A DNA stretch of 64,000 nucleotides from Octopus vulgaris. Its lineage: Eukaryota. Positions 1 through 64,000 of this stretch are shown piece after piece (within the stretch, counting starts at the first letter, position 1; every line of letters starts with the position of its first letter). The notes below the pieces were generated by a model that was not told the DNA's origin, did not search any database, and saw only the letters and a program-made list of their open reading frames with translations. Location of the stretch: the NCBI GenBank assembly GCA_951406725.2, contig OX597814.1, positions 86,986,001 through 87,050,000 on the forward strand, given 5' to 3'. A program made the translations under genes and the position numbers.

Positions 1-84
1 GTGGAAGAGTAATATCTCCATTTTACAACAGGTCAACTGAAACAAATAGACTGATGTGCCTTGCCTAAGATGATATATTCATAT

Positions 85-552
85 ATATTTGAAAAAAAAT
101 GAATAGAAACGGCTTTTCTGATAATTTTTCCATTTTAATTATTAAATGTTTATAACTTTACAAGCGGTGACTCTGATAGGAGCTTCTTGCTTAAAAGCAG
201 TTTATATCCCCATACATATATATATGTGTATGAATATATGTGAATAAATACCCGTGTTTGCATTTCTCTGCATGTATGTATGTGTAAAGTCCTATGTTTT
301 TGTGCGTTTGTGTATGTACATGTATGTCTCTCTATATGTGTTTATGTATGGGTAAATGTATATGTGTGTGTGTTTGTATGTTTGTAATTAAATACTCCCT
401 ATTTAAACAGTGAATAACAAACTCTAAAATATCAGTTTGAAAACTGCTTTTAATGAGAAACTCTTATCAGAGTCACCTCTTGTAAACTTATAAACATCTA
501 ATTATTAAAGTGGAAAAATTATCAGAAAAGCCATTTGTATTCCTTTTTATCA

Positions 553-556
<4 letters not shown>
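85..556. repeat. Imperfect inverted repeat (~115-bp arms, 85-203 and 441-556) around a TA/TG-rich spacer
   Basis: ggcttttctgataatttttccattttaattattaaatgtttataac... is the reverse complement of ...aacttataaacatctaattattaaagtggaaaaattatcagaaaagcc. Confidence 0.75.
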
Positions 557-588
<32 letters not shown>

Positions 589-688
589 ATAGATAGATAA
601 ATACACGCATGTAAATACAAGTGTGTGTGTGTTTATTATCATTCTTTTTATGTCAGCTGTTCTATACTTGCAAGAAGTGTATAGTTCC

Positions 689-875
689 TATCATAAATAG
701 CATGGTTTGTGTTTGTGTCTAAAGTTTGTCCTCATTAGATGTTTCATTGTTCATGATTAACTCTTGCCATCTTGTCTGCTTCTATTGTAGATCATACTGT
801 GAAGTATGCTGTATTGAACATTAAATAAAACCTATCGTAAAGTCATGCCCGTATTTTGTAAATTATCTTACTTCA
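689..875 (+). repeat. 5' LTR of the Gypsy element
   Basis: ta(tg)tcataaatagc...cttacttca, aligns with 4068-4253; contains AATAAA; terminal TG mutated to TA. Confidence 0.93.
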
Positions 876-893
876 ATTTATTTAACATTCAAA

Positions 894-3800
894 ATGGAGC
901 GATTTCTTTGACTGGAGCACTTTGATGCTATCCTTAATCCTCCTGATGCTGCAAAGAACTGCAACCACTGGCACTGAACTTTCAACAATTTTTCATCCTC
1001 CGTTGAAGATCAAAATCTTGATAAACTCCACTTGCTGACAAATTTTGTAGCTCTGTCAGTGTACGAGTATATTGCAGAATGTCCTGATTATGAAACTCTT
1101 GAAAACTCGTATGTTAAACCAAGAAATGAAATAGTCGCTAGGCATATTCTTGCCACTACAAAACAAGATCTGGATCAAACCTTAGACCAGTTTTTACAAA
1201 AACTTAAGGGACTTTCCAAAGAAAGCAACTTTAAAGCTGTTACTGCAGAAAAGAATTGTGAAGAAGCCATTTGAGATGCATTTATCAGTGGTCTAAGCTC
1301 AAATAATATCAAATAGAGACTGTTGGAAAATAAAATTCTTGACTGTCAAAGGGCTTTTAACCTGGCTTGATCTTTTGAAATGTCTGAAAAGCAATCCCTT
1401 ACACAACCCATATTCTGTGGTAGTATCTCTTTGACCAAGAATACTGAATCTGAAGATAAGTCATCTATGACAGTAGCATTGAACTCAAAATGTTTCTTTT
1501 GTGGTTACTCTTGCCATCCTATGCACAGGAGACTACCTACAAAAGATGTGGTAGAAAGGGGCATTTCTTAAAGGTTTGCTAATCTAAGCCTAATTCTACG
1601 TGGCCTGAATTTGTATCTGCCACAGATCCTTAATTGAGTACAGTTATTACTGCAGCTGCACCTACAAGCCTGTCTAAAGCTATTATCACTATTTCTGTCA
1701 ATGATGACTCTATCAAAGCTCATGTTGACACTGGAAGTTCTGAGAGCTACATTTGCTCTGATCTTGTCAAATCCCTGGAACTAAACACTTATCCCTCAAC
1801 GAGAAAGATTTCCATGGCTTCCATGAAACTTTCAAGTGTAACAAAAGGACATTGTTTTGTGCAACTCTGCTACCAAGGTCAAGTCTATGAGAGTGTAAAA
1901 ATTTCCTTGTTACCCGGACTGTGTTCAGATGTTATATTGGGACATGATTTCTTGGACCAGCATGAAGGACTTAAGATTTCTTTCAAAGGAGAAAAGCCTA
2001 CTTTTTCTGAGTGGGATAGCAGCAGCAAAAGTTGAAGCACCATACTTATTTTGCAACCTGTCCCTGGATTGCAAACCAATTGCAACAAAGTCTTGTCATT
2101 TTTCAAAGCCTGATGAACAGTTCATTGACTCTGAAATACAAAAACTGTTATGTGATATTATTGAGCCTTCAAACTCACCCTGGAGAGCTCAGCTTTTGGT
2201 AACAACAAATAAATGACACAAGAAAAGACTCATAGTTAGACAATTAACTGCTTAACTCAGCTTGATGCAAATCCATTGCTGAAAATCAACAAGATGGTTG
2301 AAAGCATATCAAGGTATGAAATGTACAGTACATTAGATCTCTGCAGTGCCTATCATCAGATACCAATTAAGGAAGAAGAGAGACATTTTACAGCTTTCAA
2401 AGCCAGAGGCAAGTTGAACCATTTTAAACAAATTCCTTTTGGGGTCATCAATGGAGTTGCCTGTTTTCAATGTATCATAGATAATATGATTAGAGAAGAG
2501 AAAATCAAGAATACTTTTGCATACTTGGATAATATTACTGTGGAAAGAATCAAGAAGACCATGACAAAAATTTTGCACACTTCCTTGACTGTGCTAAGAT
2601 GTATAACATAACTTTCAATGAAAAGAAGAGCATTATCAGTGCAAAGGAAATCAAGTTACTAGAGTTTCAAGTATCAAAATGAAATATTAAACCTGATCCT
2701 GAGAGATTGCAACTATTGAAGGTACTTGCTGATCCATATGACTCCAAATCTCAAAAAGAGTCATTGACATGTTTTCTTACTACTCATCATGGATTCTAAT
2801 AAAGTTCATCCTCTGATAATAAAACATTCCTCTTACCAGTAAAAGTGAAAAATGCCTTTGAGTATCTGAAAGCAGAAATCACAAAAGCAATTGTGACTAT
2901 TGACTCAACTCTGCCCCTAGTGGTTGTGACGCATGCCTCAGACATAGCTATCGCAGCAACTCTTAATCAAGTGGAAAACCCATTGCTTTTTTCTCAAGAT
3001 TACTGAATCCAAGTGAAAGGAATCACTCATCAACTGAAAAACAGGCTTATGCTATCGTAGAAGCATTATCTTCTTGGCAAGCATTTCAAATTAATCACAG
3101 ATCAAAAGAGTATTTCTTTCATGTTTGACAATGCCCAGACAAACAAAATCAAGAATGATAAAACACAGCGCTGGTGTATTAAACTGTCTTGCTACAGTTA
3201 CAATGTTGTCTATAGATCTGGAACTGATAATCTCACAGCTGATTTGTTATCTTTTGCTTCCTGTTCTGCTTCCACCTCAGGTAGTTCTGACAGACTTAAA
3301 GAAATCCATTCCTCTCTTTGTCATCCAAGAATCTCTAGAATGTTTCACATTGTAAAATCTAAAAACTTAATCCTTCTCCATCAAAGAAGTGAAGCAAATG
3401 ACTGCAAACTGTAACATCTGCTGAGAACTCAAACCTTTCTACCATTCTGATGCTCATTTGATTAAAGCAACACAGCCTTTTGAGAGATTCAGCGTTGACT
3501 TTAAAGGACCTTTGCCTTCTAATTCCCACATGTATTTTCTTACTGCTATTGATGAACACTCTCACTTCCCTTGTCTCGACACAAGTGCTTCAACTATCAA
3601 AAAATGTTTTTGTAAACTTTTCTCCCTCTTTGGTATGCCTTCAGACATTCATTTTGACAGGGGGACAAGTTTCATATCTAATGAACTGAAAGCAATGAAC
3701 ATAGCAAGGAAATTGCTACGAATAGACCTATGGCATTTAACCCCAGTGGAAATGGTCAGGTTGAATGCCTCAATGGAACTCTGTGACACTGGCTCTGAAG

Positions 3801-4050
3801 ACAGCATTGGCAATCACTCAGTGGGAACTGGTTCTGCAAGATTCTCTGCATGCAGTCAGGTCTCTCCTGTGTACAGCGACCAATGAAACGCCTCATGAAA
3901 GACTTTTCCAATATAACCATAAATCTACAACTGGTACAACTCTTCCCAGTTGGCTTCTATCATTGGGTCCTGCTCTGATGAGATGAAATGTGAGAACTTC
4001 TAAATATGAACCACTGGTGGATGAAGTGAAGTTACTGGACTGCAATCCAC
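894..4050 (+). pseudogene. Gypsy gag-pol, broken by many stops and frameshifts
   Basis: Gag start MERFL..., knuckle remnant CFFCGYSCH, protease HVDTGSSESYI, RT SPWRAQL / STLDLCSAYHQI / AYLDNI, RNase H region, integrase PFERFSVDFKGP / CTATNETPHERLF. Confidence 0.92.
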
Positions 4051-4067
4051 TCTATAGGAGGGGTGAA

Positions 4068-4253
4068 TGTCATAAATAGCATGATTGTGTTTGTATCTAA
4101 AGTTTATCCTCATTAGATGTTTCATTGCTCATGATTAACTCTTGCCATCTTGTCTGCTTTTATTTTAGACCTCACTGTGGAGTATGCTGTATTGAATGCT
4201 AAATAAAACCTATCATAAGGTCATGCCCAGCTTTTGTAAATTGTCTTACTTCA
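4068..4253 (+). repeat. 3' LTR of the Gypsy element
   Basis: TG...CA termini, directly after the PPT, followed by TSD GTTCC. Confidence 0.93.
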
Positions 4254-4269
4254 GTTCCATTACTTGTGT

Positions 4270-4900
4270 CCCTTTATCATCTCCATTAAGAATATCAATG
4301 TCCTGAAATCAGTTTTTACCACTTCTACCCATGTCTACCTTGGTCTTCTTCCACAGACTGCAACTTTGATTTCTTGATATTGTTTTACTTATCTGTTTTT
4401 GTCAATATGTATTACATGCTTGTGTCAACACCATTGTCTCTCTTGCATACTATACCTGATTTCTCTTGTACCCAATTTATCTTTCAGCTCATCTGGACCT
4501 TTTTGGTCATACACACTAGCATTACTACATTTCTTCCCCAACCTTTGTACATCCTCTGTATTTAGTGTGAGCAACTCACTACCTTTAGGCATCACAGTTT
4601 GTATGTCAGCAATGCACAATCAACCCTTTGATCAGAGAAAAACGTCTTGTTGCCAGTAGAGATATTAGCTTCCAGAACATTTTTTAAAACCCCTAATCTT
4701 ATTCTGGCTACAATGCTCTCAACTGCTGATTAGATTGCTTAAGTAATCAAAGTTATCAACCACATCTAATAGAGCCTTCTGAGAATTGAAGAATCTATTT
4801 TATGGTGTCCTGACTGCTAGCTACTCTGGTGTATTTACCATAAGCAAATTTTTTATTCAGTCAGCTTACATTTGATTCTTGTAGACTTTTGTTTGCATCC
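4270..4900 (-). mobile_element. Highly decayed RTE-like LINE 3' fragment
   Basis: Minus-strand peptide (EDVQRL...ELKDKLGTREIRYSMQERQWC) resembles the RTE C-terminus at 13600-13800. Confidence 0.45.
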
Positions 4901-5224
4901 ATTAATCTTACTGAATACTGAGCACAGCCATTTCCCTGATGACAACAGAGTCCTGTCTTCTTTCTTTCTTATTGAAACTTTTATCATTACCAACTTTATT
5001 CAGAGGCTGCTTAATTCTAGGATTTGGTTATATGCTTGAAATTTCTTCTGATTGTTCAAAGAAGACTTCAGTAGTAATCAGTAGCAACTTATCCTGAAAA
5101 TCAACAAAATTTGGTATCGTGGTGTTGTTAAATACATGCAGGTAAAGGGTTTAGTCCTATCCCCGAGATGTTCATTTTGACATGGTTACTATATTAAGGA
5201 ATGATGCTTCAGCTTTATCAATAT

Positions 5225-5870
5225 ATTTACAAATCTCTCTCTCTCTAAAGATATGAGATATGTATATGTGCTCTCTTCATTTCTGGTCACTTCAGCCCTG
5301 TAACCATGCATGTGCTTTTCCTAGACTTTTTTCCTTCTCTGGAACTTCCCTTTCTGATGAAGAGCTATGCTCGAAATATAAAAATAAAACCTATGTACAT
5401 GGCTTGCATCACTCTCACAAGCCATTTACAGACATCAGACCTCATATCATAGTCCTCGGTCAAAAGCTTTCTTCAGGTCAGCAAATAATCAACAAATGCT
5501 AGTTATAAAAGCCTGATCTTACCTAAAAACTTCTTTAGCAGTTGTCTCACTATAAAGAGAGTATCAATGGTATCTCCCATCTGGTACAAAGCTAAACTCC
5601 ATCTCATCTCAGTGGATTTGCTTCTAATCAAGAGAGCAAATACCCTTTCTGTTACTTCCAAAATTTAGACAATAAACTTGATGTCTCAGTGGATGTTTCT
5701 TTTGAAGCTTCTGCTTTGCCATAGGTTGTAGTTTTTACACATTTACAAATCTTTCTCTCTTCCAATCACTTCAGCCATGTAACCATACATGTATTTTTAT
5801 GAACTTTTTTCCTTCTCTGGATCTTTTCTTTCTCCACTTTCTGATGAAGAGCTATGCTTGAACAAAGGAA
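5225..5870 (+). mobile_element. Penelope-like remnant with two direct copies of a terminal segment carrying hammerhead-like motifs
   Basis: 5225-5380 and 5740-5865 are homologous; ctgatga-a-gagc-tat-gctc-gaaa at 5354-5376 and a decayed copy at 5841. Confidence 0.55.
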
Positions 5871-6199
5871 AAAAACCCACTTTTTTCCACCTTTACTGAG
5901 CATCAGGCTAATACATTCCATTTGTACATCCTTTTGCTGTGTTGTTATTTGTTATTTTTAATGTTTGATTTGACTATATATATATATATATATATATATA
6001 ATTCATCCAGTCAACTTGTAAGTCCCAGGATTTCAGTAGGAATTGCCTGAAGTGTAAGCAGGAGCCAAAGACTTTCATCCTGGAGTCTAAGATGTTCCCC
6101 AGGTCAAGGGAGTTCTTTAATATCCTTGCCTGTTCTGCTATGCACAGCTTGCAATGTATATGTATGTATGTGTGTGGGTATATATATATATATCTACCT

Positions 6200-7151
6200 G
6201 CAGAGCTGAGTGTAAGTCCGTTAATCTGTTAATTAACGGAGTTAACAGTTTCATTAATGATTTAACTTTTAAGTTAACTTTGAAAATCATTATCGGACTA
6301 ATTAGCTTCCGTTAACCCCAAAATTTCATAAAAACCAGTAAACATTTAAAAGTTTCTATTGTTTTCAGATTGTCTTAGCATCTACTATGATACTCTTATG
6401 TTTTTCTCTGTCACAACATATGAATGAGAAAGGAAGGGGTGATAGATGAATAAGGAAGAAACGAGTGATGGCAAACTGGTAGTGGGATGATGGAAATTCT
6501 CCGGTACAAAAAAAAACAAAAAACAAAATAAAACAGCGTTTCAACTCTGTGTGAGTATATGTGTATGTATGTAAATGTTTGTGTATGCGTGTGCAATGGA
6601 AGTGGGATGGTGAACATTCAACACTGAAAGGAAAAATCAAACAGTGTTTCAACTCTGTGTGAGTATATGTGTGCGTGTTCAAGGGAAGTTTGTGAATATT
6701 TGTGTGTGTCAACCAGCATTCTTTCAATAACAAGCGATGATCAATGTCACATCTCAAAAGACAGCCACTAGATAACATTGACATAATTTTTACCTACAAA
6801 TTTCTTTGTAATCGTAATCTACAGTTTGAAAGGTATTTGTATAAAATTTCATTAAAAAAAAAACCTCTTTTCCAGAAAGTTATGAGGGGGAAATGTCAGG
6901 TCCTGTGAATTTTCCGAAACTCCTCAGAAAATATTCCAACACATCTTTACATACACTCAATTGACAGGATATAAGCAATTATTTGGTGTAAGTTTCATTA
7001 AAAAGTATCCATTTTTCTGGAAGTTATGAGGTAACAAAGTTGGTGGGGTATTAAACTGTAGTTGTACCTTTTACCAATAAAAGTTAACGGATTAACGTTA
7101 ACTTTTTGGTTAACAGATTAATAATTAACAGTTAACTTTTCAATTAATGGT
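6200..7151. mobile_element. Probable non-autonomous DNA transposon (hAT-like MITE) with GTTAAC-rich subterminal repeats
   Basis: Clusters of gttaac/ttaacg motifs at 6200-6320 and 7080-7150; right end appears cut off by the following palindrome. Confidence 0.4.
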
Positions 7152-7481
7152 GCAAAGTTTAGGTTAGTTAAAATATGTTTTTGACATATTTCAACTGCTA
7201 AAACGCAAATACACTGCAGCTACCAAGAAGAAAATATCCCTCTTATGGTAAAATGTGTGAAAACACCCGGTCTGTTCAGTGTTGCCATCTATCAGGAATC
7301 CCAGACATCAATGTTTTGGGTTTATTGACCCTTGTCGACGCGATGTACCCAAGAGAGGCTACTCTAGCTTCATGTATAATTCAGTCAACAACATTGGCTG
7401 AATTATTTTCTCTACGGTAACTGCAGAGTATTTAGCAATTGAAATATGTCACAAACATATTTTAACTAACCTAAATTTTGC
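7152..7481. repeat. Inverted repeat (~50-bp near-perfect arms extending imperfectly to ~85 bp), probably PLE-derived
   Basis: gcaaagtttaggttagttaaaatatgtttttgacatatttcaactgctaaa versus tttagcaattgaaatatgtcacaaacatattttaactaacctaaattttgc. Confidence 0.8.
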
Positions 7482-7511
7482 TTATACACTCCTTAGTGCT
7501 AACATTTCGTT

Positions 7512-7563
<52 letters not shown>

Positions 7564-9364
7564 TTGGATAATGGTGAGATCCATTATCCAATGTTCGGTT
7601 ATCTTCTGTACAATGTGTAAAGTTTGTTCTTATTAATTAATTCCCGCAAAGCCAGTAGCTGGATGATTTGTAAATGTAACATTTGTTGGATAATACTGGA
7701 TGGGGTATAACTCTTACACAATAGATAAGAGCTTTTCTTTCTTCAACTAAAAATTTCAGTAGTCAACATTTTATAATTAATCAGACACCATTTGTAGAAC
7801 ACCCATAAATACCAAAAGCTTTTGACCTGCATAATATTAAGGTTTGTCACTCCTGTTTAAACTACACTCTGCACTACAACAGATAAAAGTATACCCCTAT
7901 GCAGTTGCTATCCCAGACCCAATTTAATCCACCTGTCCACTAAGTTTTTGTTTTCCTTGACAGTAGTTAACAGAGCAGCATTAAGTCCACCAGACAGTAA
8001 TGTGAGGAATTTCATGGAACGCATAACTATTTCAAAAGAATTTTTACTCTTCAGGTCCCGGGAGAGAGCAAGAACTTCACATCTGTCTTACGTCATCTGA
8101 AAACTTTGTGACCATGGAAATGACATGTCAGCTTAACTTGGAGCATATTCAGCAAGCCCCATTCTCGTTAGATTTTAATGCGTAACTGTTGTTTTCATCT
8201 CTCTGAGGAACTATATGTATTGAAACAACTGTTTTCTTTAATAAGAAGATTGAATTCAATATTAATAACATCAATGATGATTAACCTATACAATGAATTG
8301 ATAGAGTTGCTAGAATGTTCTGGGTCTCAGGCTGTAACTTCACATTCTACAGAAATTTATGCTTACCATGTCTTTGGGGTGGCTAAAATAATGGGTAGTG
8401 GATCGGTGAAATTGTTTGAATGTCGGAACAAATGCTGTAAGGTATTTGTCCTGGCTCACTGTAGTCTGTGTTTTTGAGTACCAGACTGAAATCACCAGCA
8501 TTTAGGCCATGTCCCTGGTTTGAGAAAAAGTTTGTTTTTCCTCATACCAGCAAAGCCTTGAAAAAATAAATTGCCATGAAAGCTGTCAATCCTTCTTTGA
8601 CTAGTGGTAAAAAAGAGTTGTTTATACCAAATTTTATATGACAAGACATTTCATCCGCTAATCTACTAATTTCTCTACACACCCATTCCTGAACAATCGT
8701 ATAATGAATATGCATACACACTTGTTTATCTACCTACTACATACTCTCTCTTACATATTTGCTAATATGCAAAAGTAAAAATGCAGAAAGCAAAAGATAT
8801 ATTCAGGCTACTGAAAAGTCTGCTGTTTCACACCCGAAAATGTATATTTAATTTTATCTAGACAATCATCCAAGGAAAACGAGAAGCAATTAAGTTGAAG
8901 GAAAGTATAAATTTTAATTCTCAATTTCAGGAAGCAACTCAACCATTCACAAAGAGTAGGAGCGATATGGGTTTGTAAATTCCTCAGGAAATTTGAAATA
9001 TGAATGATTGTAGAAAGGACATTATTAGGAAGACACTCCTGCCTCCTATTTTGCTATCATTTTTATGAAACGCACATACATACATATGCACACACATATA
9101 TGCATGCACACACACACATACATAAACAAACTAAAAATGCTGATATCAGTCATGTCAGTTCTGATTACTTAGATCTATGATTAAAGAAGTTCCCTCCTTT
9201 TCCTGACACAAGACTATCCTAAGGCATACATTAACCAATTTCCTTTCCGGAAGAAAGTAAATTGTGATTAGAGAAATTTGGCTGCAGCTATTTGTCGCAA
9301 GTTGAACACAAATGGCCTAAAGCTGTCAGCAGGCAAACTGAGTTTTATGTAAGATTCATCGAAT

Positions 9365-10137
9365 ACAGCGATGTCCAGAGCGAGCTAAGAATTACTTATT
9401 TCATTTCTTCCGACCCCTCGTACTACATTTGTCACTAACATTTAAATATGTCTGAATCTAATCACTAACTGCTTGTTCGTTTTCTTTCATGAGCTAACTG
9501 TTGATATTGTTCCCCACAAAATATAATCTTTTAATTTTTAGCTCCATCCCGTAAAGCTTATGTGATAGTTATTCGTCCCTGTATGAAGTTAATTTGTTGG
9601 TTTCTCCACGATAATTTGTTCGCTACTCCATAATACTTTCTTCAAACCCCGATTGCTTAATTCTTCTCATTCCTGTCCCCAATCACACTTCGCAGCCTGT
9701 TTTTATCCTTCACTACTTCCGTCTGTCCCCAACTCACTCTCTTCCAGTCAGTCTATATTTAAAAAAACTCGCCCTGTGTTCCCTTCTATTCATTCATTCT
9801 TCAACCACAGCGATGTCCAGAGCGAGCTAAGAATTACTTATTTCATTTCTTCCAACCCCTCGTACTACATTCGTCACTAACATTTAAAAAATGTCTGAAT
9901 CTAATCACTAACTGCTTGTTTTTTTTCTTTCATGAGCTAACTGTTGATATTGTTCCCCACAAAATATAATCTTTTAATTTTTTAGCCCCATCCCGTAAAG
10001 CTTATGTGATAATTATTCGTCCCTGTATGAAGTTAATTTGTTGGTTTCTCCACGATAATTTGTTTGCTACTCCATGATACTTTCTTCAAACCCCGATTGC
10101 TTAATTCTTCTCATCCCTGTCCCCAATCACACTTCGC
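9365..10137. repeat. Direct duplication of ~330 bp (9365-9693 and 9807-10137), period ~442 bp
   Basis: Near-identical copies starting acagcgatgtccagagcgagc and ending aatcacacttcgc. Confidence 0.9.
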
Positions 10138-10138
10138 C

Positions 10139-13100
10139 ATTAGCGGTGCGCTCGCCCTTTCCCACCACCAATACCGGATAACACTATGTTTACACCATCT
10201 ACACCGGATATCCCTTCTCCCACCACCATTACATGTGTCTATTCCTCCAACTCCTCCTCCTCAATATGCTATTTCACTATGTATTACCCCTGCCCCTCTT
10301 CCCTAAGACAGAAGCAGCTAGCACCACTGCTCATCAACTGTCCCACTTAACCAGTTATCTTACGTTTCCTTCTGTTTTGAAATCTGTCTCTGCCTCAACC
10401 GGCTATCTCCTTCCAGTCCCCTCCCTTACTCATGATATCCTACGTTTCATTCTTTCTAGAACCTGCCACCACCCCTACCTGTCATCATTTCTCCTACCCC
10501 CCCCACCACTAGTGCTCCCCTATATTACCTGCACTCTCTCGCCCCACTTTCTCTCTTCTCTCTGCTGGAACCCTTCCCCGCCACAATGCAACCAATTTTT
10601 TCAGCTGGACCACCCCCCAACACTAGAATATCCATGTTTCTGCTACGCTGCTTAAACTACGTTACTCAATGACCATAATGCTTGCTTAGAATGCTACTAA
10701 CACCTAGAATATCAGTATTTCTGCCACAGAGCTTACATCTATGTCATCAATGACCTTAATGCTTATGCTTACAACGCTGCTAACACCAGCTCCTGCCTAC
10801 AACAGGGGCCACAACCGTAACATGCCTAAATGCTTGAATGTTGTCAGGTCGGAAGCGAGATCAGATGAAAAATGCCTAAAACACGATCACCACCACAACA
10901 ACCCTCTTCTTTTGAGGCGCTGAATTGCACCCCTCCCCCCACATTACCGTCCCAGTTTTCAGAGTTGGCACACTGAAAGGAGGTAGGTCTAGTGAGATTG
11001 TAGAGATGCTTGAGAGAAGACGGGTTGATGTATGCTGCATACAAGAGGTAAGATGGAGAGGTGCTTCAGCTAGGGTCCTCACAGGCAAGGCACATAGGTA
11101 TAAGTCTTCTGGCAAGGTAACATGGATGGTGTAGGCATTCTCCTTGCGGAGAAATGGGTGGATAAGGTCATAGAGGTTGTCAGGGTTTGCGAGAGAGTGC
11201 TTAAGCTCAGGTTAGTCCTACAGAGTGGCACAGCTACGATTATCTCCGCCTATGCCCCACATGCGGGGCTACCAAATGATCAGAAGGACCACTTTTATGA
11301 TACCCTTCTACAGGCTACCTCAAAGACGAGTGGCAAGGACCTCATCTTTGTGGGTGGAGATTTTAATGGGCTTGTTAGGCGGGAATCGGGTATTTTCACT
11401 GGCGTACACGGTGGCCATGGTATTGGCACCAGAAATGATGAGGAAACTAGACTACTGGAATTCTGTGATGCATGTAACCTTTTAATCTGCAACACTAACT
11501 TCAGGAAGCCTGACTGCCACCTTATAACCTATCAGTCAGGAGACTCCGCTAGCCAAATAGACTTCAGCCTCACCAGACAGCGGGATGCAGGGTTGCTCTT
11601 AAATACAAAGACCCTCCCGGGTGAAGAATGTACCCCTCAGCATAGGCTAATCATTAGTGACTTTAGGCTTGAGGCCAGGATTCCAAGAAACAGACCAATC
11701 CAGAAAAGAAGGATTTGGAAGCTAAAGAACCCTTCACATGGTCAGAGATTTAGGGACATCCTCATCAAGAAATTTGATGAGAGGGAGGAGGAGCTACAGA
11801 TGTCGGACATAGAAGGTAACTGGAAATTCCTACAGGACAGCTTGCTGAGTGCTACAGACCAAGTCTGTGGATGGTGTAAAGTCCCTTCCAGACCTAGAGT
11901 TACGTGGTGGTGGAATAGTGCAGTAGACAAAGCCATTAGTGCAAAGAAACAGGCCTGGAAAGCCTGGAGGGATGGGGGTAGCAGGGAATTGTACCAGGTA
12001 GCCAAAAGGGAGGCTGGGTGGCAGGTATACATAGCCAAAGATGTAGCAGAAAAGAAGAAGTTTGCCAATGTCCAGCGACATGAGGACCAAAGAACTGAGG
12101 TATTTCGGATTGCTAGACAGTGTGTGAGAGAAAATAGTGATGTTACAGGAGAGAAATGTGTCCGCATGGATGATGGGGCACTTGCTTTTAGTGATGGTGA
12201 AAAGAAAGAGGCTTGGAGAAGCCATTATGAAAGACTGCTGAATGTGGAGAATGAATGGGAGGAGGAGAGCCTGCCAAATGTTGACCCAGTAGAGGGACCA
12301 GCTATCCGAAAAGACAGCTCCCTTGTAGTTAAGGCAATTAAGGGTATGAAACCAGGTAAAGCTCCCGGCCCATCAGGAATCACTGCTGAGATGCTTAAAA
12401 CAGCTGGTTATGTGGGCTATGGCCTAGTCACCCGCATTGTAAACCAGGTAGTTCATAATGGAGTCATACCCAATGACTGGCGTAGCAGCACCATAGTCAA
12501 CTGCTACAAGGGTAAGGGTGATGCTCTAGATAGAAATAACTACAGGGGTATTAAACTGTTGGATCAGGTGATGAAGGTCTCAGAGAGGGTCATAACCCAT
12601 CTCATTAGGGAAAGAATTTGCTTAGATGAGATGCAGTTCGGTTTTGTGCCGGATAGAAGAACCACTGACGCTATATTCCTGGTCCGACAAGTGCAGGAGA
12701 AGTACCTAGCTAAAGATAAACCCCTCTACATTGCTTTTGTGGATTTGGAGAAAGCCTTTGACAGGGTCCCCCGATCCCTTATCTGGTGGTCAATGCAGAA
12801 ACTGGAGATTGACAAATGGCTAATAAGGGCTGTACAGACCCTATACAGAGAGGCTGTCAGCAAGGTTAGAATTGGCAACGAATATAGTAAAGAATTCCAG
12901 GTAGAAGTAGGTGTACACCAAGGCTCAGCCCTCAGTCCCCTTTTATTCATCATAGTCCTCCAGGCAATAACAGAGGAATTCAAAACAGGTTGCCTCTGGG
13001 AGCTCCTCTATGCTGATGACCTGGCTCTCATAGCAGAATCACTACTGGAACTAGAAAAGAAATTTCGGGTGTGGAAGCAAGGGTTAGAATCAAAGGACCT

Positions 13101-14445
13101 TAGAGTAAATGTAGCAAAGACCAAATTTATAGTAAGCAGAAAGGCGAACTCAGCACACACCCCATCGGGCAGGTGGCCCTGCTCGATCTGTAGAAAAGGT
13201 GTAGGTAGAAACTCGATAAGATGTACCCAGTGTAAGCTATGGACGCATAAGAGGTGCAGCAACATCAAAGGGAAATTAACTGATAAGACAGCTTTCATGT
13301 GCGGCAGATGCACAGGGACAATAGACACCACAGATACTCAGAAAGCAGATTCCATCACACTCTAGGGGAAGAAACTAGAAGTAGTTGATAATTTCCGCTA
13401 CCTGGGTGACCAAGTTAGTAGTGGAGGTGGATGCTCAGAGAGTGTCACCACTAGAATACAAATAGCCTGGGCAAAGTTTAGAAAGCTCCTACCCCTACTG
13501 GTAACAAAGTGTCTCTCGCTCAGAGTGAAAGGTAGATTGTATGATGCATGGGTGCGAACTGCCATGCTTCACGGTAGTGAAACATGGGTGGTGACTGCAG
13601 AGGACATGCGTAGACTTGAAAGAAATGAAGGAAGCTAGCATGATCCACTTGATGTGTAATGTCAGTGTGCATGCACGACAGAGGGTAAGCACCCTGAGAG
13701 AAATGCTGGACATAAGAAGCATCAGATGTGGTGTGCAAGAGCGACGCTTGCGATGGTATGGTCATGTACTGCGGATGGATGAGGAGAGATGTGTGAAGAA
13801 GTGCCGCTCCCAAACAGTTGAAGGTATCAGGGGGAGAGGTAGACATGGGATGAGGCAGTCAAGCATGACCTCAGAGCGTTGGGCCTCACAGAGGCAATAA
13901 TGAAGGGCCGAGATCTCTAGAGATATGCTGTGACTGCAAAGACCCAGGCTGCTTCCTGCACCAGTCCCGCATAGCCCCCGCCCATTCAAAGTACCTTGGA
14001 TTCCAGAACATCCTGCTGTGCTTGAGGAGACCTATTGAGTCAAGTACATGAACATCGAAATAAATATCAATGGAAATAGTATTTGTGATACCTGTGCCGG
14101 TGGCACATAAAAAGCACCATCCGAATGTGGCCGATGCCAGCACCGCCAGAACTGGCTTCTGTGCCGGTGGCACATAAAAAGCACCATCCGAACGTGGCCA
14201 ATGCCAGCACCTTGACTGGCTTCCGTGCTGGTGGTACGTTAAAAGCAGCCGGTGGCACGTAAAAAGCACCCACTACACTCGTGGAGTGGTTGGCGTTAGG
14301 AAGGGCCTCCAGCTGTAGAAACACTGCCAGATCAGACTGGAGCCTGGTGCAGCCCCTGGCTTCCCAGACCCCAGTCGAACCGTCCAACCCGTGCTAGCGC
14401 GGAAAACGGATATTAAACGATGATGATGATGATGATGATAATGAT
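10139..14445 (+). mobile_element. RTE-clade non-LTR retrotransposon, near full length
   Basis: APE endonuclease and RT coding region followed by a repeat-containing 3' UTR and (GAT)n tail; 5' boundary uncertain. Confidence 0.9.
10925..13950 (+). pseudogene. RTE ORF2 (AP endonuclease, RT, PHD-type finger); main intact segment 11122-13365
   Basis: VDVCCIQEVRW, SAYAP, GGDFNG, YRGIKLL, QFGF, FVDLEKAFDRV, GVHQGSALSPLLF, LLYADDL; frameshift near 11110, in-frame TAG at 13363, frameshift near 13630. Confidence 0.93.
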
Positions 14446-14829
14446 GTGATGTAGACCTTGTTCTGTTGAGTCAGTGGTTTGTGTACATATAATGATGCGC
14501 ATGTGCTATTTTGTGCTCATGGTAGTTTATTGTGGAGAGACTGGATGTTAACTAGATAGTATTGTTTGTACACCATCGTTTCTTTTTCCATTTGGCCAAA
14601 TGTGGCACCTGTTTAGTGTGCAATGTAGGTTTGTGCGTCATTTTACTTCCTTTGCTGTCTTCTATGCGTGTTGTAAGGGAGTGACAACTCCTTGTTTTTT
14701 TCTTTGTCTTCTGTATGTGTTACGTGTTTATGATGTGCAGGAGCATTGTGTTTGATGTCACAAGTAGTGGCCAATTAACCTAAATTCTGGTGGACATTGT
14801 AGTGGTCCAGCCTCTGATGACAGATCTGA

Positions 14830-15650
14830 AACCAGCTGCTCTTAAAACAGCAATCTCGTAGCTATAGTTTATCCTGTTGTTAGCTTCAGGCTGATACAAA
14901 TTGATCAGCATTGAAGACAGCTCTTTTCTTGATCCGCTCTGCAATATCATTTAAAGTGGAGATAGCAATGCATTGACAACCGTGCAAGTCTCCGACCACA
15001 CTACAAACGACATGTGCCATCGACTTGAAAAGAACTTTTGTCAAAATCTTCAGCAACGTATTTACCAAGGTTATAGGCATGACTCGTGTGTCCTTGTTCA
15101 GATCCTTCCTCAGCAGTGTAAACAAGTCTGATATGTGGCAAATAAAGTTTATTGAACAAGCAATATATTCCCAGTGATTTGCCACTTGCACTTTGTCTGC
15201 TACCTCGCTGGCTGCACTTTGCATTTTAGATCGAGGTAGACATCTAAGTTGGCTACCTCCAGTCTGTTGCTCTTTGCGAAGTTTGGTGAAATGCTGCTGG
15301 AAAACCCCATACAACCAATAGTATGTACCCATTACTATTCGTCAAAGATAGAAATGTGACTTTGTTGTCACTGTACCTTTGCCATTTTTGTCACTCAATC
15401 AGTTTCTTTGCTCTCATGTTTCATCACATGTCCTGGCACAAATGATACATCCTTTGTGTTTTACATCAAAGAAATAGTCAAGGGATATTTCTCTCCATTA
15501 ATGCAGTTATCCCCCACATAATAACTGCTGTCACTAATGTGTCCAAACTCAACAAAATAACGATTGATCAACAGACTTGTACCAACACCATGTATACCCC
15601 ACTACAAGCAGTTGTGCAAAGAACTCATGCCACTGATTTCAGTGTCAGTA
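14830..15650 (-). mobile_element. Decayed L1/Tx1-like LINE fragment
   Basis: TRVMPITLVNTLLKILTKVL resembles the L1/Tx1 RT motif RPITLLNxDxKILAKVL. Confidence 0.5.
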
Positions 15651-15917
15651 TTCTGCCAAAATTCAGCCTGGAACAAGTAAACCTAAGAATACAGAAAGTA
15701 ACTGATGTTGATTCAATTGCATTAAAACCATGTGATCTGAGCTGACCACTTAAAGCCTAAACACATAGAACAGTTTTGATTTTTTTTTTCAACTCTCTAT
15801 TCTGTCTGAACATCTTACGAGGTGGACATATCATATGCACCTTGATTTGACATCCAGTTTTCCCAACATGCATGGGTTAGACTAGTAACATTGGTTAAAC
15901 TGTGAACAATATCTTTC

Positions 15918-15920
<3 letters not shown>

Positions 15921-15972
<52 letters not shown>
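15921..15972. repeat. (TG)n microsatellite
   Basis: Direct read. Confidence 0.95.
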
Positions 15973-15976
<4 letters not shown>

Positions 15977-15977
15977 C

Positions 15978-16065
15978 TAAATATAATATGTGACAATTAT
16001 TCAGTAGCCATGATAAAACTCAGAGTTTATCATGGCTACCGAATAATTGTCACATATTATATTTA
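15978..16065. repeat. Near-perfect 88-nt palindrome (hairpin)
   Basis: taaatataatatgtgacaattattcagtagccatgataaaact-cag-agtttatcatggctaccgaataattgtcacatattatattta; one mismatch and one bulge. Confidence 0.92.
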
Positions 16066-16134
16066 CAGATAAATTTCTCTGTTTACATAATATCAAGGTC
16101 TCTTTCATTCTTTTGTTGTCTTACCATTTTCTAT

Positions 16135-16750
16135 CAATAATCATCATCTAACGTCCATTTTCCATTTTGGCATGGGTTGGACAGTTTGACAGGAATTGGC
16201 CAGCTGAAGAGCTACCCAGGCTACATGTCTATTTTGACATGGATTCTATAGCTAACATCAACCTCTTCATAGAGTGCACTGGGTGTTTCTACATCACACT
16301 GACACAGGTGCATTTACATGGTACCAGTATGGGTGCTTTCTATGTGGCACCAACACCCATAAGCCTGCAAGATTAGGAATGCTCAGTTGGAGAGGGATGC
16401 AGAGGAGAAGCCTATATGCAGGGGCAACTACACTTTTACTTAGCTTGGCATGTCTTCTCAAGCACAGTAAACCACCAGGAGTCTCAGTCCCCAGTCATCC
16501 CCTCTGTGAGTCCCAACATCTGTTAATCCATTCTCAACACTTCCTCCCATGTCTTCCTGGGTCTACCCTTTCCACATGTTCCCTCCACAATTAGAGATCA
16601 GTACCTCTTGATGCAATTGTCTTCATTCATGTGCATTACATAACCGTACCAGCACAGTCTTCTCTCTTTCACACTATATCTGGTACCTCATATACCCAAT
16701 TTTTCTCTCAAATCACTTACACTGTTGTATATGCACACTGACATTAATCC
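16135..16750 (-). mobile_element. 5'-truncated RTE copy (ORF2 end plus 3' tail)
   Basis: Reverse complement of 13650-14430, with tcatcatc tail at the left end. Confidence 0.7.
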
Positions 16751-17179
16751 CCCATACATAGATATTTACTATCTGTAATTCTGTATTGACCCAAATGGAA
16801 AAATGTGTCACTCAAGAAAGACTTCAGTTTGAACAATTTTCATGTTAATACTAACATTTGCAAAATGAGTAAACCTGTTTCACCAGGAAAATTAGTGTTC
16901 TTCTCAGCTGATTAAATTAGCTTCACATCTCTTGCCAGAGTTGCTGAAATGCTTCAAAGCAACTTGAACTACAAACACTACAATTTTTTAAACTTTATCA
17001 CATAAATTCAATAACTCACCAATATGATATGAATTACACTTTAGAGGGTACAAGCTGTCATTATGACTGATATTTTATCAATCACAGTTCCTTTAAAAAT
17101 TAATCACAAAACAAAGCTTCACATATAATAAGAAAAAGTGAAAAGAAGTTTGCAAATAGAATTTTAAGTATTTGATTTT

Positions 17180-17228
<49 letters not shown>

Positions 17229-17237
17229 CAGTATTTG

Positions 17238-17243
17238 TTTATT
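17238..17243 (-). terminator. Candidate polyadenylation signal AATAAA of the cofilin gene
   Basis: tttatt on the plus strand ~355 nt downstream of the stop; a second one lies at 17178-17183. Confidence 0.4.
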
Positions 17244-17597
17244 CTTAGAAAGGCATAGAGCTGCCAAAATTAAAAAAGAGAAGACATCTGAAAGTGATAG
17301 TCAGATACATAAATATGAAGAAAGATAATGTCAAAAACCATTAGCTTAACAGAATTTAACTGGAAGTGGTTATAAAATAGCAGAAGAGCAGAAAATTGTC
17401 TACAACAGCCAGATGGAACAGTTTTCAGTTATGAAATCTCTAAAACGTTTAGCGTTTTAAAAAAAGTAAAACAAGTTTCCATGGTCAGACGAGCACAATG
17501 CAAGTTGAGACACTACACACACATATAATATATATATATACACTTATATATATATATATAAAGACGTAAGATGTATTTTCATAGAAAACAAAAATAT

Positions 17598-17754
17598 TCA
17601 GGCCTTATCCACTCTTTGTTGTACCTCATCGAAGCTTAGATCATCTAAGTCACATGCTTGGATTTCAACTTGAATACCACTGAAAGCTTTTTTTATGGCA
17701 CTGCGAGTTGAACTATACATCATTTTGCAGCGAATTTGGGCTTTCTCTGGACAC
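17598..17754 (-). CDS. cfl: ADF/cofilin, last coding exon
   Basis: Acceptor ttttttccag|G completes the split Trp codon, then CPEKAQIRCKMMYSSTRSAIKKAFSGIQVEIQACDLDDLSFDEVQQRVDKA-stop, matching the ADF-H actin-binding helix (KM.YSS) and C-terminal QA.D motif. Confidence 0.93.
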
Positions 17755-18634
17755 CTGGAAAAAATGAAAATGCAAATATTTAGGCATAGCATTCAAAGCA
17801 AATGAGATTTTAAACTGAAACCAAGCAACAAATTTAAAAAAAGAGCCAATCTGCAAATATAAAAAAGAAAATTACAAAGCTATTGATTAAAGTTTTCAAA
17901 CATGAGGATCCTCTCCTCTAACTTCCAAACATAATCCAAAGGGGTGCAGAATCAAGATGAGATATTTATTAGGTTATTTTCAACTGTAAGAAGGAAGACA
18001 ACCAGTTAGTCAGACTACCTCAGAAATTTCTCAAGTTTTTAGATTTACAGTATTACTATTTTGTAGCTCAGTACCACACACATTTGCTAGTTGTACAATA
18101 CTATTACTACTTACAGAACAAGGTAAATGTTTCATCTTAGATGCAGACACATCGTAAGTCATAACAATATGATCTGCCTACCTCTTGGTTCATTACCTGG
18201 TACTGTATTGACTTGGCAATATATGCGCTTTACAAGCTTAATAGATTGCTGAGCATCACTGGAGATTTCTCGCCATGTAGGATGAGAGAGAGAGGGTGGG
18301 GGAGTCCAGACCATTTGTTATCATTCATAGGTTGACAGGAAATTGTTGTTTACTTTCCTATAGGTCTGTAATTTTTAAATCAGAGATTAGGTTTTAACAT
18401 TTCCTCAGGACAGAACACATCTGATCATTCAGGTCCACTTTCCAAGCTACTGATTTTGCTTCATTAGATCATTTATAAGCAATAGTACATCAACAGCTTT
18501 TAAGATGCATTTTTTTAATGATTATAGATGTGTGATTACTATGGAGAATGAATAAAGATAAGGCTTAGTATTAGCTTCATGGGAATATACACAGAAGTGG
18601 CAAAGTTAGTGTGCTGTGAAGAAAATAGAGACTA

Positions 18635-19040
18635 GGCGCAGGAGTGGCTGTGTGGTAAGTAGCTTGTAAACCAACCACATGGTTCCGGGTTCAGTCCCAC
18701 TGTGTGGCATCTTGGGCAAGTGTCTTCTGCTATAGCCTCGGGCTGACCAATTCCTTGTGAGTGGATTTGGTAGACGGAAACTGAAAGAAGCCTGTCGTAT
18801 ATATGTATATATATAAGTGTGTGTGTATATGTTTGTGTGTCTGTGTTTGTCCCCCTAGCATTGCTTGACAACTGATGCTGGTGTGTTTACGTCCCCGTCA
18901 TTTAGCGGTTCGGCAAAAGAGACCGATAGAATAAGTACTGGGCTTACAAAGAATAAGTCCCAGGGTCGATTTGCTCGACTAAAGGCGGTGCTCCAGCATG
19001 GCCGCAGTCAAATGACTGAAACAAGTAAAAGTGTAAAGAG
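18635..19040 (+). mobile_element. tRNA-derived SINE (family A), full length, with internal TA/TG microsatellite
   Basis: Head ggcgcaggagtggctgtgtggtaag with box A/B-like tggctgtgtgg and ggttcagtccc; other copies in the window. Confidence 0.85.
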
Positions 19041-19084
19041 TAATATTATGGATGGAAAATGTGCTGGAGCTGTATAAAAAGTAC

Positions 19085-19260
19085 CTGTGCTGGTTCCACG
19101 TAAAAAGCACCCAGTAAACTCTGAAAAGTGGTTGGCATTAGGAAGGATATCCAGCCAGAGAAACCATATCAAAACAGAGCCTGGTGCAGCTCTCCAGCTT
19201 GCTAGTTCTTTTCAAACTGTCCAATCCATACCAGCATGGAAAACAAATGTTGAATAATGA
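19085..19260 (+). mobile_element. Short RTE 3'-tail copy
   Basis: aaaagcaccc...gttggcattaggaagg..atccagc...catggaaaac. Confidence 0.65.
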
Positions 19261-19929
19261 TTTTATGCATTCTGCATCACATAAAGTTACCCTTGGAATA
19301 CACTTTATATAGTTCATTAACATAATTGTTATATTGATTAATTCATTATCATAATGGTGGAGTGACTATTCTTGCAGACTACCTTCTTCAGGTAGCTCCA
19401 GAAAATACATTAAAAAAAGTTTAATTTCATATACTAGCAAAATTACCCATTGTAATATTTTTACTTGTAGATCATTACTAGTTGAACTTGTCTCTAAAAG
19501 TGTTGATAAACATTTCATTTGGTCACTAAATTACTGAATCATTTTATTTCAATATCTTTTCTAGATCAACATCTGTAGTTTCATTACAAATGTTTCACCA
19601 GAAATGCTATCTGTAGTTCAATAATACAAATGTTTGTCCTTATATTTCAACCATCATAAAGTATTCAACCCTTATAAGTGAGTTTGAGTTTCACTGTTCA
19701 AGATAATGAAATTTAATTAGTGAACAATTTCAACCAATTACCTCAAAATATATTTATTTATGCCAACATTACCTTCTTGATTCAAAAGGACGAAAATCAT
19801 AGACTCTTTGAATTCAAAAGGTTTATTGACTATATGGAGAATACAATTATTAACATAAAAAGTATAAAACAAATGTGATAAAATAATACCTTCCTTATGA
19901 AACAAAAGTATTTTTCTAGAAACTTTTAC

Positions 19930-20083
19930 TCCATCAAATGTAATGCTTATTTATCTATATTGTTTTGAAATAATTATGCACTATCTTGTAACTGAGATTT
20001 CGATGAGGTGATTGTTTAATTTTAGAATGACATTGTAGGGCATGTGTATGAGTAGAATGGCCAGTTTAAATGCTAGTGGGTTA
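19930..20083 (+). mobile_element. Partial piggyBac-like MITE (same family as the split copy at 39752/45098)
   Basis: Shared core tcaaatgtaatgcttatt...ttttagaatgacattgtaggg...ggccagtttaaatgcta. Confidence 0.5.
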
Positions 20084-21475
20084 CATAAATATCCAGGTAA
20101 AAAAAAAAAAACAACAACCAGTAATTACTTTTAAGTCAGGTACTTATTCTAGTGGTTTCTTTTTGATGAATTGCTAAGTTACAGATTTGGCAACAAATGA
20201 ACATCATGTTTCTCTCTCACAACTTGATACCAAAGACATATATGTCTATTCATAAAAAGAAGCATGTACTATTTACACTAATTGTTTTAGGAAGGCACAT
20301 GGCAGAGGAAAGGGTGTTGGGCTCACACTCATAGAGGTCATAAGTTCAATTTCTTGACTGAACAAGTCATTTCATTATATGTTACTTCAATCTACTCAGT
20401 TATAAAGGCGTACCAACTTAGTTCTGGTGCAGCTCTTTCTCTCTTCAGCTATTACCCCTTTGATACTTCACTTGGTCAAGTTACTTGTGACTACAGAGAC
20501 ATACATACACAACAGGCTTCTAGATAGCTTTTGTGCCAATTTTACTCATGAAGCATTGGTTGGTTCAGGGCTGTAGAAGACACTTGCCACTGCAGTTATG
20601 TTAGCAATGTCATTGAAATTTAAAGATAACATCTGTGTAGATAGAAGGAAGAGTGTGGAGAGAAAAGTTGTTGAGAAATAAAGTGAGGGAGAAAAAGTGT
20701 GAAAAACAGATAAATAGGTAGTGCTGTCACTTCAGTAACTAACAAGTTTCAATTAAAAACATCAAAATTTTAAGTGCAACTCTGCCAACACAACACAGAC
20801 TTAAAAAAAAAAATTAACAAAAATCACCAAGCTTATAAGCATTTGACAATTTTTTATTGAGTGGATAGGATGAACTTTTCACAAATCTTTTACACACTAA
20901 ATAATTTAGTCCTAGATAACTTTGTTTTAATAACTAGATACAATAGATTGTCTACAGTTGTAGGTCTAATTGATCATGGCTTATCTGGTACAAAACAACA
21001 ATAGATAAAGATGACTGATCAAAATTTCAAAATGAAACAATTCTTGGTTTAAATTCTAAGAAAGCAAAATAATATAGATCTGTAACTAACATGTCTGGCA
21101 CTGTTAAGAAAAAAAAATGATGAAGTTCTAAACATTTTACAGCATGACTACATAGACATCCATATAACAACCTGCTTGTTCAGCCACCCATTATACATTA
21201 GTTAGTTAGAGAGGTGGAGTAGGAGTGAATGAAGAAAGAAAAGAGGATGTAGTAGGAGTGAAGAAAGAACAGAGGAAGAAGTAGAGAAAGGTGTTTAATA
21301 TTAATATACACTTAGGCCAAAAAGCAACATGGTGAGCTGAAGGTAAATGTGAAGAACTAGAAAAAGACAAGAAAAAGGAAGAGGGAAGTGTTAATGACAT
21401 GTGGTGGGGGAAGGAATACTTAAAACATGGTTAAAAAATTAGCCAAAGGGAAAGATAGACAGAGGAGGCAGTTGT

Positions 21476-21513
<38 letters not shown>

Positions 21514-21604
21514 AGGAGGCAGACAGTGGCTGTAGGGATTTGTTGATAGTGAAAAGTATTTTTTTTTATTGAACTAATTTTAGTGTAGTGGGGATGGTTG
21601 CTCC

Positions 21605-22520
21605 AGACATGGTCACCTAGGTAGTGGAAGCTATAAACTACTTCTAGTTTCTCTCCCTGGCATGTGATGGAATTCCTTTTCTGAACATCTTCAGGGTTTA
21701 CTGCCCCTGTGCATCTGCCACACACAAAAATTATCTTCCTGGTTAACCTATCTTTGATATTGCTGCACTTCTTGTGTCCACAGCTCACACTGGGTACATC
21801 TTATGGAGCTTCTACCAATGCCTTTTCTACAGATCAAGCAGAGCCATCTACCTGAAGGGTTTTTGATTTGTCCAACTTCCTACTTACTAGGACTTTGGTT
21901 TTTGCTAGATTCATTCGAAAACCCTTCAATTCTAAACCTTGCTTCCACATTTGAAAATTTCTCCCTAGTTCTGGTAGTGATTCAGCTATTAGACCAAGGT
22001 CATCAGCATAGAGAAGTTCCCAGAGGCAGCCTGTCCTGAATTCCTCTGTTATTGCCTGGAGGACTATGATGAACATGAGGGGGCTGAGGACTGATCTTTG
22101 GTGTATCTGTACTTCTACCCGGAATTATTTACTATAATTGTTGCCAACCCTCACCTTACTGACAGCATCCCCATACAGCTCTGACAACTAGTCTATCCCT
22201 AGTTTCTGAACTGCCCACCAGATGAGGGATCAAGGGAGCCTGTCAAAGGCTTTCTCCAAGTCAACAAAAGTCAAGTACAGAGGTTTATCTTTGGCAAGGT
22301 ATATCTCCTGAAATTGCCTTACCAGAAATATAGCATCAGTGGCACGAAATCAACAGCACCTCATCAAGGCTCACTCCCTCCCTAATTAGTTGGGCTATGA
22401 TTCTCTCTTTGATCACCTGATCTAGCAATTTCATACCCTTGTAGTTATTTCTATCTAAGGCACCACCTTCACATTTCAAGCAGTTGATTATGGTGCATCA
22501 ACACCAGTCATAGGTGTGAA
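21605..22520 (-). mobile_element. Decayed RTE ORF2 fragment (RT plus PHD region)
   Basis: MFIIVLQAITEEFRTGCLWELLYADDL and HKKCSNIKDRLTRKIIFVCGRC...GEKLEVV. Confidence 0.88.
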
Positions 22521-22629
22521 CGACATGATTTACAATATGGATGATAAGACCGTAACCCACACCACCAGGTATTTTAAGCACACACACACATATATATACA
22601 CACACACACACACACGTATACATACATAT

Positions 22630-22862
22630 ATATTGTTTGTTCCTTCTTGAGCCACGCCTGGCTCATAAGGGATGGTTTCCCCGGTTTCAATGACATATAG
22701 GTTCCCCACATGGACGGGAATCCGGTCCGTTGCAGGTGAGCAAGATGTAGGAGGAAAGAGAAAAAGTTGCGGTGAAAGAGTCAGCAGAAGTTCGCTATTA
22801 CCTTCTGCTGGAAGCGAATGGAGCCTAGGTGTTTTGCTCTGAAACACACACACATCGCCCTA
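22630..22862 (-). mobile_element. SINE-like fragment of another family
   Basis: Non-coding, GC-richer block with a SINE-like core (gtgttttgctc..aacacac) between microsatellites. Confidence 0.4.
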
Positions 22863-22904
22863 TCTATGAATCAAAGCAGGAATCCCCCAACTGCAATGTG
22901 CCTC

Positions 22905-23371
22905 CACACACACACACACACATATATATATAAACATACACACACATATATATATACACACATATACACATACATATATATATAAATACATATACACATA
23001 CATATATATAAGTAAATACATATACACATATATGTAAATACATATACACATATATGTAAATACATATACACATATATATAAATACATATACACATACATA
23101 TACATACATATACACATACATATACACACATATATATAACTACATATACACACACATATATATAACTACATATACACACATATATATAACTACATATACA
23201 CATATATATAACGACATATACACATATATATAACTACATATACACATATATATAACTACATATACACATACATATAACTACATATACACATACATATAAC
23301 TACATATACACATACATATATATACATAAACATACATATACACACACACATATATATATACACATACATAA

Positions 23372-23407
<36 letters not shown>

Positions 23408-26326
23408 AAATATACATATACACACACATATATATACACACATACATAAACATACATATACACACACACATATATATATATATATACATAAATATACATA
23501 TACACACACATATATATATATACATAAATATACATATACACACACATATATATATATACATAAATATACATATACACACACACATATATATATATATATA
23601 CGTAAATATACATATACACACATATATATATATATACGTAAATATACATATACACACACACATATATATATATACATAAATATACACACACACATATATA
23701 TACGTACATACATAAACATCTATCCGACTCGTGGCCGATGCCAGCGCCGCCTCCACTGGCTTCTGTGCCGGTGGCACGTAAAATACACCAATCTGACCGT
23801 ACGACAGGCACCCATGCCAACCCCCTTGCTTGCGAAGACATGTTGGGGCAAGCGAAATCGAATCGAACCAAAAAGCACTATCCGACTCGTGGCCGATGCC
23901 AGCGCCGCCTCCACTGGCTTCTGTGCCGGTGGCACGTAAAATACACCAATCTGACCGTACGACAGGCACCCATGCCAACCCCCTTGCTTGCGAAGACATG
24001 TTGGGGCAAGCGAAATCGAATCGAACCAGCCAGGTTCCCTGGTCTGGTGGTACGTAAAAAGCACTATCCGACTCGTGGCCGATGCCAGTTCCGCCTCCAC
24101 TGGCTTCCGTGCTGGTGGCACGTAAAATACACTAATCTGACCGTACAACAGGCACCCATGCCAACCCCCTTGCTTGCGAAGACATGTTGGGGCAAGCGAA
24201 ATCGAAATCGAATTGAACCAGCCAGGATCCCTGGTCTGGTGGTACGTAAAAAGCACCATCCGACTCGTGGCCGATGCCAGCACCGCCTCGTCTGGCTTCC
24301 GTGCCGGTGGCACATAAAATACACGAATCCGACCGTGGCCGTTGCCAGCCTCGCCTGGCACCTGTGCAGGTGGCACGTAAAAAGCACCCACTACACTCAC
24401 GGAGTGGTTGGCGTTAGGAAGGGCATCCAGCTGTAGAAACACTGCCAGATAAGACTGGAGCCTGGTGCAGCCTTCTGGCTTCCCAGATCCCCGGTCGAAC
24501 CGTCCAACCCATGCTAGCATGGAGAACGGACGTTAAACGACGATGATGATGATATATATATATACACATATATATACATATACACATATATATATATACA
24601 AATACACATATATATACATATACACATATATATATATATACAAATACACACATATATATATATATACAAATACACATATATATATATATACAAATACACA
24701 CATATATATATATACAAATACACACATATATATATATATATACACATATATATACATATACACATATATATATATATACAAATACACACATATATATATA
24801 TACAAATATACACATATATATATATACATATATATATACAAATACACATATACACATATATAAACAGATACACACACATATATATATATACAAAAACACA
24901 TAGGCACATATATATACATATAAATATAGACATCTACATCATACACACATACATAAATATAGACATATACATACACATAAATATAGACATACACATACAC
25001 ACATAAATATGGACATATACACACACATATATATACATACATACATGTACATATATATATACACACACACACATATATATATACACACACATATATATAT
25101 ATATACACACACATATATATATACACACACATATATATATATATACACACATATATAAATATATATATACATGTATACACAAATGTAATATATATATATA
25201 CACACTCAAATACATAAATATATACATATACACATGCATATATACAGATATATACAGATATACATATACACATGTGTATATGTACACATGTATGTGCATG
25301 TATATATATGTGTGTGTATATACATATATATTTACAACCACACATATATACATACATATATATACTTATGTATATATATATATATATATATATATACATA
25401 CACACATACATACGTGTAGACATATACATACGTATACACATATACACACACACATGTATATATATACATACACATGTATATATATACATACACATGTACA
25501 TATACATACACATGTACATATACATACACATGTACATATACATACACATGTACATATACATACACATGTACATATACATACACATGTATATATACATACA
25601 CATGTATATATACATACACATGTATATATATACATACACATGTACATATACATACACATATACATACACATACACATACACATGTACATATACATACACA
25701 TGTACATATACATACACATGTACATATACATGCACATGTACATATACATACACATGTACATATACATACACATGTACATATACATACACATGTACATATA
25801 CATACACATGTACATACACACATGTACATATACATACACACATGTATCCATATACATACACATGTATCCATATACATACACACATGTATCCATATACATA
25901 CACATGTATCCATATACATACATGTATATATATATATACATATGTACATACACATACGTATATACACATACCCATACGTATATATACATATTCATACGTA
26001 CACATACGAATAGACATACATACATATACATATATATATACGCATATATACACATATGTATACATACACACCTATATATATATACAAACATATATATACA
26101 CACACACATATATATATACAAACATATATATATATACAAACATATATATACACACACATATATATATATACAAACATATACATATATACAAACATATACA
26201 TATATACAAACATATACATATATACACACACACATATATATATATACACACACACACATATATATATACACACACACACATATATATATACACACACACA
26301 CATATATATATACACACACACACACA
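22905..26326. repeat. Compound (CA/TA)n microsatellite and minisatellite field, interrupted by an RTE tail
   Basis: Alternating purine-pyrimidine sequence with sub-arrays such as (taactacatatacacatatata)n at ~23130-23310 and (catgtacatatacataca)n at ~25490-25830. Confidence 0.95.
23720..24552 (+). mobile_element. RTE 3' UTR copy with ~160-190-bp tandem units and (GAT)n tail, inserted in the microsatellite
   Basis: Units start ctatccgactcgtggccgatgccag at ~23720, 23878, 24064, 24256; the terminal segment matches 14260-14440. Confidence 0.85.
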
Positions 26327-27058
26327 TTTATTTTTTATTTTATTTTATTTTATCTAGTTTCAGCTCACGGGCTGTGGCCATGATGGGGCACCGCCATTTG
26401 GCATTGCTACTTGGTTTCACTTCACGAATGCTTTTTAGCAATTGCCATTTGGTGCATGAGAGAGTTTGATGCAGATGCCCTCATCTGCACCTCCTGCCGT
26501 GAAGTTGGTTCATCTGGGACACCTGACAGGAAGAGATCCAGTTTTATTTTAAAGACATCTGCATCCATCCCATGCAGGTCTCTCAGGTTCTTCGGGAGGA
26601 TATTGAAGAGCTGTAGGCCTTGGAAGCCCAGGCTATTACAGTATCTTGTCCTACATCTTGATGGCAAATTTGGAGTCCTTGGCACCATGCAGTGGCACCC
26701 AGTTCTAGCATTTGTGTAACTCTCGTTGCCAAAGTTTGGGACAAGTCCTTCTAGGATCTTCCATATGTATATTATGGCATATCTTTCTCGCCTACACTCT
26801 AAGGAATAGAGTGTTAATCTTTTGAGTCTTTCCCAGTAGCTTATATGCACAGAGGCTATCTTCTCCGTGTAGCTTCGTTGGATCGCCTCAAGTTCTTAAC
26901 TTGACACTGGATGGTGACCATAGCTGAGAGCAATAGTTAAAGTGGACTATCATGAGGACTATCATGGTTTCCTGGTCTCTTGTTCTAATGGTTCTAAGAA
27001 TCCATCCAGTCAGCTGCCTACATTTCATTGCCAATTTAGCAACATGCACATGAAAGGT
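26327..27058 (-). mobile_element. CR1-clade LINE 3' fragment with (ATAAA)n tail
   Basis: [56 protein letters not shown]. Confidence 0.85.
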
Positions 27059-29795
<2,737 letters not shown>

Positions 29796-30260
29796 CTCGT
29801 TATCGAGTATGGCCATTGCACGAAGCTCAATCAATGTTGTTATCGTGCAATGCCTGCGCAAGATTTTTTAAAAAGTGAGTAAAGGCTGTCCACTGAGTCA
29901 ATCCCACTCACTAAGCAACAGCAGCCATAATCCGAAAAGAAGAACAAGTCAGCATCATCGGTAACCACCGAGTCCTTCACTCTCAATGGTTTAACCGCGT
30001 GATCGGGTATTCAGCCCGATTATTTCTATGTCCCCATGCATGATACATCTTTAAGACATTTATTGGATGGCCATTGACTCTCAAGAGTTCCTCCGCCCTT
30101 TGACGGGTTTTGTTTTACATCCAGCTGGGTGTCCAATAAACACCCTCCTCACCAAGCAAGCTTAGTTGGATTGCCGGTTTAGTTGCCGCCGACCCGACCA
30201 TGCAAAATGTTGTACCGGGTTAGATGTTACCAGTAGCACTCGAAAGTGACCTGACCACAT
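29796..30260. mobile_element. Unclassified CpG-rich interspersed-repeat-like block
   Basis: Sharp compositional change between microsatellites; no convincing ORF. Confidence 0.3.
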
Positions 30261-30408
30261 ATATATACCTACACACACACATATATATATATACACAAAC
30301 ATATATATATACAAAAATATATATATATATATATACGTACATATATATACACGCACACATATACACACATATATATACATGCATTATATATATATACACA
30401 CACCAACA

Positions 30409-30779
30409 TGTTTCAGTCATTTGACTGTGGCTACGCTGGAACACTGCCTTTAGTCGAGCAAATCGGCCCCAGGAGTTATTCTTTGTAAGCCTAGTACTTA
30501 TTCTATCAGTCTCTTTTGCCGAACCGCCAAGTTACGGGGACGTAAACACACCAGTATCGGTTGTCAAGTGATGTTGGCGGTACAAACACAGACACACATA
30601 TATATATACATATATACGATGGCCTTCTTTCAGTTTCTGTCTTCTAAATCCACTCACAAGCCTTTGGTCGGCCCAAGGCTATAGTAGAAGACACTTGCGC
30701 AAGGTGCCACGCAGTGGGACTGAACCCGGAACCATGTGGTTGGTAAGCAAGCAACTTACCACACAGCCACTCCTGCGCC
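30409..30779 (-). mobile_element. tRNA-derived SINE (family A), full length
   Basis: Reverse complement of 18635-19030, ending ...acacagccactcctgcgcc. Confidence 0.85.
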
Positions 30780-31190
30780 TATACACACACATATATGTAG
30801 ATATATATATATATACACACATATACGCATATATAAATATACACATATACATATACGCATATATACATATACGCATATATACATATACGCATATATACAT
30901 ATACACATATATACATATACACATATATACATATACACATATATACATATATATATTCATATGCATATATATACATATACCTACATGCATATATATCTAT
31001 ATGCATATATATATATATATATATGCATATATATATATATATGCATATATAATAAACCTTTACATAAATAAATAACGTGAAATACACAAAGGGACGAACA
31101 AAAAGACAAACGGGTCATTCAAAGCCTTCATTCTTCAGTCAGAAACTGATCCCTCATCGCAGATTTCGGCTATATATATATATATATATA

Positions 31191-31745
31191 ATTCCCAGTA
31201 GATTTACTGTAAACTTTGTACTAGACGTGGTCAGAGTCATCCACAAAAAGAATACATTATTTTTCAATGGAAAAAAAAACTACCTCCAAATTCGAGGTAC
31301 AGCTATGGGTGCGCTACTTGCTCCAGTTTTCCCAAACTCAATATTGGGATACTTGGAACAAAACATATATAAAAAAAAATGAAGAGAACTATGGCATGAC
31401 CTTTAAAAGACATACAGAGGACACATGGAAAAGATACCTCAATGATTATTTCCTAATTTGGACCAAATCTCCAGAAAATCTAGAAATCAGCACCCTAGTC
31501 TTAAATTCACAAGAGAAATGAGCAAAACACAATCAACCATCTCTTGACATAACACTACAATCACAACTGATATTTATTACAAAAGCACAGTTATACAACA
31601 ATACCTAAATTTCAAATCAAGCCACCAAACAGTCAAAATGCAACATCCCATACTGTCTTGCCAGGAAAATTTGTGCTATAGTCAATGATCCAAATATCAG
31701 AAACACAAGACTTAAAGAACTCAAAGGATTTCTGCTCAAGTAAAA
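31191..31745 (+). mobile_element. Penelope-like RT fragment
   Basis: FNGKKNYLQIRGTAMGALLAP...LGYLE and WKRYLNDYFLIW, typical PLE RT motifs (GTAMG; RYxDD decayed). Confidence 0.8.
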
Positions 31746-33232
31746 TAGCATACAATTATACATACACATCTATATATACACACACACCTATATACATACG
31801 CATACATATAGATATATATGAAATACTATAGAACAACTTAGAGCAACATGAAAAAGATTAGCAGTTTCATTCATTAATTATCTTATCTTCATTTATTCTA
31901 AACATCGCTTAATAATTTACCATATATTTTTTTTTTGTTGTGTATGCCTCTATCATTCTGCATCTAGCTTTTCTTTTATCCCAATCTTTCTAAGGTAGCG
32001 CATTTGTGCATAAACTCATGTATTGTCCGTTTCTCTATTTTCTCTTAATTCTTTCTAAATATCGTAGTATCACTTAAATCTTCGTATATTCTCTTTTTTA
32101 TCTTCTAATTAATTGATAATTTTAATAATTTAGTAAATTAATCACACTTAGTCTTATATCTGTATGTGAGTGTGTATATATGTATGTGAATGTGTGTGTA
32201 TATATATATACACACACACACACACATATATATACATACCTATACATACACACCTATATATACACATACACACCTATATATACACATACATACACACCTA
32301 TATATACACATACATACACACCTATATACATACACATACATATATATACGCATACATATACATATATATGAAATACCTAATGATTTCACTTCTATAATTT
32401 AATAACTTTTTTTATATATCACCATTTAAAGTATTTTTGTAGAGGTATATCTGCATTAACATTATTGCTATTTATATTAAATTATGACAATAACTATTTT
32501 TATATTATGTATTAATTTTAATGGTACACTGTATTTTTCCCATTTGATTATTTAATGTTTTCATAAGGATGTAAATTTCTTTGTATGTTCTTCCCTGGGG
32601 ATATTCTGGCTTAAAATTAACAAAATTGATTAATTTTATACTATAAGCAATGAAATGAAACAATTGTAGGTCTTGTCATTGTATTAATAAAATTTTATTA
32701 ATCTTATCTCCATCTTTTCTCTTGGTTTTTATAATATATATGTGTGTGTGTGTGTGCCTATATTATAAAGGTATTTTTATCCCTCTGAGGTTTATTTATA
32801 TAACTTCTGCTATTCCATGAGTATTCAAAGCATTTTCCCCCCATTATATGCCAGTTTGGTTATTTATAAAGCGCCCCCCACCCAAAAAAAAACATGTATC
32901 TCAGTAACCTGTGGTCCGATTTGAACAAGGCTTGTTTTATTCCGTTTGTATTCACATGAGCATCCAATTCATGATGTCTCCTGCATTTGTCTCTTTCCCT
33001 CTGTTCCGCCAGATGCTGAGCCCTTGCTTTATCAGTTTCACTGATCCTTCTATTCGCATGCTTGTCCTCATCTTGGGTAAATGTTTTGTAAAGGACCTGT
33101 TTGTACTTCAGTATGAAATAATTTTTTCCACAAGATTTTTGAGTGCATTCAGCATATCTCACCTCCAAACCCACAAGCCACTTTCTTCTGGAAAAGAAAG
33201 GGGGGGGTTGTGGGGATCTCGGAGGAAACCCA

Positions 33233-34159
33233 TCGTTTTCAATATTCAATTAAAAGAGAGAATATGTTGTTACCAACAATGTTAAAACTTTAGTAACTTG
33301 ATCAATCTGATTTTAATTTCATTTGATACACACTTTGCTATCATTTATATGGAGAATTGCAAACATGGCATATAAAGATAACTTATTTTAATAGAAATTT
33401 TACGAGTACATTTCCGTGGATGTTTTTGCTGCCCCCCCCCACACACACCTGCACATAAATGCACGCGGATACACATGGATAAAGTCTCATCTAGGGAGTA
33501 TTATTCTTTTACTCGTTTCAGTCATTTCACTGCATCCATGCTGGAGGCCCGCCTTTAGTTGAAGAAATCAATCCCAGGACTTTGTAAGCCTAGTACTTAT
33601 TCTATCGGTCTCTTTTGCTGAACCACTAAGTTATGGAGACATAAACATACATATATATATATATGTGTGTGTGTGTATTTGTCCCCCCCCCCCCCACCGC
33701 CATTGCTAGACAACTAATGCTGGTGCGTTTATGTCTCCATAACTTAGTGGTTCAGCAAAAGAGACCGATAGAATAAGTACTAGGCTTACAAAGTCCTGGG
33801 ATTGATTTCTTCAACTAAAGGCGGGCCTCCAGCATGGATGCAGTGAAATGACTGAAACAAGTAAAATAATAATACTCCCAAAATGAGACTTTATCCATAT
33901 GTATCCGCGTGCATTTATGTGCAGGTGTGTATGTGGGGGGGGGGGGGGAGCAAAAACATCCACGGAAATGTACTCATAAAATTTCTATTAAAATAAGTTA
34001 TCTTTATATGCCATGTTTGCAATTCTCCATATAAATGATAGCAAAGTGTGTATCAAATGAAATTAAAATCCTGGTTCAATGACTGATTGATCAAGTTACT
34101 AAAGTTTTAACATTGTTGGTAACAACATATTCTCTCTTTTAATTGAATATTGAAAACGA
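33233..34159. repeat. Long fold-back inverted duplication (arms 33233-33646 and 33727-34159, 80-bp spacer)
   Basis: Arms are near-identical reverse complements, including the same family-A SINE half. Confidence 0.93.
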
Positions 34160-34341
34160 AAGAAAATGCAAGGAAATTAATTTTGGCAGTAAGGACTAAA
34201 CTCCCTAGTTTCATTATCACAATTGAAAAGAAATTCAGCAGTGCGCAAGTTCGTTTCCGTAAATGTTTTCCTTGCGCACCCCCTACATCTGCACATATAC
34301 GCACGCAGATACACATGGACGAAGTCCCGTTTTGGAAGTAT
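33872..34341. mobile_element. Old MITE-like element with ~100-bp diverged terminal inverted repeats
   Basis: atactcccaaaatgagac...cacggaaatg versus cgtttccgtaaatg...gtcccgttttggaagtat. Confidence 0.5.
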
Positions 34342-37317
34342 GTTAAAGTTTTTATTATGTTGGAACGAAGGTGCTGAGCCAGTGACTAAACTTGTAGTAA
34401 TTTGTTGGGATTAATCCAATGAATAGACAGCAAAGTAATTGTTAGTATCAGAATCGTTTACCTTTTAAGCAAAAAAAAAGAAAACCGACGTATATAACAG
34501 GTATGTAAAATATATTTCTATGTACTTCTTTTTCTAAGCTGTAGAAATTGTTGCGCACGCGCACATACACAAAATTTCTCCAGACATTTAGCTGATATTT
34601 TTAGCATATCGAGTTTCATGGCGAGGGCTTCACATGCGGTGATGTTTTTGCTGTTTCACTATAAATCTACGCCGGAAACGGATGAAACAGCCGCTCATCT
34701 TCACTTTTAGACAGCAGGTGAGGGTGTGGATCAATTTTGGAGATTTTCATAAAAAATTTGAAGTAAAAATTTTTTTCCCAATATTCTTAATCTAAATTTC
34801 GAAAAAAAAAAAAAAAAAAAAAAATTTCGAAAACCTGATTTTTAAAATTTTTGCATATTCGGAATAGCCGTCATCGAAAACACGGGAATCCGGTGGGGGA
34901 TGAGGGGGGGGGGTCCGGTTTCAGCTACATATTTCAATAAATATTGAAAAATGATTTAGAATATTTCATGCTGAAATCGAGGGACTGTATACCCGTGGGC
35001 CTTATGGTGTCATCGAATATGGTATATCCTTAAATGAATGTCATTTAAAAAGTGCAGCCTTTAAAATGAAGCTCACCTTTAGATGATGCGGTCTAAGATG
35101 CACAGTGCACTATACAGGAAATGAAATATCGAGCTTCTCCGACAGATGCTTTCCTAAATATGTAATGAAGAGGAAAAAGCCAGAAGAGAAGGAAAAAGTA
35201 GATGGTGATAGGAAGGATTGGAAGTAGATGCCCAATCATATAGCTTAAAATTATATATTATGCAAGACAAACGCGCAGGTTATTTAACCCCAGATCAGTC
35301 CTGATTAAGAAGCCTTATAATCAATTGATTAAGCAGACCTCTAATCATCCCACTTTTCTTCAGCATATTATCTAAATAATCCTTCCGTTTTTGAGTCGGC
35401 TGGGAGTGATTTGGGAAAATTTGTATGCTACTCTTAAACGATCGAGCGACTTCATAAAAGCAACCTCGTTCAGAAGGACACAGTCCTAGTTACACTACCT
35501 TTGAAGAGGATTGTCAAAGCAGAACGCCCCTCATCACACACGCACAAGCTAAAGTGATAAAAAATTTCCAAAATTACATCAAGAAACTCGCTAATTATAC
35601 CAATTTTACAGAAAGCACTAAGCTCAATATTTTACATATTGGAACACACACACACAAAAATGAATGATAATAAGCATTAAAAAACCATAAAATTTACAAG
35701 AGTATCCAAAGTGAATAGTGACAAAAGCCACTCTCCTGAATACCAAGCAGATTTCAACAATGGATTCTAGATAAACCGAATGAGAGAGAGAGAGAGAGGA
35801 GGTGCCAGGTTACGACAGAACAGTAGATTTATATATTTCTACTCTTAAAATCTATTTCCACCTAAGTAAATGTAAAACCATGTAAATTAACATAGGAAAA
35901 AATAAAACAAAATTTTGGTTAGTGTCAGAGAGAGACGCAGGATAAACCTATAATCTAAAATTGACGAAATACTACAAAACAGCTTCCTAAATTACATGAT
36001 TTCAAATAAATTTATTTATAACTTTGTATATATTTTGTATGCTAGGTTGCTTTCACACATATTGTCCACTCAATTAGGTTGAACAACCACCTTGTACTTC
36101 TAGATGAAGTGATTTGTACTTTTGCCAATCCTATCATACCACTTTCACTTTAGTAATGAATTTAAAACATGTAGTTGTTACAAATTAATAACCGGTGAAT
36201 GGAAATATAGCTGTCGATGTCACATAATAGGTATTAATGATAAATTCCAAAACTAAATCCCTATTACAGTTTTCTTAATGTACATCTTTAATCCGCCCCC
36301 CTCATGTACTTCTGCATAATTATTTTACATCGGTACACTTTGATTAATCTCAGAAATTATTAAAGAATACAAGAAACAACCACATTACTGATTCAACGTG
36401 ACCTCGATTTGTAAACGTGCTCGCCAAAATTTAAGGAAAAGTGGTTGGTGGCATCATAGTTGATCTTTTAAGGCTAACTAACATACACTACCAACTACTT
36501 TGCTGTAGAAATTCTTAGAGAAACGCGTTAAGTCTGAATATAAACAGAAAAACGGTACCTGTAAAAATGTATGTATCTTAACAGTAAATAGAAGATATAT
36601 TGGTGAAAAGTAGTCATTATCGGACAAAGAAATGGATGAATTTACAGGAGACTATAATAACAAAAAAATGTTCATGTAATATATTATTGACGTGTATTCT
36701 ATGTATGTTTAGTCAATTAAAAAAATATGAACTGGAAACGGTGACATCAAAAAATTAATATTAAGTGAAAAGACATGTAATTAATCGGGCACCAGTCGAT
36801 TAAATCGGCCATTACATTCCTACCATTTGTTGGCGGTTTTTCGGAATATGCGATTCCCTATGCATTTTGTCAACCTAAGTTGTCCTGTGTTTTATTAACG
36901 TATTCATCAATGGAGAATTAATTTTTAAAGATATAAAAAAAAGAACAATTTAAATGACGAATGGAATTTTTTTTTTTGATTTATGATTAAAGAGTAATTT
37001 TCTTTGCCAGAAAATATTAGTTTTTAAATTTCCCCTAAAAAGGGTTGAAATACTTGTGAAGCAGAAAATGGATGATAAATATTAAAAAAAAATTTTTCTA
37101 CACTCCTCCCCTTTATGCTTCAGTGTTAATAAACAAAATTACTTCCCTTGTTAAAAAAAGGGCTCCATTATCCGAAATTATTCATTGTTAAACGATCAAT
37201 CAAACACAAGTTCTTGTGAATTGTCAAAATATTTTTCTTTTAAAAAGCCACTTTTAAGAATCGGCAAATTGAGGAAGAATAATAAATATTTAAAATTAAA
37301 GTAACATCATTACTTAC

Positions 37318-37610
37318 CAACACACAAACAGAATTTTATCTCTTCGTGCTCCCCCATTTTTTTGGTAATTCAGATCATATATAATATAGTAGCAATCCTT
37401 TTCCGGTAAATTCGCACAGAACTCTTCCCATTCTTTCTTCACAGCATCTATACCGAGGTCTAATTTTTCCGGTTTTGAAACACACTCACCTGGTACGATT
37501 GTAGTGTGATCATCACTTAGATGGAACATACAATACCGAGTCTTTTTGCGAGATTTAATATCTAGAAATTTATCAATTGCTTCCTGGGACACTGTAATTC
37601 CTGAAGACAT
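37318..37610 (-). CDS. cfl: ADF/cofilin, first coding exon
   Basis: MSSGITV start (conserved Ser3), K.RY..F, LPEKDCYYIIYD, DKILFVCW; donor TG|GTAAGT is phase 2 and compatible with the 17754 acceptor; joined CDS is 450 nt = 149 aa plus stop. Confidence 0.94.
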
Positions 37611-37659
37611 GTTTTCCTTAAAGAGAAATGAGGATAGTAATACAGAAGTGAGAAAAAAA

Positions 37660-37692
37660 GAATGAACCAGTGTACAAAGCTCGTTGTATATA
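37660..37692 (-). promoter_or_regulatory. Candidate core promoter of cofilin: TATA-like box plus Inr
   Basis: Minus strand TATATACA starts at 37692, 29 nt upstream of the A (37663) in Inr-like TCATTC. Confidence 0.5.
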
Positions 37693-38227
37693 CCGCTAGA
37701 CAGTAGCAGCAGGCGATGAGAGCAAACAGCTTTCTATATTTGATAGAAAATTTCTAAGTTGAACAGCTTTTAAAGTTACCACTGCTCTAATAAGATCTGC
37801 AACAACGAGATGAATCACCTTTTCGTATCCAAAATGCTGCACTAAACTATACAAAATAATATTCACTAACAAGATTTCGATTCGGTTCCGGGGGAGCAAC
37901 CTGTCAATTTCCAAAGATCTAACCAGTAATAGTGAGTCACGAGTCTGCTAGCAACTGCTATATATGGGCATACCAAACATGCTGACTTCCTTTTATAGCA
38001 AATTTTATCTTGCTCTTTCTCTGTCTCCCTCTCTCTCTGAAATGGCGCATTCGTGTCAATTGAGAAGTACTCTTATTATTAAAGTCGACTTTCTTCTTTA
38101 CTATTTCTGTTTTTGTTAACGTTTTTCTCCTTAGTTAATTATCCATATATTATTTTTTTCTTCTTATTTTAGAAAAAAAAAACTTATTTTATTTCTTGAA
38201 ATAGCTGGAGCTAATCCAATATGTATA

Positions 38228-38675
38228 ATGGAAAAATTAATGTGAACTGTCGACGCTAATATTTATAAATTCTTTAAAATGTAAACATTTTGGTTTCTAC
38301 CTATTTTCTCTTCATCACTTATTAGCTATTTGTTACTAAATTCCACTTCTTAAAAATCTAATATATATGTACTCACTCTCCCCTCTGCGGTTGGCAAGCT
38401 ATGTACGGACTTTGCTCTCCCCTTACAATCAACCAAAATGAAGCTTATGGAAAAATTAATGTTAACTGTCGACGCTAATCTTTATAAATTCCTTAAAATG
38501 TAAACATTTTGGTTTCTACCTATTTTCTCTTCATCACTTATTAGCTATTTGTTTTCATTAGTTACTAAATTCCACTTCTTAAAAATCTAATACATATGTA
38601 ATCACTTTCCTCTCTGCGGTTGGCAACCTATGTACGGACTTTGCTCTCCCCTTACAATCAACCGAAATGAAGCTT
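38228..38675. repeat. Tandem duplication (219 bp plus 229 bp) upstream of cofilin
   Basis: Both units start atggaaaaattaatgt and end aatgaagctt; the second carries a ~10-bp insertion. Confidence 0.9.
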
Positions 38676-39399
38676 GATATTTTTTTAGTAAATTTTAGTG
38701 TTGAGATGATACTTAAATTAAGTGGAATAAATTATTGTAATTAGAATCTAAACTGAATCACATCAACTTACTACCTTGCTAAAACAATATTTTAGCTTAC
38801 ATTGCAAGAATCCTTCCATCAGTTAACTAGAGATCACTAAGATTTCCAACAACTTTGATCCCTTCAACAGTGTCAAATAGCATTGATGCTACTTGGAAAT
38901 GTTCAAGTTCTTTTGGACCCACTCCTGCTGTAGCATGCTTTTTCTTTCTATTGTCCATGCAGGTACCACAAGATGAATGCAGCTAACCCCTAGCCCCATA
39001 CTTCAAGCAACTATTTTGTTTTACTATTCACTGAAGATTTAATCTTTCTCTCACACATGTCTGCCAATGATGAAGCATTTTCTGTCTCCCTTACCACTTA
39101 AAAAATTACTGCTCTGCTGTCCTTCTTAAGACAAGTGTAAACTAATTAGAGGATAGTGGATCTTTTGCTTACTCGATATGAAGGTTGGGCCTCAGACCAT
39201 TACAGGTCTTCTGAAACCAGTGAGTTTGATGCTTAAGATGTTAGTAGTCAGCAACTACCCTACTAGAAAGACATGAGCAGTGAGGAGATTCCAGTGATTG
39301 ACATCTTAAAAAAGAAGAAATGGATGTAATGCAGGGCCTTTAGGTTAATGCTAAGAAGAGAAGTGATGAACAAGTTGGGAGTACTTGAATGGAGAAGTG

Positions 39400-39745
39400 G
39401 AAGCTATTATAGTATTATAGAAGATAGAAAAGGCAAAGAGAGAAGTCAGTATATTTATGAGCTAGAAGTTGTGTCAAGGTCTTTCTTTGGATGAAATCTA
39501 GGATGTCTGTGTGTAGAGCAGCAGCAGCATTGTCCCAGATGTGATGGCAGTACCCCATTGTGGGTTTCCCCTGAGTTTTTAGAGGGTTAATAATTGTTGG
39601 AGCTGAAGTATTTTTTGGCTTCAAAAGGAAGGACCCATCTTTGAGATGCAATCCTTGCTTTGTATGTGCATTCACCTGAATAAATTTTGGGGCATAGTGA
39701 GACCTAGCATTTGGAATGATTGTGAAGTTTCTGCTTGCATACCAC
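39400..39745 (-). mobile_element. Old LINE C-terminal fragment
   Basis: PTMGYCHHIWDNA resembles the LINE P.LEYC..IW motif. Confidence 0.4.
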
Positions 39746-40112
39746 TTATGTTTAACCTTTAGCATTCAGATTATTTTATCAAATATAATGCTTATTCATT
39801 CTCCTTGTTTTGAATAATCATGTATTATCTTGTAACTTCAAGATTTTTATGATATGATTCTTTTTTTTAATTGTTTCAGTCATTTGACTGCAGCCATGAT
39901 AGAACACTGCCTTGAATGGTTTTAGTTGAACAAATCGATCCTAGGACTTATTTCTTAAACCTAGTACTTATTCTTAAGCCTAGTACTTATCCTATTGGTC
40001 CCATTTGCTGAACTGGTAAGTTGCAGGGACATAACATACCAACATCAAGTGGTGATGGGGGGGGCAACAAACACACACATAGATACATATACATACACAC
40101 ACATACATACAT

Positions 40113-41935
40113 ATCATCATCATCATCATCATCATTTAGCATCCGCTTTCCATGCTAGCATGGGTTGGACGGTTCAACTGGGGTCTGTGAAGCTGGAAGG
40201 CTTCGTCAGGCCCAGTCAGATCTGGCAGTGTTTCTACGGCTGGATGCCCTTCCTAATGCCAACCACTCCGTGAGTATAGTGGGTGCTTTTTACGTGCCAC
40301 CTGCACAGGTGCCAGATAGAGCTGGCAAACGGCCACGAACGGATGGTGCTTTTACGTGTCACCGGCACGGGGCCAGGCGATGCTGGCAACGGACACGAAC
40401 GGATGGTGCTTTTACGTGCCACCGACACGGGGCCAGACAGAGCTGGCAAACGGCCACGAACGGATGGTGCTTTTACGTGTCACCGGCATGGGGACCAGGC
40501 GAGGCGAGCAACAGACACGAACGGATGGTGCTTTTACGTGCCACCGACACAGGGCCAGACAGAGCTGGCAAACGGCCACGAACGGATGGTGCTTTTACGT
40601 GTCACCGGCACGGGGCCAGGCGATGCTGGCAACAGACACGAACAAATGGTGCTTTTACGTGCCACCGACACGGGGCCAGACACAGCTGGCAAACGGCCAC
40701 GAACGGATGGTGCTTTTATGTGTCACTGGCACGGGGGGCTGGCAACGGACACGAACGGATGGTGCTTTTACGTGCCACCAACACGGGGGCCAGACAGAGC
40801 TGGCAAACGGCCACGAACGGATGGTGCTTTTATGTGTCACCGGCACGGGGCCAGGCGAGGCTGGCAACGGACACGAACGGATGGTGCTTTTACATGCCAC
40901 CGACACGGGGGCCAGACAGAGCTGGCAAACGGCCACGAACGAATGGTGCTTTTACGTGTCACCGACACGAGGGCCAGGCAAGGCTGGCAGCGGACACTTA
41001 ACCACTGCTTTCTGATATATGATTTGATTTGGTTTGATTTTGATTGTTCTCACTGGTCTTGCCGGGTCTTCTCACGCACAGCATACTTCCATAGGTCTCG
41101 GTCTCTGGTCATTTCCTTGGTGAGACCTAAAGTTCGAAGGTCGTGCTTCATCACCTCGACCCAGGTTTTCCTGGGTCTACCTCTTCCACAGGCCCCCTCA
41201 ACTGCCAGGGTGTGGCACTTTTTCACACAACTATCTTCATCCATTCTCGCCACGTGACCATACCAGCGCAATCGTCTCTCTTGCACACAACATCTGATGC
41301 CTCTTAGGTCCAACTTTTCTCTCAAGGTACTTACACTCTGTCGACTATGAACACTGACATTACACATCCAACGGAGCATACTAGCTTCATTTCTTGCGAG
41401 CTTACGCAAATCCTCAGCAGTCACAGCCCAAGTTTCACTACCATGTAGCATGGCTGTACGTACACATGCATCATACAGTCTGCCTTTTACTTTGAGCGTG
41501 AGGCCTTTTGTCACCAGCAGGGGTAAGAGCTCTCTAAACTTTGCCCAGGCTATTCTTACTCTAGCAGTTACACTTTCAGCACACCCGCCCCCGCTACTGA
41601 CTTGGTCACCTAGGTAGCGGAAGCTATCAACTACTTCTAGTTTTTCTCCCTGAAATGTGATAGAAGTTGGTCTCTGCATATTTTCAGAGTTTATTGCTCC
41701 TGAGCATCTGCCACAGATAAAAACTATTTTCCTAGTTAGTCTTCCTTTGACATTACTACATCTCTTATGTGTCCATAGCTTATATTTGGTGCATCTTATA
41801 GAGTTTCTACCTACGCCTTTTCTACAGATCGAGCAAGGCCATCTACCTGAAGGCGTTTGTGATTGGTCTACCTTCCTACTTATTAGGACTTTGGTTTTGG
41901 CTAGGTTGATTCTAAGGCCCTTCGATTCTAAACCT
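40113..41935 (-). mobile_element. 5'-truncated RTE copy with expanded 3' UTR tandem array
   Basis: ORF 41050-41679 (GEKLEVVDSFRYLG...RRLRWYGHVARM...GRPRKTW), PHD region ~41700-41836, array 40282-40990, (CAT)n tail at 40113-40135. Confidence 0.92.
40282..40990. repeat. Minisatellite of ~12 units of ~60 bp in alternating A/B types
   Basis: Recurring acgaacggatggtgcttttacgtg(t/c)caccg with alternating ccagacagagctggcaaacggcc and ccaggcgatgctggcaacggac. Confidence 0.93.
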
Positions 41936-41967
41936 CATATATATATATATATATGTATAGAGAGAGA

Positions 41968-43245
41968 GTAACGTGGTGGTGGAATAATATTGTAGACAAA
42001 GCCATTAGAGCAAAGAAACAGGTCTGGAAAGCCTGGAAGAGTTGGGGTAGCAGGGAATTGTACCAGGTAGCCAGAAGGGAGGCTGGGTGACAGGTATACA
42101 TAGCCAAGAGAGAAGCAGAAAATAAGTTTGCCAATGTTCAAGCGACATGAGGACCAAAGAACTGCAGTATTTTGGATTGAAAGAGAGTGTGCGAGAGAAA
42201 ATTGTGATGTCACAGGAGAGAAATGTGTCCACATGGAAGATGGTGCTCTTGCTTTTAATGATTCTGAAAAGAAAGAGGCTTGGAGAAGCCATTATGAAAG
42301 GCTGCTGAATGTGGAGAATGAATGGGAGGAGGAGAGCCTGCCAAATGTTGGCCCAGTAGAGTGACCAGCTATCCCAATAGACAGCACCCTGGTAGATAAA
42401 GCAATTAAGGATATGAAGTCAGGAAAAGCCCCCAGCCCACCAGGAATCACTGCTGAGATGCTTAAAATATCTGGTGGTGTGGGTTATGGCCTAGTCACCT
42501 GTATAGTTAACCAGGTAGTTCACAAAGGAATCATACTCAATGACTGGTGTCGCAGCACCATAGTCAGCTGCTGCAAAGGTAGAGGTGATGCTTTAGATAG
42601 AAATACATACAGGGGTATCAAACTGCTTGATCAGGTGATGAAGGTCACAGAGGGGGTCATAGCCCAACTAATTAGGGAGATTGTCTGCTTAGATGAGATT
42701 CAGTTCAACTTTGTGCCCAGTAGAAGCACCACTGATGCTATATGCCTGGTACGGCAACTGCAAGAGAAATACCTAGCCAAAGATAAACCACTATACTTGG
42801 CCTTTATGGACTTGGAGAAAGCCTTTGACAGGGTCCCCCGATTCCTTATCTGGTGGACGATGCAGAAAGTGGAGATTGACAAATGGTTAATAAAGGCTGT
42901 ACAGGCCCTGGACAAAGATGCCATTAGTAAGGTTAGGGCTGGCAATAAGTATAGTGAAGAATTCTGTGTAGAAGTAGGGGTCCACCAAGGGTCATCCCTC
43001 ATATACGGTAGATGCACAGGGGCAATAAACACCACAGATACTCAGAAAACAGATTCCATCGCAAGTCAGGGGAAGAAATGACCCACTACATTCTCAGAGT
43101 GGTTGGCGTTAGGAAGGGCATCCAGCTGTAGAAACATTGCCAGATCAGATTGGAGCCTGGTGTGGCCTCCTGGCTTGCCAGACCCCGGTCAAACTGTCCT
43201 GCCCATGTCAGCACATGGAAAACAGATGTTAAATGATGATGATGA
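41968..43245 (+). mobile_element. Internally deleted RTE copy
   Basis: Matches 11895-12925; deletions after GVHQGS (removing YADD) and before the tail; ends in gatgatgat. Confidence 0.88.
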
Positions 43246-43384
43246 GATATCATCATCATCATCATCATCATCGTTTAGCGTCCGTTTTCCATGCTAGCAT
43301 GGGTTGGACGGTTCTACTGGGGTCTGTGAAGCCAGAAGGCTTCATCAGGCCCAGTCAGATCTGGCAGTGTTTCTACGGCTGGAT
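43246..43384 (-). mobile_element. Short RTE tail, tail-to-tail with the preceding copy
   Basis: (CAT)n followed by cgtttagcgtccgttttccatgctagcatgggttggacgg. Confidence 0.8.
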
Positions 43385-43548
43385 ATATATATATATATAT
43401 ATATACACAACAGGCTTCTTTCAGTTTCTTTCTACCAAATACACTCACAAGGTTTTGGTTGGCTCCAGGCTATAATTGAAGACACTTTCCCAAGGTGTCA
43501 TACAGTAGGACTGAACCCAGAACCATGTTGTAGGGAAGCAAGCTTCTT

Positions 43549-44938
43549 TATTTCAATATTTTGCCATAAAGGCATTACACAGAGGGGGACAATACAACAT
43601 ATGTGGGGACATATAACAATTAAAAATCTAAAAATAAAATATGATATGATGAATGATACATGAAAATGAACATGAAGAACAAATTAAAATATGATAACAT
43701 GAATGATATCTGAAAATGATATTATGAAGAGCGTGCTACTCACCCCACACTGAGTAACACCACTTGCTGCCTCTGAGTTCTAAGTTCTTTTCCTTCTTCA
43801 GTCCAGTCCTTTTTCCCGTTTCTCTATCACTTAGTGACATCGTTCTCTCCACCATGCATTCGTAACCTTTTTCACCGTGAGTGGCATCTGTTCTTTCTTT
43901 TTTTTTCTTGTTGAGAAATGGGGTGGGTTAGTTTGGTGTCTGTGAGGGGAGGGTGGGACTGAGTTGTCTTGGGTAGGATGGAGTTGGACTGGGGTACCAC
44001 GTCATACTCAGTGTTTTTTCTTTTTTCTCTCTTTCTCTTTCTGCTCTCTGTAACTTTCCATTCTTCCTCCGTTTTCTTGTTTCCTCCGTCTATCTTTTCT
44101 TCTTCTCATTCCTCTTCTGTCTCCACAACTGTATCCTCAGCCTTGTCCTCTGTAGAGGGCAGTATACTCTAATGTGGCCCTTTTGGCCACATTTAAAACA
44201 CACTCTCAGCACGATTTCCCCCAATGTCACCGTCTCTGCCAAGTTCTCTAGTTGACTCTCCTCTGCCTGAATAATTAGTTCAAGTGTCCTTCATTTCCAA
44301 CCTCTTTCTTCTGTTTCTGTGGCTTGGAGGACAGCCATCATCTCTTCGCTTCCAACAAGGACAGCTGCCGCTACCCAAGCCACTTCTATATCCAGTGGAA
44401 TTGCTTCTACCCTCACTTTGGAAGTCTTTCTTCCAAGGTATGTGGGCTGAAGCATTACTTTTTTTTTCACCACCACACTCGCCAGCCTCCTTGCCTCCTC
44501 TACTATCCTGAATTGGACGAGCATTGTCCCATGTCTTCTTCCTTTAGTAATGTATATTATTTCTTTCGACTTCTCCCTTAGCGCCTTTTCTGTTTCAGCT
44601 TCCACCTGCTCGGCCTTTTTTCCTTTTAATGAGAACACCTTACAGGTCATCGTTTTTCTCTCCATCTGCTACATAATTCCTTTGGGTGGGGTGACAGCCT
44701 CACGTCCCCTCCCACCTTCTGTAACATCTTTTCGTAATCCTTCAGACTAGTCAAGTCCAACTCCCTTTGCTTCATCTCTGTGACCTCTGCAAAACTCCTT
44801 GTCTTTTCCAACACTCCGTCCATCTTTATGACCACTCCGTCCATCTTTATGACCACTCTTACCAGCTCCTCCTCTGCTGAAGACAACCAACGTCCGACAC
44901 AAACGACAAACCAAATGCACTCTTGGTCAAGCATGCAC
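43549..44938 (-). mobile_element. 1.39-kb non-autonomous retroelement encoding only a Gag/ORF1-like protein with a CCHC knuckle
   Basis: 15-bp TSD ggaagcaagcttctt (43534-43548 and 44939-44953); RVCFKCGQKGHIRVYCP at ~44158-44206; 3' end ...gaaataaa; no EN or RT motifs. Confidence 0.75.
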
Positions 44939-45099
44939 GGAAGCAAGCTTCTTACCAGCAAGCCATGCCTGTACCTACATTGTATATTTTTAGAATGACA
45001 TTTTAGGGTTGGTGTGATAGATGAGATCTGGCTGATTTGATTGTGAAACAGGTAGGATATTTGGGTTGGATATGGCCAGTTTAAATGCTAAAGGGTTAA

Positions 45100-46650
45100 G
45101 GAGGATAAGATGTAATAATATTTTCTTAATGTGAGCAGTGTCTTTTTGCTGCTGAAAGACACAAGACTGGCATGACCCAGTCGGAAGATATTTTTGAAGT
45201 CTCTATTTATGGAGTCAGTGTACATATAGCATGAGGTGTCCTGATTGCATGTAGAAGATGCTTGGGTGGGGAAACGTAGAATCATCTGAGTAAGAATGTG
45301 TTATTTATGATGGCAAATAAGTCATTGTTGTATAGGAGGAAGAGTGTGAGGTGGAAGAGTTGAATGAGAGAATTTCATCAGCACAGGATGTGATAGTATA
45401 ATCTGATAGGAAGAGATGAATGATGTATGGAACCCATAGGCAGGCAGTTTTGACAGCAGATTTACATGCTATACACAGTCAAAAACTTTGCTGATGTTGA
45501 GGTTAACAACCAACATTGCTTCTATCAAATTTATCTAAGGTGAGAGCCTACTGGTGAGTGACATTGGAGAGTAGGTCATCAATAGATCTGTTTTCCGAAA
45601 GCTGCAATGAAGAAAGAAAGATTTAAAGCATTAGAAAATGTTGTTAATTATTGTTCCCATTACCTTTGAGATACTGGAATTGTATATGATATGATGATAG
45701 CTGGCAGAGTTTGAAGGGTTGCTTTTTTAAGGAATGGGATACACTTTTTTCAAAGTGAGGGTATATATTTATAGAGAGGGAAAGATTGAAGAGTCTACTT
45801 GGTATGGGGAAGCAAAGGTGGAGAGGATTTGGCAAAATTGGTGGGTGATCTTTTTTGCAAAAGTCCAGAAAAAATGGCTCCTGTTTGGAAGGTGAGAGGG
45901 CTGGTGAGTTGTGAGATGCACAGGCATCTTTCAGAGCTCAGGCAGTGGTCTAGCAAAAGTTGCTGTACTGAATAAATGCTACCTAGGTTTTGTGGGGTGG
46001 TAAATTTCTTCAGGTATCATTTTTTGCTTCATCTGATGGGGATCTTGGGTTACAAGGCCTATTGCTGTAAAGGGTGTGCAGGATTGTGTCTGTTTCAGTA
46101 ACATACTTGTCTCTGATTGGTCAGGAGTGAAGCACATGTCCTGCCTAGGCTAGTTCGCTGATATGAAATGGTATAGTGTCTGGGCATGTAATTGAATTGA
46201 AGATTACAAACGATTCACTTTCTGTGGCGATGACATTAATATGGGGCAAGTGTGAGAGTCAAGAGGAGTTGTGAGTATTGAAGTAGTCAAGAACAATGTA
46301 CTTGGAGAGGAGTGAAGTGAGACATATGTTCACAACACAGGAGGAGATATGATATGAGAGTTGATAGTAATTCAAAGTATGAGAGTAAAAAGATGTAGTT
46401 GGGGTGAAAAGAGAAAAGAGAGAATTAGAGGTGAAAAATGACAGATTTTAAATTCTAGTGTGAGAAAATGTACCTAAAAGGAAAATCAATTATTGTTCAA
46501 GAATTTGGATGGAAGGTGAACCCTTAGCTGGAATACATCCAAAACAGAAAATGTGGGTAGCCTATAGAGGTGGGCAGCTTATAAAGAGATCAGGAGCTGT
46601 TGTATTACACATTAGGTAAATGCTTTTTGAATCTGCTGGACCATTTAACT
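45100..46650 (-). mobile_element. Very old LINE (RT region) remnant
   Basis: Scattered RT-like remnants on the minus strand (SANY.., RSIDDLL, CADE); no long ORF. Confidence 0.4.
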
Positions 46651-47934
46651 TCTATGTAAAGCACAGCTAAGTTGGCCTTTTATGTTATGATGAACATTAC
46701 CAGAAGTATGAGGGAAATAGTACATAACTTGGTAGATGGATCTAGGCTGTATAAAGTAGTGATGTTATGAATAAAAGGACTGGTGTTACAACACTGGTGG
46801 AAATAAATGGATGTTCTAGGCTTGTTGTAGCAAAGGGTGGGGGAAGTATTGACCAGAAAATTGTGTAGATTGTAATGTTGTTTAAAGGAAGGAAGGGGTA
46901 TTCCTAAAAGATGGGAGAGGTGGTGGGTTTGGATGGGATAAAATGGAAATCATGGAGAATGTCCTACTGTAGAGGCTGTGTGGTAGGGTGGAAAATGAAT
47001 TAGGTGAGGAGGGAAGAATAATGTTTCTTTGTTTTTGCCCAGGAAGTCCAAATTTATATTTCAATGAATTATTAAGCAAAAATTATTTTTAAAAATGCTA
47101 TTTTTATTTCTTGAAATCTTGCTTTTCTTTTTAGCAATTACATTTTTTATATATGCGGCATTTAATGTAGCCTAAAAAACAACAACAAAAGGAAAAAAGA
47201 CAAAGGCTATAGAAATATGGGTTACAGAAAAAATGGAATTAATTACACAACAAAATGCAACAGAAAATCATTGACACACCACACACTTGGATAGGTAGTA
47301 ACCAGATTCATTTCTGATATTGGTGGCTATAATAGTGCAAAACACACACACACACACACACACACACATGCAAAAATCCTTACCAAGTGAAAGATAATTG
47401 CAGTCAAATAGAAACCACATATGTAGAGAAAAATTTCCTTTTGTTTTAATGTGTGTAGTTTTTGGCTAATATTGGGTTAAATATGTCTGTGTGGCTAATT
47501 CATCAGAGTAAGTAAAATAGGTCAAACTTATGTATGTTTAAATGTAGGTGGTGTACCTAATAGTTTATGTATGCCTACTATGTAGTGCATGTATGTGTGT
47601 GTGTTTGTGTGGGTTTTTTTTTTATATATGACAAACAGGAGTTTCCTACTAAATAACACTGAAGCATTTAATACAAGTCACTAAACTTACAAAATAGCCA
47701 TGAGTGGAAACAGGAAGATACCATCAACAGGATTTTTAACAATATGAAAAATTTGTTAGAATAAAAAAAGAGCAAGAAAGATGTACTAATATTAACAATA
47801 ATCTTTATCTTATTTGTTACAAGAGCAACACAAATTCAAAATATGTAAATTCACAACTTTAGACAAAGCATTTAGGAGTGCATGTAGATAATTTATTGTT
47901 GAAAGAGAAAATCTAAATTACACTGCATAAAATT

Positions 47935-48053
47935 ATGTATGTATGTGTGTATGTATGTATGTATGTACATATGAATGTATGTATGTATGTGTGTATGTGT
48001 GTGCGTATGTATGTATGTATGTATGTATGTATGTATGTATGTATGTATGTATG

Positions 48054-48082
<29 letters not shown>
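47935..48082. repeat. (TATG)n tetranucleotide repeat
   Basis: Direct read. Confidence 0.95.
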
Positions 48083-48084
<2 letters not shown>

Positions 48085-48954
48085 GCACTTATGTATAAAT
48101 ACAAGCATTCTACAAGCATCGGAGAAGGAGACCATAATATGCTGCATGTCTTCTTGAGTATGAGCAAAAAGATTACAGTCATATGTGTAGAGAAATCATT
48201 TTGCAGCTCCAACTCCAGTGGTGAGTTGCTTCTCAACTCACCATACAGAAGTAACTTCTGTATGGTAAGTTGAGGAATGGAATGTGTCCACCTCATAAAC
48301 CTAAGCTGAGGTTCAAAGGCTGCATAAAAACATCCTTGAAGAATGCTAACATCTTGGAAAAGACTGGTAAGAAACTGCAAATGATTGGGAAAGATGGAGG
48401 AAAGCAATATATGATGGAAGTGAGAACTTCAAAATAACACTAAGAAATCATGTAAAGTTGAAGAAGGATGCTAGAAAGAGTGTGGACATGATATTTCCAG
48501 GAAATATGGGTGTCCAGAGTGAGCTGACATGCAGTGAATGTGGGAAAGTCAGCTTCAGCAGAGTGAGGCTGAAATGTTGCAAAAGAAGCTATGTATAGAG
48601 GGCTGACTTGGATTGAGCCATACACAGCATAACAACTTGCCATTAATGTGGCAAGATTTGCCTATCAACCAAGGAAGACATGCTGAACCTCTACAGCTCA
48701 CTATAGGTCTTAATGGAATACCATCTTTGTGAATCTTAGGGAATTTGGCTTTAGGATTTTACACCACTAAAACCAACCCTATGGCTGCGATATGTTGATG
48801 ACACCTTTATATTCTGGCCCCACCAGGAAGATGTCCAATAGTAGAGAATATGACCAAAGACTGTGTGTTCTCTATCTCATGTAGCATATGGGAAACAGTA
48901 TTAAAGAAGGATAGGAAAATATTAGATTTATAAGCCCTAAAATCCACTCCATAA

Positions 48955-49202
48955 TTGCCCACGGTCATATGGTTAAGAGCTCGGGCTACTAACTCCAAGA
49001 TTCCAAGTTCAATTCCAGGCAGTGACCTTAATGATAATAACAATAACAACAACAACGAAAAATACCTCAGGAATGAGAACCCAGGTTTGAAATTTCCCCC
49101 AAGACACCTGATGAAGGCTGGAGAGTATATCAGTCAAAACATTGTGTTTGGACAAATATCTGTCAAATATAAATAATTCCTCATCTCTCAAATATAGAAC
49201 TG
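48955..49202 (+). mobile_element. tRNA-headed SINE with a PLE-type hammerhead-like 3' part
   Basis: Box A/B-like ggtcatatggttaag and agttcaattcc; (AAC/AAT)n linker; gacac-ctgatga-aggctg...cagtc-aaaacatt-gtgtt. Confidence 0.6.
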
Positions 49203-49389
49203 TATTAACTTAAAAATATAGTGTCAGAACATTTTGGTTAATTTATGAGAAAATTCCCTGAACGCTCTATTTTTCAAGATAATAATTATGAATAGTTTGC
49301 TTTTCTTTAAAGTAATAAAATTTTATTTTGCCTGAACTAAAAAAAATTGTATTTTATTTAAATTAAAAAGAAATGAAGCAATAAAGATC

Positions 49390-52100
49390 AATTTTGTCTA
49401 TTTTTGCAGTTGGAAATTCTAAAACCTCCAAAACCTGTGAAAATGACAAGACCAAAAAGATTTCTTCAATTTCAAATCAACCACAGTTAATTGATTCTGC
49501 AACATTACACCATCCTTTAACTTCTCTAGTAGCTGATATTATGCAACGTACAGAATTTGATGTGTTTCACAAACTTGATTTATTGGGGTTAGATATGGTG
49601 CCATGTCAACCCAAATTGTATGTGTATCATCCTAAACAATATGGTTAAAAATGAAACTTCTGTTAGAATTCTCAGTTTAGTCTAAGGCAGCTTTCTGCTA
49701 TTGTTGTCATCATTTTTGTATGTCCCAGAATGCTGATAATAGTTTTGAAGTTGAAGGATATACTGACTGACATAATGCTTAGTCAAAAAGCAAAGGTTTT
49801 AACAGGTATGAGAATTCTGTTGCACATAAAAGTGCTGGGAAAGTTTGCAGTGAAAGGCAGAAACACAGTCCAGCTAATCAGAATGTATCTACAATGGTGA
49901 ATGAAAATGAGTTGAAAACAAAAACAGTATTACTTACAATCTGTTGTAGATGTGATTCAGTTTTTATGTGATAATGAACTTACACTTTGGGGTGATTACA
50001 ATGAAAATATCACCTGTCTTGACAACGACAATAAGAATGAAGTTTCTGAACTATTTTTTACATCCTTTTGAATATACTCTAACAAAAAATTCCAAATTAA
50101 AAGAAATATTTTCAACAGAACCTAAAAATGTGTCATTCACATCTGTTATAATGAAAAATGAAATTATACAACTTATGAAACGTTGTTTTGAATCAAATTG
50201 GAGATGATATTCATCACTCAGATATCCCTTTCTTTACAATTAAATGTGATGAAACTTGTGAACCTACCTCAATAATTGTTAGGTTTGTATAAACATGGAG
50301 TGTGTCAGAAAATCTTATTGCTCTAACTGTAAGCCAAGACTCTGAATCTGAAACTTTGGCTAATGCAATTATTCAAAGCGTTGAAGATGCTGGACTAAAG
50401 CCAGAAAGTATTTTAACTCAGTGCTATGATAGTGTCTCAGTAATGTCTGGCTGTGGTGGTGGTGTTCAGAAAATAACACAACAGAAAATTGGAAAAGAAA
50501 TTCTGTATGTCTTACTTCAATCATCATCATTATCATTTAGCATCCGTTTTCCATACTGGCATGGGTTAAACAGATTGATTGGAATTGGTAAGCCAGAGAG
50601 CTGCACCAGGCCCTAGTCTGTTTTGGTTTGGTTTCTATGGCTGTATGCTCTTTCTAAAGCCAGCCACTCCATGGTGTTTACTGGGTCTCTTTTACGTGTC
50701 CCCGGCATGGGTACCTTTTACATGTCTCCTGCACAAGTGCCTTTCCTGTCTGACCAATATGGATGCCCCACACACGTCACTGGCATCAGTGCCTTTCACT
50801 TGTCACCAGCACTGGCCATGACTAAGATTTCATTTAGCTTGATGTGTCAGTTGCATTTGCTTGTAGTTCCTGCAGTTGAAGAGATTAGTGAAATAAAATA
50901 GTTTTTTTTTTTTTAATTTGTAAAGCTCTTTATAACTTTCTGCATAGACCAAAGTTGTTTACTGCTTGCAAAGGTACACATTTGAAGCACTTATTGGAAC
51001 AACAGTAGTCAGCGCATCTCACAATATGCATTGATCATGAACACATAGTGCAAGTACTTTGAGATGCAGAACATGACAGTTCCGACATAAACATCTGGAT
51101 TGAGGCAACTGGTATTTTGAAACAGATTACTCACCTCAAATTTATTTTCATTGTCATTCTTGAAGATATTCTGAAGATTCTTGATGTGCCAAATAAATTG
51201 TTACAACATCACCACTATGATTTGTTTGAATGAGTACATCTAATAAATACTGTACTGAATATTTTGAAAGAAATGAGAATAGACAGGGGAAAATTTCAGA
51301 GCAACTTCTCTCTTGGTAAATCATTTAATTTAGGTGATGATCATTCCATTCCTTTTGAACACATTCACAGAGTTCAGTGTATTACACAATCATCAGTTAT
51401 AGTGTCAACACTGGATCATCAAGAGTCTGATAACAAATATGAATACTCAATAATGTTTTAGAATTGGCAGAGTTTATATTCTATTTATTTTTTTTAGCAA
51501 TTTCTTCAGATTTCTGTCAAAAACAGGGAAAATTATGGTACTATAAAAGAAGTATACCGCTTCTTATTTAACCATAAATCCTAATCTTAACTTTAAACCT
51601 ACACAATAAACTTAAAGCATAACCATAAAAGCTTAAACCGTACACCTTAACAAGTTACAGCTTGATGCATTTTTCAAAATAGAGTCAGGGAAACAAAAAT
51701 AGAAAGCATTTTTGTGTAATCATCTCCAATGTTTAAAACAGTTCTAAAAGAATGTTAAAAAAAGGTTAAAAATGAAATGTTACAGCTAGTTGCTTACAAG
51801 GAGGAGGAAGTTTAAAAAAGTAGAAATTAAAAGAATTTTTACTGGTTTGTAATCAATCTTTAAAACATAAAATTAATGAAATTGTCAAAAACATTTACAG
51901 CAATACACTTATTCAGAAACTCTACATTACTATTATTAAAAATTAGTGTCCACCCAGAATATTATGAAGCATCCCGAAGCACCGAAGTCTGGTAATGGGT
52001 CTGTATAAGCACTCTGCAATTGAGAAGTCTTGCTATCCTGTCTATAGAATAATTGACAGATGATATAGACTTAGACAATTTATTAGAACATTGTGCCTAA
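49390..52100 (+). pseudogene. Decayed hAT-superfamily transposase (ZMYM1/TTF-zinc-finger-like type)
   Basis: AFCYCC, FFTIKCDET, IIVRFV, QCYDSVSVMSG..GGVQ, and C-terminal LAILSIE dimerisation-like motif near 52030. Confidence 0.75.
50519..50850 (-). mobile_element. RTE 3'-tail copy inserted into the hAT relic
   Basis: tcatcatcat tail plus ccgtttttccatactggcatggg; transposase-like sequence resumes at ~50850 (QLHLLVV). Confidence 0.7.
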
Positions 52101-53114
52101 TTTTTCACTTCAGACATAAGCCTAGTGTTTTCATTTTTACATACATATTTTTCTCTATATTCCATATTCCTGTTTTGTTTCAGTATGCTTGATGTGTATT
52201 GTAAGGTGTTTTTTGTACATAACAAGGGTAGCAAACTCAAGGAACATAATGAGTTGCACAAACTATAGTTGAGCCATTGTATGAACAATAGCAAAGATAA
52301 AGTAAAAGTAAAATTTAAAATCATTGGACAATCACAAGTTAATTCTGATCCATGCTGCCTTAAACTCTCCTGTAAAGCATAAATAAACATACTCACTGTT
52401 TTCTCAAAGAGCTGACAGTCTCCATTGAAATATATTTTCTGTTTCACATACACCCTCATAACTAGTACAAGATTTCCTTTTTATTCATTGTTTTTGCCAC
52501 TGTAACACAGAGGAACATTACCTACAAACAATTTCAGAATAACATTCTTCTTCCAGATATGTGATTCTTGATTTACATATTAATACCAAAGACCTTCTCT
52601 CATTCATTTCCAACAATCGTAATGAGATAGATCTCTTCTAGATCAGTTTCAGCTATTCCTCTTCAACATTTCTGCGCAGTAACAACAGGTTCTTATGCAC
52701 AATTAAATGCTTTTGCTCATGCGTATACACACACACACACACACACATTTTCACACTCACTATTTCACTATGCTGTTGCAACGTAGACCAAGCCCTTTGT
52801 TACATAGGTCAAATGTAGATGGCTGACTACTGTTACATAAAATTTTATAGTATTTGATTTAACATTATAACATTCAGACACAAACAAAAAAAAAAAAGCC
52901 AAACAACTCACCAGCCCAACTTATTTTCACTGTTCCCAGTTTAAAGCATTTTATAAATATAATGTATCAGATTAGACATTTGTTTCACTGAAACTTAGCA
53001 TATGAGCTGATATTCAACAGGTTTATCTGTCTACCAGGCCTATTTCTATTCTATCTACCAGCCTGCAATTTCTAACTGGCTGACCTAAATTCAATTTCAG
53101 AGCAGCCAGAACAT

Positions 53115-53115
53115 A

Positions 53116-53210
<95 letters not shown>

Positions 53211-53272
53211 GTGTTTGTATATATATATATATATATATATATACATGTGTATATATATGTGTGTGTGTGTGT
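53115..53272. repeat. (TG)n/(TA)n microsatellite
   Basis: Direct read. Confidence 0.95.
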
Positions 53273-53367
53273 AAATCATCTAAGAATCCATAAGTCAGGA
53301 AAAATGCTATTGTATATCTGTCAATAGAGACGGTATATTATCTGAAGTGTACAGTATTATATATCCA

Positions 53368-53761
53368 CTAGCAGTATCGCCCGGCGTTGCTCGGGTTTGT
53401 AAGGGAAATAACTATATAAGCATTTTTAGAGATGTAAAGTATAATAGCCATCTCAATATGGCTAACCACAAAGCGGGATGTTACTGTAGCTTTTTACGTT
53501 CTGAGATTTAATAATACATTTTTAGAGAGTTTATTCCCTTATATAATAGCAAAGAAATGCATTTTAAATGGGAAAAAATGATGGTAAATTTTTTTTTAAA
53601 TCGTAGACTCATCGTAGACGCACACTAATACCCAGAAGGCTTGATATGAATCACGACTATAAGATACCCGCTTTTGGTTACACTGCACCGCAAAATGTGG
53701 GAGTAGTTAGGAATCTAAATCGTAGGAGACAGACACACAACTTCACTTTTATATATAAAGA
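53368..53761 (-). mobile_element. Non-autonomous Helitron (~394 bp)
   Basis: Minus strand A|TC...cccgagcaacgccggg hairpin...CTAG|T; insertion between A and T with no TSD. Confidence 0.8.
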
Positions 53762-53864
53762 TTACAGCTGATCTTACCCATTCAGCCATAATGGATATAT
53801 GGATAATATAATACTGTACACTTCAGATGACACACACACACACATGCTCATATATATATGTATT

Positions 53865-54100
53865 ACTCTTTACTCTTTTACTTGTTTCAGTCATTTGACT
53901 GTGGCCATGCTGGAGCACCGCCTTTAGTCGAGCAAATCGACCCCAGGTCTTGTTCTTTGTAAGCCTAGTACTTATTCTATCAGTCTCTTTTGCCAAACCA
54001 CTAAGTTACGGGAACGTAAACACACCAGCATCAGTTGTCAAGCCATGTTGGGGGGACAAACACAGACACACAAACACACACATACATATATATATATATA
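53865..54100 (-). mobile_element. Family-A SINE, 3' half
   Basis: Matches 30409-30610. Confidence 0.8.
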
Positions 54101-54288
54101 ATAGAAAAGAGTGTAAAAGCTACAGAAGACTTGTGTTATAAGGTTAAAGAATATATTTCATTCACTATGTTAGAAAAATGTTATAAAATTTTGGGTATAG
54201 TAACATAGTTTTTGGAGAAATAGCCGGTTTCGTGTAAACTTTTCAAATTTCTCAAATTTCTTTACCTACATAGTGTCATGTCTTCGTT

Positions 54289-54670
54289 GGAGGCGCAATG
54301 GCCCAGTGGTTAGGGCAGCGGACTCGCTGTCGGAGGATCGCGGTTTCGATTCCCAGACCGGGCGTTGTGAGTGTTTATTGAGTGAAAACACCTAAAGCTC
54401 CACGAGGCTCCGGCAGGGATGGTGGTGATCCCTGCTGTACTCTTTCACCACAACTTTCTCTCACTCTTACTTCCTGTTTCTGTTGTACCTGTATTTCAAA
54501 GGGCCGGCCTTGTCACTCTCTGTGTCATGCTGAATATCCCAGAGAACTACGTTAAGGGTACACGTGTCTGTGGAGTGCTCAGCCACTTACACGTTAATTT
54601 CATGAGCAGGCTGTTCCGTTGATTCGGATCAACCGGAACCCTCGTCGTCGTAATCGACGGAGTGCTTCCA
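54289..54670 (+). mobile_element. tRNA-derived SINE (family B), full length with 12-bp TSD
   Basis: Head ggaggcgcaatggcccagtggttaggg...ggtttcgattccc; TSD catgtcttcgtt at 54277-54288 and 54671-54682. Confidence 0.9.
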
Positions 54671-54689
54671 CATGTCTTCGTTATGTAGT

Positions 54690-55070
54690 GCAAAGAAGAG
54701 TTCCAGGCAGGGGAAAATAATCAGGGATTTCTTCTGGTATAAGGGAGATAATTGCTTTATATATATTTTTATTTTTTCCATGGGATGAGTTTCTTTGTAT
54801 AAGAATATTAGGATGGTTAAGTTTAGGTTTATATTTTTCAATGAAGAATGTTTCCTTGTTTAATCTAATTTGTGTTGGTGTTCCAATAGCATATTGATAG
54901 AATGGAAAGATTAAAAATTGTGGTAGTAGTTGCTTTGTGCATTTCTCAATATGCTCACTAAAGGGTATCATTCTGTATTCTGGGAATGCAATCTGTTGTC
55001 AATGCAGAGTGCATCTGCATCTGAGTGATAATCCCGTGGACTCTACGTAGTTTTGGTGGCAGCCCAAGCA
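54690..55070 (-). mobile_element. Penelope-like GIY-YIG endonuclease 3' end
   Basis: CLGCHQNYVESTG...QQIAFPEYRMIPFSEHIEKC...FLIFPFY...RLNKETFFIEKYKPKLN. Confidence 0.8.
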
Positions 55071-55950
55071 AACACTAGAATAAGAAACACACCACACACC
55101 AGTCACTACTACCCCATGACCCAGAATTACTGGTCCCCACCGAACACAAGACAAACACAGAGTAACACTAAGTCAAGCAACATCCCACATACAAGAAATT
55201 CGAAACAAAAGTATATCACATACAGAAATTTTACACACATCACTTACCAAAACATCCATAGATACCCACACACACATAACAATCTGAGGCAACAATACCA
55301 CCGTTCCCCCAGAGCAATCTCACACAATCTCACAGACAACTCATACAAACAAAATTGCACCCAACATTTTTTAGCCCCAGACCTGAGACGCCAGGACACA
55401 GGCTGGAACCTAGTAATAAGGAAAATGAAGATAATCAACCTTTCAACTAAACCTCTTTCTAACATAAAAATAGACATCCTCTCAAAAGGGCTAAAATTCA
55501 CACCAACTCCATGCAGAGCCAACCAAATTGAAGCCAAGGACAATATAACAGAATTCTGCAGAAAATTAAGACTAGCAGAAGCATCAACCAGTTTCAATAC
55601 TGAAGATGACTCACTAGTCAAAAACAAAAGTGAACACATCCCCCACAGAGGAAGAAATAAAGATCTTGACGAGTTCTTCAACCACATTGAGAACTTCCCC
55701 CACCATACTATACATAAACAGACAGTTAACTCAAATTTTAGCACTGCACAATGGAAGGAACTGATAGAACTTCAAAATGATGAAGATATAACCATCAAGG
55801 AAGCAGACAAAGGAAGTGCAGTTGTAATAATGGACACATGATACCATAGAAATCTAGTAATTTCCTTGCTTGATGACAATCAACATTATGAAAAAATCAC
55901 CAACTACACCCCGCAAAAATAATGAAAACTCTGTCCTCCTAAAGCTCTAT
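55071..55950 (+). mobile_element. Penelope-like ORF, N-terminal part
   Basis: IINLS..LSKGLKFTPTP...FCRKLRL...ITIKEADKGSAVVIMD (PLE DKG motif); stop at 55839-55841. Confidence 0.85.
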
Positions 55951-57429
55951 GGAAACACAATGGGAACTACTGCCTAAAATTATCCCTTCTGAAAAAAACT
56001 TCTGAGAACGACTATATTCACCTACCCATCACTGGATGAAATAACATGGATCTTATAATATATTATGGGAAGTCTGTACTTTATTTCCCCTTGCCATGCC
56101 CACATCATTGTACTATGATGTACTTCACTTGTATTCTCGTGTTTGCTCTTACTCTTATTCAACTCTACTCTATTTAAAAGAATAAATACACCTTATCTAT
56201 TCTTAACTGACTTTTATATGTGTTAGCCCCCTCCCCCCACCATCACTTAGACCCTCTGAAGAAGCCTTGGGGCACATCCATTATCCAAGCCTTGTCTGCT
56301 CATCCCTGCATAATACTGAAGAGATGGAGATAACCTGGAAGATTTCATTGCCTTTTGGCAGAAATGGCTGTAAGGAAGTAGCACCTGCACACCCATTCAG
56401 TTTTTTGTCAGTTTGCTCATTTGCTCAATTGCTCATTTGTTTCCATATGCTTACATGTGTAAAAATAACCACTTCCTTTCTCCAATTCAAAACTGAGTCT
56501 AAGGATTCTCGATCATCTGAACCACCACAGACCAACAAGCGTGAAAGGAATTTTCTTTTGTCCTGTCAAAAAAATGATAAATCATCTCCCTTTGACCTCC
56601 GACCTCAGCCATGTCCAGCAAAGTTCAATTGGACAGAAGCTGACTTATTTAGACACAATCTCTCCTGCAGTATGTCTATCCTTCTAGCTGCCATGGCTGT
56701 TATAAATACTGTGGTCAGCAAAGGGGCAAACAGAAAGACTCTGGACAGAAAGGCTCGGGACGAAGAGACAACTCACAAGATCGCTGAATACTTTCTCAGG
56801 TGAACAATGCACACACAGACACAAAACATATTCAGTTCTACGACATCATAACACAGATGAACCCTGTTTTTATTCCTCTCAACTCGTAGCAGTTGACGAC
56901 AAATACATGTAGTGAAAAATTGTGTATACCAATAGCAAATGCAAGTCCAGTAAATAAATTATTTAAACTATAAATCGATGTCATTCAATTATTTACTTCG
57001 AAGGTATCCACATGCCTATTGCATCTGTTTACCTCAACACATTCTGATACACCTTACACTACATATGTATTCACACCCTTGTTTGTGCAGTTGCCAGTTT
57101 TTTCTACTCGAGAATCTGTACCAACTCATACATGTGTATGTATCCAATACATTTGAATAAATAGACATACTGGAATATTTACTGGCTGATTCTGTCAAGT
57201 TTTATATCCACTCTGTTTTCTTATTTGCTGTATAAATCGGGGGTATACCACTTTTTATCCCCACCTATATATAATACTCAATTGTGAGATTGCCACACAA
57301 TAACTAGCACTTGGTTATGAATAGTTGGGTACTCTACCAGCAGCATATTGGATAGGTACTATTCCTTAGTTGGTTTCTCAACCTCTAACTCACACAGAAA
57401 TATATATAGATGTATATAAAAATATACCT

Positions 57430-57600
57430 TCTCTCCTTCTTTCTGTGTTTTTTTCTCTCTGTGTATCTTTCTGTTGAAGAGCGTAGGCTCGAAACGTTAA
57501 AGACTTGTTTTATTTATATTTCCTGAGCGCCATACTAATACAATTGTTTGTTTGTTTTCCACCTGCCTTCGTCTTTTGTCTATTTTCATAAAGCTTCCCG
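57430..57600 (+). mobile_element. PLE-like terminal fragment with hammerhead-like motif
   Basis: tcttt-ctgttga-a-gagc-gtag-gctc-gaaacgtt-aaagac. Confidence 0.6.
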
Positions 57601-57665
57601 TTATATATATATACGCAGCGCTAAGCGTGTGGCAAGCTTTCTACGGCCGGATGCCCTTCCTGACG

Positions 57666-57714
<49 letters not shown>

Positions 57715-57869
57715 TATTGTGTCTGGAGAAAGTCATTCTGTTTTAATGCCTTATTAATTAATACACTCACTTGTTCGATGTTCACTCATTTACTTTGCTT
57801 TTTTCAACCTCTTCAATAGTTGTGTGTGCATCAGTGTGCATGTGTATACACATATGCATGTATGTCTCT

Positions 57870-58690
57870 TCTATTTTTTAATTATTATAAATCTTCCACT
57901 GAGGATGGAGTCGGTTTCCAACAAAGATACAAGGCTCTATCTTTGTGATGTAGTTAACACAAACAAATTCACATTTGGAACTTAAGAAAAGTTTTGCATA
58001 TTTTTACTGTTCCACTCACAGATTGCACTTGTAGTGTATGAATCAGCCGGTCAATTTCTCTTTCCGAAAATCCCAGTTTATCCAGATTCTCCTTTAAGCA
58101 TTTATTAACAAAACCTAGTGCTCCAATTATTATTGGTATGAATATGAATTCATAGTCTGGATATAGAAACTGGAGGTTTTGAAGCAGTTGTCCATAGATA
58201 TCCTCTTTTTCTTTGATTTTCAATGAAATATTTATATCTGCAGGGCAGCTAGTCTCTATGATAGTACATACCTTTTCCCCTCTGTCCCAAACAACCATAT
58301 CCAGCCTGTTATGCTTACATTTGACAGAAGTTTTGATGGGAATATTCCACCAGTATTCCTTGTGTTGGTGTTTATGAATGTATTCCATAACAGAGTGATT
58401 TTCTAAGTTTATCTCAGGACAGTATTTTTTGTGGATGGCATTGTAAATTGTTTTCGCAACAACATTGTGCCACATAGGGAGGTAGTACTCTGACATTTTA
58501 GGACAGCTGCTAATGACAAGTGTAATGTCTTACACAGAAACATGACATAGCCTACACATGCGGTTCTACCTTGGGATTACAAGAGCGTCACTGTCTCGCT
58601 TGTTCACAGGTACTTTGTGGCAATCTCCTGTTCCTGGATTGCAAATCCATAGCCTTCAAAATGTGATGTGATGTAGTGGTCTTGTGTCAA
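57870..58690 (-). mobile_element. R4/Dong-like non-LTR element, restriction-like endonuclease end
   Basis: IQEQEIAT, CRLC knuckle remnant, HN.VAK, WWN.PI.T, NRLD(RPD)MVV...IIE.SCP, EKEDIY, PIIIGALG. Confidence 0.82.
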
Positions 58691-59292
58691 AAGGAGGCTG
58701 TGCTTTGTGTCAATTCTACAGTCTTCTTCAAGCTTCCGGGCAACATACCCATGCATAGTCTACTTTTGTATACTGAGTGCTTTCCATCTAGGTCTTTTCT
58801 GAGGTAAGAGGGCCCAGCTGTTTTGGGGCTGTATAGGAGACCATCAGGAAGAGTGTTTCTTGAGGAGAATGTATGTATGTATATGTGCATGTATGTGTAA
58901 GCATTTATATGTGTAGCCTGTGTGCATGTTGTATGTATGTATTCTGCATATTCATGTGTTTGTGTGTTCATGTTTGTGTGTTTGCGTGTGTGTTTGCATG
59001 TGTATTTGTGTGTGTGTGTGTGTGTATACCTCTTGTGTGTGTGCATGTTTGAGTGTGTTTATGTGTATAGGATTGTGTGACTGTGTTTATGTGTATAGGA
59101 TTGTGTGACTATGCACGTGTGTCTGTTATGTATGGATGTGTGTCTTCATATGTGCCCTTGTGTGTGTGTATATGGTCATGTGCTTCAGTCTTCTTTTGTG
59201 TATGTGTGTGTGTGTGCTTGTCTGTTATTACTTATGTACTTATCTATCTTCTTATATATCTGTTTACTTATCCATTTACCTACTTATATATA

Positions 59293-59520
59293 TCATCATC
59301 ATCATCATCATCGTTTAACGTCCGTTTTCCATGCTAGCATGGGTTGAACGGTTCAACTGGGGTCTGGGAAGCCAGAAGGCTGTGCCAGGCCCAGTCTGAT
59401 CTGGCAGTGTTTCTACAGCTGGATGCCCTTCCTAATGCCAACCACTCCGTGAGTGTAGTGGTTGCTTTTTACGTGCCACCTGCACAGGTGCCAGACGAGG
59501 CTGGCAAACGGCCATGATTG
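59293..59520 (-). mobile_element. Short RTE 3'-tail copy with one array unit
   Basis: (CAT)n plus sequence matching 40113-40335. Confidence 0.85.
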
Positions 59521-59529
59521 GATGATATA

Positions 59530-59750
59530 GTTAATCCAAAATTGAAAACACAAAAAGAAAACACAACAACGCGAGGACGTGGAACAAATATAGTATTATT
59601 GGATGCTCAGGAAGGAAGGGAAGAAGGAGGGTTTAACGTTTCGAGGGGAGATCTTCGTCGGAAACATAGGAGAAGGAAAGATCCAGAGAAGGGAAGACAG
59701 AGGAAAAACAAAATCGCCAATGGTACACACGCGGTCACATATGTCTACAT
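59530..59750 (-). mobile_element. PLE-like terminal fragment with hammerhead-like motif
   Basis: Minus strand gtttc-cgacga-agatctcccctc-gaaacgtt-aaac; related to 57430-57600. Confidence 0.55.
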
Positions 59751-61759
59751 AACAGTCTACTAACAAATCTACCTGTATATGTATAAACTGTGGGTACTGG
59801 GGTATCTGAGACTTGTTGTTCATCACAGTCTGCATCAACTTGTAAACCACATAACAACATAAAAAAAATCCACTCTACTTTAATGTTATACATGTCTTAA
59901 TCTGTTTGATATTAATCTGCACAAGACCAGCACTGGTTCTACTTTAAAACATTCTACCAAATTTTAACTTATATTCCAAAAATAGATTAATTAGGCAAAG
60001 TTATTTTACTAAATTTTTCATGATTTTTAAAATTAATTGAAACAAACGGAGTATATATATATCAACAGAGATATTGTAACAAAAGAGTAAAAGTATTGAC
60101 TGGGTATATTTTATTGCACCATTAGCACAAAATAAATTGTCCCATCTGGTAGAACTAAAGATTTCTCTCTACATTGAAGCTGCTTACCCAAGGTGCCACA
60201 CAGAATTATTGAACCCAGAACCATGTAGTTCGGAAGCACCATACAGCCATGCCGGCACCTCCATATAACCATTATGTTTGTTCTTCCCTAATTTAAATTG
60301 GTAGGATTTGAGGGAATTTTTTTTACTACATCTGAGCAAAGATATATGATATTGGGCCCCAGGAACTGAATACAGAATATCTGAAGAGCATTAGACAAAT
60401 AAATTGACTTTTATCAGGTGGATATGTCATAAAATTAGCAAAAGATAGAGCAAAGGAAGCAATCAGGTATTAAAAGGCCTCAAATAATATGTGCAGGAAA
60501 GGCACTCGATATGAACATGCAATCCAAATGGACAATGAATGTAGGGTGAAAAATGTAACGTGCTGTCAGTAGAGTTTATTCATGGCGGAGGAAAACAGAA
60601 GGAAGGAGTGAGGTCAGATTTTACAATATTGGGCTTCACAGCTGAGGTGATGTGTGACTGAGTTGAGTAGGACTTTGCCATACTGATAATGTGTCAGCAT
60701 AGAAAAATGAATGTTAAAATTAGTACTGCGTTACTGCTACTGTTGAATATCTGTGCTTAGGAAATCACTACATCGACATAAAGTCTTCAGTTGTTCTCCA
60801 ATGGCCCTGTAGGTGATGGAAAATTACTAACAGTCTCCTAAACACCCACCACTTCGAATTAATGAAAGAACTTCTATGTAGTTTTTTGACCTGCTACAAA
60901 TAGCAGCCAAAATCTCATCTTTGTCATAGCTTACTTTCTTAAAAAAGAAATAACACATTGGGTAGTGTAGTCCTAGGTAGACTGTAACTGAATAAAAGTT
61001 GGGATGAGCACTACTAAAACATCATTGATTATACATCTGCTTAATCAGGGCTGATCTGGAGTGAAACAAGAGCAACATGAATCATTTGACTTTTTATGTA
61101 GGAGTGGTACCTACATTCCCAGATTCAGTTGCATGACATTTTCTACGTCTAATCACTCAACTGTGAAATGAGTGACTACTTCAATGGATTGTCCACTGAA
61201 TTGTGTAGAATATTTAATAAAAGTTTGGCTAACATACAATAATAAAGAAAGCAAATAACATAACAGCACAAGCAGATTGTTTTTATTAGTGGGTCAACTA
61301 TACAGATAGATCAGAGTTAAACAATAAACTTGGAATTTTCAGAGCAATGAAAAACATGAGCTTAAGATCATATAATTTTACAGTACATGAAACGTTTTAC
61401 AGTATATAAGGCAGTGTGGTGGAGTATGATAAGATCTTTAGATTCTGCTCCAAAATTACCATACAAAACTAGCTTTCTATTTACTGATAGTTTATCAAAT
61501 CTAAGAACTATTTCAATCAAGAAAAAGAGATTAATTGAAATATTAAGAGTATCTTGTTAAAATAGAAAAATATTTTTATGAAAATAATAAACAAGTAATG
61601 ATAAATTAGAAAGTCATACATATATGATTGTATCTCTCTCTCTCTCTCTCTCTCTTCAGTGTTCAAGTAAATAGAGATGCAGAAGTTTCTGATGTTCCTA
61701 GTAATTAAGGCTTTTAACTGAAGGTATTTCCCTGGTGAATGTTCTTTGTAACCCTTCAA

Positions 61760-62990
61760 TTTCTTCTATGAGTTAGGAGACCAAAGCTGTGAACAGTAAT
61801 CTAATCTGCTCAGAACTAGGGTTTTCAACAGTGTTAGCATAATAACAAGTTCTTTTGTCACAAAGGTTCGTAGAATCCATCCTATGAGATATTTGCATTT
61901 AGAGGTCAGTTTGGAAATGTGGCTGATGAAAGATGTATTATTTGACATGATTACTCCTAAGTAATAAGTCATTAGCACTCTGAATCATTGTGTTATCTGA
62001 TATCAAATATTGTGATTTGTGTGTATTCCTTCCGTAATAAAGAACCTGAAATTTTTATGTATTAAATTTTGTATTGCTTTTATCTGCTCATTGATAAATG
62101 AGATTTAGCTCATTTTGGAGTGTGATAGTATCTTCTGGAGTTTGGATAGCCATCAGTATTTTTGTGTTATGAGTGTAACTCATTAGGTTGGCTAAGTAAC
62201 TTATGATCCTATACCTGATAGAGTGATGGTAAATAATAATGGTCCAAGAACTGTTCTCTGAGTTATACCACTTATTACAGGTGACTTAGCTGAGAGAAAG
62301 CCATTTACAGCAACAGATTGACTCCTACCATATAGAAAGTCAAAGAGCTAATCTCCAAGTTTTCCTGTGATATTAAGATCCTTTAACTTATGATAAATGA
62401 TTACATGATGAATTTTGTCAAATACCTTAGCAAAATCAAGGTATACATAGTCAGTGTCCTTTCCTCACAAAAGATTACTGAGAATAGTGTTATGGTGCTG
62501 TAATAGTTGTGAAAGGCAACTTCGTTCAGTCCACAAACCATGCTGGGTGTCATCTAAGAGGTTGTTTTCTTCAAGGCATGCAAGTATTCTTTTCCAGACA
62601 ATGTGTTCAATAACTTGTGATGTATGAGATGTGAGAGAAATAGGTCTATAGTTTTTAGCTTCAGCTCTGCTGCTTCCTTTGTGTATAGGTGTTGCTATTG
62701 AATATTAGAGTAGTTCAGGAAATATGCCGGAATCAAGCAACTTTTGAAATGTTATCTTTAATGTTTTGTGAGGCTGTTTTTGCACTTTTTCAACAGTATG
62801 GCTGGGAGACCATCTGGTTCATATGCTGAGTTTGAATCTAGGTCATTAATAGCTGAAAGTATATAATCTTCCATTTATATCATCAATTTTTAAATGTGTC
62901 TCTGTAGTTGATTTCTGGGGATCAAAGAATTTGTTTGGCTTATATACTATTTTGTAAGCTATAGGTTGAGAAAATGCACTATTAATTCTC
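61760..62990 (-). mobile_element. CR1-clade LINE RT fragment, decayed
   Basis: [54 protein letters not shown]. Confidence 0.85.
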
Positions 62991-63574
62991 CATTATCCCA
63001 ATTAGATTAAGCTACATGAAACTTGTACACATAAAATTTATCAGATACAGAACAATGTTAATAAACAAAGTTTCTGTTGGGTATGTAAAGGCCATATTTC
63101 TTTAAACTACACTCTCATGAACACATCATATGAAATCACCTTTAGATAGTCTTTATGTAACTATTTGTTCCAATCCAAAATCTATCAACCCAAGAAATGG
63201 CATTTTGAAATTGGTTTTCAAAAGTTACCAAGGTTGGAGGTACTATAAATTTTCAAAGATCCACCAACCATAAGATCTTCCAATTCATAAAGGCTTCAAA
63301 AAATTTAACAAAAGAAACATTGAATGATTCTTCATCTTCTTTCTTTGTTCTTTTCTTCTTATATATAAGGGATATGAGATACCTTTTTTTAAAATTTGAC
63401 ATGGCCTTCTAGGTTCACATGGATGCTTAAATTGATTAACAAAGTAAATGAAATAAACAATATAGTGAACCAAATTTTAATAATTTGGCATTCATCTGTA
63501 CCAATAAGTCATTAGCACCTAATTGCAGTTCTTATCAAAACGGGCAATGAAATGATATCTGAAATTCAAATTAA

Positions 63575-63797
63575 TTAACCCTTTTGATACCAACCTGCCT
63601 GAGATTGCCTTTGATATCTATGATACAAAATTTATGTTTTAACATGATTTAAATTTCCATCAATTTTTATGCTAATTTATGTACCAATCACTAATTTAAT
63701 AATGACAAAGACACTTTATGAAACTCTTCAGTATTTTCATAATTAATTGAAACAGAGATTGTGTATTTCAGCAGAAATGTAGTAACAAAAGGGTTCA
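63575..63797. mobile_element. piggyBac-like MITE
   Basis: TTAA-cccttttgatac ... gtaacaaaagggtt termini; related partial copy near 59930-60090. Confidence 0.6.
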
Positions 63798-64000
63798 AAA
63801 TTGAATGGGGATATGCAGTGTGGAGTGAGTCTGTTCTTTAGTACATATGGTGACAGCTTTGGGACATGCTTCAGTCCTATTAGATCTTGTTATCATAGCC
63901 CGTTAGACACCAAATCCCAGAATGACTCAAAAAGATGTAGATTTGAATGAAAAGTATTCAATGAGTTGGTGCTAATCTATAAAACAATGGTACTGGAAAA

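Follow-up and report, generated by a model that had tools for sequence, protein, structure and literature searches.

Candidate self-priming of reverse transcription by an LTR segment in Gypsy retrotransposons outside the Tf1/sushi group

In LTR retrotransposons, the 3′ end of the minus-strand primer sets the right end of the LTR. To our knowledge, self-primed reverse transcription has been proven only in the fission-yeast element Tf1, whose primer is 11 nt long, and has been inferred for its chromovirus kin and for a few plant lineages. Excerpts of two reports describe self-priming for Tf1 of S. pombe, Tj1 of S. japonicus and the Tf1/sushi chromoviruses, in which the primer-binding position directly after the 5′ LTR pairs with the element's own LTR and not with a tRNA (PMC4600332; bioRxiv 10.1101/2022.12.06.519325). 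Complementarity of the LTR to the primer-binding site (PBS) has also led to the prediction of self-priming for the plant elements Tcn1 (Gypsy) and TAR (Copia), the latter indicating that the process can occur outside chromoviruses (PMC6317226, in excerpt). Tcn1 is a chromovirus and TAR a Copia element, and both belong to other hosts and lineages than the clade considered here. Bivalve TRIMs and fungal GalEa elements are described as having no tRNA site but internal hairpins (PMC6934838, in excerpt).

The element analyzed here lies in a 64,000-nt stretch of the Octopus vulgaris genome (contig OX597814.1, positions 86,986,001 to 87,050,000 of the forward strand), hereafter called the window. It is a decayed Ty3/Gypsy LTR retrotransposon of 3.6 kb at positions 689–4253, as defined by its LTRs, target-site duplication (TSD), polypurine tract and the order gag-protease-reverse transcriptase (RT)-RNase H-integrase, a domain order that it shares with Tf1/Tf2, Tj1 and the Tf1/sushi elements (Table 1). 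The two LTRs agree at 166 of 186 aligned positions, and Ty3 RT is a distant PDB match. The coding region, which is broken here, forms a single ORF of ∼1200 aa in intact relatives. The leader spans 18 nt (876–893) and begins with A rather than TGG; the candidate primer-binding position within it starts one base (A876) past the CA of the LTR, and the complementary LTR segment ends 46 nt ahead of the end of the 5′ LTR. A preliminary description of this DNA proved accurate when re-checked with regard to its coordinates, the leader without a TGG start, the gag ATG at 894 and the placement of the AATAAA of the 5′ LTR within the paired segment. Its match counts were likewise reproduced, with 14/16 between 877–892 and 814–829 and 15/16 between 877–892 and 4192–4207.

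Table 1. Parts of the Gypsy element and of its candidate priming apparatus, in window coordinates.
Feature	Positions	Strand	Basis
5′ target-site duplication, 5 bp	684..688	+	identical to 4254–4258
5′ LTR, 187 nt; terminal TG changed to TA; end is CA	689..875	+	aligned with 3′ LTR
LTR segment complementary to leader (candidate self-primer); AATAAA end at 824–829	814..829	+	14/16 match
Short hairpin starting directly 3′ of segment; predicted cut-site neighbor	830..843	+	stem analysis, folding
Candidate primer-binding position; complement of LTR segment, not of a tRNA 3′ end	877..892	+	sequence match
Decayed gag-protease-RT-RNase H-integrase frame; many stops and frameshifts	894..4055	+	Pfam; tblastn against intact relative in 9 pieces
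Polypurine tract	4056..4067	+	sequence adjoining 3′ LTR
3′ LTR, 186 nt, TG...CA; second segment copy at 4192–4207 (15/16)	4068..4253	+	LTR alignment
3′ target-site duplication, 5 bp	4254..4258	+	identical to 684–688

By itself, the match in the window copy is modest and only suggestive, because control stretches of real sequence reach the same score and the region folds no better than its shuffles. Dinucleotide shuffles reached 14 matches in 5 of 2000 cases for the 5′ LTR and 15 matches in 0 of 2000 for the 3′ LTR, whereas among 950 real stretches of the repeat-rich window 20 reached 14 and 9 reached 15 (1–2%). The fragment 810–900 folds into the leader–LTR duplex, but no better than shuffled sequences do (z +0.79). 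A DNA search of the host genome with the window family gave 14 matches; among these, the segment could be read in 12 distinct LTR copies, and 7 leaders were recovered. All 7 leaders are of the same kind, and the window copy therefore has not lost a tRNA site that its relatives retain, a deletion that the preliminary description had named among the threats to its reading. Two of the other copies (L005 and L006) show complementarity at 16/16 positions. The proposal that the mismatches stem from CpG decay of an ancestral sequence found no support: at the site in question CG is kept in none of the 12 LTR copies (TG in 9, TA in 2, CA in 1) and in none of the 7 leaders (CA in 6, CT in 1). This skew is one-sided (binomial p 0.02 and 0.03), so that, with CG absent, CpG decay is not needed to account for the mismatches, and symmetrical decay is argued against. 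One further locus (L007; G000:C6, near 124341299–124341541, minus strand) carries a downstream LTR of the window family followed by a leader and gag start and resembles a tandem or recombined element.

The evidence for self-complementarity comes from relatives of the element. Relatives were collected by RT and gag searches of the host genome, from 80 fetched stretches, by a metagenome scan (80 loci kept of 379) and by a scan of genome contigs (8 loci); scans of viral contigs yielded no relative. A screen that is independent of LTR ends was applied to 71 loci with an intact gag start, using a duplex score of at least 10 as the threshold. Of the 24 non-host loci 22 passed, and of the 6 tRNA-site controls none did. 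Host loci gave a mixed picture in this screen, with the leader of one family exceeding the screen length and many copies being decayed.

For a test across families, one representative was taken from each of 21 families (8 from the host, 13 from elsewhere), which were picked after the screen and so do not form a blind sample, and the duplex start was forced to leader positions +1 to +3. A leader–LTR duplex of 11–22 bp scoring at least 10 is present in 20 of the 21 families, with LTR letters that differ among families, and it starts at leader position +2 in 18. For 19 of the 21 leaders, no other LTR equals or exceeds the score of the own LTR; by comparison, 420 cross-family pairings have a median score of 6 and a 95th percentile of 9.25, and six tRNA-site control elements score only 4–5 in the same test. 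Pairs at positions 1–13 are Watson–Crick in 18–21 of the 21 families, those at 14–16 in 11–14 and that at 17 in 5, and several of positions 6–13 show all four pair types. Complementarity between the PBS position and the LTR segment therefore covaries across the 21 families, which was the check that the preliminary description had proposed. Young elements whose LTRs are 99–100% identical (L085, L088, L089 and L092) have the duplex, one compensated pair difference separates L085 from L088, and three further families (L096, L120 and L167) fit the pattern. In most families the gag ATG lies 17–35 nt downstream, leaving no room for another primer site. The predicted leader–LTR duplex is thus a real feature of the whole clade, family-specific and covarying.

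Exceptions are L063, with a score of only 7, L137 and L147, which have no match, and several decayed host copies without the duplex; L072 pairs from +10, as judged by its apparent LTR end. For L097, L116, L138, L154, L165, L166, L210, L217 and L220, the LTR end was taken from the CA ahead of the leader, without a second LTR, and the repeats at L051, L056, L067, L128, L139, L218, L221, L223 and L224 were set aside as other repeats rather than LTRs of the element. A variable site within host family C shows coupling that falls short of significance (Fisher p 0.22; 9 of 12 concordant). In host family B (L049, L052 and L203–L206) the leader is longer, and part of the LTR-complementary sequence recurs in it ∼30 nt ahead of the ATG; the segment of this family carries no poly(A) hexamer.

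The surroundings of the segment were compared in 23 families, a set in which two rows were swapped and three added relative to the 21-family set. Conservation around the end of the segment does not extend beyond about −16 to +4. The final AAA of the segment is found in 21, 22 and 22 of the 23 families at its three positions, the purine-C-C-T directly after it in 20, 20, 16 and 20, and the A and G at −11 and −10 from the segment end in 16 and 19. In 16 of 23 families, a stem of at least 4 bp can be drawn that begins with the base adjoining the segment's 3′ end; the mean is 5.9 (maximum 13 in 500) for shuffles in which the first four bases are left in place and 10.4 (maximum 16) for full shuffles, and later offsets give 6–13. 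A conserved short hairpin after the segment is accordingly a prediction that these controls support, although not overwhelmingly. The hairpin is weakened in the 5′ LTR of the window element and intact at 4208–4221. In 20 of 21 families, folding gives the predicted duplex a mean pair probability of 0.7 or more, the window copy being the exception. Of the 21 families, 13 have a canonical hexamer (AATAAA, ATTAAA or AGTAAA) where the segment ends, 7 of them AATAAA; the remaining 8 keep the duplex, and 3 of these 8 have a hexamer farther downstream.

Positions −13 to −8 of the segment hold an initiator-like motif resembling TCAKTY, which is given as an initiator motif in an excerpt of PMC3601003. 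No TATA box at a fixed distance from the segment was found across families. A start at the A of the initiator-like motif would yield an 11-nt primer like that of Tf1, but pairing often reaches 13–16, so that the motif is no more than a hint. In 9 of 23 families, a splice-acceptor-like motif (pyrimidine tract plus YAG) is found 9–52 nt ahead of the end of the segment, compared with a shuffled mean of 3.5 and a count as high in 1 of 500 shuffles; by eye, such motifs are seen also at 760–790 and 4140–4168 of the window. They could serve a spliced gag RNA ending in the 3′ LTR. A primer formed at a splice junction was considered and dropped as unnecessary, because the leader pairs with the unspliced LTR. 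The ends of two short contigs (L101 and L120) gave no usable RNA end, and Rfam returned for window positions 1–8000 only microsatellite-driven microRNA matches below cut-offs, none of them at the leader.

In order to place the element, its RT piece was used as a query, and 187 homologs were found, many of them single ORFs of ∼1200 aa; the named hosts are gastropods, an octopus, a trematode, rays, a coral, a tunicate, a prawn and a spider. The lack of a chromodomain that had been claimed for the window element extends to nine intact relatives, as Pfam searches at E 0.01 detected neither a chromodomain nor a Tf2-type SH3 domain in any of 8 intact homologs, or in L085. A quick IQ-TREE analysis of RT-RNase H used 43 rows, with L063, L065, L068, L227 and L241 dropped for short coverage and with Mag-, CsRN1- and Gmr1-type elements as the only outgroups. 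In this tree, 19 self-complementary rows and 6 tRNA-site rows fall on opposite sides of a branch with 100% SH-aLRT, and the window copy groups with trematode and snail proteins. The RT phylogeny called for in the preliminary description hence separates the window clade from the tRNA-primed Mag-, CsRN1- and Gmr1-type rows; chromoviruses are absent from the tree, and independence from Tf1/sushi would rest on domain content and not on the tree. The sister group L064/L070/L074 has no recoverable LTR pair. The gag of the clade, which has a double zinc-knuckle, is homologous to that of the tRNA-primed Mag-type family L228 (24% identity, pairwise E 5e-19), and a protein atlas gave only unnamed gag clusters. 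Loci L165–L171, animal-type Gypsy and Gmr1-type elements, come from contigs assigned to bacterial MAGs, where they most likely represent host contamination.

Mag-, CsRN1- and Gmr1-type Gypsy elements from the same genome or data differ from the window clade in having TGG-type primer sites without an LTR complement. An excerpt of PMC3286476 assigns the Mag lineage a tRNA-Leu/Ser/Arg primer site, and no TGG site occurs in the 21 families. The CsRN1 clade is described with a tRNA-Trp primer site and a 4-bp TSD (PMC2582038, in excerpt), whereas the window element has a 5-bp TSD and no tRNA-Trp site, and the CsRN1-type loci L235–L238 fall outside its clade. Judged by host range and size, the clade is probably Cigr-1. 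Elements of that name have LTRs of 245 bp, a single ORF of ∼1210 codons, a gag of the echinoderm type and a length of ∼4.2 kb, a size that presumably fits that of the window clade. Cigr-1 is known from Ciona intestinalis and also from molluscs and annelids, and its host range overlaps that of the window element, with homologs from O. bimaculoides, B. glabrata and a tunicate; the likeness is one of host range and general description, not of Cigr-1 sequence. In supplement 3 of Thomas-Bulle 2018 (PMC6238403), Cigr-1 is recorded for Octopus bimaculoides, with 7 low-copy families, and for Biomphalaria glabrata; that paper, in excerpt, is silent on the primer. The host genome contains about 8 low-copy families of the clade, a number close to these 7, but the Mag C-clade, also low-copy in O. 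bimaculoides (PMC6238403, in excerpt), fits too.

Unlike Tf1/sushi elements, the window clade has no chromodomain in the nine intact relatives and a double zinc-knuckle gag related to that of Mag-type elements, and its duplex of 11–22 bp follows a one-base spacer and often ends in a poly(A) hexamer. In place of a clear three-duplex pretzel, the central duplex (predicted in 20 of 21 families) is followed by a local hairpin (16 of 23), and pairing with PBS-adjacent sequence is inconsistent. In contrast to that of Tf1, its self-priming is a prediction from sequence. No description of self-priming in this clade was found in the literature searched, which was seen in excerpt and included PMC6238403, PMC8556966, PMC2582038, PMC3286476, PMC12440569 and PMC2774666, with key older papers, Repbase and GyDB outside its scope.

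The explanation that we favor, and consider fairly probable, is Tf1-like self-priming of minus-strand DNA by the element's own LTR segment, outside the Tf1/sushi group. We adopt it because the sole known partner of the LTR-end position is the own LTR segment, which tracks the leader through sequence change. The self-priming lineage suspected in the preliminary description is supported by the uniform leader in 7 of 7 copies, by covariation in 21 families and by the lack of a chromodomain in intact relatives. Transcription would start at or shortly before the segment, which would make the segment the 5′ end of R, and the segment would fold back onto the leader. The RNA may be cut at the 3′ end of the segment, after AAA and just where the short hairpin begins, with the element's own RNase H as the probable nuclease, as in Tf1. 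RT would extend the cut 3′ end across the remainder of R and U5, and the strand would jump to the 3′ R, which would end some 15–25 nt past the hexamer borne by the segment. Concealment of the 5′ copy of the poly(A) hexamer by the pairing would be an additional advantage, and segment and leader would stay matched through copying of the primer when the plus strand is made.

The own LTR segment might also prime without being the 5′ end of the RNA, if the primer were derived from the 3′ R copy, from another RNA within the particle or from a small RNA produced by processing, or if it were excised from a longer 5′ leader. All of the sequence evidence fits such a primer equally, because the segment is held in both LTRs; a start at the segment is not backed by a fixed TATA box, and the acceptor-like motifs that 9 of 23 families have upstream of the segment suggest passage of some transcripts through that part of the LTR. 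We nevertheless regard this variant as unlikely, as conservation confined to about −16 to +4, with the initiator-like motif at −13 to −8, is what would be expected for an RNA start there, and Tf1 and Tj1 use the 5′ end (PMC4600332, in excerpt). Markedly less credible is a duplex that is purely regulatory, hiding the 5′ poly(A) signal or the start codon while, for example, an internal tRNA fragment serves as primer. Such a role would suit the 13 of 21 families whose segment ends at a hexamer and the many families in which pairing ends near the gag ATG, but the pairing is kept in the 8 families without a canonical hexamer there, and masking needs no fixed start at +2, yet 18 of 21 families have one. 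Moreover, leader positions 5–16 vary by family in step with the LTR, a change with which a host primer could not keep up. The leader–tRNA comparison suggested in the preliminary description, carried out in part with five host leaders and 8 host tRNA genes (6 isotypes only), gave a longest match of 6 nt. Masking of premature polyadenylation, raised in the same description, is possible as a side role, given the hexamer in 13 of 21 families and its absence there in 8, and leaves the fixed +2 register unexplained. As to a chance match in AT-rich DNA or a private deletion of a normal tRNA site, the 20 of 950 real window stretches that reach 14/16 and the fold z of +0.79 would be in keeping with chance, but the 7 of 7 family leaders, the young elements of other families and the cross-family control refute both, and we assign them next to no probability.

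Self-priming by the LTR segment would make the self-complementarity of this clade a variation on a known mechanism. We see the case as evenly poised for a broader scenario, in which self-priming arose in a pan-animal Gypsy clade (molluscs, flatworms, cnidarians, tunicates, rays and arthropods, as judged by homologous proteins) from a Mag-like ancestor with tRNA priming, and did so independently of Tf1/sushi, with one stretch of 11–16 nt acting as initiator, primer and poly(A) signal and a conserved hairpin marking the cut site. If true, the occurrence of self-priming in a widespread animal clade without a chromodomain would mean either a further origin of self-priming or an age far greater than has been assumed. 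Self-priming elements escape dependence on host tRNAs and silencing by tRNA fragments, and they would be missed or mislabeled by pipelines that demand a tRNA site. The more than 20 families constitute a natural covariation set that points to the exact cut site and offers a test of how RNase H recognizes a self-primer. The window copy is a dead, ordinary member of the clade and a poor experimental subject.

Other repeats lie near the element in the window. At 5354–5376 (plus strand), with a second, degenerate copy near 5841–5863, a CTGATGA-stem-GAAA arrangement recurs in a repeat of ∼480-nt spacing; we take its shape to be that of a hammerhead ribozyme core. Rfam gave no hammerhead match over window positions 1–8000, and the repeat is possibly a Penelope-like remnant. 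Two MITE-like elements are also present, one at 73–187 and 456–570 with inverted arms of 115 nt (84%) and the other at 7152–7202 and 7431–7481 with arms of 51 nt (94%).
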